From Caldisericota bacterium (GTDB lineage Bacteria; Caldisericota; Caldisericia; Cryosericales; Cryosericaceae), in NCBI GenBank assembly GCA_026390195.1, contig JAPLGK010000024.1:1-51768 (forward strand): a stretch of DNA of 51,768 bases. The letters are read 5' to 3'. Below the pieces are notes generated by a model. It ran no database searches, was not told the DNA's origin, and was given only the letters and a program-made list of their open reading frames with translations. The position numbers were made by a program, and so were the translations under genes. This document shows positions 1 through 51,768 of this stretch, piece by piece. How positions within the stretch are numbered: the stretch's first letter is position 1; each line of letters begins with the position of its first letter.

Positions 1-1
1 T

Positions 2-493
2 GGGCCTGACGAGATAGAGGATCTAAGAGGACTTTTCCTCGAGGCTGAACTCGAAGCCGAGGAAATTGCATCCGAAAATGTCAAGAACATGGAGTTTTCG
101 AAGCTCTTTACGAATCTGTTGGGAATGTCTTCCTCTTCGTATGGATTGACCATTGAAGAGGGTTTTGCAGACAAGAAGGTTTTCGAGGAAGAAATTGAAT
201 CGTTGAGAGAGTATGCAAGAACAGTCAAGGAAAGTGGAGGAAGATTCTTGAATTTGCACCGCTATCCAACACGTCTGTATGCTTCTTTGGTTAGCTCTCT
301 TCCTCTGCCCCTTCTGAGCCTTTTCAGAAAGCGGATTGCCAAAGCAATTACGAAAGAGAGAGGAAGGAAGGGAAAAGGCAACGTTGACGAAATTGACTAC
401 TATAACGGGGCAGTCGTGAAAATTGGGGAGCGATTCAACGTTGATACTCCGGTGAATAGGAAGATCTGCCAAACGATGAAGGCAAGGGGATGA
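2..493 (+). CDS. Ketopantoate reductase (ApbA/PanE)-family protein, C-terminal part; 5' end outside window
   Basis: Frame is open from base 2. SKLFTNL and EIDYYNGAVVKIGERFNVDTPVN resemble the ApbA C-terminal domain. Low GC. Confidence 0.6.
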   Translation, partial: GPDEIEDLRGLFLEAELEAEEIASENVKNMEFSKLFTNLLGMSSSSYGLTIEEGFADKKVFEEEIESLREYARTVKESGGRFLNLHRYPTRLYASLVSSLPLPLLSLFRKRIAKAITKERGRKGKGNVDEIDYYNGAVVKIGERFNVDTPVNRKICQTMKARG

Positions 494-1080
494 CTGTGTT
501 CATTGTGCTTTCGATTGCCGCCTATCTTTTGGGCTCTATTCCTTTTGGTTTTCTGGTAGGCAAATCGAAGGGAGTGGACGTAAGGACGATTGGCTCAAAG
601 TGTGCCTCATCGACAAATGTCTCAAGGGCGCTTGGCTGGAAGTGGGGGGTTGTCTCGGCACTCCTCGATTTCTCAAAGGGCTTCTTGCCAGCATACTTGG
701 CCGAGACGCTCTTGACGAGTCACTGGCAGATTGTGATCGTCGCATTGCTCCCCACCGTTGGACAGGTCCTCCCGATCTTTCTTAGATTCAAAGGAGGAAA
801 GGGTGCCTCCACTTTCTATGGCGCAACTCTTGCATTCATAGGGCCACGGTATTTTGTCTATTTCTTCCCTGTCTTGTTGCTCACCTTTCTTGTGACCAAG
901 AAAACGAGTTTGTCTAACTTAATATTCTCGTGGGTCCTGGTAGTTTTGATGTACATCTTCTTTCCATCATACTACGCCATCTTCGCATTGTTGGGGGCAT
1001 CCTTCTTAGTGTTTGCTTTGAGGGACAATATCAAGAGACTTCACAAAGGAACTGAGCCTGATACACCCCTTACGTGGTAA
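490..1080 (+). CDS. plsY: Glycerol-3-phosphate acyltransferase PlsY family (divergent motifs)
   Basis: AYLLGSIPFG, DVRTIGS...TNVSR, DFSKG, FKGGKG, NIKRL..GTE; multi-TM; ATGA overlap with upstream gene. Confidence 0.8.
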   Translation: MTVFIVLSIAAYLLGSIPFGFLVGKSKGVDVRTIGSKCASSTNVSRALGWKWGVVSALLDFSKGFLPAYLAETLLTSHWQIVIVALLPTVGQVLPIFLRFKGGKGASTFYGATLAFIGPRYFVYFFPVLLLTFLVTKKTSLSNLIFSWVLVVLMYIFFPSYYAIFALLGASFLVFALRDNIKRLHKGTEPDTPLTW

Positions 1081-1739
1081 CCAGACACTTATTCTTGAGA
1101 GTTCTTGCTTGAACCGTCATCATATCCAATACGAGAAGTCGCAGGCGAACGAGATCGAGTGGACGGGCAGCTTGCGCGTGTGGCATCTTCTGTGACAAGA
1201 GGGGTACTACTGTTTGGTGGGACAGAGCAGGGTGAGATGACTCACTGCCCCGTTGGAACAGGAGAGGGTTGTGGAGGTCATTTCTACTTGTGGGCGGGGA
1301 TGTGGGTCCGGTGCCATGCGGATCAGGATATACCCATAAGGAGTTGAAACAAACCCATGAGCGACCCGATTCGCGAGTGCTGCTTCATCGTCCCGGACGC
1401 GGACGCTGCCCCACGCGACCCTCACCGGCGCATACAAGTGGCAGTCGGCCGCGCACGTCCGAGGGCTCCACCGACATCCGCTCACAGCTGGGCATGCGGC
1501 AGTTCACGGGGCCACACTGATCTTCGGGGACAGCCGCTCACCCCAACCCTGAGTGGAACGTTTGCTGGGAGCTTCATGGACCCGACTCCGCCCAAAGGGA
1601 GTGAGCTGCCGGTCGCGTTCATGACATCGTTCGACGCTGGTTGCACGGGCGTGGCGTTTCCCTTGTGTGACAGTATACTGGATCATAGATTCGCACAGGT
1701 CGTATCACCACAGTAGCTTTGCAGACAAAGGAGAGGGAC

Positions 1740-2081
1740 ATGGAGATGATCGGAGCGTGCGGGCTCGCATGTACGTCATGCCCAGCCTACGTCGCCGGCA
1801 GGACCCCCGACAGGGAGTTGCAGGAGAAGACGGCCGCCGCGTGGTCGGCAGCCTACGGCATCAAGGTCAAGCCCGAGGACGTCGTCTGCGACGGGTGCCA
1901 GTCGGCAGGTCCACGGCTGTTCTCTCACTGTACCGTCTGCGACGTGCGGGCGTGCGCCCATGGCAAGGGCTACGCCACCTGCGCGGAGTGTGACGAGTAC
2001 AACAAGTGCAAGACCATCAATGGGTTCTTTGGGTTCTGCCCCGAGGCGAAACCCATCTTGGACGGCTTGAGAGCGAAGTAG
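1740..2081 (+). CDS. DUF3795-type Cys-rich (Fe-S/Zn) protein
   Basis: CGLACTSCPAY, CDGC, C..C.VR.CA..KG...CAEC pattern; SD AAGGAGAGG before ATG 1740. Confidence 0.75.
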   Translation: MEMIGACGLACTSCPAYVAGRTPDRELQEKTAAAWSAAYGIKVKPEDVVCDGCQSAGPRLFSHCTVCDVRACAHGKGYATCAECDEYNKCKTINGFFGFCPEAKPILDGLRAK

Positions 2082-2179
2082 CGCGCCATCGATCATACAG
2101 TGCTCCAGACTGCTTGCCAGGGCGCTCGGCAGGCTCATGGCGCGTAGATGAGGTTTGAGGGGTCCGTGCGCGAAGCGAT

Positions 2180-3358
2180 ATGAGCGTCTGGTCCGTCGTC
2201 GCTTTCATCTATGTCGGAGCCGGCGCCGTGTGGTGGCTGGCCATGCTGGGCGCATTCCTCCGGACCAGGCAAGCTGTCCCGTTCGTCCGCGATTTCAACG
2301 ACCCGGCCCCTGCGCAGTGGCCCCGGGTGTCGATTGTAATTCCGGCATGCAACGAAGAGGAGGCCATCGAGCCGGCCGTGCGGAGTCGCCTCCTCGACGC
2401 ATATCCCAACCTGGAAGTCATCCTCGTCGACGATCGGTCGACCGACGGGACAGGAGCCGCCATCGACCGGCTTGCCGCGGAAGATGCAAGAGTCGTGCCG
2501 GTGCACGTCACCGAACTGCCGGCGGACTGGCTGGGCAAGCAGCACGCGATGCAAACTGGTCTGGAACACGTCACCGGTGACTGGGTCCTCTTCACGGACG
2601 CGGATGTCCATGCTGTGCCCGGTTGCCTGCACAGAGCGGTGGCCAGATGTGAGGCTCGCGGGTTCGACCTACTGGCAATCATCCCCGAACTGCGGTCGAC
2701 AGGATTCGTCCTGGATGCCGTCATAGCCCAATTCCTGCGAACGGTTCTGGTTGCCGCCCGCCCCTGGGCCGTCGAGGACCCGCGTACGGACGCGGGCGTC
2801 GGGGCAGGAGCATTCTCGCTCGTGCGACGTTCGGTCCTTGACCGGTCACCCGGACTGGCGTGGCTGAGACTGGAGCTGGGTGACGACATCGCGCTGGGGC
2901 AGATGCTCAAGGCGTCGGGTGCCCGCTGCTCACTGGCGATGGGTCGCGGCATGCTGGACGTCCTCTTCTACCCGACCATGGGCGCGATGGCCCGCGCGGC
3001 CGAGCGTGCTGGGTTCACTTCCATTGGACACTTCAGCCTGCCTCGCATCGTGGCGGAGATCGCAGGGTACTGGGCAATGGAGTTCGCGCCATACGCCGCG
3101 CTCGCATTCTGGCGCATCCCTATGTTGCAGATTGTGGGAGCCATACTCGTCATCCTGGCTCAGGTGACCTGTGTTTCGTTGAACAGATGGGCGGGAGCTC
3201 GTACGCTGCCCGCCGTGGCGCAGCCCCTTGGGGCGGCGATGAACGGTATCCTCATGTTGCGGGCCGGCGTCCTGGGAACCATCCGTGGCGGCGTGTGGTG
3301 GCGCGGGACCTTCTACTCATCTTCGCTGCTGCGCAAGGGGCGCCGGGTGCGCTTGTAG
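2180..3358 (+). CDS. Glycosyltransferase family 2 (HpnB/CrtQ-like, membrane-bound)
   Basis: VSIVIPACNEE, VDDRSTDGT, WLGKQHA, LFTDAD, GDDIALG, terminal WRG; flanking TMs. Confidence 0.85.
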   Translation: MSVWSVVAFIYVGAGAVWWLAMLGAFLRTRQAVPFVRDFNDPAPAQWPRVSIVIPACNEEEAIEPAVRSRLLDAYPNLEVILVDDRSTDGTGAAIDRLAAEDARVVPVHVTELPADWLGKQHAMQTGLEHVTGDWVLFTDADVHAVPGCLHRAVARCEARGFDLLAIIPELRSTGFVLDAVIAQFLRTVLVAARPWAVEDPRTDAGVGAGAFSLVRRSVLDRSPGLAWLRLELGDDIALGQMLKASGARCSLAMGRGMLDVLFYPTMGAMARAAERAGFTSIGHFSLPRIVAEIAGYWAMEFAPYAALAFWRIPMLQIVGAILVILAQVTCVSLNRWAGARTLPAVAQPLGAAMNGILMLRAGVLGTIRGGVWWRGTFYSSSLLRKGRRVRL

Positions 3359-3406
3359 CGGACCAGCATGACAAGCTCAGAACATAGTGGTCCAGAGGAG
3401 GCTTGC

Positions 3407-4333
3407 GTGTCGACTGACGACGACGGCATGATGGTACCGGCCGGACTTTCGAAGCAGCAGGTGAGTCAGGTTCGGGCTCTTGCGGGCTTCTGTGAAGCAA
3501 GAGACGAGTATTCGATGGAGGCCCGGCTGGACCTCGGCACGCTGGAGACACGGCCGGAGGGTTCAGTCAGTGATGTGCTGTGGTACGAGAGTGGACAGCT
3601 TGTCGGGTTTGCGGGCATGTACAGCTGCGACGACCCATCGGAAGTCGAGGCAAGTATTCTCGTCCATCCCGATTTCCGCAGGAGGGGCATCGGGCGCTGG
3701 ATGGCGCGCGCCGTGGTGAGAGAATGCCAGAAGCGCGGAGTCCGGCGGCTTCTGTTCGTCATGCCACAGGAGTCGCGGGAGGGCGCCGACTTCGCTCGTG
3801 CGATGGGGACGCAGCACTCCCACAGCGAGTACACGATGGACCTTGACGTGACGCGGATTCCCTCGTTCGAGACCACTCCTGACCCAGTGGAACTCCGGCT
3901 CGCGGGCGCCGAGGACGTGCCCGTCATGGCGGCGATTGTTGCGTCAGCGTTTGCAGAATCAGCTCAGGAAGAGGAACGGGTGCTCGTGCGCCTGATGAAG
4001 GACCCTGCGCATACGACCTACCTTGCGGCGCAGGACGGGCGGCCCGTTGGCGTCATCCAGTCGGCCGTCAACGATGGACGCGTGTTTATCATCCACTTCG
4101 CAGTGCGGCCGGAGATGCAGGGACAGGGCATTGGGCGACAGATGCTGCTGGCCATCGTCCGCGGCCTGCTGAACAGCGGCAGCCAGCGGATCACCATCGA
4201 GGTCGAGACGGAGAACCAAAACACCCTTTCCCTGTACCAGCGGTGTGGTTTTGTGATGGTCAGTACCACGGACTACGAACTGCTGGAGCTGCCCAGGATC
4301 CCCATGGCTCCCGAGCTCCTGTTCGACCGCTAA
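3407..4333 (+). CDS. Tandem-domain GNAT acetyltransferase
   Basis: Two acetyl-CoA motifs (VHPDFRRRGIG, VRPEMQGQGIG) and LYQRCGF; GTG start after AGAGGAG (alternative ATG 3368). Confidence 0.85.
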   Translation: MSTDDDGMMVPAGLSKQQVSQVRALAGFCEARDEYSMEARLDLGTLETRPEGSVSDVLWYESGQLVGFAGMYSCDDPSEVEASILVHPDFRRRGIGRWMARAVVRECQKRGVRRLLFVMPQESREGADFARAMGTQHSHSEYTMDLDVTRIPSFETTPDPVELRLAGAEDVPVMAAIVASAFAESAQEEERVLVRLMKDPAHTTYLAAQDGRPVGVIQSAVNDGRVFIIHFAVRPEMQGQGIGRQMLLAIVRGLLNSGSQRITIEVETENQNTLSLYQRCGFVMVSTTDYELLELPRIPMAPELLFDR

Positions 4334-4356
4334 GTACCACCCCTTTCGGCCGCTGG

Positions 4357-5232
4357 CTACATGCCGGATTTCGCAGACAGGCCGGTCAACTCCTCGGTGA
4401 TGCGCCAGAGGCGCTGCTGAGCGGCGACGTCGTACGAAGCGCGCGAGGACCGGACCGCGCGTCTGCGCTGGAAGTAGCGGCCGGCAACGCCCTCGACATC
4501 AGGTGATGATGCCAGCCAGACGCCAGTGTCCGCGCCTTGCTCTGGATTTAGTCCAGAGAATCGGTCCAGCATCCGTTTGACAAACCCGATGAGCCAGCCG
4601 CTGTCCATGCAGATGTTCGTGTGCACCAGGCCAGGGTTGACGGCGTTGGCAGTGACCCTGCTTCCCTCCAGCCGCCTCGCCAGTTCGTAGACAAACAGCA
4701 GGTTCGCCAGCTTGGACTGTGCGTACGCCTGCTGGGAGAAGTAGAAGTGCTCACCCTGCAGGTTGTCCCAGTACATGCGCCCGTGCCGGTGCTCATACGA
4801 AGATGTGACGATGATGCGTGACGGAGCGCTGCTCCGCAGCACGGGAAGCAGGAAGCTGGTGAGCAGGAAGGGTGCCAGGTGGTTGACCGCGAAGACTTCC
4901 TCGTACCCGTCGACGGTGGTGCGCCGTGTCGGGAAGACCGTTCCCGCGTTGTCGACCAGGACGTACAGGCGGTCCCAGCGGTCCACAAACGTGCGGGCGA
5001 GACCGCGAACCTCGGCCATCGACGCGAGGTTGGCACGCAGGAAGTGCACATCGTCATTACCAGTTCGCTGACTGATGCCGGACACAAGGGTCTGTCCTCG
5101 CTCGGCGCTTCGGCCGGTGGCAACGACCGTCGCTCCCATGCCGGCAAGAGCCTCCACTGTGGCCGCGCCGATGCCGCGCGTGGCCCCCGTGACCAGGCAT
5201 ACCCTGCCCTGCAACACTTGGGATGGACCCAT
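4357..5232 (-). CDS. SDR oxidoreductase (retinol dehydrogenase-like)
   Basis: TGATRGIG, DNAG, VNHLAPF, YAQSK catalytic motif; start taken at MGPSQ just after the Pnkp stop. Confidence 0.9.
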   Translation of the reverse strand: MGPSQVLQGRVCLVTGATRGIGAATVEALAGMGATVVATGRSAERGQTLVSGISQRTGNDDVHFLRANLASMAEVRGLARTFVDRWDRLYVLVDNAGTVFPTRRTTVDGYEEVFAVNHLAPFLLTSFLLPVLRSSAPSRIIVTSSYEHRHGRMYWDNLQGEHFYFSQQAYAQSKLANLLFVYELARRLEGSRVTANAVNPGLVHTNICMDSGWLIGFVKRMLDRFSGLNPEQGADTGVWLASSPDVEGVAGRYFQRRRAVRSSRASYDVAAQQRLWRITEELTGLSAKSGM

Positions 5233-5237
5233 TTGTG

Positions 5238-6524
5238 TTACAGTGGCTTGATGGGTGCGGAGTAGACGCGCGCAGCGGGCACGCTGACCAGCTCGCGCTC
5301 GGGGTAGCGCAGTGCAGTCAGGCTGCCTCCATGGACGCAACCGGTGTCGATGTTGATGCTGTTCCCGACCCATACCGCTTCGGCGACGGGCAAGTGTCCC
5401 CAGACGACGACCGCCTCGCTCTCGTACGCGTGGGCCCAGTCCACCATGACCTTGAGCCCGAATTCATCCCGCCGGCCCGTCGGGGTGCCAAACAGGGCGA
5501 TGTCGCGGGCCCGCGGCGAGTCCACGCCGTGAAGTTCCTGCGGCAGGCCCGCATGCGCCACCACCAGGCCGCCGCCGTTCAGGATGAGGTGTGAGGGAAG
5601 TCCGTCCAGAAAGTCGCGGACAAGCGCCTGCATCTCCTCGCCCGCTGCACTCAGTTCCTGCAGTGTACGGTCGAGGCCGTTGCTGATCTTGACCGGGGCT
5701 CCCTGCAATGCCCTGAGCAGCTTGTCGTCGTGGTTGCCTGGCACGGCCAGGGCGGCGCCGGAACGGACCATCGCCATGACGATGAGAAGCGAGCGGACAT
5801 TGTCGGGTCCGCGGTCCGTGAAGTCGCCGACAAAGACGGCCGTCCTGCCCTCTGGCGCCATGATGCGAGGAATCAGGGCATCCGGGTTCTCAACCTTGTA
5901 GCCCATAACCTTGAGCAGGGACAGGAGTTCATCACAGCACCCATGGACGTCACCGATCATGTCGAAGGATCCAGTCTTGTCGCGCCACATGGACGGCGAG
6001 AAACGGGCAGGCGCTCCGAAGGCATCTGCCTCTTCCGCGGAATGCAGGACAGTCACGGGGTCGAATCCCTCATGCCTCAGTGTATCGGTGCTGACGGGCG
6101 CCTGGGCACACTGACGGTCGACGACGAAGTCCCCTACGACACGGTCCACCCGCTGGCGATTGCGTTCCTTGCACACCTGGGGTGGAAGCTCGAACAGGAT
6201 GGCCATACACGGTCGATGATAACGGGCTGCAAGCTCCAGCAGGGGCCGGCGCGCCTTGGCCTGAACGTTCGTGGCGTCGACGACCGTGAGGCGGCCGGCG
6301 CGCAGGCGTTGTTCAACGATAGAGTGGAGCACCGCAAATGCCGCCGTAGTCGCCGCCTGGTCCGCTTCGTCGTCCGCGACCATGGCGCGGCAGGCATCCG
6401 ACGACACGATCTGGGTCGACTTGAAGTGTTGCCGTGCAAAGGTCGACTTGCCCGACCCGGACGGGCCGACAAGCACGACGAGCGTCCCCTGTGCGATGCC
6501 GTGTCCTGTGGGCTGAGTGGTCAT
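5238..6524 (-). CDS. Polynucleotide kinase-phosphatase (Pnkp-like; kinase + metallophosphoesterase only)
   Basis: GPSGSGKSTF, SSD, VVDATN; GDVHG, GDFTDRGP, GNHD, DTGCVHGG, LTALRYPERE. Confidence 0.85.
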   Translation of the reverse strand: MTTQPTGHGIAQGTLVVLVGPSGSGKSTFARQHFKSTQIVSSDACRAMVADDEADQAATTAAFAVLHSIVEQRLRAGRLTVVDATNVQAKARRPLLELAARYHRPCMAILFELPPQVCKERNRQRVDRVVGDFVVDRQCAQAPVSTDTLRHEGFDPVTVLHSAEEADAFGAPARFSPSMWRDKTGSFDMIGDVHGCCDELLSLLKVMGYKVENPDALIPRIMAPEGRTAVFVGDFTDRGPDNVRSLLIVMAMVRSGAALAVPGNHDDKLLRALQGAPVKISNGLDRTLQELSAAGEEMQALVRDFLDGLPSHLILNGGGLVVAHAGLPQELHGVDSPRARDIALFGTPTGRRDEFGLKVMVDWAHAYESEAVVVWGHLPVAEAVWVGNSINIDTGCVHGGSLTALRYPERELVSVPAARVYSAPIKPL

Positions 6525-8239
6525 GGAAGAAGGTACCCCCTTGCTGTCAGAAGGTCGAGGTAGTGCCGTGCTTCGCCGAGGACGGCAGCCGGCGCGTCGA
6601 ATTCCGCGGCGGCCAGCTTCAAGGCATCCTCACGGGCCATGCCCAGCTGGATGAAGTTGACGACTTCTTCCTTGAGGTTGTACCAGCAGGGGAAGTCGCG
6701 CATCAGGCGGTCATTCCACTGGAGGTCGTCCGGGGTCATCCACACCTCCTCGATAGGGCCGATGACCGGGACCCTGGGCTGGAATGCAGGGATGGGAGCG
6801 GTGGTTCCCGTCGCGGCCAGTTCAGCGCGGACGACCGGGGTATCGGCGGTCTCCTGTAACGCGAGGAGGGCGGCACGGGTACGCCGAGCCACCCAGTCCC
6901 GTATCAATGGGTCGTTGTACCGTACGGTGTCTGCCAGTCCCCGTTCACGTATGCGGGCTGCGATGACGGCGGCCCGCTCGTCCGGGATGCCGGAGACAAG
7001 GTCCGCAAGAGTATCCAGAACGCCGCGACCCACCCACTCGAAGGACTGGACGCTGGACTTGTCCGGCGTGTCGTCGCTGGAGTGATAGAAGCGGTCGGGC
7101 CACTGGGTCAGCGACAGAGCAGGGACGTGGACGCTCACGTCGTTGAGAATGGCGTGGTCGGAGCCCCATGTGAACCCGGTGAGCGTCAGGCGGAAGTCGT
7201 GACTGGTCAGGTTGACGGCCATGAGATCCGCAATGAACGACGGCAGTGACCACGGCGTCGCGGTGACTTCCAGGGTGGAGCCGGTTTTCGTCTGGTCTTC
7301 GCCGACCATGTCCATGTTGATGGCGCATGCCAGATCGGGCTTCTGGTCGACAAGCCATGCGATTGTGCCGTAGAACTCGGGCATCCACAGGGCGATGACC
7401 TCACGCTCCAGCGGCACGGTCTGGAGGACTCGCACAAGTTCGGCCAGCAAAGCGGCCCCGCTGGCGTTGTCGTTCGCGCCCGGACGGGGGTGGCACAGAT
7501 GTGCCAGCAGAAGGATGGGCTTCTGCGCTCCTGGAGTACCGACGTGAGCTTCCAGCACCTGCAGGTCACCCGTGCCGGCGTCAGCGTCAAAGAAGGCGTC
7601 GACTTCGACAACTTCTTCTGCGACCATGTCCTGCAGACGCTTGAACGTACGGTGACTGACGCTGAAGCCGAAGCCCTCGCCCCGCGCCTCAGACCCGAAC
7701 GAGGCGTAGTTCACCGTGTCGGGCATTTCCTCAGGTGTCCGGCCGATGCGGGCGTCCTGCGAAAGCATGAATGCTGTGATGATGCAGCGTGCCCCGCGGC
7801 CCACGATGGCTTCGCGGTAGACGACCGGAGGTTTGCCGTTGGCAAGGACAGCACAGCCGTCGACCGGATGAGCGTATGCGGCGTCCTCGGTGCCGGATCC
7901 GACGTCGACGAGGCGGAGACGCTCAATGCCGTGACTTGCCCCGGACAGGAAGATGCCGCCGATGGGCGCCATCCTCAGGTCGGGGACCAGCCACTCGCCG
8001 GTGGACAGGCGCAGGAAGCCGCTCTTGAGGTTCCAGGGGTGTGGCACGACATATCCCTGGCACGTGGTGCCACATGAATAGTGACGCACCATGCTTGCTC
8101 CCACAGACTTCTGCAATCGGGCGATGGCGTCGACAAACCCCTGCCCGCCCTTCGAGCGATGCAGGAGGGCAAGGTCGCGCTCCAGCTCCAGCGCATTCTG
8201 TGGGCAGAACTCCTGGAGCAGGTTTTCGCGGAGCGTCAT
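6521..8239 (-). CDS. DUF4910 / M28-like Zn aminopeptidase
   Basis: AHLCHPRPGANDNASG, PEFYG, NMDMVG, GSDH, YHSSDD. Confidence 0.8.
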   Translation of the reverse strand: MTLRENLLQEFCPQNALELERDLALLHRSKGGQGFVDAIARLQKSVGASMVRHYSCGTTCQGYVVPHPWNLKSGFLRLSTGEWLVPDLRMAPIGGIFLSGASHGIERLRLVDVGSGTEDAAYAHPVDGCAVLANGKPPVVYREAIVGRGARCIITAFMLSQDARIGRTPEEMPDTVNYASFGSEARGEGFGFSVSHRTFKRLQDMVAEEVVEVDAFFDADAGTGDLQVLEAHVGTPGAQKPILLLAHLCHPRPGANDNASGAALLAELVRVLQTVPLEREVIALWMPEFYGTIAWLVDQKPDLACAINMDMVGEDQTKTGSTLEVTATPWSLPSFIADLMAVNLTSHDFRLTLTGFTWGSDHAILNDVSVHVPALSLTQWPDRFYHSSDDTPDKSSVQSFEWVGRGVLDTLADLVSGIPDERAAVIAARIRERGLADTVRYNDPLIRDWVARRTRAALLALQETADTPVVRAELAATGTTAPIPAFQPRVPVIGPIEEVWMTPDDLQWNDRLMRDFPCWYNLKEEVVNFIQLGMAREDALKLAAAEFDAPAAVLGEARHYLDLLTARGYLLP

Positions 8240-8808
8240 CGTTCTCCGATAACCGGATTGCGCAGTTCAGACTCGAGCAGATCCATATAGACCATGTCGT
8301 AGCGCACGCGGTCGCGGACGATGGATTCGCGGAAGCTGCCGAACTCCCGAAAGCCGATCTTGTGGTACGCCTTGTCGCCGCGTGCATTGATGGACAGATG
8401 CCGCAGGAGGATGCTGTGCAGGTTCAGTTTGTCGAACCCGTAGCGGCACAGGAGGTACAGTGCTTCACTGCCGTACCCCTTGCTGAGATACTCCTTCTCA
8501 CCCACCAGGATGCCGACCTCGGCGGTGCCCTCCCTGTCGTTGACGTCGAACAGACTGCAGTCGCCGATGAGCTTCTGGTCACCAGCCAGCCGGATGTCCA
8601 TATGGACCATGTGGTGGCTGCCGGCTTTGGTGACGAAGTCATCGTACCACGCGTACTCTTGCTCCAATGTAAACACCCTGCCGTAGTCGAGCAGAAAGAT
8701 GTTCAGTTCGGGGTCCGTGATCCAGCGCAGGTACGCTGGGACGTCCTCGCGGCAGGCAGGCGTCAGGACGACCTTGGTTCCACTCATGATGACAGGCAGG
8801 TTCTCCAT
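8236..8808 (-). CDS. GNAT N-acetyltransferase, RimJ/RimL type
   Basis: AEVGILVGEKEYLSKGYGSEA, LNLHSI, N..G.KAYHKIGF; SD GGAGG. Confidence 0.85.
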   Translation of the reverse strand: MENLPVIMSGTKVVLTPACREDVPAYLRWITDPELNIFLLDYGRVFTLEQEYAWYDDFVTKAGSHHMVHMDIRLAGDQKLIGDCSLFDVNDREGTAEVGILVGEKEYLSKGYGSEALYLLCRYGFDKLNLHSILLRHLSINARGDKAYHKIGFREFGSFRESIVRDRVRYDMVYMDLLESELRNPVIGER

Positions 8809-8981
8809 GCTCCGACCTCCTCAGAATCGATGAGACCAGCATACCCACAAGGGCGCTGTGGTGCAAGTGTTCAGGCGGACGACAAAGGCTCTCCCGCACT
8901 GTACACGACTCCTGGCGGGTTCTGTCGCAAGAGAGACGACGAGATGTTCAACGGCAACTCAGGGTCACGCAGCGCCGGTTT

Positions 8982-9009
8982 TTGACACCAGGCCTCCAGG
9001 GCGTATACT
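8982..9009 (+). promoter_or_regulatory. sigma70-type promoter for the ABC importer operon
   Basis: TTGACA-16bp-TATACT. Confidence 0.65.
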
Positions 9010-9169
9010 GTTGCCGGTCAAGAACAAACCGGCTTCAGTTCCGTCGCGGACTGTCGCTGTGGCCGTGCGCCGTCGTGCGTGTGGCTTCAGGTTCTGCGCC
9101 GTTGTGCGCTGTGCCTCCGGTGAAACGGGGCGTGTTGTCGCCGTAATCATCCACCTTGGAGGTTGTGCC

Positions 9170-10609
9170 ATGCACACGAGAATTCGTCGTTTCACCGGTC
9201 TTTTCCTGATTGTCGTCGCCATGCTTGTCGCCAGTATCCCATCCACGACTGTACGGGCAGCATACCGGCCAGTGTCGTCTGTCGTGCTCACCGTAGGGAG
9301 TCCGACGATGACTGTAAACGGTTTCCTCTTTCCGATCGATCCTGCGAACTTGAAGGTCGTTCCTGTTGTCGAAGCAGCGTGGGATAGAGCTCTCGTGCCG
9401 ATTCGCAGCATCGTCGAGCTGACTGGTGGCGACGTGAAGTGGACCCCCGCCACCAGGACAGTGCATCTGTCGCTGGAGTCACACGTGGTCGAACTGACGG
9501 TGGGGAAGGCCAGTGCGCGGGTCGACGGACGCACAGTATGGATCGACACAAACCATCGGGTCGTGCCGACCATCGTTCTCGGTCATGTGATGATCCCCGT
9601 CCGGTTTGCCGCACAGTCGCTCGGAGGGCTGGCAAACTGGAATGCTGAGAGCAAGATGATTACGCTGACGCTGCCCAAACAGATGGAGCAGGTCACCGAC
9701 ATGATGGGGCACGCCGTGACTGTGCCGCGTCGCGTGGTGCGCATTGCGACCCTTTCCGCGACTGCCACCCAGCTTGTCTTTGCCGTCGGAGCACAGGACC
9801 AGCTCGTCGTCGCAAGCTTCGGTTCCGCCGTCAAGGGGAAGGCCATGGAGGCGATCTATCCTCGGATGAACCAGGTCCCCGAAGCTGGCAACCAGAATGC
9901 GGCGAACGTCGAGACTCTGCTTGCAGCCCGTCCGGATATCGTACTGACGGAAGAGGGCCCCGCGCTGGATCAGATGAAGGCAGTTGGGCTGCCGGCGTAC
10001 GCGTTCTCGGCCGAGCAGCCGGGACAGCTCTACGATGCCATCAAGCGGATGGGAGCGTTGACCGGGCACACGGCAGAAGCAGCTGCCTCGCTCGACGTGC
10101 TGACCACGAAGATGAAGGAGATCACGGACGCGGTCGGGGTCGTGGAACCTGCGCGAAGCCTCAAGGTCTACGTCGCCGGGACGAGCATCTTCAGGACGTT
10201 TGGCGGTGACTTCTTCCAGACGTTCATAGTGAGGAACGCCGGGGGCGTGAGCGTTTCCGAGCAACTGACTGGCGGCAAAGTTGACGTTTCTCCCGAGCAG
10301 GTGCTCGTCTGGAACCCGGACATCATCATCCTCACGTCTTATACCAAGGACACCGTGAGTGACGTCATTACCAACCCCAAGCTGCAGAATGTGGCGGCCG
10401 TGCGGGACCACAGGGTCTACGTGATGCCGAAATACGTTGTCTCGTGGGACATGCCGGTCCCCGAGTCGTTTCTGGGCACGATGTGGCTGGCCCACAAGCT
10501 CTATCCCGACCAGGTCCGGTTCGACATGTCTGCCGAGATTGCACAGTTCTACCGGCAGTTCTATGGGTTCACGGTCCCCGCGGCCGACCTTGCGGCGCTT
10601 TCCCAGTAG
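9170..10609 (+). CDS. Stalk (Cu amine oxidase N-terminal) domain fused to a BtuF/FecB-type ABC substrate-binding protein
   Basis: Signal peptide; R.LVPIR and MIPVRF stalk motifs; TDMMGHAVTVPRRVVRI, NVETLLAARPD, EQVLVWNPD, AVRDHRVY. Confidence 0.85.
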   Translation: MHTRIRRFTGLFLIVVAMLVASIPSTTVRAAYRPVSSVVLTVGSPTMTVNGFLFPIDPANLKVVPVVEAAWDRALVPIRSIVELTGGDVKWTPATRTVHLSLESHVVELTVGKASARVDGRTVWIDTNHRVVPTIVLGHVMIPVRFAAQSLGGLANWNAESKMITLTLPKQMEQVTDMMGHAVTVPRRVVRIATLSATATQLVFAVGAQDQLVVASFGSAVKGKAMEAIYPRMNQVPEAGNQNAANVETLLAARPDIVLTEEGPALDQMKAVGLPAYAFSAEQPGQLYDAIKRMGALTGHTAEAAASLDVLTTKMKEITDAVGVVEPARSLKVYVAGTSIFRTFGGDFFQTFIVRNAGGVSVSEQLTGGKVDVSPEQVLVWNPDIIILTSYTKDTVSDVITNPKLQNVAAVRDHRVYVMPKYVVSWDMPVPESFLGTMWLAHKLYPDQVRFDMSAEIAQFYRQFYGFTVPAADLAALSQ

Positions 10610-10612
10610 CGC

Positions 10613-11404
10613 ATGGAACAAACCCGTCCGTCGGTCGTTGACATCCAGAATCTTGGCTTTGCCTACGGCGAGGCCATGATCCTCCACGATCTCACCATGG
10701 CTGTGGGTCCCCACGAGGTCTTCGGCATCGTGGGACCAAACGCGGCTGGCAAGACGACGCTCCTTCGCTGTGTTGAGCGGGTCCTGACTCCCCGAACCGG
10801 GACGATCCGTATCGACGGTCGTGACCTGAAGACGCTGTCAGCTCGCGACGTGAGCAGGCGTGTGGCTTCCGTTCCACAGTCTCATACGCCTGCGTTCCCG
10901 TATACCGTTCAGGACATCGTGCTCATGGGACGCAATCCCCACCTGGGCGCTGCTTCTCAGCCCGGTCCGCATGACGTGGCTGTGGCACAGGAGGCCATGG
11001 ACGAACTTGGCATACGTGCGATCGCCGCCCGTCCCTACACCCAGCTGTCCGGTGGACAGCTTCAACTGGTCCTGCTTGCCCGCGCGTTGACACAGGAGGC
11101 ACAGGTCCTGCTGCTGGACGAGCCGACAGCGCACCTCGACTTCCGAAACCGGCACCTGGTGTTGAGTACGATACGCGATCTTGCCGTCCGCCGCGGGCTG
11201 GCCGTCATCATGACCGTCCATGATCCCAACGATGCCATGCAGTATGCCGACCGCGTGGGGCTTGTGAGCGAAGGAGGCCTGATTGCACTCGGGACTCCCC
11301 AGGAGGTCTTGACGGCAGACAATCTGGGGCGACTCTATGGCATGCCCATCGAGGTCCTGACCGATGGCGCACGGCACGTGATTGTCGCAGGGATCGGTTC
11401 ATGA
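10613..11404 (+). CDS. Fe-chelate/cobalamin ABC transporter ATPase
   Basis: GPNAAGKTT, LSGGQLQ, LLLDEPTAHLD, HDPN. Confidence 0.9.
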   Translation: MEQTRPSVVDIQNLGFAYGEAMILHDLTMAVGPHEVFGIVGPNAAGKTTLLRCVERVLTPRTGTIRIDGRDLKTLSARDVSRRVASVPQSHTPAFPYTVQDIVLMGRNPHLGAASQPGPHDVAVAQEAMDELGIRAIAARPYTQLSGGQLQLVLLARALTQEAQVLLLDEPTAHLDFRNRHLVLSTIRDLAVRRGLAVIMTVHDPNDAMQYADRVGLVSEGGLIALGTPQEVLTADNLGRLYGMPIEVLTDGARHVIVAGIGS

Positions 11405-12414
11405 AGCGTGTGCGGTTCCTGCCGACTCTGCTCCTTATGTGGGTGGGCGTGTTAGCGGTGCTTCTGGCGTCGCTTTGCCTGGGTCGCTATCCCATCGCTC
11501 CGAAAACTGTCCTGCAGGTGCTGCTCTCACGTCTCGCGCCCATTCTCCGCACATGGGACCCGACCGTCGAGACCGTAGTCTGGCAGGTGCGGCTTCCCCG
11601 CGCACTGGCGGCTGCCCTGGTCGGTGCTGCGCTTGCTTCCGGCGGAGCAGTCTTCCAGGGGCTGTTCCACAACCCGCTGGTTTCGCCGTACGTTCTTGGT
11701 GTCTCCTCGGGTGCGGGGTTCGGGGCCGCGGTCGCCATCTTGCTGGGCGCAGGCGCTGCGGTCACGCAGGCCTCAGCCTTTGCGACAGGGGCACTTGCGG
11801 TGTCGTTAGCATGGCTGATCGCCCGGTCCGGGCGTGACCGGTCACACGTGACCCTGGTGCTCGCGGGCTTCGTCGTCGGGAGCCTGTTCTCGTCGCTGGT
11901 GGCTGGGGCACAATACGTAGCCGACCCGTCGACGAAGCTGCCCCAGATCGTCTTCTGGTTGATGGGTTCACTTGCGTCTGCGCAGTGGTCGGATCTCCTC
12001 AGGGCCGTCGTCGTGATCGTGCCGTGCCTGCTGGCCATCACGGTGTTGCGCTGGAAGCTCAACATCCTCTCCATGGGCGACGACGAGGCGCGGTCGCTGG
12101 GCGAGAACCCCACGGCGATGAGGGTCGTGCTCATCGGGTTGACGACCATGACCACTGCTGTCAGCGTGGCGCTCTCCGGTGTCATCGGGTGGGTCGGGCT
12201 GGTCGTGCCGCATCTGGCACGCGGCATCGTCGGGCCGGATTCCCGCAAGCTCATACCGGCTTCCATCGCCCTGGGGGCAATCTACGTGATGATCATCGAC
12301 GATGTGGCGCGTAGCCTGACGATGGCGGAGATCCCGCTGGGTATTCTGACCGGGATCGTTGGTGCGCCCGTCTTCGCGCTGCTGTTGCGCCGAAGCCGCT
12401 CGGACTGGGACTAG
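11401..12414 (+). CDS. FecCD/BtuC-family ABC permease
   Basis: RLPR, QGLFHNPLVSP..LGVSSGA, EARSLG, IGWVGLVVPH, EIPLG. Confidence 0.9.
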   Translation: MKRVRFLPTLLLMWVGVLAVLLASLCLGRYPIAPKTVLQVLLSRLAPILRTWDPTVETVVWQVRLPRALAAALVGAALASGGAVFQGLFHNPLVSPYVLGVSSGAGFGAAVAILLGAGAAVTQASAFATGALAVSLAWLIARSGRDRSHVTLVLAGFVVGSLFSSLVAGAQYVADPSTKLPQIVFWLMGSLASAQWSDLLRAVVVIVPCLLAITVLRWKLNILSMGDDEARSLGENPTAMRVVLIGLTTMTTAVSVALSGVIGWVGLVVPHLARGIVGPDSRKLIPASIALGAIYVMIIDDVARSLTMAEIPLGILTGIVGAPVFALLLRRSRSDWD

Positions 12415-12935
12415 AGCGTCTGCAGCAGCTGTTTCACAACAGAGGACAACACTCTGCCGCGCTCGACCTCAGGCCCCCCAATGATCCGAACAGAGACTCC
12501 TGTCACGACGCGCCACTCCTGCATCTCCTGCCACGTGGTGGTTACCTTCTCCTCTCGAACCGGGACTGCGCGCGTTGCAAAGTGCTCGTTCGCCAGGCAC
12601 TCCTCCAGTGAGGGAAGCAGCACCAGGACGTCGAGCCGGGGCGCGGGCGGGTTATCGACGAGAGGGGCAAGCTGGTCTGGCAGTACCGTACCATCGACGA
12701 TGACCGTGCACGTCGCTGCCAGGTCGCGCGCGAGGGCCAGCTGGTGGCGCAGGATCACAGCGTACAATTCAGCCTCGTTGCCCATCCACCTGTTGCGGCC
12801 CTGCGCCAGCACCTCATGGAACAGGTCGTCAACGTGCAGAAGGACGGAGCCCACCAGTGCTCGGTGGGCCTCAGCCGCGAACGTCGACTTTCCGCTTGCC
12901 CGCGGACCAGTGATCAGGATGACATGTGCGCTCAT
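12411..12935 (-). CDS. P-loop kinase (AAA_33/AAA_18-like)
   Basis: ILITGPRASGKST, VIVDG. Confidence 0.7.
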   Translation of the reverse strand: MSAHVILITGPRASGKSTFAAEAHRALVGSVLLHVDDLFHEVLAQGRNRWMGNEAELYAVILRHQLALARDLAATCTVIVDGTVLPDQLAPLVDNPPAPRLDVLVLLPSLEECLANEHFATRAVPVREEKVTTTWQEMQEWRVVTGVSVRIIGGPEVERGRVLSSVVKQLLQTL

Positions 12936-13092
12936 GTAATCAGTCTACTCTGGTTTAGATGTCCGTTCCCCATTGACGCCCCCTTGCCCCTTCTTCGACC
13001 ATTCTTTTCGACAGCCCCTTTCGGAGCCTACTGCATACTGTAGCAGGATTCGGTAAGCGAGACAGCGGAGCCTTCAACCGTCGCCAGCATTC

Positions 13093-13118
13093 TTCATTCC
13101 CGCGTATGCGGGAATCTA
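13093..13118 (+). repeat. REP/dRS3-like palindrome, copy 1
   Basis: TTCATTCCC-GCGTATGC-GGGAATCTA (ATTCCC-N8-GGGAAT). Confidence 0.7.
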
Positions 13119-13183
13119 TCTCTTGTCGCAGTTGAGCAAGTCGCTAAATCCGGGGATACTGTGAGCGGCAGAGGTGATGGACG

Positions 13184-14254
13184 ATGACCGGCAGGAAGAT
13201 CCTGAAAGGCGCGCTGACTCAATTGCCCATCGAACTCTATGAGCTGATGGTCCAGGGCGCCTCACGCCGTCCGCTTCCTCCCATCGCCTTCACCAGCAGG
13301 GACCACTTTTCCCACCGGGGGGCACGCATCGAGTGGTGGTATTTCACCAGCGTGCTGACGACACCGGCGAGAAAAGCGCCCGTTGGACTCGAAGTGACCT
13401 TCTTCAGAGTGAAAACGCTGGTCGACAGCGTGATCGTCCACGCAGCTGTCACCGACGTCGATGGCCAGAAGTACTCTTATACCGGCATGGTCCTGCCCGT
13501 GCACATTCCCTTCACCTCCGACGCTCAAACAGTGATTGCATTGTTCGGCAACCGGGTGGGGTTCAGTGAAGATCGCAACAGTCTCGTCATCGACACACGC
13601 CTGAGGGGCCTGCAGGTACACTGTTCTTGTGCCATCCAGGACGTCATGGCACAGGGAGCGGGTGGTATCCTGGAGATGCAGAACAGCCCAGGTGATGCGT
13701 CCTACTACTTCACGTTGCCTAACCTGCGGACCGAGGGCACGATTGTCCTGAACGGCGAGAGTCTTCCCGTCACCGGGCTGACGTGGCATGACCACCAGTG
13801 GGGCAACTTCAACGTGGTCAACCTCAAGTGGGACTGGTTCTCGCTCCGGTTCGACGATGAGGACCTGTATGTCATGCTGTTCAACTTCGACCGGTGGGGC
13901 ACGACGTACGGAGCCGGGAACGTGTACCGGCATGGGCGAACGATGCGGGTCGAACGGTTTGAGGTGCGGGCGTCGGACGTCTGCGTGGCTCAGAACGGCA
14001 TCACATACCGCATCGACTGGGAGCTGCGGATCTTTGAGAATCCCGAAGCATCCACTCCCTTCATGACCGCACACGTGAGACCGGTCCTCAAGGAGCAGTA
14101 CCTGTCATCGTTGATCACGCCGGGCTACTGGGAGGGCCTGTGCACCGTCCACGGTGAGATCACGACCCCGGTCGACCTGGATGGTACCCGCTTCCTGGAC
14201 AGAAAGGTACTGGACGGGTTCGCCTACGTGGAGCTGACGGGATACGAACAGTAG
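13184..14254 (+). CDS. Lipocalin-like CrtC/AttH-family hydratase-like protein
   Basis: EWWYF, SYYFT, WHDHQWG, WDWFSL, YWEG, AYVELTGY. Confidence 0.8.
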   Translation: MTGRKILKGALTQLPIELYELMVQGASRRPLPPIAFTSRDHFSHRGARIEWWYFTSVLTTPARKAPVGLEVTFFRVKTLVDSVIVHAAVTDVDGQKYSYTGMVLPVHIPFTSDAQTVIALFGNRVGFSEDRNSLVIDTRLRGLQVHCSCAIQDVMAQGAGGILEMQNSPGDASYYFTLPNLRTEGTIVLNGESLPVTGLTWHDHQWGNFNVVNLKWDWFSLRFDDEDLYVMLFNFDRWGTTYGAGNVYRHGRTMRVERFEVRASDVCVAQNGITYRIDWELRIFENPEASTPFMTAHVRPVLKEQYLSSLITPGYWEGLCTVHGEITTPVDLDGTRFLDRKVLDGFAYVELTGYEQ

Positions 14255-14276
14255 CTGGTGCCACGCAACGACAGAC

Positions 14277-14304
14277 CTGGATTCCCGCCTGTGCGGGAAT
14301 GACG
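14277..14304 (-). repeat. REP/dRS3-like palindrome, copy 2 (inverted relative to copy 1)
   Basis: Reverse strand reads CGTCATTCCC-GCACAGGC-GGGAATCCAG. Confidence 0.75.
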
Positions 14305-14557
14305 AATGCTCGAGAATGACGAAGGCGGACCATTTCCACATGTGCCGGCTGGAGCAGGACATCAGACTTCGACCGCATACACTGATCTCCGACCATTTCT
14401 CTGGAATGTTCGTGCTGTAGGATGCCGATGCACCAGGTTGACAGAGACCAGCCCTTTCTCGCTGTCCCCAACCAACAAAGAAGAATCCGGAACACTGTCT
14501 GGATCATCCAAGAAGAGTATAATTAACCTGCTTCTAGGCAAAACAGGGAGGACCAAT

Positions 14558-15061
14558 ATGGCTGGCAATCTGAATGAGATTTTGCCCGATCCTATCAGCG
14601 AGGCAGATGAGCAGATTCTGCTGGACTTGTTGAAGCGCAAGATGATGGTGATGGCGGATGTCGCCGTAGAGCTCCTGCATGCCATGGAGAGAGAATTCGG
14701 TTCAGAAGCGCGTGAAGTCGTTCGAGAAATGATCAACCACCAAGAGTTTGAATCACGTCAAGATGCCGGAAAGCCAGAGACGGATCTTCGCGATTTCTGT
14801 GCAATGGTAGACAAGGCCGCTGTAGGCACTCACACATGGAAGAAGACCGAGGATATGCCTGACAGCGTAGGCTACAGTTTCACCAGATGCATGTACGCCG
14901 AGATCTTTTGTGAGCTTGAGGAGCCTGAACTGGGGTCGATAATGTGTTCAAGAGACGAGCCCTGGGTCAAATCCTTCAACCCGAAGCTGGCTTTCAGGAG
15001 AACCAAGGCGCTGATGAACGGGGACGAGATCTGTGACAACACGTACTACGTGGAGACTTAG
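14558..15061 (+). CDS. L-2-amino-thiazoline-4-carboxylic acid hydrolase (ATC_hydrolase)-family protein
   Basis: TRCMYAEIF, ELG.IMCSRD, RTKALMNGDEICD; SD GGGAGG; upstream TATAAT at 14518. Confidence 0.75.
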   Translation: MAGNLNEILPDPISEADEQILLDLLKRKMMVMADVAVELLHAMEREFGSEAREVVREMINHQEFESRQDAGKPETDLRDFCAMVDKAAVGTHTWKKTEDMPDSVGYSFTRCMYAEIFCELEEPELGSIMCSRDEPWVKSFNPKLAFRRTKALMNGDEICDNTYYVET

Positions 15062-15325
15062 CCGCTCGAAACGCGGGCCAAGAGACAAGATTCAGCAGTG
15101 CGGCTCTCTCACGTAGACGCGCGTCAGCCCCCTCTATGGATCGCATACCGCGAGAGACTCAGTGCACCACCAATTGGCACGCGAGTTTCTGGCGGGCTCC
15201 AGATCGTGTGACATCATAGTTCGACCATTTCTGGAACAACTAGTCTGCAGGCGGCTTTCTGTTGCGAAAATGGTCAAACACTGATGTCCTACTGCAGCTG
15301 GAATTGCCGTCTTCTCTTGGGGCCC

Positions 15326-15364
15326 TTGACACATGACAGTATTATCATATGATACCAGCATCAT
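15326..15364 (+). promoter_or_regulatory. Promoter with two tandem ArsR/SmtB-type operators
   Basis: TTGACA-16-TATGAT overlapped by ATGA-N8-TCAT at 15333-15348 and 15349-15364. Confidence 0.7.
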
Positions 15365-15665
15365 GAAAACCAACACGACACTCGACGCACTGACGTCGTT
15401 CTACAAGCTGCTGGCAAATGAGTCGCGGCTGTCCATCCTGCTTGCTCTCCGCGATGGTGAGGACAACGTCGCCGGCATCTGCGGCCAAACGGGCCTGAGC
15501 CAGACGCTCGTCTCGCACCAGCTAGCCGTCCTGCACCGCAGCGATGTCGTCCGTTCCCGCAAGGATGGACGGCGCACGTTCTACGCCTTGGCGGACAAGC
15601 ACATCGACATCATTGTCGGGTTTGCGCTGGACCATCTTGCAGAAAAGGAAGTACACCATGAGTGA
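15363..15665 (+). CDS. ArsR/SmtB metal-sensing repressor (alpha5 site, Zn/Co-type)
   Basis: LANESRLSIL, LSQTLVSHQL, RKDGR..FY; D-x-H-x10-H-x2-E (DKHIDIIVGFALDHLAE). Confidence 0.9.
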   Translation: MKTNTTLDALTSFYKLLANESRLSILLALRDGEDNVAGICGQTGLSQTLVSHQLAVLHRSDVVRSRKDGRRTFYALADKHIDIIVGFALDHLAEKEVHHE

Positions 15666-16560
15666 CCACCACGAACAGGAGCTGGCCACTGGGCGCAACC
15701 TGCTCATCTCCATTCTGATGAACGTTGTCATCACTGTATCGGAAGTCGTCGGCGGCCTCGTCTCCGGCTCGCTGGCGCTACTTGCCGACGCATTTCACAA
15801 TGCGACGGACACCCTGGCCGGTGTCCTGGCTCTGTGGACGCTGCGCCTGGGGCGGCGCGCCCATGACGAGCAGTACACATTCGGGTATCGGCGTGCCGAG
15901 ATCCTGTCCGCGGGCATCAACGCAGGGGCCATGGTCGTCATCGCGTTCGTCCTGTTCCGCGAGGCATACGTACGGTTCCTGCATCCGGTCCCCATCAAGG
16001 GCGCCATCATGCTGGCCGTTGCCCTGGTCGGGCTGGGGGCCAACCTCGTGTCCGTCCTCCTGCTCCACCGCTCCGCCGGCGAAAGCCTCAACATCCGCGG
16101 CGCCTACCTGCACCTGCTGTCGGACACGCTCTCGTCCGTTGGCGTTGTTGTGGGCGGTGTCGTCGTCACGCTGTGGCGGGCCACGTGGGTGGACTCGCTG
16201 GTCACGGTTCTGGTGGCTGCCTGGGTCCTGAAGGAGGCGTTCTCGGTCGTCCGCGAGGCCGGTGGCATCCTCATGGAGCGGGCCCCGGAGGGGCTGGATC
16301 TAGCGCAGCTGGACGCCGACATCCGGGCGCTGCCGCATGTGAAGGACCTGCATCATGTCCATGCCTGGCAGCTGGGCGATACCGAGACGATGTTCGAGGG
16401 GCACCTAAACGTCGACGACATCTCGGTCCGCGACACCGGGCCAATGCGGGAGCAGATAGAAGGGCTGCTGCATGACAAATACGGTATCACGCACGCCACC
16501 CTGCAGTTTGAGTACGAGTCCTGCAAGGGGGCCGGGCTCATCGTGCACGGCAAGAACTAA
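15658..16560 (+). CDS. czcD: CDF cation efflux transporter (CzcD/ZitB)
   Basis: SGSLALLADAFHNATD, TFGYRRAEIL, NIRGAYLHLLSD, HHVHAW, HATLQFE. Confidence 0.9.
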   Translation: MSDHHEQELATGRNLLISILMNVVITVSEVVGGLVSGSLALLADAFHNATDTLAGVLALWTLRLGRRAHDEQYTFGYRRAEILSAGINAGAMVVIAFVLFREAYVRFLHPVPIKGAIMLAVALVGLGANLVSVLLLHRSAGESLNIRGAYLHLLSDTLSSVGVVVGGVVVTLWRATWVDSLVTVLVAAWVLKEAFSVVREAGGILMERAPEGLDLAQLDADIRALPHVKDLHHVHAWQLGDTETMFEGHLNVDDISVRDTGPMREQIEGLLHDKYGITHATLQFEYESCKGAGLIVHGKN

Positions 16561-16634
16561 TCGGGAACACTCTGGGCGGCTGTCCGATCAAAGGACGTCA
16601 CTCTTGGAGAATGGCTGAAATCGGGAGGCATGCC

Positions 16635-17618
16635 ATGGTTCGACGAGTATGCATCGCGCGCATTCTTCGGCTTTGTGCGGCGGTTGCCGTCATTACAGGG
16701 TTGTCCATACTGCCGGTCAGGGTCCGGGCGGCGCAGCCACTGGTCGACGGCGTCGTCAAGGTGGGCGAGTACGACCACAGCACCGTGCTGGGAAACGGGC
16801 TGTACACGCTGTCCTGGACTGTTGCGAGTGACACGGCATGGTTCGGCATCCAGGCGACGACGACGGGCTGGGTCGCGCTGGGCATCGACCCCGAGATCGC
16901 GATGAATGGAGCCGACATGGTGTTCGGCTGGGTCAGTGGAGGCAAAGCAACGGTTCTTGACCAGTACTCAACCGGGATGTTCGGGCCACACCCTGACGAC
17001 ACATCATTGGGCGGCACCACGGACATCCTGTTCAGTGGGGGGAGTGAGCAGGCAGGGACGACGACCATCGAGTTCAGCCGCAAGCGGGTCACGGGTGACA
17101 AGTATGACAAGCCGGTGCCGGCGTCCGGGAACCTGAAGATCGTCTGGGCGATCGGCAACGCAGACGGCATATCGCCTCATGCGGCAAAAGGGAGCGCGAC
17201 CATCAACGTCGGGGCTCCTGCGTCCATCGTGCTGACGTTCACGATCGGCTCGATGACAGGGACGCGAAACGGCACACCGGTAACGCTCGACGCGGCTCCC
17301 GTCATCCAGAACGGGAGGACGCTGCTTCCCGTGCGCTACGTCGTAGAGCCGCTGGGGGCGATGGTCACCTGGACCGCAGGCACCCAGACGGTGACCATCC
17401 AGCGCTCAGGCCTGACGCTTGCGCTCGTCGTGGGCAAAGCAACAGCAACTGCGAACGGGGTGAGCGTACGCATCGACCCGGCTGACGCCCACGTGGTGCC
17501 GGTCATTCTCCAGGGGAGGACAATGCTGCCCGCCCGGTTCGTCGCCGAGCAGCTAGGGTGTGCAGTCAGCTATGACCCGACGACAAGGGTTGTGACGGTC
17601 ACCTTCCCGAAGCCCTGA
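16635..17618 (+). CDS. Secreted DOMON-domain protein with C-terminal stalk domain
   Basis: Signal peptide; GWVALG...MNGADMVFG, IEFSRK..TGD..D, WAIG...H; GRTLLPVRY and GRTMLPARF stalk motifs. Confidence 0.8.
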   Translation: MVRRVCIARILRLCAAVAVITGLSILPVRVRAAQPLVDGVVKVGEYDHSTVLGNGLYTLSWTVASDTAWFGIQATTTGWVALGIDPEIAMNGADMVFGWVSGGKATVLDQYSTGMFGPHPDDTSLGGTTDILFSGGSEQAGTTTIEFSRKRVTGDKYDKPVPASGNLKIVWAIGNADGISPHAAKGSATINVGAPASIVLTFTIGSMTGTRNGTPVTLDAAPVIQNGRTLLPVRYVVEPLGAMVTWTAGTQTVTIQRSGLTLALVVGKATATANGVSVRIDPADAHVVPVILQGRTMLPARFVAEQLGCAVSYDPTTRVVTVTFPKP

Positions 17619-17627
17619 GCCAAGGTG

Positions 17628-18041
17628 TTACAGGATGCCGGCCTGCCGCAATCCGGCGAAGATGGTAAGCAGGAACAGCAGAACAGCGACGCGGCCCGCC
17701 CACAGGTGGACAGTCCGCAACTGCCTCCTGTTGGCGTGTGCCTTGGTCGTGATGAGCCCTCCTGCTCCTGTGAGGAACCCCAGCAGGATGGTGACTGTAC
17801 CGAAGATGCCGTGGGGGACGCGGAGGTGTGGTCCACCACTGGCTTGGACCATGCCGGCGGCCACGACCAACCCCGCTGCCAGGAGCACAAACGCTGTCAC
17901 GGCGGCAATCTTGTGAATGCGGAAGGACCCCTTGCGGTGGCGTCCGAGTGTGACAGCCCAGGCGGCCATGAGAAGCGATAGGACAGCACTGCCCATAAGG
18001 ATTGCGTGAACCGGCCAGACTCGTGCATAATCGGCGAACAT
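17628..18041 (-). CDS. Small 4-TM cytochrome b561-like (DUF4079-like) membrane protein
   Basis: Four His, one per TM: VHAILM, IHKI, PHGIFG, VHLWAGR; SD GGAGGTG. Confidence 0.7.
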   Translation of the reverse strand: MFADYARVWPVHAILMGSAVLSLLMAAWAVTLGRHRKGSFRIHKIAAVTAFVLLAAGLVVAAGMVQASGGPHLRVPHGIFGTVTILLGFLTGAGGLITTKAHANRRQLRTVHLWAGRVAVLLFLLTIFAGLRQAGIL

Positions 18042-18249
18042 CGTGACACCTCCCCGTATCATGGGACAGAGCTGGTTTCTGCAACGGCCGCGGCGAGGGC
18101 AAGCCTCATTGTCCTGGTGCCGGCGTCTCTGAACACCATTGTAAGGCCCGGACACGATTTGCAACAGGTGCGTGCCGGTTGATGCGTTTTTCTTCATGAT
18201 GCAGGACGGGCGCGGTATATGATTGCTGCGCTTGAAAGGAGATGATTCC

Positions 18250-19050
18250 ATGGAGTATCAGGGAACCGTCATACGTCCGGAGGACAGTGTCCGGGCATTC
18301 TTCAACCGGGTCTATGGCTGGATGGCCGGAGGACTCGCTCTGACCGCAGCTATTGCCTGGTTCGTCGGAAGCAACCAAGCGATCCAGCAGGTCATCTTTG
18401 GCAACTCGCTTGTGTTCATACTCCTCATTGTTGCTGAGTTCGGTCTGGTCATCGGGCTGTCGCGCGCCATCGCCAGGATGTCTCCGCAAACGGCGGGGCT
18501 CCTGTTCCTCACGTATGCCGCAGTGAACGGGCTCACCCTGTCTTCCATTTTCATCGTGTATGCGAAGGGAGATATCACGATGGCGTTTGTCGCCTCGGCA
18601 GGCATGTTCCTGGCCATGTCGCTGGTTGGGTCGGCGACGCGCATGGACCTGTCGAGGGTCGGCAACATTGCCCTGTTCGGGCTGTTCGGCATCATCGGCA
18701 TGTCCATCATCAACATCTTCACCAAGAGCTCCGGTCTGGACTTCCTGATCAGCATCGTCGGCATCGTCGTCTTCCTGGGGCTGACCGCCTGGGATACCCA
18801 GAAGCTGCGCAGGATGGCGCTCAGTCTGGATCCCGCGGGTGACAACCCCATCACGATGGCTGGAGAAGACCGCCCCTCCGAATACACCCCTCGGATAGAG
18901 CAACATCCTCAGGGGGATTGGAGTAAAGTCCTTGGGGGCAACCCGCAGGCCCAGAAAGTGGCAGTCATCGGCGCTCTGAGCCTATATCTGGACTTGGTCA
19001 ACCTGTTCCTGTTCGTCCTCAGGTTCTTTGGTGGCCGAAGGCGCGACTGA
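18250..19050 (+). CDS. Bax inhibitor-1/YccA (YbhL-like) membrane protein
   Basis: FFNRVYGWM, GLTAWDTQKL, ALSLYLDLVNLF. Confidence 0.9.
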   Translation: MEYQGTVIRPEDSVRAFFNRVYGWMAGGLALTAAIAWFVGSNQAIQQVIFGNSLVFILLIVAEFGLVIGLSRAIARMSPQTAGLLFLTYAAVNGLTLSSIFIVYAKGDITMAFVASAGMFLAMSLVGSATRMDLSRVGNIALFGLFGIIGMSIINIFTKSSGLDFLISIVGIVVFLGLTAWDTQKLRRMALSLDPAGDNPITMAGEDRPSEYTPRIEQHPQGDWSKVLGGNPQAQKVAVIGALSLYLDLVNLFLFVLRFFGGRRRD

Positions 19051-19161
19051 CTCACGCCGATGTTGTGAATGCGGCTGGACCACTCATCTGGAGTGGTTCA
19101 GCCATTTGTTCCTCAACGGAATCGTTGCAGCTGCTTCAGCGGGTGGTATAATCGCCCCACT

Positions 19162-20205
19162 ATGGACACAACACGACTTGTGAGGGTGTTCCACAGGAGA
19201 AAGGCCGTCCTCTTTGCTGTCCTGGGTGTCCTTCTTGGTGGGCTCTTCCTCTGGAGTGCAGGCGTTCACGCGTATGTTGTCAACGATGCAGGCAACAAGA
19301 CGCGGATCGTCGCGTTCCACAGCATGTCAGTGAGCACCGTCCTGGCGAAGGCGAACACTCGTGCCTTGCGCCCGGAAGATGTGGTATCACCGGATGTCGC
19401 CGTGGTCATCTCTCATGGGGAAATCGCTATCGTGCGCGCCAAGCCGGTCACGCTCACTATCGATCATACCAGTGAAACCATCTACTCGACCGTGGAGACG
19501 GTCGGAGAGCTTCTGGCGGACAACGGCATCAAGCTGAGCACTGAAGACAAGATCAACCCTGATCCAACGGATCCGGTGCCGTACAACGATGACGTCGTCA
19601 TCATGCGCACGACCTATGCCTACACCAGCAAGACCGAGACGATAGCCTATAAGCGCGTCTACGAGAAGAATCCGTACATGGAAGTCGGACGCAGTTACAT
19701 CAGTGTCATGGGCCAGAACGGTCTCCTCCAGAAGACCGTCAAGGTGACCAAGGTCGCCCAGCAGGCAGTCAGTTCAACTGTCGTCAAGACACAGACCATA
19801 AAGCCCGTTGTTCACGAGGTCTATGAGGTCGGTGCCGCTCGCCTGGACATCAAGCCAACGCGCACGTACACGATGTCTGCCACCGCCTATTCGAACAGAC
19901 GCTCCACGATTCTCGACGGCAAGGACCACCTGTATGGCTACTCAGGCTTGTGGCTTCACTACGGGACCTGTGCAGTCGACCGGCGCCTCATTCCCATGGG
20001 AACAGTCCTGTATATCGAAGGATATGGCTACGCGGTCGCAGCGGATACGGGTACCAGCATCAATGGGAACTGCATCGATCTGTTCTTCAACTCGTTTGGC
20101 GACGCGTGCAGGTGGGGTCGCCGATCGGTCAGAGTCTACGTCCTGCCTATCACGCGGAATCAGCTCTACAGCAAGCTTGGCGTCGATCCCTCCAACCCAA
20201 GGTAG
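19162..20205 (+). CDS. YabE-like DUF348-G5-3D cell-wall protein
   Basis: N-terminal TM; DUF348 repeats; G5; MSATAY, AVDRRLIPMGT, AADTG, IDLF. Confidence 0.85.
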   Translation: MDTTRLVRVFHRRKAVLFAVLGVLLGGLFLWSAGVHAYVVNDAGNKTRIVAFHSMSVSTVLAKANTRALRPEDVVSPDVAVVISHGEIAIVRAKPVTLTIDHTSETIYSTVETVGELLADNGIKLSTEDKINPDPTDPVPYNDDVVIMRTTYAYTSKTETIAYKRVYEKNPYMEVGRSYISVMGQNGLLQKTVKVTKVAQQAVSSTVVKTQTIKPVVHEVYEVGAARLDIKPTRTYTMSATAYSNRRSTILDGKDHLYGYSGLWLHYGTCAVDRRLIPMGTVLYIEGYGYAVAADTGTSINGNCIDLFFNSFGDACRWGRRSVRVYVLPITRNQLYSKLGVDPSNPR

Positions 20206-20216
20206 CAGATGCGCAT

Positions 20217-20240
20217 ACCCCCGGCATCGATGCCGGGGGT
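20217..20240. terminator. Perfect 24-bp palindrome between convergent genes (likely terminator)
   Basis: ACCCCCGGCATCGATGCCGGGGGT. Confidence 0.6.
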
Positions 20241-20378
20241 TCGGTCGTCCTCGGTTGCCCTGTCGGAGCAGAGGTATCCAGAGGAAATGTCAACTGCACT
20301 CCGGCCACGCAACCACCCGCAGGGCGCTCTGGTGCCGGATTCCTGGTGGCGAGGGAACCAACAGGCTCGAACAGCCGG

Positions 20379-21335
20379 TCAGGTGGAGCACGTGAAGTCG
20401 TAGATCTGCCGGCTGTCGACTCCGCGCTTGCTCAGTGCTGACAGCAGCAGCTCCGCGCGTTCCAGGTGCACTTCGATGACGTTGAGGTCGAACGGCAGTT
20501 GCCCAAGCTTCCCTCGCGTCAGGTGCCGTGCGTCGAGGACTCTGTCAGCAGCCACGTCCCGCGGGTCCACCAGACGGGCGGTTCCCGTAAGCTGGAGCCC
20601 CCCGACATCTGCCATCGTGTGATACGGGTCGAAGACGCAGACCGACACATGCGGGTTCGAGAGCAGATTAGCGAACTTGACGCCGCCCTCGCTGAGGAAG
20701 TATAGGCAACCCTGGGTATAGATGTATTCGATAGGGGTTGCGCGGATACCCGCGTCGCCAGCGGTGGCAAGGGCGCACGTATCGTGCGAGCAGAGGAAGC
20801 GCTCGATCTCGGAGCGCAGCTGTCCGTCGTCCAGGTGGCAACCCAGGGAGTCTCGGATGTCCCTCAGCTTGAGGCCCCACGCTGCCACGGCAGACCAGTC
20901 CAGCGTGTCGGCGTTGTTCACCGAGGAACCGGTAGCACAGGCAAAGGCTTCCATTGTTGCGCGGTCGGCGGTGTCCAGGGAGGCCACATCCAAACGACCC
21001 CCCAGCGATGTTCCAGAGACGAGCGACGGACCGATCAGGCGGGACAGCGAGGTGCGGTAGCGCCCCTTGTCATCCGGTGCCAGGCTGGAAGTGAACAGCG
21101 CGACCTTACGCTGGGCGAGCCAGTCCCGGTTCTCCTCCACGAAGCGCGTGGCACGGGGATCAGGGACTTCTCCAAAAATGGGGGTTCCGATGACGACGAA
21201 TTCGCAGGCGCATGCCGCCGGAGCGAATCCCTCGACGGGCGATGCGCGTGCCGGTCCTAGGATTCGGGCAAGTGCCCGGGCGATGTCCCGGGTGGTACCA
21301 TAGTGTGAGACGTAGAGGACACAGGTGTGGATCAT
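20379..21335 (-). CDS. Flavodoxin (HemG-like) fused to a pyridoxamine 5'-phosphate oxidase-like domain
   Basis: YVSHYGTTRDIA...GTPIF; second domain CALAT, RATPIEY, KFANL..NP.VS. Confidence 0.75.
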   Translation of the reverse strand: MIHTCVLYVSHYGTTRDIARALARILGPARASPVEGFAPAACACEFVVIGTPIFGEVPDPRATRFVEENRDWLAQRKVALFTSSLAPDDKGRYRTSLSRLIGPSLVSGTSLGGRLDVASLDTADRATMEAFACATGSSVNNADTLDWSAVAAWGLKLRDIRDSLGCHLDDGQLRSEIERFLCSHDTCALATAGDAGIRATPIEYIYTQGCLYFLSEGGVKFANLLSNPHVSVCVFDPYHTMADVGGLQLTGTARLVDPRDVAADRVLDARHLTRGKLGQLPFDLNVIEVHLERAELLLSALSKRGVDSRQIYDFTCST

Positions 21336-21342
21336 GGCATGT

Positions 21343-22530
21343 TCAGAGACCGCGTTCGCGGATGAGGGCTGGCTTTCCGTCTTCGATGAGGACTTCTGAT
21401 AGGAGTGGGCGGCCGTTGTAGGTTGAACTCATGGACCACCCATACGCGCCCGTGTCGCGGATAGCAAGAAGATCTCCCTGCTCAGGAAGCGGCATGGGGA
21501 TGTCCTGGGCGAAGCAGTCTGCGGACTCGCAGACGGGGCCGACGATATCGCACGGGGTTGGCTCCGCATCCCTCCGGGTCACCGGGAGGATCGCATGATG
21601 CGCCTGGTACAGCGCTGGACGAATGAGGTCGTTCATGCCAGCGTCCACGACCACAAACGTCCTGGCATAGCGTTTGCGGTACAGGACACGTGTCACCAGC
21701 GTGCCTGCGTGTCCCACAATGTACCTGCCTGGTTCAAACCACAGCTTCATGCCTCGGGGAACATCGCGGTGCAGGAGAACCTGCAGGTCCTCCACGGCGA
21801 AGTCGGCACCTTCCTCATAGTTGATGCCGAATCCTCCTCCCATGTCCAGACCGCTCACAGGGATGCCGTCGCCCATCAGGGAGTCACGCAGCTCCAACAG
21901 GCGCGCCAGAGCCTTGCGATAGGGCTCGAGGCTTGTGATCTGGCTGCCGATATGGCAGGAAATGGTGTCGGGCACCAGCCCAGCGTCCAAAGCCAGTCTG
22001 AACGCGTCAGGGGCAGCGTCGATTGGGATGCCGAACTTGTCCTGCTCTGTCCCGGTGGTGATGTACTGATGGGTGTGTGCATCGACGCCGGGGTTGATGC
22101 GGACGCCGACATGGGCGCCCGTTCGCAGGTGGGCAATCGCAGCCAGCTCCTCCTCGCTTTCGGCGTTGATGAAGATGCCACGGTCCAGCGCAAATGACAG
22201 TTCTTCGTGTGTTTTTCCAACACCGGAGAAGACGATGCGGTCCGCAGGACAGCCGGCACCCAAGGCATCCTGGATTTCTCCCCGGCTCACCGTGTCGGCC
22301 CCGATGCCCATGCTGAAGACAAGTGCGAGGAGCACAGGGTTCGCGTTGGCCTTGACGGCGTAGCGGAGTGATCCGATCGTGCCCAGACTCTGCATCAGAC
22401 GGGCGGCCTGCCTGCGGATCGAGGAGGCCGAGTAGACGTAGACGGGAGTGCCGTATTCCCTCGCGATGCTGGCGAGAGGCAAACGGTCAAGCATGAGATC
22501 CGAGCCCTGGTACATGAGGTCGTTGTTCAT
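21343..22530 (-). CDS. lysA: Diaminopimelate decarboxylase
   Basis: YGTPVYVY, YAVKAN, RINP, KFG, HIGSQI, DMGGGFG, EPGR, GPVCESAD, GAYG.SMSSTYN. Confidence 0.95.
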   Translation of the reverse strand: MNNDLMYQGSDLMLDRLPLASIAREYGTPVYVYSASSIRRQAARLMQSLGTIGSLRYAVKANANPVLLALVFSMGIGADTVSRGEIQDALGAGCPADRIVFSGVGKTHEELSFALDRGIFINAESEEELAAIAHLRTGAHVGVRINPGVDAHTHQYITTGTEQDKFGIPIDAAPDAFRLALDAGLVPDTISCHIGSQITSLEPYRKALARLLELRDSLMGDGIPVSGLDMGGGFGINYEEGADFAVEDLQVLLHRDVPRGMKLWFEPGRYIVGHAGTLVTRVLYRKRYARTFVVVDAGMNDLIRPALYQAHHAILPVTRRDAEPTPCDIVGPVCESADCFAQDIPMPLPEQGDLLAIRDTGAYGWSMSSTYNGRPLLSEVLIEDGKPALIRERGL

Positions 22531-22919
22531 CTTGGTCCTTTCTGGCATGATACCGTGCATCTGCCGTTGGACGAGACGATGGTTGGCGCGTCCAGGTTGC
22601 ACCCATGCCAGTCTTCTCATCATGTGCTCGTGGCCCGTCCTGTCAAGTGAGCGTCCCATCGGGCGTCGCAGTCGTCCTTGAAGCCCGTCGCCCACCCCGC
22701 AGGCTGAGGCCACCGCGGAGCGGGAGCCGTTGAACTTCACCCGGATTCGCCAAATGACGTCCAGCAGGAGAGGCAGTCAGTTCACACGCTCTCAAGGAAT
22801 CCATGTGCGCTCTTGCAGTCAGAAAGGTGTTCCCTATACTGACGTCAATACGGGTTACTTGAGACGAGTCTAGGCGCAGCGGTCAGAGTTGTTACACGTT
22901 CTTCCAAGGGGGTGCAAGG

Positions 22920-23618
22920 ATGGAGACTGCGAAGTTCTGTACTCAGTGTGGTGAGGCATTGCCACCGGAGGCGAAGCACTGTCCACATTGCGGGGCGGAA
23001 GTCATGGTCGTGCAGGCGCCAGGGTCTGGTGAGGTCGAGCAGCCGATTTCTTCTTCTCCCGTTCCACCTGTTCATCAGCAAGGGTCGTCGGGAGGACCGC
23101 ATGGGGCGCCTGCCTCGGCGCAGCCTGTTCCATCGGGTGGAATCGGTACGGTCCCGCCGCAAGAGCCATATGGTGGTCCACCTCCACCTGCCAGGGTCTA
23201 TCGGGCTGGATCACCACAGGGGATGATGGCACCAGGGCGGCTTCCTTCTCGGAAGCGGCTTGGTGGTGGAACACTGACGCTGATGGCCGGAGTCATCATG
23301 CTGGCCATGCATGCATTGGTGTGGAAAGGTCAGCTGACCTGGGCGAATGCGGGTTTTGATTGTTCCGTCATCGTGGCCGGACTTCTCATGCTGTTTGCGA
23401 GAGGGGGACGTCGTGTCGCGCTTGCCTTTGTGGTGAGCCTGGCTGTATCGGCCCTGAATCTAGCCTTTCTCTGGGCAGTTCTTAAGACGGTGGTTGCTGC
23501 GGGGTCTGCTGGACTCGCAATACTCTTCTCGTCAGGAATATGGGTGTCGGTGACGGCGCTGGCCGTGGTCCTGATCGGGTTCCTCGCTGGACTGTTGAGT
23601 CTGTTCCGTCGTTCCTGA
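22920..23618 (+). CDS. Zinc-ribbon membrane protein
   Basis: FCTQCG...HCPHCG, Pro-rich linker, 4 TMs; upstream TTGCAG-16-TATACT. Confidence 0.75.
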   Translation: METAKFCTQCGEALPPEAKHCPHCGAEVMVVQAPGSGEVEQPISSSPVPPVHQQGSSGGPHGAPASAQPVPSGGIGTVPPQEPYGGPPPPARVYRAGSPQGMMAPGRLPSRKRLGGGTLTLMAGVIMLAMHALVWKGQLTWANAGFDCSVIVAGLLMLFARGGRRVALAFVVSLAVSALNLAFLWAVLKTVVAAGSAGLAILFSSGIWVSVTALAVVLIGFLAGLLSLFRRS

Positions 23619-23768
23619 CAGGAGATAGCAGCCACGGCGTCGGAAGAATGGTAGCGTCTGACACGTAAGGACCGCTTCGACGGGGCTGGGGGCGCTACCC
23701 ATCCCCGTCTATTGTCACTCCAGGATTGGCAGCGCATCGAAGCCTGCTACACTGAAGATGGGGAATAG

Positions 23769-24290
23769 ATGAGACTCTACAAGTCACGCAGTTCATACAG
23801 GACAGGTCCTCGCTCATCCAGGAGTGTGGACGGGGCTCGCTATCGTGCTAGGTCCCGGTACAAGGTGGCGCCTTCGGCCAAGCCGGAACAGGCACGCTCC
23901 ACCTGGCGGGATTCGGAGGAGTTGGCGAAGATCCGGCGAGGTCTTCCAGTCTTCCTGGCGTTCTGTGTCGTCCTGGCGATGGTTCTGCCCATTTTCTTCG
24001 GACAGATCAGGCGCGTCATGGCGCCAGAAGGTGAGACCGTTGTCCACATCCAGGCGACCCAGAAGGGGACGCCTTGGTCGGGGCACCTCGCCTTCCGATT
24101 GAATGGAGCGCAGCAGTGGACCGCTTCAATGGTCCCCTACGAAGTCATCGTGCGCCCAGGTGTCTACACCCTGACCGTGACCGGTGGCGGACCTCCTGAC
24201 GCCAGGCTGCTCGGCGTTGCGCCAGTGGGTTCACAGCTAGGTCGCGCCGGAGAGACGATCACGTTCACGGCGGAGTTTGCCTCTCCATAG
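23769..24290 (+). CDS. Hypothetical single-TM protein
   Basis: Basic N-terminus, one TM, beta-rich C-domain; upstream TTGGCA-16-TACACT. Confidence 0.6.
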   Translation: MRLYKSRSSYRTGPRSSRSVDGARYRARSRYKVAPSAKPEQARSTWRDSEELAKIRRGLPVFLAFCVVLAMVLPIFFGQIRRVMAPEGETVVHIQATQKGTPWSGHLAFRLNGAQQWTASMVPYEVIVRPGVYTLTVTGGGPPDARLLGVAPVGSQLGRAGETITFTAEFASP

Positions 24291-24359
24291 ATCTCAATCA
24301 CTAGTTCCATTCCTGACGCTCCCGCTGGTTCCACTGCAGCTGGCCTGTTGTTCTTGCCC

Positions 24360-24428
24360 GCCATTCCCGTGGACGGGGGAGTCCATTTCTCGTACCAGTG
24401 TCAGATGCCTGCCCTCGCGGGCAAGACG
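24360..24428. repeat. Degenerate inverted REP doublet (same family as 13093/14277)
   Basis: GCCATTCCCGTGGACGGGGGAGTCCA, then reverse-strand CGTCTTGCCCGCGAGGGCAGGCATCTG. Confidence 0.5.
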
Positions 24429-24859
24429 AGGGGTCGCCCTCCCCGGGCAGGCAGGGGAGAACGCGATGAATCCCCGGATGTGGAACCCGCTTTCTGGAGG
24501 TAATCATGCTCTTGCATATACTGGCCGGAGCACCGCAGTTGCATCCTTGAAGGGGAGGCGTGCATGGTTCTTCACCGGCATCATGAAGCGTTTGCGGACA
24601 TCGGCTTTGCTGTTCTGCTCATAGTCATGGTGGTATTCCAGCCGATGGCTCCGTCAGGGAGCGTGAGCGCTGCAAACACGAGTTCCGTGTGACACCTGGT
24701 CAGTCAGAAGTCCCGCAACATTTCCTACACCGAGGCGGCAACCGACGCCCGCATTCTTCACAGGATTGGGTGTACGAAACCATGTGTCGTGGCGTACTAG
24801 AAGTGGCAGCATCCATGGGTGCCGCACTCCGGGGGTGACCCCGTAACAGAGGAGACCAC

Positions 24860-25717
24860 ATGAGGAAAACGTTGGGAAAGGTTGTCCTGGCAGTTGTCAT
24901 CGCCGGGCTCCTTACAGGCGGTATCGCCATAGTATCAGCAGCGACCAAGGTACGGACCGTGACGACGCCACAAGGGACCAGTGTCGATGTCATCTCGGTG
25001 ACGGGCACAGTGACGGAGGTTTCGACCGCAAGCACTGCTGAGTCCGGCAAGGGTTTCATGGGCATGTTCCGCCGTGGACCTGCGGGCTATGCGAAGATCA
25101 AGGACACCGCGGACGGGACGATCTACAGGCTACAGCTTGGGCGCGAAGAAGCGGCAGGTATTACGATGAAGGTCGGTGACACCGTCACGGTCGAAGGGAC
25201 GTCGGAAACACGAAATGGTGTCAACGAACTACGGATCTGGACCTTCACCGGCGCGGATGGCAAGACCGTCACACTGCGCAAGGCCGACGGGACGCCCAAC
25301 ATCGAGACGGTGAGCGTCGCAGGAACGGTTACTGAAGTCAATGTGCCGACCACGACGACCCCCTCGACTGGTGATACGACGAAGCCAGCTCCAAAGGCAA
25401 TGACAACGATCAAGGTCAAACAGGCCGACGGTACCATCGTGACAGTGGTCCTCGGACGCGACTCCGCTGACGTCACCGTGCAGGTCGGCGATATCGTCAA
25501 GATCGAAGGCTTCAAGACCTCGATGGACGCGAACACGATCATGGCTACCTCGTTCACGGGTGCTGACGGCAAGACCATAAGTCTTGGTGGCAAAGGATTC
25601 GGAGGTTGTGGCATGCCCGGCGGCCGGCGTGATGGGCAGGGTGCCGGCGGTGGGTTCCATGGTGGCATGAAGGGTCCAGGATCTGTCTCGGGCTCCTCCA
25701 CACCGTCTAGCACATAG
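24860..25717 (+). CDS. Secreted protein with two OB-fold-like repeats and a Gly-rich tail
   Basis: Signal peptide; repeated SV.GTVTEV...ADGTI...LGR...VGD.V..EG...FTGADGKT; SD AGAGGAG. Confidence 0.75.
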   Translation: MRKTLGKVVLAVVIAGLLTGGIAIVSAATKVRTVTTPQGTSVDVISVTGTVTEVSTASTAESGKGFMGMFRRGPAGYAKIKDTADGTIYRLQLGREEAAGITMKVGDTVTVEGTSETRNGVNELRIWTFTGADGKTVTLRKADGTPNIETVSVAGTVTEVNVPTTTTPSTGDTTKPAPKAMTTIKVKQADGTIVTVVLGRDSADVTVQVGDIVKIEGFKTSMDANTIMATSFTGADGKTISLGGKGFGGCGMPGGRRDGQGAGGGFHGGMKGPGSVSGSSTPSST

Positions 25718-25741
25718 TACGCGCTTCCTCCCTGGACGTGA

Positions 25742-25769
25742 TTTGACCCCCGCTTCGGCGGGGGTCAAA
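25742..25769 (+). terminator. Hairpin terminator
   Basis: TTTGACCCCCGC-TTCG-GCGGGGGTCAAA. Confidence 0.65.
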
Positions 25770-25804
25770 CATGCATAGATGGGAAATCCCTCGCGTTCCT
25801 TTCC

Positions 25805-25873
25805 GTGGTTCCCCTCGAGGCAGGAACCCATGTCCCTGAGAAAACACTGATGGCAGTCTGCCCGGCCATGACG
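25805..25873. repeat. Degenerate inverted REP doublet
   Basis: GTGGTTCCCCTCGAGGCAGGAACCCA and reverse-strand CGTCATGGCCGGGCAGACTGCCATC. Confidence 0.4.
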
Positions 25874-26030
25874 AATCAGCGGGCTGTCATCAGCCGACTG
25901 GGATCAGACAACGGGGTTTGTGCCACATCGGGACACAAATGGGGTATAATGGCGAAGCACAGGCAGCAGAGGGTACCGTCCGCCGTCCTGCCGGGTTCGC
26001 GGTGGAGAAATCGCTGCAGAGGGGGTTCAC

Positions 26031-27500
26031 GTGTCCAACAGGTTCAGTGTGAACGTCGGTGGCAAGTCGTTCGACGTCGAGATTGAGGAAATCGGTGCGA
26101 GAAGCAAACCAGACCGGGCATCCCCATCCTCAAGTATGGCTCCGGCTCACAAGGTCGGCATCATGGAGACGATCCTCCGGGACGCGCAGCAGTCGCTCAT
26201 TGCCACCCGCATGACCACGAAGGAGATGGAGCCTGCGTTCGAGGCGATCGACGCGGTCGGATACCATTCCATCGAGATGTGGGGCGGGGCGACCTTCGAC
26301 TCCTGCCTGCGCTTTCTCCACGAAGACCCATGGGAACGCTTGCGCACGGTGCGCCATGCCATGAAGCATACCAAGCTGCAGATGCTGCTGCGCGGTCAGA
26401 ATGTCCTCGGCTACAAGAACTATGCCGACGATGTCGTGGACGCCTTTGTCGAGAAGTCGCTCAAGAATGGCATCGACATCATCCGCGTCTTCGACGCACT
26501 CAATGACATGCGTAACGTGGAACGTGCCATCTGGACGACCAAGAAGCTGGGTGGCACCGCTCAGGGCTGCATCGTCTTCACCATCGCTCCGACCTATACG
26601 ATCGACAAGTATGTGGGTATCGCCCGCGAGCTCGAGCAGATGGGCGTCGACAGCATCGCCATCAAGGACATGGCTGGCCTCCTGACCCCTTATTCGACCT
26701 ACGACCTGGTGGCGGCGCTGAAGGAGATGACCAGCCTGCCCATTCAGATCCACAGCCACTACACGACCGGCCTGGCGGGACAGTCGTACCTCAAGGGGAT
26801 CGAGGCTGGAGCCGACGTCGTCGACTGCGCCATCTCTCCATTTGCCAACGCAACGTCGCAGCCGTGTACCGAGACCATGGTGGCCGCGCTCAAAGGAACG
26901 CCGTACGACACGGGTATCGACCTCGAAGCCCTGAACGCTGTGGCGCAGTTCTTCATCCCGGTCCGCGAGAAGGCGCTGGAGTCGGGTTTGCTGGACGCCA
27001 AGGTGATGGGGGTCGATGTGAACGCGCTCATCTACCAGCTGCCCGGCGGCATGATCTCCAACATGGTCAGCCAGCTCAAGCAGGCCAACATGCTCGACCG
27101 GTACCAGGAGGTTCTCAAGGAGGTGCCACAGGTGCGCGCGGACCTGGGCTACCCGCCCCTCGTTACGCCCACGTCGCAGATCGTCGGCACGCAGGCCGTG
27201 TTCAACGTGATGATGGGCCGGTACGTGCAATGCACCAAGGAGACCAAGGCGCTCGTCAGGGGAGAGTACGGCCGCGCGTCGGTGCCGATCTCGGACGAGA
27301 TCAAGCAGCTGATCATCGGCGACGAACCGACCATCGACTGCCGTCCCGCGGACCTGATCGAACCTCAGATGGCCAAGTTCCAGGGCGAGGTCAAGGAGTA
27401 TGCCCAGCAGGAGGAAGACGTCCTGTCGTATGCCATCTTCCCTCAGGTGGCACTCGACTTCTTCAAGTGGCGCAAGGAACAGCAGGAGAACAAGGCTTGA
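26031..27500 (+). CDS. oadA: Oxaloacetate decarboxylase alpha / pyruvate carboxylase B carboxyltransferase subunit (no biotinyl domain)
   Basis: ETILRDAQQSLIATR, WGGATFD, MLLRGQN, RVFDALND, IKDMAG, HSH, PGGM.SN, GYPPLVTPTSQIVG. Confidence 0.9.
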   Translation: MSNRFSVNVGGKSFDVEIEEIGARSKPDRASPSSSMAPAHKVGIMETILRDAQQSLIATRMTTKEMEPAFEAIDAVGYHSIEMWGGATFDSCLRFLHEDPWERLRTVRHAMKHTKLQMLLRGQNVLGYKNYADDVVDAFVEKSLKNGIDIIRVFDALNDMRNVERAIWTTKKLGGTAQGCIVFTIAPTYTIDKYVGIARELEQMGVDSIAIKDMAGLLTPYSTYDLVAALKEMTSLPIQIHSHYTTGLAGQSYLKGIEAGADVVDCAISPFANATSQPCTETMVAALKGTPYDTGIDLEALNAVAQFFIPVREKALESGLLDAKVMGVDVNALIYQLPGGMISNMVSQLKQANMLDRYQEVLKEVPQVRADLGYPPLVTPTSQIVGTQAVFNVMMGRYVQCTKETKALVRGEYGRASVPISDEIKQLIIGDEPTIDCRPADLIEPQMAKFQGEVKEYAQQEEDVLSYAIFPQVALDFFKWRKEQQENKA

Positions 27501-27934
27501 TTGACCATTTCCTGTCCAGCAAGCTGTCGGGGGCCCTTGCACGAAGGCCCCGTTCGCATCCCGGGCGTGTCCACGGAGACTGCTCGCCCTCTTCACGATT
27601 CGCCACAGGTGTGTGCTGATGCATCAAGGCGCCGAACGATTGCTGAGACAATTCGCTTGGTGCTCAGAGCCCCGCCCTACCTGTTGCTTGACAAAAGATG
27701 CCGTTCGTGTAATGTTGAAATAGATGTTGATGTGCCTTGCCATACGCCGTGGCGCAACAGGGACGTGCACCATGTGTGTGGAGACTGGTGTTGCGTCTTT
27801 GCAAACTGGTAACCGTGACTGAGCAACTGAGGTTGATTAATGCGATAACTGCCTGCGAGGAAGGAGGTCCTCGCCAACCACCGTTCCACCTGAACTCGTT
27901 TTCAGCAACTACCCTACTAAGGAAGGAGAATTAC

Positions 27935-30160
27935 ATGAGGAGATTCCTATCTATCGTTCTTGCAGTCGTTATGCTGCTTGCCGTCTGTTCCCCAGTCCTC
28001 ACCGCGCGCGCTGCCGGCTTCAAGGATGTCGCCGCGTCGTACTGGGCATATGACGCGATTACCGCGCTAGCCGCGAAGAAAGTTGTCACCGGCTACGCGG
28101 ACGGCACCTTCAGGCCCGAGGCCAAGGTCACCCGCGAAGAGTTCGCCAAGATGATCGCCGTCGCCAAGAGCCTCGCCACGGGCCTCGCCCCCGTCACCGC
28201 CAAGGCGAAATTCAGTGACGTCCCCGCGACCCGCTGGTCCTACGGCGTCGTCGAAGCAGCTGCCAAGGCCGGGTATATCAAAGGTTATGCAGATGGAACA
28301 TTTAAGCCTGCAGGCTTTATTACCAGGCAAGAGCTTGCTGTTCTTGGTGTGAGAGTTCTTGGCAAAGAAGCAGAAGCAAATGCCTTCACAGGCGACCCAA
28401 TTGTTTGGGCGAATGATCTAAAATCAATCTCAAGCTGGGCAATTGGTGCAGTGACTCTTGCGTACAGGCCTGACATTCAGATTATGACGTATAGGCTTCC
28501 AGCAGGAGTAGTTGCTCCGCAGGATGGTTCAACAAGGGCAGAGTGTGCTTATGCAATCTACAAGATTATTCTTCCTCCACAGGTTGGTGGAAAGGTTACA
28601 ATTGCACAAACACAAGAACCCGATGCACTTCCTTCTTTCGCAACATCGATGATGGCAGCAAGGGAACTTGAAATGCAATTTGAAGATAGTCTGATTTATG
28701 AGTTCCCGAACGGAACGCTTGCCCCAAGGATTTCTCTCAATGTCCCCAATACTGCTGATGGCACATGGAAAGTCTACAAAGTTGATGGCAAGGATTACAT
28801 GACGACTACTTACTATTTGAGAAAGGGTGTGAAGTGGTCTGATGGCGTTCCAGTTGACTACAAGGCAGATATCAATTATGCAGTATATGAGATTTATCTT
28901 TCAGGAAAAGTCTCTCAGATTCCTACAACTGACCCATATGACAAGATTGAGAAGATCGAATTCCCGGACCCATACACAATGGTCATTACCTGGAATGCCT
29001 TAACTCCTTTTGCAAATATGGGACTTCCGATTCTTCCATCCCACTATTACAGCCAAGTAAAAACCGAAGACCTTACGGCATCTGACCTTATCAAGAAGCC
29101 AGTCCATCTAGGACCATATCAGATTAAGACCTGGTCCGAAGGTGCTTATATCTCCTTGGTTCCAAATCCCTACTGGTTTGGTTGGGCAGGCTCTAAGCCT
29201 CTTGTTCAGGAATACGATTATCGATGGTACCCTGATACGAACACAATGCTCATGAATGTTCAAGCAGGCGCATGCGATGTTACTCTCATTGGACTTGGAG
29301 CAAAAGAGGCAAAGCAAGCAGCAGGCATTAAGACAATAAAGATTCAGTATATTCCTTCTACCTACTGGGAGCATTTTGACTTGAATGTTGACGACCCTAT
29401 CTTAAGTGACGTTAATGTCAGGAAGGCTATTGCGTACGGAATTGGCTACCAGGATATTGTAGATAGAGTCCATCTTGGAGTAAGAAGTGTCAATAATACC
29501 TTGATCTTCTTCCCTGGCTCACAATACACCAAGCCTGGTACATTTACCCCTGCCTACGACCTTGAAATGGCAAAGAAACTGCTTGATCAGGCAGGGTGGA
29601 AAGTTGGAGCGGACGGCTATAGGTACAAGGACGGAAAGAAGTTGACTCTTGAGCTTTCTACTACTACAAGGCAAGATAGGAAGGATTCAGGAGTGGTTCT
29701 TCAAGCCCAAATGAAGCAGATTGGTATTGACATTGTACTAAAATTCCTAAATTCTACGTATTTCTTTGGCACTTACTGCACTCATAGAATGTTCCAGATT
29801 GCAATGTTTGCATGGGGTGGAGACCCCGTTGATCCTTCCGGCTATACCATGTATGGGGCAGATCAAATCCCAACTGAAGCGAATAACTGGCAAGGACAGA
29901 ACTATACTGGTATCAACGACAAGACTCTCAACGATGCTTTTTACACTGCAACGCATGAAGTTGATACAGCCATCAGAATCAAGAACTACTTTGTTGGTCT
30001 GCAAAGATTGACTGAACTTGTTCCTGAAATTCCTTTGAACTGGTGGGTAGACATTTACACTCCAAAGACTAATCTTGCAATGGCAGGATTCCAGTATAGC
30101 CTTTCATCATCTCTTGGCTATACTTACAACTCTGAACTCTGGTATTGGGAGAAGAAATAG
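27935..30160 (+). CDS. SLH-domain (x3) peptide ABC substrate-binding protein (family 5)
   Basis: FKDV...WA, GYADGTFRPE..VTREEF SLH repeats; LRKGVKWSDG, GPY.I..W, VRKAIAY, AKKLLDQAGW. Confidence 0.9.
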   Translation: MRRFLSIVLAVVMLLAVCSPVLTARAAGFKDVAASYWAYDAITALAAKKVVTGYADGTFRPEAKVTREEFAKMIAVAKSLATGLAPVTAKAKFSDVPATRWSYGVVEAAAKAGYIKGYADGTFKPAGFITRQELAVLGVRVLGKEAEANAFTGDPIVWANDLKSISSWAIGAVTLAYRPDIQIMTYRLPAGVVAPQDGSTRAECAYAIYKIILPPQVGGKVTIAQTQEPDALPSFATSMMAARELEMQFEDSLIYEFPNGTLAPRISLNVPNTADGTWKVYKVDGKDYMTTTYYLRKGVKWSDGVPVDYKADINYAVYEIYLSGKVSQIPTTDPYDKIEKIEFPDPYTMVITWNALTPFANMGLPILPSHYYSQVKTEDLTASDLIKKPVHLGPYQIKTWSEGAYISLVPNPYWFGWAGSKPLVQEYDYRWYPDTNTMLMNVQAGACDVTLIGLGAKEAKQAAGIKTIKIQYIPSTYWEHFDLNVDDPILSDVNVRKAIAYGIGYQDIVDRVHLGVRSVNNTLIFFPGSQYTKPGTFTPAYDLEMAKKLLDQAGWKVGADGYRYKDGKKLTLELSTTTRQDRKDSGVVLQAQMKQIGIDIVLKFLNSTYFFGTYCTHRMFQIAMFAWGGDPVDPSGYTMYGADQIPTEANNWQGQNYTGINDKTLNDAFYTATHEVDTAIRIKNYFVGLQRLTELVPEIPLNWWVDIYTPKTNLAMAGFQYSLSSSLGYTYNSELWYWEKK

Positions 30161-30186
30161 TACAATTTGATTTTTGAATTCTTTGT

Positions 30187-30226
30187 GGGGCCCCTTGCAA
30201 AAAGGGGCCCCTTGCAAAGGAGCCCC
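30187..30226 (+). repeat. Tandem GGGGCCCCTTGCAAA hairpin units between oppA and oppB
   Basis: GGGGCCCCTTGCAAAAA-GGGGCCCCTTGCAAA-GGAGCCCC. Confidence 0.55.
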
Positions 30227-30253
30227 GAGTATGATAAGGAGGTTTTCTAAACA

Positions 30254-31222
30254 GTGAAAACATATGTCACAAAAAGAATCCTGCAGATGATCCCATTATT
30301 CATCGGAGTTGCTCTTGTTACTTTCTTGATACTCAGTCTGGTTGGCGACCCATTTACACAAATGATGGTTAACCCTCGAATCAGGCCTGCAGATATTGCA
30401 AGGCTAAAGCATCAGTGGGGTTTTGACCTCCCCATTTACTTGAGGTTTTTCAAATGGTTTTGGTCTATGCTTACGGGGAATTGGGGTCTTTCAATTTTTG
30501 CAGGCGGTCGAGCCGTCACTGAACTTGTTGGCCACGCAATAGGCTGGACTCTCAAATTCTCACTCGCAGCGTTCATTTTGGCATTTGTGGTATCAGTGCC
30601 TATAGGAATCTATTCTGCTATTAGACAATATACACTATTTGACTATGTTTTTACAGGATTTTCTTTCTTTGGTATGTCAATGCCAACATTTTGGTTTGGT
30701 TTTGTCTTGTTGATGATTTTTGGATTGAAGCTTCACTGGTTGCCTATTGGCGGAATAATGACTCCTGGCATGGAAAGCGCGCCTTTTTTCGCAAGAGTAT
30801 TGGATCAAGCAAAGTACTTCATATTGCCGGTAATCGTACTTTCCTTTTTTCAAATGGGTTCCTGGATGAGATACACTCGAAGTTCTATGCTTGAGGTAGT
30901 GCATCAGGACTATCTACGGACCGCAAGGGCAAAAGGACTCCCAGAGAGAACAGTCATAGTAAAACATGCGTTACGAAATGCTCTTATCCCTATTGTCACC
31001 TTACTTGGATTGGCGCTGCCCGGTCTGATTTCTGGCGCCATGATTACTGAAACTGTTTTTGCAATTCCTGGGATGGGAAGATTGACGCTTAACGCGATGA
31101 CGAGCAATGATTTTCCACTTGCAATGGCCTGTCTCTTGATTGAATCCTACCTTCTAATCCTAGGTAACCTTGTTGCGGATCTCCTGTACGCTATGGTAGA
31201 TCCCCGCATCAAGTATAGTTAA
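30254..31222 (+). CDS. oppB: Oligopeptide ABC permease
   Basis: RSSMLEV..QDYLRTARAKGL, HALRNA, ETVFAIPGMG, DLLYAMVDPRI. Confidence 0.9.
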   Translation: MKTYVTKRILQMIPLFIGVALVTFLILSLVGDPFTQMMVNPRIRPADIARLKHQWGFDLPIYLRFFKWFWSMLTGNWGLSIFAGGRAVTELVGHAIGWTLKFSLAAFILAFVVSVPIGIYSAIRQYTLFDYVFTGFSFFGMSMPTFWFGFVLLMIFGLKLHWLPIGGIMTPGMESAPFFARVLDQAKYFILPVIVLSFFQMGSWMRYTRSSMLEVVHQDYLRTARAKGLPERTVIVKHALRNALIPIVTLLGLALPGLISGAMITETVFAIPGMGRLTLNAMTSNDFPLAMACLLIESYLLILGNLVADLLYAMVDPRIKYS

Positions 31223-31231
31223 GAGGTAGAA

Positions 31232-32125
31232 ATGATTGGAGAGTTAACTCAACAAAAGGAAGTCAGTACAAGGGTTGAAGGTTACTGGTATCTTGTCGGC
31301 AAACACTTGAAGAAGCATAAGTTAGCTGTTTTTTCAATGTTTCTGCTGGCTATTATAGTATTGCTCTGTGTTTTTGGTCCGTATTTCACTCGTTATACGA
31401 TGAATGAAATGGGTAATGCAACAACTGATGTTTTGCAGGCCCCATCTTCAAGACATTGGTTTGGAACGGATGAACTAGGAAGAGATGTTTTCACGAGAGT
31501 ACTGCTTGGCGGAAGGATTTCTCTTTTGGTAGGGTTTTCGTCTGTTTTCTCTGCACTTCTTGTAGGAATAGTTGTTGGCGCATATGCAGGTTATTATGGC
31601 GGTATCCTTGATGCAGTTTTGATGAGATTCACTGACATAATGTTTTCAATCCCAGTGCTTCCCCTGCTTGTTGTTCTTTCTTCAGTTATTCCTGGTGCAG
31701 GAGTTTGGAAGATTGTCCTCATTATTGCAATTTTCGGCTGGATGACAGATGCAAGAATAATAAGGGGCCTGTTCCTTTCCCTTCGAGAAAGTGAGTTCAC
31801 TGAAGCCGCGAGAGCAATAGGTGTATCAAATGCAGGAATTATCTGGAGACATTTGCTTCCTAACGCACTTGCTCCAATTATCGTGTCTGCCACACTTGGA
31901 GTTGGAGGAAACATCATCTATGAAGCGGCGTTAAGCTATCTTGGATTCGGCGTTATGCCACCAACCCCTTCTTGGGGTAACATCCTCCAGAATGCTCAGT
32001 ATGCTATGACAATTGCTCCCTGGCTCGTATGGACGCCGGGGTTGGCAATCCTGATTACCGCCATTGGTTTCAATTTCCTTGGTGACGGTCTTCGTGATGC
32101 AATGGATCCAAGGCTTTATAGGTAG
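31232..32125 (+). CDS. oppC: Oligopeptide ABC permease
   Basis: HWFGTDELGRD, EAARAIG, HLLPN, EAALSYLG, GDGLRDAMDPR. Confidence 0.9.
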   Translation: MIGELTQQKEVSTRVEGYWYLVGKHLKKHKLAVFSMFLLAIIVLLCVFGPYFTRYTMNEMGNATTDVLQAPSSRHWFGTDELGRDVFTRVLLGGRISLLVGFSSVFSALLVGIVVGAYAGYYGGILDAVLMRFTDIMFSIPVLPLLVVLSSVIPGAGVWKIVLIIAIFGWMTDARIIRGLFLSLRESEFTEAARAIGVSNAGIIWRHLLPNALAPIIVSATLGVGGNIIYEAALSYLGFGVMPPTPSWGNILQNAQYAMTIAPWLVWTPGLAILITAIGFNFLGDGLRDAMDPRLYR

Positions 32126-32132
32126 GTGAAAA

Positions 32133-33116
32133 ATGGAAAAGAATGAGATATTGGTCGATGTCAAAGATTTGCAAACATATTTCTTCACAGATGATGGCGT
32201 GGTTAAGGCCGTTGATGGTATGGGTTTTACAATTAGGCGCGGAGAGGTTGTTGCATTGGTTGGAGAAAGTGGTTGCGGGAAAAGCGTAGCTTCGCTTTCC
32301 ATAATGCGCCTCATAGACAAACCCGGGAAGATTATCGGTGGTGAACTTCTATTTGAAGGCGAGGATTTACTCAAAAAGACCGAGGAAGAAATGAGGAAGA
32401 TCAGGGGTTCTGAAATTGCCATGATTTTTCAGGAACCTATGACATCACTCAACCCCGTCTATACGATTGGGAATCAGATCAGCGAAGCTATTAGCCTGCA
32501 TCAGAAGATCCATGCCACCGAAGCGAAAAAGCGTACCATCGAGATGCTTCACCTGGTCGGCATCCCCGAACCGGAGCGGCGCTTCAGCCAGTACCCTCAC
32601 GAGATGAGCGGTGGCATGCGTCAGAGGGTCATGATCGCCATGGCGCTGTCATGCAACCCTGAGCTGCTGATCTCCGACGAAGCCACGACGGCGCTTGATG
32701 TCACCATCCAGGCGCAGATTCTGGACCTGATGCGCGGGCTTCAGAAGAAGCTGGGGATGGCCATTCTCATCATTACCCACAACCTCGCCGTTGTCGCCGA
32801 AATGGCAGACACCATTAACATCGCCTATGCCGGCAAGATTGTCGAGAGCGCGTCTGCCAAAGATATCTTCAAGTCTCCGCGTCATCCGTACACGTACGGT
32901 CTGCTGCAGTCCATTCCGAAATTCACGGAGAAGAAGACCAACGAACCGTTGCCTGCCATCGAGGGCATGGTCCCCTCCCCTTACCACATGCCCAAGGGTT
33001 GCTACTTCAACCCGCGCTGCCCATGTGCTACGGAGAAGTGCCGCGAGGAGGAACCCGAAATCGTCGAGCTGACCCCGGGCCACCTCGTTCGTTGCTTCCA
33101 TCCCATCGAGTCATAG
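32133..33116 (+). CDS. oppD: Oligopeptide ABC ATPase
   Basis: [35 protein letters not shown]-terminal Cys cluster. Confidence 0.9.
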
Positions 33117-33129
33117 GCAGAGAGGAGAA

Positions 33130-34110
33130 ATGACCATGGCAACCAGACTCGTAGAAGTCCAGAAACTCAAGAAGTGGTTCCCCATCAAGGGAGGAATCTT
33201 CTCTATGACCGTGGCCTCAGTCAGGGCTGTGGACGAGGTGAGTTTCTTTATCAATCAGGGCGAGACTCTGAGCTTGGTGGGAGAATCCGGATCGGGCAAG
33301 ACGACCACCGGGCGCACCATACTGAAGCTCTTGCAGCCCACCAGTGGAAAAATCATCTACAAAGGGAAGGACATCACGAAGTTCACCGCGGACCAGATGC
33401 GGCCCCTCCGTCGGAACATGCAGATCATGTTCCAGGACCCGTATGGTTCACTCAACCCACGCATGCCTGTGGGCGATATCATTCGGGAACCTCTGGATGT
33501 GCACAGCATCGGTACCCGCAAGGAACGCCAACAGGCTGTCGCCACCATGATGGAGACTGTGGGTCTGCGCCCTGAATACGAGAAGCGCTATCCTCATGAG
33601 TTCTCCGGTGGTCAGCGTCAGCGTATCGGGGTTGCCCGCGCGCTTATTATCAATCCAGAACTGCTTGTCCTGGATGAGCCCATCTCGGCCTTGGATGTGT
33701 CGATTCAGTCGCAGATCATCAACCTGCTCCAGGAGCTGCAGCAAAGGCTGAACCTGACGTATCTCTTCATTGCTCACGACCTTGCTGTTGTACGCCATAT
33801 GTCCGATCGTGTGGCAGTCATGTATCTCGGCAAGATCGTCGAGACTGCAGACAACGATGAGCTGTTCGACCACCCACTTCACCCGTATACGCAGGCTCTT
33901 CTCTCGGCAGTGCCGGTGCCTGACCCCGAGGCGAAACGCGAACGCGTCATTCTTCAGGGCGACGTGCCGTCACCGGTGAACCCTCCGTCCGGCTGCCACT
34001 TCCGCACGCGGTGTCCCTACGCCATGCCCATCTGCAAGGAGCAGGAGCCAGCGATGATCGAAGTTGCACCCGGGCATACCGCCGCCTGTCACTTGCTGAC
34101 AAAAAGGTAG
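33130..34110 (+). CDS. oppF: Oligopeptide ABC ATPase
   Basis: GESGSGKTT, FQDPYGSLNPR, FSGGQRQR, PSPVNPPSGCHF. Confidence 0.9.
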   Translation: MTMATRLVEVQKLKKWFPIKGGIFSMTVASVRAVDEVSFFINQGETLSLVGESGSGKTTTGRTILKLLQPTSGKIIYKGKDITKFTADQMRPLRRNMQIMFQDPYGSLNPRMPVGDIIREPLDVHSIGTRKERQQAVATMMETVGLRPEYEKRYPHEFSGGQRQRIGVARALIINPELLVLDEPISALDVSIQSQIINLLQELQQRLNLTYLFIAHDLAVVRHMSDRVAVMYLGKIVETADNDELFDHPLHPYTQALLSAVPVPDPEAKRERVILQGDVPSPVNPPSGCHFRTRCPYAMPICKEQEPAMIEVAPGHTAACHLLTKR

Positions 34111-34136
34111 AGAACGTCAGAGCAGGTTTGAAACAA

Positions 34137-34178
34137 GCTGCCGGTCCCTTTGGCCAAGAGGGACCGGCAGCCTTCTTT
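34137..34178 (+). terminator. Intrinsic terminator of the opp operon
   Basis: GCTGCCGGTCCCT...AGGGACCGGCAGC followed by CTTCTTT. Confidence 0.7.
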
Positions 34179-34242
34179 GCATACCCTTGGGTGGTGTTCA
34201 CAACACTCAGGCGGAATACACTGTTGGGGTAGGAGGTCCCAT

Positions 34243-34746
34243 ATGGAAGAGGGATATTGGGACAAGACGCAGCCGAACGTGCGGCAGAGTATGAATGGAT
34301 CGTACGGAGACATGCCCACCGGATACCGTCCCTGTCCTTTCTGCCATTCCGTCGTCCCATGGGAGTCGGAACGGTGCCCGTCGTGCGGACGCGTGCTCAT
34401 AGAGCGCGTGGTGCCTAGGCCCTGGCACACGCCCCCGTCTGCGTCGCGACCCTCGAGGTGGACCTCGTGGTGGTCGGCAGGCGTGCGTCCGGCACTGGCA
34501 CGCGTCGGAAACGGCGTGCTACGGGGCGGGCGGCGTCCCTGGGATGGAATGCGCTCCGGGACGGGGGGCTCGCGGCCGACAACGAGCCCTGGCACCTTAT
34601 GGTCTGTGTTCCAGCTGGCCCAGCTCCCTGTGCGTTCATGGTGGCAGGGTTCGATCCCCGCGCCCACGGAGCGGGAGCGTCAGATCTTCTTCGTCGCCTC
34701 CGCTCTGATGGTCGTGCTGTTCGTCGTCGCGCTCCTCAGCAGGTAG
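34243..34746 (+). CDS. Hypothetical zinc-ribbon protein with C-terminal TM
   Basis: CPFC...CPSCG; SD AGGAGGT; hydrophobic C-terminus. Confidence 0.65.
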   Translation: MEEGYWDKTQPNVRQSMNGSYGDMPTGYRPCPFCHSVVPWESERCPSCGRVLIERVVPRPWHTPPSASRPSRWTSWWSAGVRPALARVGNGVLRGGRRPWDGMRSGTGGSRPTTSPGTLWSVFQLAQLPVRSWWQGSIPAPTERERQIFFVASALMVVLFVVALLSR

Positions 34747-34770
34747 CCGTGCGATGAGGAGGTGGTGGTT

Positions 34771-35373
34771 ATGACACCCTGGGAACTGCCTGCTGCCATT
34801 CTCGCAGTCGTACTGGCCTATGCCTTGGGATCCATTCCATCAGCCGTCATCGCAGGGCGACGGGCGGGTGTCGACATCAGGGAGGTAGGCGACGGGAACA
34901 TGGGGGCACGCAACGTGGCGCGCACCGTCGGAGCCGTCCCTGCCGTGATCGTGGCGCTCTGCGACGTCTTCAAGGGAGCGGCCGCGGTCCTGCTGGCACG
35001 GGCTCTCAGCCTCTCACAGGGCTGGGTTCTAGCGGCGGCCTGGGCTGCCGTGCTTGGCCACGACTTCCCGGTGTTCGCACACTTCCGGGGGGGACAGGGT
35101 CTGGCAACCACCTTGGGGACGCTGCTCGTGCTGATGCCGCTCGAGATGTCGGTCGCGCTCAGCCTGTTCGGCGCCCTGTACCTGTTGACGCACAACTCTG
35201 ATCTCGGCGCGAGCATTGGCCTCGCGTGTGGACTGTACCTGGCATACCGAGGGGGGCTCTCACCGGTGCTGTTGTTCCACATGGTGGCGTCGCTGCTGGC
35301 CATCCCCACGAAGAAGCTGCTCGACCGCCACCGGCGCCTTGCCATCCAGCACCACCAGTCCGGCTTGGTGTAG
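34771..35373 (+). CDS. plsY: Second PlsY-family glycerol-3-phosphate acyltransferase
   Basis: AYALGSIP, GDGNMGARNV, DVFKG, LGHDFP, FRGGQG. Confidence 0.8.
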   Translation: MTPWELPAAILAVVLAYALGSIPSAVIAGRRAGVDIREVGDGNMGARNVARTVGAVPAVIVALCDVFKGAAAVLLARALSLSQGWVLAAAWAAVLGHDFPVFAHFRGGQGLATTLGTLLVLMPLEMSVALSLFGALYLLTHNSDLGASIGLACGLYLAYRGGLSPVLLFHMVASLLAIPTKKLLDRHRRLAIQHHQSGLV

Positions 35374-35592
35374 AAACCTGTCATGCCTGGTACCGAAAGG
35401 GAGTCTGTCAGGAGGACACGCACGAACACACCGCGCTGCGGGCGCTTTGGCCGTGCGCCCACCTCCATGGTCGTCGTCCCCTTCCTCGCCGGGGTGGGCT
35501 GAGCGCAGGCGCGGCCGGACGTCCTTGACACGAGCCCTCCTCCGCCCACACTGGGGGCAGAACCCAAAGGACATCGTCCACCGGAGGTGGCT

Positions 35593-36615
35593 ATGACCGC
35601 TCGTCGTCTCGTCGTGTGTTGTCTACTGCTGACTGTCCTCTCTTGCTCGCTGGCTGGATGCAAGCGTACATCCGGTGGTCCGTCGCAGACAGCCGGCCTG
35701 ACGTCCGTCCAGGCTGCCGAACTCGTCTGGCCGGAGGCGAAGAAGAACTTCGGTGACGCTGTGCTGTGGCGCCTCGCACCCGTCGATGGACGTGAGTCAC
35801 TCACGATGCGCCTTGCCTCCGACTGGCAAGACAGCGACCGGTCGGCAGCCTGGTTCGTCTGGTACGCTGACCCTGTCGGTGAGAACTGGATGATGTTCAG
35901 CATCAAGGGCAACACGATTGCCAGTACGGACATCGGGACGCGGAGCTTCTCGAAGATAGCCATGGACGCTGACTGGCCGAGGGAGCGCCCCGCAGTTGCC
36001 ATGAAGGATGCTGCAAAGGCCGTCGCCGCTCAGGGCGCAGAGTTTTCCGCTCTCACCTGGACGGAGTTTACCTACGAATATGACAGCGACAGCCACAAAA
36101 GGCCGGGGTGGGTGTTCTCCTTCTCCGAGACGCTTGCCTCTGGAGGTACGCTGATTTACTGGTTCTTTGTGGACGGCATCACGGGTGCCGTCCTCAAGGC
36201 CGTCAACGACCGCAATGAGCCCATAGAACTGCCCATCGACCGTGAAGCACTGCAGAAGCCGCGGACGGACAATCACGAGAAGGACCTCCGCCAATTCTTC
36301 GGCTTCATCAGCACGAGGCAACCCGAGTGGGCGGTGCGCCAGCTTGCGTACGCGGCATCACCCAACGAAGCCACCGCACAGATGTGGCTGGCCAACTTCC
36401 AGAGCCTGAGTGCGCTGACCGTCGTGAGCGTCGAGCAAGTCAGGCTGGAGGAGTGGACGGCAGAGCACGAGTTCTACAAGGTGAGCCTGGACGTGAAGAC
36501 ATCCGACCCGCCGGAGAAGTTTGGATGGGACAACGGCCGCAACGTTCGCTGGGTCGAATTCATCCCCCAGGGTGGTGGCTCCTGGAAGGTGGCTGCACTG
36601 GCGACAAATCCGTAG
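35593..36615 (+). CDS. Lipoprotein of unknown function (DUF4829-like C-terminus)
   Basis: Lipobox LAGC; SD GGAGGT; promoter TTGACA-16-CACACT at 35525. Confidence 0.7.
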   Translation: MTARRLVVCCLLLTVLSCSLAGCKRTSGGPSQTAGLTSVQAAELVWPEAKKNFGDAVLWRLAPVDGRESLTMRLASDWQDSDRSAAWFVWYADPVGENWMMFSIKGNTIASTDIGTRSFSKIAMDADWPRERPAVAMKDAAKAVAAQGAEFSALTWTEFTYEYDSDSHKRPGWVFSFSETLASGGTLIYWFFVDGITGAVLKAVNDRNEPIELPIDREALQKPRTDNHEKDLRQFFGFISTRQPEWAVRQLAYAASPNEATAQMWLANFQSLSALTVVSVEQVRLEEWTAEHEFYKVSLDVKTSDPPEKFGWDNGRNVRWVEFIPQGGGSWKVAALATNP

Positions 36616-36845
36616 GCGCGCTGCAGGTATCTGGATAAAGGGCGCCCCGGAAGGTTCTCTCCTTTCGGCGCGCAGTGTCAAGGAATAGCAATTGACGCAG
36701 ATGTTCAGTACAACCCGCCGTATGACCGCACTGTGTCGCTTTGTTACCATTGTGTGAGCACGAATTGTTGGACCACAGCGTACCACACTCAGGAGAAGCC
36801 TCCTGAAGGAGAGCCTCCCCAAAACTACACACAAGGAGAACTCAT

Positions 36846-37511
36846 ATGAAGAGAATACTAGTAGCAGTACTCACAGTCGCAGTCCTGGTCGGTTCGGGAG
36901 CTGGTGTTGTATCCGCCTATGCGGGCGCTCGGCGCACCGCTCCAGCCACCAGTTGCACGGCGATCGCCGACCTGCCCGTCGAGGCGTTGTCTCAGGCGGA
37001 GAAGGACGCATTGGTAACGACATTGCAGGAGGAGTATCTGGCTCGTGACATGTACCAGGCGATCATTGCCAAGCTGGGCAGCACCCGGCCATTCACGAAC
37101 ATCCTCAAGTCTGGAGAACAGCACGTTGCGGCACTGACTGCCCTGTTCACAAAGTATCAGCTCACAGTCCCTGCCGACACACAGGCTGCACGCACCAGCA
37201 CCCTGATGGCAGGCATCACCACGGTGGAAGACGCCCTTAAGCTCGGCGTCACGGTTGAGAAAGAGGACATTGCCCTGTATGAGGAGCTGGCGAAGGTCGT
37301 CGACAATCAGGACATCCTCCAGGTCTTCGGCAACCTCAAGGCAGCCTCCATCGACAGGCACCTGCCCGCGTTCGAGAACGCGCTTGCCGGCGGTACCGGG
37401 ATTGGACAGGGGGCTGGCCGCGGTGGCCGCGGAGTCGGGCAAGGATCGCGCGGCGACGGTTTCGGCCAGGGCATGCGCGGTTTCGGCACTGGCAGCTGCA
37501 TTGCAGGCTGA
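36846..37511 (+). CDS. Secreted ferritin-like DUF2202 protein with Gly-rich tail
   Basis: EEYLARDMY, F.NI..GEQH, EKEDIALY, NL.AAS..HL.AF. Confidence 0.8.
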   Translation: MKRILVAVLTVAVLVGSGAGVVSAYAGARRTAPATSCTAIADLPVEALSQAEKDALVTTLQEEYLARDMYQAIIAKLGSTRPFTNILKSGEQHVAALTALFTKYQLTVPADTQAARTSTLMAGITTVEDALKLGVTVEKEDIALYEELAKVVDNQDILQVFGNLKAASIDRHLPAFENALAGGTGIGQGAGRGGRGVGQGSRGDGFGQGMRGFGTGSCIAG

Positions 37512-37534
37512 TTCCTTTCGTCTCTGACAATTGC

Positions 37535-37564
37535 ACCCCCGGGGAAACATCCCCGGGGGTTTTC
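37535..37564 (+). terminator. Intrinsic terminator
   Basis: ACCCCCGGGG-AAACAT-CCCCGGGGGT-TTTC. Confidence 0.7.
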
Positions 37565-37627
37565 GTTTCGCCGTCCGGTGCGTGAACCCTGCTATGAGAT
37601 GCACGGGTGTCGGTCTCCTCACAAAGG

Positions 37628-37662
37628 TTGACATTTCAATGAAATGAATATATATTCATTTC
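37628..37662 (+). promoter_or_regulatory. Promoter with perfect 22-bp palindromic operator
   Basis: TTGACA-17-TATATT overlapped by GAAATGAATATATATTCATTTC. Confidence 0.7.
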
Positions 37663-37677
37663 GTACGAGGAGATGAC

Positions 37678-38418
37678 ATGCCCAGACGACAGGTTGCTCG
37701 CAGGTGTGGCATATATGACGAAATGCAGACCTTCTGTCCGGAGGCCGCAGGGACGTTGCATGTCCTCGGGGCCGACGAGATGGAGGCATTGCGCCTTAGC
37801 GACCTGATTGGCCTGGACCAGACAGAAGCTGCGTTCCGCATGGACATCTCCCAGAGCACGTTCCAACGTATCCTTGCGGGCGCTCGACGCAAAGTTGCAG
37901 CAGCACTCGTCCGCGGCTATCCGCTGACGGTTGCAAGAGCGTGGGACGAGGACGTGAACGCCATACCAGTCCACAGACAGCAGGAAGAGAAAACAGGAGG
38001 TACCAGGATGATTACACGAATCGCACTACCGACCGACGATGGCACGACACTATGTCAGCACTTCGGCCGCGCCCACTACTACAAAGTTGTGGAGATCACT
38101 GATGGCAAGGTTGTCTCAACAGAATTGCGTGACAAGTTTGCGCATGTCCATGGAGAGGAGCATCATGGCGAGTCCGATGCAAGCCACGAAGAGGTCCACG
38201 GCCGGATGGCCGACGCGGCGCATGGCTGTGACATCATCATCGCGGGTGGAATGGGAATGGGTGCCATGAATGCACTGACCGCTGCCGGCTACAAGGTGAT
38301 GCAGACGGACATGAGCAAACTGGACGACATTGTGGAGGCCTGCCGCGCGGACACCTTTGTCAATCTTGCCGGACAGGTGTCCTGCCATCAGGAAGGAGAA
38401 GCCCATGGCAACTGCTGA
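37678..38418 (+). CDS. DUF134 DNA-binding domain fused to a NifB/NifX-family Fe-Mo cluster-binding domain
   Basis: MPR, EMEALRLSD..GL.Q.EAA.RMDISQSTF.RIL..AR.KVA; then IALPTDDG...HFGRA, GGMG. Confidence 0.85.
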   Translation: MPRRQVARRCGIYDEMQTFCPEAAGTLHVLGADEMEALRLSDLIGLDQTEAAFRMDISQSTFQRILAGARRKVAAALVRGYPLTVARAWDEDVNAIPVHRQQEEKTGGTRMITRIALPTDDGTTLCQHFGRAHYYKVVEITDGKVVSTELRDKFAHVHGEEHHGESDASHEEVHGRMADAAHGCDIIIAGGMGMGAMNALTAAGYKVMQTDMSKLDDIVEACRADTFVNLAGQVSCHQEGEAHGNC

Positions 38419-39256
38419 CAATGAGAGTATGACCTCTCAGGTCAACCACGTGCGGCACGTGGTTGTTGTCTCCAGTGGCAAGGGTGGCGTGGGCAGGTCC
38501 CTGGTGTCCGCTATGGCGGCAGTCGGGCTGGCACGTCGCGGACTGAACGTAGGTATCATGGATGCGGACATCACGGGGCCGTCTATCCCGCGTCTCTTCG
38601 GCATGACCGCACACCCCGAGTCTTCCACGGTCGGCATCCTCCCGCCCGAGACGGCGACCGGCATCAAGATTATTTCCATGAATCTGTTTCTGGACGACTC
38701 CGGCCAGCCGGTCATCTGGCGCGGTCCCTTGCTCACGTCCACCATCAAGCAGTTCTGGACGGACGTGGCGTGGGGAGATCTGGACGTCCTCATCGTGGAC
38801 CTGCCACCTGGGACCGCCGACGTCCCCCTGACCGCGTTTCAGTCCCTGCCGGTCGGCGGCATCCTCATGGTCACGACGCCGCAGGAGCTGGCCAGCATGA
38901 TCGTCGAGAAGGCTGCGGGACTGGCGAAGCAGATGCACAAGCCGATTCTGGGTATCGTCGAGAATATGGCGATGGCCACGTGCCCGCACTGTGGAGAGGC
39001 ATTTGAGCTGTTTGGGCCCAGCCACGCACAGGAGCTGGCAGATCGTATCAGTGCTCCGGTGCTCGCACGGCTGCCCATCGATCCCACGGTGACTGCTCTT
39101 GCCGACACGGGGCATGTGGGAGACGTGAAGATGGCAGCCTTCGCACCCGTCACCGAGGCTCTGGCGGAATATGTGGCTACGGCATCGACAGCCTCTGCCA
39201 CACCGAACTCAGCCCCAGCGCCCCAGGCGTCGCGTTCCTGTAACGACAGGAACTGA
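38405..39256 (+). CDS. mrp: Mrp/NBP35 (ApbC) Fe-S carrier ATPase
   Basis: SGKGGVGRS, DADITGPSIP, WRGP, DLPPGTAD, VTTPQ, VENM..CPHCG. Confidence 0.9.
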   Translation: MATADNESMTSQVNHVRHVVVVSSGKGGVGRSLVSAMAAVGLARRGLNVGIMDADITGPSIPRLFGMTAHPESSTVGILPPETATGIKIISMNLFLDDSGQPVIWRGPLLTSTIKQFWTDVAWGDLDVLIVDLPPGTADVPLTAFQSLPVGGILMVTTPQELASMIVEKAAGLAKQMHKPILGIVENMAMATCPHCGEAFELFGPSHAQELADRISAPVLARLPIDPTVTALADTGHVGDVKMAAFAPVTEALAEYVATASTASATPNSAPAPQASRSCNDRN

Positions 39257-39450
39257 AATCAGCCGGATGTCATCTGATCAATCGACAGCGAAGCCCTGTC
39301 GCAGTTCTTGAGTCAGATCCCCAGGTTCATCGCCTGGGGATTTCTTTGTTTCCGCAGGCGCGTCGTCGGTCAATGTGCTGCTCTGGCAGGCCAGACGGAA
39401 TGTGGCTAGACTTGTTGATGTAGATCTGTTCTGTGTGACGAGGAGGTTCG

Positions 39451-39900
39451 ATGAGCGGCGAAATCGTGCGTATCGGGATGATCATGTGCAACAGGTACCA
39501 TACCTGCGCGGCCGGCAAATGTCTTCGCGCCTTGAGGAACCGCGAGGGCGCGTTCAGCATCTACGCGGGGAAGGAGGTGGAACTCGTCGGCTGTACCACA
39601 TGCGGGGGGTGTCCCGGGGGCAACATCGAGTACGCTCCCGCCGAGATGAAGAAGAACGGGGTGACGGTCATCCATCTGGCCACGGGCATGCTTGTCGGCT
39701 ACCCACCGTGCGCGAGGATCCACTATTTCCGACGGTTCATCCAGGAGCAATATGGCATCCCTGTCGTCGTCGGAACCCACCCCATTCCTCAGAAGTACTT
39801 CAAGATTCACGAGGCGCTGGGTTCCTGGAAAAGCCCGCTATGGCGGGAGCTCATCCAGCCGACGCTTGCTACCGAGGAGATCCGGCTGGCATACGACTAG
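39451..39900 (+). CDS. CGGC-domain protein
   Basis: C....C...KC.RA, TTCGGCPG, HLAT, VVVGTH. Confidence 0.85.
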   Translation: MSGEIVRIGMIMCNRYHTCAAGKCLRALRNREGAFSIYAGKEVELVGCTTCGGCPGGNIEYAPAEMKKNGVTVIHLATGMLVGYPPCARIHYFRRFIQEQYGIPVVVGTHPIPQKYFKIHEALGSWKSPLWRELIQPTLATEEIRLAYD

Positions 39901-42335
39901 GCGTTTGCGGTGCCGTCCGGCAGGATGATGGAGAACATGCTCCCCATACCGATCTTGCTGGTGACGGCGACATGGCCGTGCATGGCTTCCACTGCCTTGC
40001 GGACGATCGCCAGGCCGAGGCCGCTCCCTCCCGACTCGCGGCTGCGGCTGGGGTCGATGCGGGTGAAGCGGTCCCAAATGTGGGGCAGTGCCTCGGGCGG
40101 CATGCCGGGCCCCTGGTCGGTGACGGCGATGGTCACCGTACGTCCGGTTTGCTGAACAGTAATGGCGACTGCTGTTCCTTCGGGTGCATAACGGACGGCG
40201 TTCTCGACCAGGTTGTCCAGCGCGACAGTCAGCAGGTCGCGATTGGCGGCAATGGTCAGGGCCTCGGACGGCGCCTGCAAGGTCAGTCCCTTTGTGGCCA
40301 GCTGATCAGCAAACGCTGTGTGCAGGTCCCCCCAGATGTCCAGCAGCTGGACGGGCACAAGTGGAGCATGCTGCTCGCGGTCGAGACGTGCCAGTAGGAG
40401 CAGCGACTCTGAGAGGTGTGTGGAGCGCTCTGCCTGCGATGCGATGGCCGTCAGATGTCTTCGGAATTCGTCGGGCTGCTGGTCCTGGTTGAGGGCGACC
40501 TGCGCGTTGAGGCGGATGGAACTGAGTGGTGTCCGCAGTTCGTGCCCGGCATCCCCCGTAAATTGTTCCAGCCGCCGCATCGACGCGGCGACCGGGTGCA
40601 GGGCCAGGCGTGCCGAGACGACTCCCGCCAAAGCGATGAACAACAGGACGAGCGGGGCAGCCCAGGCTGCGGCCGTCCACAACTCACGCATGTCCTGCAT
40701 CACCTGGCGGAAGGTCGTTGCGAGCGCGAACGAGTACAGCGTTCCATCTTTCAGCGTGTCGCTGACGTTGATGACGCGCACCGGAAGCTTCTGGTTCGGG
40801 GCCAGCGAGTAGTCCCAGTGATTGACGACCATGCGAGTCACGGGGATGGCCCCTGCAAGAGGCAGCTCGAAGCCAGACCAGCCGACATAGAAAACCTCAC
40901 GACCGGATTGGATCCGCAAGACTGCGCCGTTCTGCATGACAGGAAGTCCTTCGAGGAGAGAAGGGGCCCTCGCCTGCAGGTCTGCCGAGGTGATGGTCCT
41001 CAGTTGTCCCCGCAGGGCAGCCGCATCTGTCTGCAGCTGCTGGTCGAGTCGGCTGAGCGAGACCTCGTGGTAGACGACACTTATCAGACCAGCGGCCGGC
41101 GCCAGGGTGAGAACGACGACCAGCATCGTCAGCAGCGCCTGGCGCAAGACGGCAGCATGCACAGTCTCATCGGGCGTACGAGACTCGCATATCTCTCGAT
41201 GCTGGCGATGGGTCGAATACCCGATGGCGAACAGGATCATGAGCATCGCTGGGACCACCAGGGAGAGAATCCATCGCAGGCGGCGCATCTGCCAATAGTC
41301 CGGCTCCCCAGTGCCCAGTTCGAATGTCATGTCGCCCGCGCCGTCCGAGGTAACATAGAGCCTTCGGACTGCCCCCCCTGCCACTGGGGCAAGGCTCATC
41401 CATCGTGAGATGTCTGCCGAGCCCAGCACTGAGGCAGACCCGTAATCTGTTCCGAGCAGGAGCACTTCCTTGCCACTGGACATCAGACGGATGAAGCCGC
41501 CGGGGCTGGACAGGTCCAGCGACTGATGGAACGCATACGCCGTGTTGGTGGCCCACTGGTCACTGTCCTGCGTGTCATTGAGCTGGAGGACGGCTGTCAC
41601 CAGTCCATCCTGGATGCGGGCAAACGCGGTGCGTGCGTCGGCGAGAGTGTGCGCGGCGAGCAGCCACACGACAGGCGTCATGACGAGTATGCCCACCATC
41701 ATCCAGAGGCAGCCGTACCATGCGGCCCCATGCTGCGCGCCGGTCTGCCGCCTCGTACCTGCTGGCAAGAACAGGAACGTAACGCACAGCGCCGCAAGGC
41801 CTACACACACCCACATGGCGGTCATGAACGCCACGGAGGCCCTGACCTGAGCGGCGGTGGGACCTGCGCTGCCGATGATGAGTTCCCCCCAAATCTTGCC
41901 CATACCAGTATTCGCATACAGCACGTAGATAGGCCTGGCTTGGCCCGGAGTGCCGACGGGGGCCAGCGACAAGCGGTCCTGCCAGATGCCGGCGCTGGCA
42001 GACCGTTCGTCTCCGGTGACGCCGTAGTCGGTGCCTGCCAGCACGTCGATATGCATACTGACGATGTGCACGCGGATGAACCCATATGTTCCAAGCAACG
42101 GGAGCTGATCCTGCAGCGCACTGCGGATTGTTCCCGCCGTGACATACGTGCCCATGGCCGCGATGCGCTCCCCGATCGTCGCGTTCACCTCGGCCGTTGT
42201 GATCTCCTGGCTGTCGGGGTCCGCCGCTCCCGGCGTGGACCGCCGCATGAAGCTCCCGCATACGCCTGCCGCGATGAGCACTAGTACCGTCGCCGCGATG
42301 AGAACGCCGCGCCTTTGAGTCAGACTAGTGTTCAT
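39897..42335 (-). CDS. Sensor histidine kinase with multi-TM repeated sensor region
   Basis: H-box DAGHELRTPL, NLVENAVRY, DQGPG, RFTR, GSGLGLAI. Confidence 0.9.
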   Translation of the reverse strand: MNTSLTQRRGVLIAATVLVLIAAGVCGSFMRRSTPGAADPDSQEITTAEVNATIGERIAAMGTYVTAGTIRSALQDQLPLLGTYGFIRVHIVSMHIDVLAGTDYGVTGDERSASAGIWQDRLSLAPVGTPGQARPIYVLYANTGMGKIWGELIIGSAGPTAAQVRASVAFMTAMWVCVGLAALCVTFLFLPAGTRRQTGAQHGAAWYGCLWMMVGILVMTPVVWLLAAHTLADARTAFARIQDGLVTAVLQLNDTQDSDQWATNTAYAFHQSLDLSSPGGFIRLMSSGKEVLLLGTDYGSASVLGSADISRWMSLAPVAGGAVRRLYVTSDGAGDMTFELGTGEPDYWQMRRLRWILSLVVPAMLMILFAIGYSTHRQHREICESRTPDETVHAAVLRQALLTMLVVVLTLAPAAGLISVVYHEVSLSRLDQQLQTDAAALRGQLRTITSADLQARAPSLLEGLPVMQNGAVLRIQSGREVFYVGWSGFELPLAGAIPVTRMVVNHWDYSLAPNQKLPVRVINVSDTLKDGTLYSFALATTFRQVMQDMRELWTAAAWAAPLVLLFIALAGVVSARLALHPVAASMRRLEQFTGDAGHELRTPLSSIRLNAQVALNQDQQPDEFRRHLTAIASQAERSTHLSESLLLLARLDREQHAPLVPVQLLDIWGDLHTAFADQLATKGLTLQAPSEALTIAANRDLLTVALDNLVENAVRYAPEGTAVAITVQQTGRTVTIAVTDQGPGMPPEALPHIWDRFTRIDPSRSRESGGSGLGLAIVRKAVEAMHGHVAVTSKIGMGSMFSIILPDGTANA

Positions 42336-43038
42336 GCTGGTCTCCTTTGTCAGAAGGAGCGACGATGCCGTAGCCCAGTCCTCGCACGGTCGTGATGAGT
42401 GGATGCTCCGGGTCGGTGTCCAGCTTGGCACGCAGATAACGGACATGCGTGCGCAGTGTGTCCGACCACAGCGATGCTTTGGCGTCCCACAAGTGATCTT
42501 CCAGTTCCTCGCGTGGCACGATACGGTCCTGGTTGCGCAGCAGGTACTCGAGAAGCTGCTCTTCCTTCGTGGCCAATAGTACAGTGCTTCCGTGCAGGCG
42601 GCAGGCATGGGTCACCGTATCTAGTTCTACTGCTCCTGCCCGAAGGATGGATGTTTTTGGGCTTCTGTCCCGGCGCAGGAGCGCGCGCACCCGTGCCAGC
42701 AGTTCGGCGAGGTCAAACGGTTTGGTCAGATAGTCGTCGGCGCCCGCGTCCAGGCCGGTGACCTTGTCGTTCGTCAGATCCCGAGCCGTCAGTACCAGCA
42801 CGGGCATGGCGTATCCTTCGGACCGAATAGTCCTGAGGAACGTGAGGCCGTCCATGTGGGGCATCATCAGGTCCAGCAGGACCAGGTCGTACGCCCGCTC
42901 GATGTGAACCCTGCTGAGTGCGTCGCGGCCGTCCAGCGCGGTATCGACCGCCAGCCGTTCGTGTGTCAGTGCGTCGGAAAGCGCGGACAGCATCGCTGGT
43001 TCGTCTTCTACCACCAGTACTCTCATCGTCGCTCTCAT
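42325..43038 (-). CDS. OmpR-family response regulator
   Basis: LVVEDE, LLDLMMP.MDG, GADDYLTKPF, TVRGLGY (alternative start 43026). Confidence 0.95.
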   Translation of the reverse strand: MRATMRVLVVEDEPAMLSALSDALTHERLAVDTALDGRDALSRVHIERAYDLVLLDLMMPHMDGLTFLRTIRSEGYAMPVLVLTARDLTNDKVTGLDAGADDYLTKPFDLAELLARVRALLRRDRSPKTSILRAGAVELDTVTHACRLHGSTVLLATKEEQLLEYLLRNQDRIVPREELEDHLWDAKASLWSDTLRTHVRYLRAKLDTDPEHPLITTVRGLGYGIVAPSDKGDQHEH

Positions 43039-43076
43039 CCTTTCTCCAAATGTCGCAAGTCTCCCTGCGCACGTCG

Positions 43077-43109
43077 ATGATAACAGCATAGCGTTAAGCT
43101 AGCGTTAAG
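43077..43109 (-). promoter_or_regulatory. OmpR-type direct-repeat site plus extended -10
   Basis: Minus strand CTTAACGCTA-G-CTTAACGCTA then TG-T-TATCAT. Confidence 0.6.
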
Positions 43110-43252
43110 TGGAGACGTGTCAGTTGCGCTTCTGCGACATGGGCGCAGAATACTCGCATGGAGAACATGGGGACTCGGGACCGAGGAAGACTCGGCTGTG
43201 ACAACTGGAATGTGAAGACCATTGTGCCTGGCACAATGAGGATTCACAATTC

Positions 43253-43969
43253 ATGGGCATGAGGAAACCGGACGGGGAACAGCGCACGAGTCCCGTCACC
43301 GGCGCGTATGTGCTGGTGCGGTCGCGTCGCCGGACCATCGGACTGGAGGTACGACCGGACGCGACCATTCTGGTGCGTGCGCCAGTACGCACGCCGGTGT
43401 GGTACGTGGAATCTCTGCTGCGGGAGAAAGCAGGCTGGATAGAGGACAAGCTCACGAAGGCGCGCAGCCACGTGTCCTTGCTGCCACGACACGACTTCCT
43501 GACAGGCGAGCGTTTCCGGTATCTTGGGCGAGAATGGCCGTTCGTGGTTGTCGCATTCCAAGAAACGGCACTGACCTTCGACGAGAAGACAGGGTTCAGC
43601 CTGGACATGGCGGCGTTCGACCGCGGAGAAGTGGTCTTCGAGGAGTGGTACCGCGCCCAGGCACGTGAACTTCTTGCTGAGCGCGTCCATCACTACGCGC
43701 CCTTGGTCGGCGTGAGCGTCCCCCGCCTGCGCATCACGGGCGCCAAACGGCGCTGGGGCTCGTGCAGTACCAGCGGCACCGTCGGCTTCGCCTGGCGCCT
43801 CATCATGGCTCCGATGGATGTGGTCGACTATGTGGTCGTGCACGAGCTGGCGCACCTGCGCGAGATGAACCACTCGAGCAGGTTCTGGGAGGTCGTCGCG
43901 GGCGTCATCCCCGACCATAGCACGCGCAGGCGCTGGCTGAAGGACCATGGGGGGATGTTGACGATCTGA
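43253..43969 (+). CDS. YgjP/DUF45 (SprT/M48-like) metal-dependent hydrolase
   Basis: RSRRRTIGL, RWGSCS, DYVVVHELAHL.EMNHS..FW. Confidence 0.9.
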   Translation: MGMRKPDGEQRTSPVTGAYVLVRSRRRTIGLEVRPDATILVRAPVRTPVWYVESLLREKAGWIEDKLTKARSHVSLLPRHDFLTGERFRYLGREWPFVVVAFQETALTFDEKTGFSLDMAAFDRGEVVFEEWYRAQARELLAERVHHYAPLVGVSVPRLRITGAKRRWGSCSTSGTVGFAWRLIMAPMDVVDYVVVHELAHLREMNHSSRFWEVVAGVIPDHSTRRRWLKDHGGMLTI

Positions 43970-44099
43970 GGAGACTTCGTGAAGAGGGCCCTGCCGCGCA
44001 GACGGCATGGAGTCCCGACTTCGCTGCCACCGTGGAAAGCCTAGGGTTGATTCTCGTGTGCACGGAGATGCCCCGGCTTGCCCCGGGGCTTCTTCATTT

Positions 44100-44918
44100 C
44101 TAGCGGTGCAGGACCCACCAGACGTCACGCCCGGTGAACCCGCACCTGCGGAAGAGGTGGTCGGGTTCGCAGGGGTTCTTCACCTGACCGGCAACCGTCG
44201 TGAACGCGACCTTGTGTTCCAGGCGATAGACAAGCTCCTGGACGAGCATGGTGCCGAGTCCGAGACTGCGGAACACAGGCAGGACCTGAACCCACTCGAG
44301 GGACCCTTCTCCAGTGAGCTTGTCGGTCTCACCGATGCCAAGAGCGACAGGGCGGTTCTCCTTGCGGTCGATGACCCACAGCCAGGCGCGCGGGTCGAAG
44401 ACCGGACGCTTCGTCCACGTCGCGATCTCGTCCGTGCCCGGCGTAGGAGTGTCGTAGCAGGCATGCAGGATGGTTGCAACGAGTGGGAGTTCAGTTGTGG
44501 TGTCGACCTCGCGGATGGCGTAGCCGTGGACCGTGGCACGCAGTGGCAGCTCGTTGCCAGCATGGAGCAGGCGGAAGAAGGCCTCCTTGCGGTCAAACCA
44601 TGGGGCAAGTGGAGCCACAAAGTCGTTGTGGACGTACACGGTGGAGACGCCATCCAGCTTGACCGATGCAGCCTTCAGGGGATCCTGCGTCCGTGTGCCG
44701 TAGATGAGCAGCTTCCCGGGCTCTCGCAGTTCGACGCCCGTCACCGAGCCGGCGTCATCAATGAACCGGCACTCGAGGGACTGCAGGCGCGCGACGGTCT
44801 TCCACAGTGCATTTGGCAGAATGCGTGACGGATCCTTGCGGTAGAGGGCGCGAAGTGCCGCCTCGTCGGATGACGTGTCTCTGCGAGGAGCTATGACTGC
44901 TGCTTTTCGTCGGGACAT
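44100..44918 (-). CDS. GNAT acetyltransferase
   Basis: EGSLEWVQVLPVFRSLGLG, LFRRCGF; apparently leaderless. Confidence 0.75.
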   Translation of the reverse strand: MSRRKAAVIAPRRDTSSDEAALRALYRKDPSRILPNALWKTVARLQSLECRFIDDAGSVTGVELREPGKLLIYGTRTQDPLKAASVKLDGVSTVYVHNDFVAPLAPWFDRKEAFFRLLHAGNELPLRATVHGYAIREVDTTTELPLVATILHACYDTPTPGTDEIATWTKRPVFDPRAWLWVIDRKENRPVALGIGETDKLTGEGSLEWVQVLPVFRSLGLGTMLVQELVYRLEHKVAFTTVAGQVKNPCEPDHLFRRCGFTGRDVWWVLHR

Positions 44919-44968
44919 AGGGGCAGGATAGCGCCCCTGCGGCCCACGTCAACCGTCAGAACGCGGCG

Positions 44969-45454
44969 TCAGCTGTTCAGCAGGTCCTTGGCCCAACGGA
45001 CCAGGTCGGCAGAACACTGCTCCTTGTCCATCTTGAGCGGTAGCTTGAAACCGATGTGTCCGACAACCTTGGCTCCCGGCACCAGCGAAGTCAGGATCCG
45101 GTGGGTCTTCACGTCACTACCGCCGTAGCTGGTGAAGAAAGCAACTCTCTTTCCCTTGAGGTCGGCGCCCTTCAGGAACGTGCGCACGGCCGGGGTTGGG
45201 TGGCTGTTCCACACGGGTGTCCCGACGAATAGCAGGTCATAGTGCGCGGCGTCATGGGCAAGCGGACGGAGTGGGGGTGTGGCGCCGGTGGCCGCCAGGA
45301 ACCCACCCTTGAAGTACTTCATGAACCCGTGTGTCGGGTGCGGCTTGACCAGCTCCAGCTCCATGGTGTCGAGCTGCAGCTCCTTGGCAAGCGACCGGGC
45401 CAAGCATCGGATGTCGCCGTCCAGCGAATAGAACACGACCAGTGCATTGGGCAT
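44969..45454 (-). CDS. Flavodoxin-family protein
   Basis: VVFYSLDG, YDLLFVGTPVW, GKRVAFFTSYGG. Confidence 0.85.
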   Translation of the reverse strand: MPNALVVFYSLDGDIRCLARSLAKELQLDTMELELVKPHPTHGFMKYFKGGFLAATGATPPLRPLAHDAAHYDLLFVGTPVWNSHPTPAVRTFLKGADLKGKRVAFFTSYGGSDVKTHRILTSLVPGAKVVGHIGFKLPLKMDKEQCSADLVRWAKDLLNS

Positions 45455-45592
45455 TGTGTGCCTCCCTTTCACGCCAGACTAGTCCTGCATACTGATGTGT
45501 CAAGTGAAGGCTTCTTCGCAAGAGGCTGGCCGACCCTGGAACGGTCGGGAGACCAGCCCAGGTGGTGCGCCGGCATGTTCTCCTGGCCGGGA

Positions 45593-46351
45593 CTATTCGT
45601 GGGGGCCGGTCGGCTTTTTCCCCAGTGATGCGCAGTAGATGACAAATTGCTGCTCAGGGTTGAAGCCAAGGTAGGTGTTGAACTCGTCGTCAAGGAAGGC
45701 GTTGATCGCGCATACCCCGCAATCGATGGCCTCGGCAGCTAGGTATAGGTTCTGGCAGACATGGCCTGCGTCGAGGAACAAGCCGCGGTAGGCGCGCTGG
45801 CTGTAGCGCCAGATCATGCGGTATGGCACGGCTGTCCAGATGAAGGTGACGGCGCTCAGCGCGACCATCTTCTGGTCGGCGCACAGGTGTGTGACGTCCT
45901 GCAGCGTCTGCGTCCCGGGCCTGACGAACTGCAGCTTGTGCTCGATAGCCAGGAAGCGGTAGATACCCGGCTCCAGGCCAGTGATGGCGCGGATCATCAG
46001 ATAGGTCTCAAAGGCATGACGCGCGCCACCCGACGGCACGGTGCGGAGCGTGCAGGGGCGCGGCGTGACGGCCTTGACGCCTTGGGTGCACCAGAGCAGA
46101 TACGACAGCTCCTCCATGCTCAGTGGTTCGTCGCGGTAAAGGCGGACGCTGTGGCGGCGGTCGATGGCGGTTCGCAGGTCTACGTCGGCAATCTTCAGCG
46201 TCTTCGGGTCCGGCAGGCCGATCATGGGGATTCCGGCATCAGGAGGCAGTTCCAGCGGGGGCTGTGGCAGGCCCTTCTCCTGGTCGGACTGCTGCTCCGG
46301 CATATCCACTGCGTAACGTGTGTCGTGCAGAAACTGCTGGCCAATCCCCAT
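45593..46351 (-). CDS. SagB/ThcOx-like nitroreductase-family protein
   Basis: RRHSVR.Y, LRTVPSGGARH, DAGHVCQNLYLAA. Confidence 0.85.
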   Translation of the reverse strand: MGIGQQFLHDTRYAVDMPEQQSDQEKGLPQPPLELPPDAGIPMIGLPDPKTLKIADVDLRTAIDRRHSVRLYRDEPLSMEELSYLLWCTQGVKAVTPRPCTLRTVPSGGARHAFETYLMIRAITGLEPGIYRFLAIEHKLQFVRPGTQTLQDVTHLCADQKMVALSAVTFIWTAVPYRMIWRYSQRAYRGLFLDAGHVCQNLYLAAEAIDCGVCAINAFLDDEFNTYLGFNPEQQFVIYCASLGKKPTGPHE

Positions 46352-46505
46352 GGTTCACCTCGGCATCGTGGTATGGCCTCAGTGTAACCGCCCCCGAATC
46401 GTATGCAATCCGAACGGATACGGCGGTATGGGCGGCGTGACCATTCGTTCGCGCTCGCGTTGTTTCTGGGGAGATACAGAGCTCCGCTGGTGGAGGAAAA
46501 CAGTG

Positions 46506-46955
46506 ATGAGACACGTTGGTCGCATCCTGACAGCAGTTCTGGTCGTGTTTGTCTTGGCCGTTCTCTGGTATGCCCGCGCAGGCGAGGCCGTCGTCATGCA
46601 GTGTGTCTTTACAAATACTGCAGGCATCGTCGAGGGAACGGTCTGGGTGCGACCAGACAAGGGGCTCTTTGGTGGATCGGTCACCGCCATTGCCAGCCTC
46701 CCTCTGACGGTGCAGTCGTCTACGCCGGCACGCGGAGCGGCGATCTCACGGGACGGGGGGACCACGTGGCAGCGTCTGAACAGCGGTCTGCCCGACCTCG
46801 ACGTACGGCGTATCGTTGTGGCAGGGGGCCGCGTGTTCGCCATGACGGGCACTGCGTGGTTCGGCCCCAGACTCAGTAATTTGCGAGAACCCAGCGCTCG
46901 AAGCCGAGGGCGTCCGAGACGTGGTCCGCCCCCGACGATGCCGCATCGCCGATAA
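46506..46955 (+). pseudogene. Degraded secreted BNR/Asp-box beta-propeller gene fragment
   Basis: SD GGAGG, signal peptide, SRDGGTTW..LNSGL; the VVYAGT motif lies in a different frame; runs into the convergent HAD gene. Confidence 0.5.
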
Positions 46956-47577
46956 CATAGTCTGTCACGAGGTAGGTCTCGATACCGACCAGATGTGCTG
47001 ACATGTCTTCAGCACAATCGTTGCCCACCGCGATCGCCTGCGCGGGGTCGACCTTCATGATAGTGGCTACATGGTTCCAGTATGCCGCATTGGGCTTGCT
47101 GTAACCGCAATTCTCCATCGTGCTGACGTACTCGAACACATCTGGAGAGAATCCAGCCCAGGCCAGCCTCTTGTACGTAGCCAGCTGTGGAAAGATGGGA
47201 TTGGTCGTCAGCAGGACCCGGTATCCCTTCTGACGCAAGTACACGACGCTCCGGTAGAGGGGCTCGTTGCGTCCCACGACGTCATGGACGTTGTCGAAGG
47301 TCGTCGCGTAGAACTCCATGATGCGGTCCCAAACAGCCTGCTGGTCGACGCCCTGGTACAAGGCCTCGAACTCTCTCCTGAACTTCACCAGATTGCTGCT
47401 GCCTGGGCTCGTGTCCGCCTGCATGCGCGCCGTCGCAGCAAGGATGTTCATGGCTAGTCCCTCTGCGGGCAGGAGGCCGTGCAAGGCATGTGCGAGCTCA
47501 CCGAAATACGCGTGCATGAAGTCCTGGCTGTCCATGGCCAGCAGTGTACCGTCAAGGTCGAACAGGAAGGTCTTCAT
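46873..47577 (-). CDS. HAD-superfamily hydrolase
   Basis: FDLDGTLL, TNP, KPN, VGND..ED. Confidence 0.9.
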   Translation of the reverse strand: MKTFLFDLDGTLLAMDSQDFMHAYFGELAHALHGLLPAEGLAMNILAATARMQADTSPGSSNLVKFRREFEALYQGVDQQAVWDRIMEFYATTFDNVHDVVGRNEPLYRSVVYLRQKGYRVLLTTNPIFPQLATYKRLAWAGFSPDVFEYVSTMENCGYSKPNAAYWNHVATIMKVDPAQAIAVGNDCAEDMSAHLVGIETYLVTDYVIGDAASSGADHVSDALGFERWVLANY

Positions 47578-47695
47578 CCAGCACTCTCCTCACGTGGCTC
47601 ATAACCCGGGAGAGTATACCAGCGATCCCCGGCGTTCCCGTGATGATTGTGAACCATGCTTTCCAAGCCGCGTGCAACCGCCAGTGTGCGAACTG

Positions 47696-47740
47696 TTGAC
47701 TTTCTTGTGAAACGTTCTAGGATTGTTAATGTAACGTTAG
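47696..47740 (+). promoter_or_regulatory. xyl promoter with LacI-like operator candidates
   Basis: TTGACT-16-TAGGAT; GTGAAACGTTCT in the spacer and TGTAACGTTAG downstream. Confidence 0.5.
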
Positions 47741-47847
47741 GAACAGATTGGCTGCATTGATTGCGCGTCTGGAATCGCTGTTGATATGTAAAGTCTGGCC
47801 TGCACATGATTGTGAACGGGGCGTGCAGCAGGTAGGAGCGAGACGGG

Positions 47848-49335
47848 ATGGCAGAGATGAAGGAATGCATTATTGGTATCGACGCGGGGACAGCATCCGT
47901 TAAGGGACTACTGGTCGATGTGTCCGGTACGATTGTCGCAACAGCCTCGGCCCCGCTTCAGCTGTCGACGCCACACCCCGGCTGGGCCGAGCAGAGCCCG
48001 GAAGATTGGTGGAAGGCGACTATTCAGGTCTTGGACACACTCACTGTCGATCGCAATCTCGAGATCCTCGGCGTGTCGATATCCGGTCAGATGCACAGCC
48101 TCGTGCCGCTCGATGCGGCCGGTGACGTCGTGCGTCCCGCCATCCTCTGGTGTGACCAGCGCACACAGCAGGAGTGTGTTGAACTGACTGAGGCCTGCGG
48201 TGGCGAGCAGGAAGTCATCAAGGCATTCGGCAATCCCGTGCTGACAGGATTCACTGCGCCAAAGCTGCTGTGGCTTCGTGCCAACGAACCTGACAACTTT
48301 ACCCGCATCGCGCGGTTCTGCCTGCCCAAAGACTACCTCGTCCTGAAGTTGACCGGCCGGCTCGCCATCGAAGCTTCCGATGCTTCTGGCACGTCACTCT
48401 ACCGCGTGCGCGAGGGCGTGTGGGACGATCACATCCTCGACGTCCTGACGGTCCGGCGTTTGATGCTGCCGGACCTGGTGGGTGTCGGTTCGGTCATCGG
48501 AGCGATCACCTGCCCGGACCTGCCTCGGCTCAATGGTGTTCCGGTCGTCGCCGGAGGAGCGGACAATGCGGCGTCTGCGTTCGGGTGCGGCGTCGAGAAG
48601 CCTGGAGATACGGTCATCAGCCTGGGGACCAGCGGTACTGTCGTGGCCGTTACGGCCACGCCGAGCCCCGACCTCACTGGTCGGGTCCACCTGTTCAGTC
48701 ATGTCACGAAGGACTGCTACTACCACATGGCGGTCATCCTTTCGGCCGCGGGAGCGCTCGACTGGTTCCGGCAGCGCTTCGCTCAGAACCTTTCCTATGG
48801 TCGTATCGAGGAGATGGTCGGACAGAGCCCGGTGGGCAGCAACGGCGTCGTGTTCCTTCCATACCTCAACGGTGAACGGACGCCTCATCGGGACCCTGAT
48901 GCCCGGGGTGTTCTCTATGGCATGAGCTCGTTCAACAGCCAGGGCGATATCCTGCGTGCGGTGCACGAAGGCGTCATCTTTGCACTGCGCGAGGGTGCCG
49001 AAAGCATCGCAGACATGGGGACTCCGATGACCAGCGTGCGTGTCGTCGGGGGAGGGTCGCACTCTCGTCTCTGGTGCCAGATGCTGGCGGACAATTTCGG
49101 GATGCCCATCTGGAGTCCTCTGGTGGATGAGGGGGCAGCCTACGGGTCTGCTCGTCTGGCAGCCAACGCGGTGGGGCTGGACACGTCCCGATGGGTGAAG
49201 CTGGTGGAGCGGTATGACCCTGACGCGTCGCGCAGACAGCAATACGATCCATGGTTTGCACAGTACAAGGCGCTGTACAGGGTACTGAAGGAGCAGTTCA
49301 AAGATACCAGACGGGTCGCTGAACAGCGAAGCTAG
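47848..49335 (+). CDS. xylB: Xylulokinase
   Basis: [50 protein letters not shown]. Confidence 0.92.
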
Positions 49336-49351
49336 ACACGCGGAGGTAGTC

Positions 49352-50671
49352 ATGGTGTTCAAGGACATCGGCACAATTGGGTACGAGGGCAGAGACTCGA
49401 AGAACCCTCTTGCGTTCAAGTACTACAAGGCAGACGAGGTCGTCCTCGGCCGCGCGATGGCCAACTGGACGCGGTTTGCCGCCGCTTACTGGCATACGCT
49501 GGGAGCGGACGGAACTGACATGTTCGGGTGGGGCACCATGCAGCGGCCATGGACGACGATCAGCGACCCCATGGACAAGGCGAAAGTCAAGGTCGACGCC
49601 ATCTTCGAGTTCTGCGAGAAGCTCGGCATACCGTTCTTCTGCTTCCACGACAGGGACATTGCGCCGGAAGGGGACACACTGCGGGAGACCAATCGCAACC
49701 TGGACGTCATCGTCGAGCTGATTGAGGACCACATGAAGATGAGCCCAGTCCGCCTGCTGTGGGGCACCGCCAACATGTTCAGCAATCCCAGGTTCGTTCA
49801 CGGTGTGGCCACTTCCTGCAACGCCGACATTTTTGCGTTTGCTGCCGGCCAGGTCAAGCACATGCTCGAGGTCAGCAAGCGCCTCGGCGGACAGAACTAT
49901 GTCTTCTGGGGTGGCCGCGAGGGGTATGAGACCCTGCTCAACACCGACTCTAGGCTTGAGCAGGACAACATGGCCCGGTTCTTCCGCATGGCTGTCGATT
50001 ACGCCAAGGACATCGGGTTCACCGGCCAGTTCCTCATCGAACCTAAGGCCTTCGAGCCGTCTAAACATCAGTACGACTTCGATGCTGCGAACGCACTCGC
50101 CTTCCTACGTGGCTACGGTCTTGACTCCTTCTTCAAGTTCAATATTGAGGCGAACCATGCCACGCTCGCAGGTCACACCTTCCAGCACGAGCTCCGGTAT
50201 TGCCGCATCAACGGGATGTTGGGCAGCGTCGACGCCAACCAGGGCGATCCTCTTCTTGGTTGGGATACTGACCAGATGCCGACTGACGCGTATACTTCCA
50301 CACTCGCGATGGTGGAAGTCATCAAGAATAGCGGCCTTCAGCCCGGCGGACTGAACTTTGACGCCAAGGTACGCCGCGCGTCGTTTGAGCTCGACGACCT
50401 GTTCATCGGGCACATTGCTGGCATGGACACCTTTGCTCTGGGTTTGAGAGCGGCTGCGAAGCTCATCGAAAGCGGCGAGCTGGACGGATTTGTCGAACAG
50501 CGCTATGTGTCCTATGCTACTGGTATCGGTAAGGACATCGTGGACGGGAAAGCGGATTTCCGAAGCCTTGAAGCTTATATCCTCGACAGACAGCCGGCGT
50601 CCAGCCGTTCGGGCCGGCAGGAGTACCTGGAGACGCTCGTGACGCAGGCAATCGTGGACTGCCTGCATTAG
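49352..50671 (+). CDS. xylA: Xylose isomerase (class II)
   Basis: [41 protein letters not shown]. Confidence 0.97.
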
Positions 50672-50678
50672 TACGGGG

Positions 50679-50700
50679 TCCCGTCACAGGAGTGACGGGA
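50679..50700 (+). other. Stem-loop between xylA and xylF
   Basis: TCCCGTCAC-AGGA-GTGACGGGA. Confidence 0.5.
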
Positions 50701-50816
50701 CAAACTAGCCCCCTGGGGCTGGGCTTGGTGTTGGCGCGCAAGGTCAGATTGTTTGCCAAGCGTGAGTTTCTATGACACTGGCAATAATGCCAGAATCTTT
50801 CAAGGAGGAATGGCTC

Positions 50817-51768
50817 ATGAAGAGAACGTCTAGGGCAATCGTCGTACTGCTTGCCGCAATGCTGTTTGTCTCGGTCCTCGCAGGGTGCAAGACTGGCACT
50901 ATCACCCCCGTGGAGAAGAAGCTGAAGATTGGCCTGTCGCTTGCCACGCTGCAGGAAGAGCGGTGGGTCAGGGACAAGGATCGTATCACCAAGGATTGTG
51001 CTGACCAGGGCATCGAGCTGTTGACGCAGGTCGCCAACATGGATGCCGCTCTGCAGGAGAGCCAATGTGACCAAATGCTCACCTCGGGCATCAACGTCCT
51101 CATCATTGCAGCACAGGATTCCGCTGCTGCTGCAACGATCGTCGACAAGGCGCATGCCGCTGGCGTCAAGGTCATCTCCTATGACCGCTTGATCATGAAT
51201 ACGTCCAACGTCGACGTCTACATCTCATTTGATGGCGTGCAGGTTGGCGTGCTCCAGGGTAAGTGGCTTACCAAGGCTGTTCCGAAGGGCAACTACGCTA
51301 TTCTTTCCGGCGCCCCGACCGACAACAATGCTAAGCTCTTCAAGCAGGGAGCCATGAGCATCATCCAGCCTCTTGTCGACAGTGGTGCCATCAAGATTGT
51401 TGCCGAACAGCCAGTTGTTGAGTGGAAGCCCGAGAATGCACTGAAGATCATGGAGAACGCACTGACGGCCAACAAGAACAACATCCAGGGCGTCCTCGCT
51501 CCGAACGACGGCACAGCCGGCGGCTGCATCCAGGCGCTCGCCGCTCAGGGTCTCAAGATTCCAATCACCGGTCAGGACGCTGAACTGGCTGCTGCCCAGC
51601 GTATCGTGAAGGGCACTCAGGGCATGACTGTCTTCAAGGACACGCGTATGCTTGGCGATGCTGCAGTCGAAGCGGCCAAGTCGATGTTTGGTGGGTATAC
51701 TCTCGCGAATGCGAACCAGACCGTCAATAACAACACGGTGGATGTACCTTCCATCCTGCTGGTCCCTA
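50817..51768 (+). CDS. xylF: D-xylose ABC substrate-binding lipoprotein (3' end outside window; absent from the ORF track)
   Basis: SD AAGGAGG; lipobox LAGC; LQEERWVRD, VISYDRLI, GAPTDNNA, APNDGTAGG, TGQDAE. Confidence 0.9.
   Translation, partial: MKRTSRAIVVLLAAMLFVSVLAGCKTGTITPVEKKLKIGLSLATLQEERWVRDKDRITKDCADQGIELLTQVANMDAALQESQCDQMLTSGINVLIIAAQDSAAAATIVDKAHAAGVKVISYDRLIMNTSNVDVYISFDGVQVGVLQGKWLTKAVPKGNYAILSGAPTDNNAKLFKQGAMSIIQPLVDSGAIKIVAEQPVVEWKPENALKIMENALTANKNNIQGVLAPNDGTAGGCIQALAAQGLKIPITGQDAELAAAQRIVKGTQGMTVFKDTRMLGDAAVEAAKSMFGGYTLANANQTVNNNTVDVPSILLVP

What the first reader, a model, noticed from the sequence alone, without database searches (positions are those of the whole stretch)
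16635..18041. Split bacterial CYBDOM-like system: surface DOMON protein convergent with a stand-alone cytochrome b561
Seen: a secreted DOMON domain with candidate heme ligands (Met in AMNGADM, His in ISPH) and a stalk domain ends 9 bp from a 137-aa 4-TM protein carrying one His per helix (HAILM, HKI, HGIFG, HLWAGR). Established: eukaryotic CYBDOM/SDR2 ferric reductases fuse a heme DOMON domain to a cytochrome b561 with this four-His pattern. Inference: the two genes form a trans-membrane electron conduit to an envelope-anchored heme protein. The DOMON gene directly follows arsR-czcD, which hints at metal reduction or homeostasis.
Basis: partly seen in the sequence, partly recalled or inferred. 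Interest (0 to 1): 0.7.

Follow-up and report, generated by a model that had tools for sequence, protein, structure and literature searches.

The report
Loosely linked DOMON and cytochrome b561
An anaerobic bacterium carries two tail-to-tail genes, one for a secreted DOMON protein and one for a tiny four-helix membrane cytochrome, which are fused in many other microbes and likely pass electrons out of the cell on scavenged haem, but close relatives often keep one gene without the other.

Summary
16635-17618(+) encodes signal peptide + DOMON (Met90/His182) + stalk domain. 17628-18041(-) encodes a 137-aa, four-helix cytochrome b561 (His12/43/77/112, plus a conserved fifth, His72). The gap is 9 bp. 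The nearest named relatives are Ca. Cryosericum (Caldisericota).

For a link: 29 of 80 related DOMON loci are fused to this b561 family, and 51 of 150 b561 hits are longer proteins carrying DOMON. The 9-bp junction looks ancestral in the genus; b561 relics remain behind DOMON in three genomes.

Against a tight system: the genes converge, so they are not co-transcribed. Only 2 of 23 congeners keep both, six keep b561 alone and four keep DOMON alone, each under purifying selection. HemB was found in 0 of 23, so haem would have to be scavenged. The arsR-czcD link is confined to this genus and does not support metal reduction.

Best reading (0.55): a dispensable, loosely coupled outward electron relay that works like CYBDOM but is not one. 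This scan has already reported split and fused DOMON-b561 in other prokaryotes. My paper searches listed no paper on prokaryotic DOMON-b561.

The parts
15326..15353 (+). sigma70-like promoter (TTGACA-16-TATGAT, 11 of 12 matches) in front of arsR; likely drives arsR-czcD and possibly the DOMON gene
   Evidence: read-through into the DOMON gene is inferred and untested
15333..15665 (+). ArsR/SmtB metalloregulator (longest ORF; likely start at ATG 15363)
   Evidence: NF033788 71.3 bits, cut-off 55
15658..16560 (+). CDF cation-efflux transporter (czcD/zitB-like)
16635..17618 (+). secreted DOMON-stalk protein, 327 aa (P0001)
16635..16730 (+). predicted signal peptide, residues 1-32 (cleavage site inferred by eye, no predictor run); Sec type is likely because the twin Arg is not kept in congeners
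16794..17156 (+). DOMON domain, Pfam residues 54-174; the model folds like DBH DOMON and the haem domains of CDH and PDH
16902..16904 (+). Met90, predicted axial haem ligand
   Evidence: Met in 51 of 51 DOMON domains of proteins found by the b561 profile; analogy to HYP1 M90
16989..16991 (+). His119 of the GPHP motif, invariant, role unknown
17178..17180 (+). His182, predicted axial haem ligand
   Evidence: His in 50 of 51 (one gap); analogy to HYP1 H174
17265..17597 (+). copper-amine-oxidase N-terminal ('stalk') domain, a likely envelope tether; 27 ORFs of this genome carry it
17619..17627 (.). 9-bp stop-to-stop spacer; length constant but sequence variable in relatives; no terminator-like site
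17628..18041 (-). stand-alone four-helix cytochrome b561, 137 aa (P0002): His12/His77 predicted outer pair, His43/His112 predicted inner pair, His72 on the predicted outer loop
18250..19050 (+). Bax inhibitor-1/YccA family gene, divergent from the b561; right-hand border of the variable slot that holds both genes

Best explanation
The two convergent genes encode a DOMON-stalk protein with a predicted signal peptide and a stand-alone four-helix cytochrome b561, which likely form a loose, dispensable relay that would carry electrons outward across the membrane on haem scavenged from the environment. SHOWN: both domains, their folds, the conserved Met/His and four His, fusion of the same two domains in many prokaryotes, a conserved 9-bp junction in the genus, independent loss of either gene, and no HemB found in the genus. 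INFERRED: the b561 binds two b haems (His43/His112 inside, His12/His77 outside) and takes electrons from a cytoplasmic donor. A reduced flavin or flavoprotein is the likeliest donor, since no UbiA prenyltransferase for quinones was found. The outer haem, perhaps helped by His72, reduces an oxidant at the cell surface either directly or through the Met90/His182 haem of the envelope-tethered DOMON. The likeliest acceptors are Fe(III) complexes or oxygen-derived oxidants, which would make this an accessory iron/oxygen-stress device of an anaerobe. The contact is probably transient, and each protein also has a use alone.
For: Fusion: 29 of the 80 best metagenome DOMON loci are DOMON-b561 fusions (80 kept of 279 confirmed, not dereplicated). 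Of 150 best b561-profile hits, 77 are longer than 200 aa and 51 of those carry this DOMON (Pfam confirmed DOMON in 11 of 11 checked). Fusions occur in this phylum: G026, and 6 of 9 genomes of family f7. Ligands: all four His in 138 of 150 hits; Met 51 of 51 and His 50 of 51 in the DOMON set not selected by motif. Topology: the TM1-2 and TM3-4 loops each carry 4 K/R and no D/E, matching the CYBDOM layout with H1/H3 outside and H2/H4 inside (PMC10691727). Linkage: the 9-nt gap recurs in G016, G017, G019 and L101-L104. G006, G012 and G013 lack the b561 but keep a decayed copy of its 3' end at the same offset (12-15 of 18 nt identical, binomial P 7e-4 to 2e-6). G002, G010 and G017 keep DOMON-gene 3' relics. 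In family f2 the same 3 of 9 genomes carry both genes at distant loci; 5 have neither and 1 has a broken b561 only. Redox context of DOMON homologues: fusions to redoxin (3 of 3 checked), PQQ-type propellers (2 of 2) and rhodanese (2 of 2); SOD next door in 3 loci and peroxiredoxin-type genes in 2, among 30 loci sampled.
Against: Only G000 and G016 of 23 congeners keep both genes (G016's DOMON is cut by a contig end). Six keep b561 with no intact DOMON (G001, G008, G010, G017, G019, G020; G017's b561 is cut by a contig end). Four keep DOMON without this b561 (G011, G012, G013, G018). Purifying selection persists without the partner: b561 dN/dS is 0.08-0.30 among G001/G008/G010/G020 and DOMON dN/dS is 0.08-0.14 among G011/G012/G013/G018 (pairwise values include time before the loss). 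In family f5, 11 of 13 genomes have the DOMON and only 1 has a b561. The convergent layout rules out one transcript. HemB 0 of 23 in the genus; ferrochelatase, UbiA, cytochrome bd and catalase each 0 of 5 genomes tested, so neither the haem supply nor the donor is shown. Where the stalk domain holds the DOMON relative to the inner membrane is unknown.
Confidence: 0.55

Rival explanations
1. The two proteins work independently today. The b561 is a self-sufficient transmembrane oxidoreductase, as CybB and Dcytb are, and the DOMON-stalk protein is a separate envelope haem protein. Their adjacency is a historical leftover in a variable slot between czcD and the Bax-inhibitor gene.
For: Ten of 23 congeners keep exactly one gene, under purifying selection. 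The slot is empty in 5 genomes and filled by other genes in about 10. About half of the b561 hits (73 of 150) are 200 aa or shorter, though some are fragments. Many long b561 hits carry a different outer domain. A minimal 4-helix b561 works alone as superoxide oxidase (PMC11869295, start of abstract in listing).
Against: This genome has one such DOMON gene and two genes of this b561 family, so chance adjacency of two domains that are fused elsewhere is unlikely (inference). The junction looks ancestral. In f2 the genes co-occur without linkage. G011, G012 and G013 hold a paralogous b561 elsewhere that could stand in.
Confidence: 0.27
2. The pair serves haem acquisition rather than electron export. 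The DOMON would capture environmental haem as a haemophore, and the b561 would reduce it for release or uptake as an iron or cofactor source, like the CFEM haemophores and Frp1/Frp2 of Candida.
For: HemB was not found in this genus, in f2 or in 5 f7 genomes with the fusion. None of the 7 HemB-positive genomes among 61 has this b561 (these are kin of one family, so not independent). Precedent: PMC13581393 (abstract and outline seen). A BtuCDF/FecCD-type importer with a stalk-fused binding protein lies 4 kb upstream.
Against: Met/His ligation in a CDH-like fold is the electron-transfer arrangement. Homologues are fused to redox domains. No haem-consuming enzyme was found among those tested. The importer's substrate is not identified (all specific models are below cut-off).
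Confidence: 0.13
3. The pair reduces or handles toxic metals under ArsR control together with CzcD.
For: The DOMON gene or its relic follows czcD in every congener locus that has it and reaches upstream, with a 74-nt gap and no terminator-like site here. HYP1 reduces Cu(II) (PMC10784544). Other scan notes report DOMON-b561 beside copper ATPases in archaea (not checked).
Against: czcD was found beside DOMON only in this genus: 6 of 80 metagenome loci, all Cryosericum-like, and none of the f2, f5 or f7 loci (flanks of 1.5-4 kb, often cut). The b561 is on the other strand. arsR-czcD persists with an empty slot. The closest named CDF model exports Zn.
Confidence: 0.05

Closest known systems
Eukaryotic CYBDOM proteins (Arabidopsis HYP1 and CRR; animal SDR2/FRRS1; Drosophila CG8399)
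   Same: Met/His DOMON plus a four-His b561 core with the same predicted sidedness. His spacing is 31/34/35 here against 34/33/36 in HYP1.
   Different: Two convergent genes rather than one polypeptide. The DOMON ends in a bacterial stalk domain. The b561 is a bare four-helix core. Either gene is often lost alone. An ascorbate donor is unlikely in this organism (own knowledge).
Plant AIR12 (stand-alone, GPI-anchored haem DOMON)
   Same: A DOMON-only haem protein tethered to the cell surface (PMC10784544 passages).
   Different: The tether here is a PF07833 domain, the host is a bacterium, and a b561 gene is adjacent.
Single-domain cytochromes b561 (AtCytb561 4O6Y, human Dcytb 5ZLE)
   Same: Top fold matches of the model (TM 0.87 and 0.79); above the PF03188 cut-off.
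   Different: 137 aa against 211-225 aa in the solved chains; only 15-22% identity.
Haem domains of cellobiose and pyranose dehydrogenase (1D7C, 6JT6); EbdC of ethylbenzene dehydrogenase (2IVF)
   Same: Fold matches of the DOMON model (E 6e-6 to 3e-4); Met/His haem b site in CDH.
   Different: No flavin, PQQ or Mo catalytic partner is encoded here.
Bacterial b561 systems: CybB superoxide oxidase; LcoA-BcnA
   Same: Small di-haem membrane cytochromes; LcoA is gene-linked to a secreted partner for envelope oxidative defence (PMC9113575 abstract).
   Different: P0002 gives no hit at E<=0.1 to PF01292, the prokaryotic b561 model (CybB's membership of PF01292 is recalled). CybB needs quinone, and UbiA was not found. 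The partner here is a DOMON protein, not a lipocalin.

Membership tests
CYBDOM | at least one DOMON upstream of the b561 domain in the same polypeptide (PMC10691727) | tested here: not met
   two genes on opposite strands; met by relatives such as P0041
CYBDOM | b561 core of four helices with H1/H3 outside and H2/H4 inside | tested here: met
   (sidedness predicted from loop charges)
CYBDOM | extracellular DOMON with conserved Met and His | tested here: met
   hydrophobic N-terminus; Met90/His182 conserved; geometry in the model was not measured
CYBDOM | three b haems bound | not testable with these tools
   no spectra; HemB not found in 23 congeners
CYBDOM | ascorbate-dependent ferric/cupric reduction | not testable with these tools
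   shown for HYP1; an Arg three residues before His112 is conserved (123 of 150) but its ligand is unknown
Cytochrome b561 (PF03188) | score above the gathering cut-off, b561 fold, four His | tested here: met
   34.3 vs 23 bits; TM 0.87 to 4O6Y
DUF4079 (PF13301) | score above the gathering cut-off | tested here: not met
   21.3 vs 31.4 bits
Prokaryotic cytochrome b561 / CybB type (PF01292) | profile match | tested here: not met
   no hit at E<=0.1
DOMON (PF03351), haem-binding type | score above the cut-off, DOMON fold, Met/His pair | tested here: met
   92.2 vs 32.7 bits; pLDDT 93.9; fold matches
Obligate two-gene (split) system | the two genes are kept or lost together | tested here: not met
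   both in 2, b561 only in 6, DOMON only in 4, relics only in 2, neither in 5, no information in 4, of 23 congeners
Obligate two-gene (split) system | physical contact between the products | not testable with these tools
   needs a bench test; see Tried and rejected

The most novel reading that the evidence does not exclude
Anaerobes that cannot make haem or quinones use a modular, CYBDOM-like wire built from scavenged haem: a minimal eukaryote-type b561 plus exchangeable outer redox heads (DOMON, a secreted superoxide-reductase-like His/His/His/Cys domain, or both in series). This wire exports electrons straight from the cytoplasm to oxidants at the cell surface. Cryosericum carries a two-protein form in which the DOMON has swapped its membrane cytochrome anchor for an envelope stalk yet still docks on a free b561.
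Probability: 0.3. Interest if true: 0.7.

Novelty: new variant of a known kind. Interest (0 to 1): 0.42.

Why it matters
CYBDOM reductases have been studied only in plants and animals in the papers my searches listed. A widespread prokaryotic DOMON-b561 family in anaerobes that appear to lack haem and quinone synthesis would be a simple route for trans-membrane electron export without c-type cytochromes. It would also give small, expressible models for testing what the DOMON haem does, which remains open in HYP1 because ligand mutants mislocalise (PMC10784544). This locus is a weaker example than the fused or co-transcribed ones. Its own value is as a natural experiment showing that each half can persist alone. 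The scan has already reported the split and fused forms on other DNA.

Tried and rejected
Complex prediction of DOMON + b561 + 3 haems: no answer, score 0.00 against a mark of 0.32, controls not folded; this is no evidence either way. RNA runs: no RNA holder listed, so expression and read-through were not tested. PDB sequence search with the DOMON domain: 0 matches at E<=10. NCBIfam: no family for the DOMON protein and only a sub-threshold hit for the b561. ESM Atlas gave no result. The idea that P0002 descends from archaeal b561 proteins fused to a SOR-like domain: FastTree grouped them at 99, but IQ-TREE on 39 chosen rows left that node unresolved, so it is not claimed. The idea that the SOR-like domain is the real partner here: no match covering that part of the profile in 93 genomes of the phylum, and only a weak cross-hit (E 0.14) to the desulfoferrodoxin-like ORF in G000. 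A tblastn-type hit of P0002 at G000:C222 (E 1.4e-4) was not recovered by either profile and was dropped. Two of the six 'split' calls (L117, L136) are partial matches 2.3 kb away and were not counted as pairs. The czcD tree was poorly supported at deep nodes and disagrees with b561 similarity, so no order of events is claimed from it. Conservation of Met90 and His119 in the metagenome loci is circular, because both motifs were search patterns; the 51-protein set was used instead. The scan's sequence look-up with P0001 returned nothing. Iyer et al. 2007 (DOMON superfamily) is not held; from recall it reports prokaryotic DOMON domains, and whether it lists b561 fusions could not be checked.

Full report
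OBSERVATION. The sequence is as described. 16635-17618(+) encodes 327 aa with a hydrophobic N-terminus, a DOMON domain (PF03351, 92.2 bits, cut-off 32.7) and a copper-amine-oxidase N-terminal 'stalk' domain (PF07833, 106.5 bits). 17628-18041(-) encodes 137 aa that pass the PF03188 cut-off (34.3 vs 23) but not DUF4079 (21.3 vs 31.4). The stops are 9 bp apart and both starts have ribosome-binding sites. arsR and a CDF transporter lie directly upstream behind an 11-of-12 sigma70-like promoter. No terminator-like site was found after czcD or between the convergent genes. Named relatives at 81-87% identity include three Ca. Cryosericum records and one Caldiserica MAG; one record of the five carries another label.

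STRUCTURE. The DOMON model (pLDDT 93.9) matches the DBH DOMON, the haem domains of pyranose and cellobiose dehydrogenase, and EbdC. Met90 and His182 correspond to the M90/H174 pair modelled for HYP1 (PMC10784544, passages seen). In the 51 DOMON domains of proteins found through the b561 profile, which were not selected by motif, Met is kept in 51, His182 in 50 (one gap) and His119 in 51. The b561 model has four helices (pLDDT 81.8); its best fold matches are plant b561 4O6Y (TM 0.87, E 8.9e-3) and Dcytb. All four His are present in 138 of 150 homologues, and a fifth, His72, in 135 of 150. Loop charges put the TM1-2 and TM3-4 loops inside. That makes His12/His77 the outer pair and His43/His112 the inner pair, as in the CYBDOM layout (PMC10691727, passages seen).

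FUSION EVIDENCE. The two domains are fused in many prokaryotic proteins. G026, in the same class, encodes a 323-aa DOMON-b561 with 5 clusters of close homologues. Six of 9 genomes of family f7 encode fusions. Among the 80 best of 279 confirmed metagenome DOMON loci, 29 are fused, 3 are Cryosericum-like convergent pairs, 1 is a same-strand split pair (L133), 2 are dubious partial matches and 45 show no b561; many are short contigs and near-copies were not removed. Of the 150 best of 1197 b561-profile hits, 73 are 200 aa or shorter and 77 longer, and 51 of the longer ones carry the DOMON. One is from Heimdallarchaeota. The Cryosericum DOMON clade nests among b561-fused DOMONs, with weak FastTree support of 84-93.

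SYNTENY IN THE GENUS. The conserved frame is arsR-czcD, a variable slot, then BaxI and G5/3D. Of 23 genomes: both genes are present and adjacent in G000 and G016. The b561 is present without an intact DOMON in G001, G008, G010, G017, G019 and G020. An intact DOMON without this b561 is in G011, G012, G013 and G018. G002 and G006 hold only relics or broken copies. The slot is empty in G004, G005, G009, G015 and G021. G003, G007, G014 and G022 give no information (completeness 61-97%). The 9-nt gap recurs with varying sequence in G016, G017, G019 and L101-L104. G006, G012 and G013 keep a decayed b561 3' end at the same offset (12-15 of 18 nt; G011 and L105 only 9-11 of 18). So the junction probably predates these lineages and either gene was later lost. 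Each gene stays under purifying selection among genomes lacking the partner (b561 dN/dS 0.08-0.30; DOMON 0.08-0.14), with the caveat that pairwise values include time before the loss. A paralogous four-His b561 exists elsewhere in G000 and in G011, G012 and G013, but none was found in G018, which is 97% complete. In f2, the same 3 of 9 genomes have both genes at distant loci. In f5, 11 of 13 have the DOMON and 1 has a b561.

COFACTORS. HemB was found in 0 of 23 congeners, 0 of 9 f2 and 7 of 9 f5 genomes, and in 0 of 5 f7 genomes with the fusion. Ferrochelatase, UbiA, cytochrome bd subunit I and catalase were each found in 0 of 5 genomes, four of them congeners at 81-97% completeness; the control genomes rang in each search. 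Any haem must therefore be imported, and a quinol donor is unlikely (inference).

THE arsR-czcD HINT. The DOMON follows czcD throughout this genus, but czcD was not seen beside DOMON outside it, and arsR-czcD stands alone in five congeners. Neighbours and fusion partners of homologues point to redox or oxygen stress instead: SOD next door in 3 loci (2 of them also with a ferritin-like gene), peroxiredoxin-type genes in 2 and nitroreductase in 2, among 30 loci sampled (74 ORFs scanned, 66 of them from the 102 listed). Fusions to redoxin, PQQ-type propeller and rhodanese domains, and to COX2 and P460 domains on the b561 side, also occur. Many b561 relatives carry a secreted 93-aa domain with two invariant His, an invariant Cys and a mostly conserved N-terminal His. 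It weakly resembles desulfoferrodoxin/superoxide reductase (PF01880 E 0.04-0.09 in 3 of 7 proteins; hhalign probability 29%) and often lies in series with DOMON. It was not found in this phylum.

MECHANISM. The most likely reading (0.55) is a loosely coupled outward relay: cytoplasmic donor, inner haem, outer haem, then DOMON haem or a surface oxidant. Every step of electron flow is inferred. The rivals are independent function (0.27), reductive haem capture (0.13; precedent PMC13581393, abstract and outline seen) and ArsR-linked metal detoxification (0.05).

COMPARISON AND NOVELTY. It works like CYBDOM but fails the defining single-polypeptide test, and it fails the test for an obligate two-gene system. 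Searches for DOMON + cytochrome b561 + bacteria (29 papers, 25 listed), CYBDOM (31 papers, 20 listed), DOMON domain + prokaryot + heme + archaea (3 papers) and DOMON + MAG + EET (1 paper) listed no paper on prokaryotic DOMON-b561, judged from titles and abstract starts. Passages of PMC3591440, PMC2739507 and PMC8805035 mention DOMON in eukaryotic ferric reductases, as a ligand-binding fold, and in an MtrA fusion. PMC10691727 has no occurrence of 'bacteri' or 'prokaryot'. PMC9113575 was seen as abstract and outline. No supplements were read. Iyer et al. 2007 is not held and most subscription papers are outside the library, so earlier mention of such fusions cannot be excluded. This scan's notes already describe split pairs in spirochaetes and fused forms in archaea.

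VERDICT. The genes are real and probably linked in function, but the pair is dispensable and decaying in this genus. It is a new variant of a known kind; interest 0.42.

Noticed in passing
P0052, P0069, P0054, L144:241-519, L133:3677-3955, L178:3119-3394: An unnamed secreted 93-aa domain (N-terminal His after the predicted signal, two further His, one Cys), weakly like desulfoferrodoxin/superoxide reductase, is fused to this b561 family alone or in series with DOMON. Some carriers are Methanoregulaceae.
   Followed up: partly
G000:C24:11122-11478 (L066): A second four-His b561-family gene in the same genome, 4 kb from a desulfoferrodoxin-like ORF (C24:6959-7384; labelled from its motifs, not scanned). 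Paralogues occur in several congeners, in tandem in G006 and G013.
   Followed up: partly
window 8858-12414: A BtuCDF/FecCD-type ABC importer whose binding protein is fused to stalk domains; substrate unassigned, haem or corrinoid possible.
   Followed up: partly
window 20379-21335 (-): A fusion of a Flavodoxin_5 domain and a pyridoxamine-oxidase-like domain, 2.3 kb from the b561; a possible flavin donor or haem-handling protein, untested.
   Followed up: no
whole genome G000: 27 ORFs carry the PF07833 stalk domain, which suggests a general envelope tether in this lineage.
   Followed up: no
L153:2-4528: A protein with seven DOMON domains on one b561.
   Followed up: no
L021:727-2067, L157:3210-4532: DOMON-rhodanese-stalk proteins, in family f5 and a metagenome contig.
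   Followed up: no
L142, L152, L168; L139, L148, L165; L145, L177: DOMON genes next to Fe/Mn SOD (with ferritin-like genes in two), DOMON-redoxin fusions, and PQQ-propeller-DOMON fusions.
   Followed up: no
L208 (G010:C24:20000-30000), L209, L210, L213, L226: In congeners the slot holds an 895-aa PAS/GGDEF-like gene and a lower-GC (52%) block with CstA-like and ArsA-like genes; labels are my reading of the translations, not scanned.
   Followed up: partly
genus-wide: No HemB in 23 congeners; no ferrochelatase, UbiA, cytochrome bd or catalase in the 4 congeners tested, yet many carry one to three His-rich b561-type genes.
   Followed up: partly
window 5238-6524 (-): N-terminal half of a bacterial polynucleotide kinase-phosphatase (TIGR04075 positions 5-424 of 851); the two upstream ORFs have no NCBIfam hit at 1e-10.
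   Followed up: no
window 13184-14254 (+): A CrtC/lipocalin-like gene, kept near arsR-czcD in several congeners.
   Followed up: no
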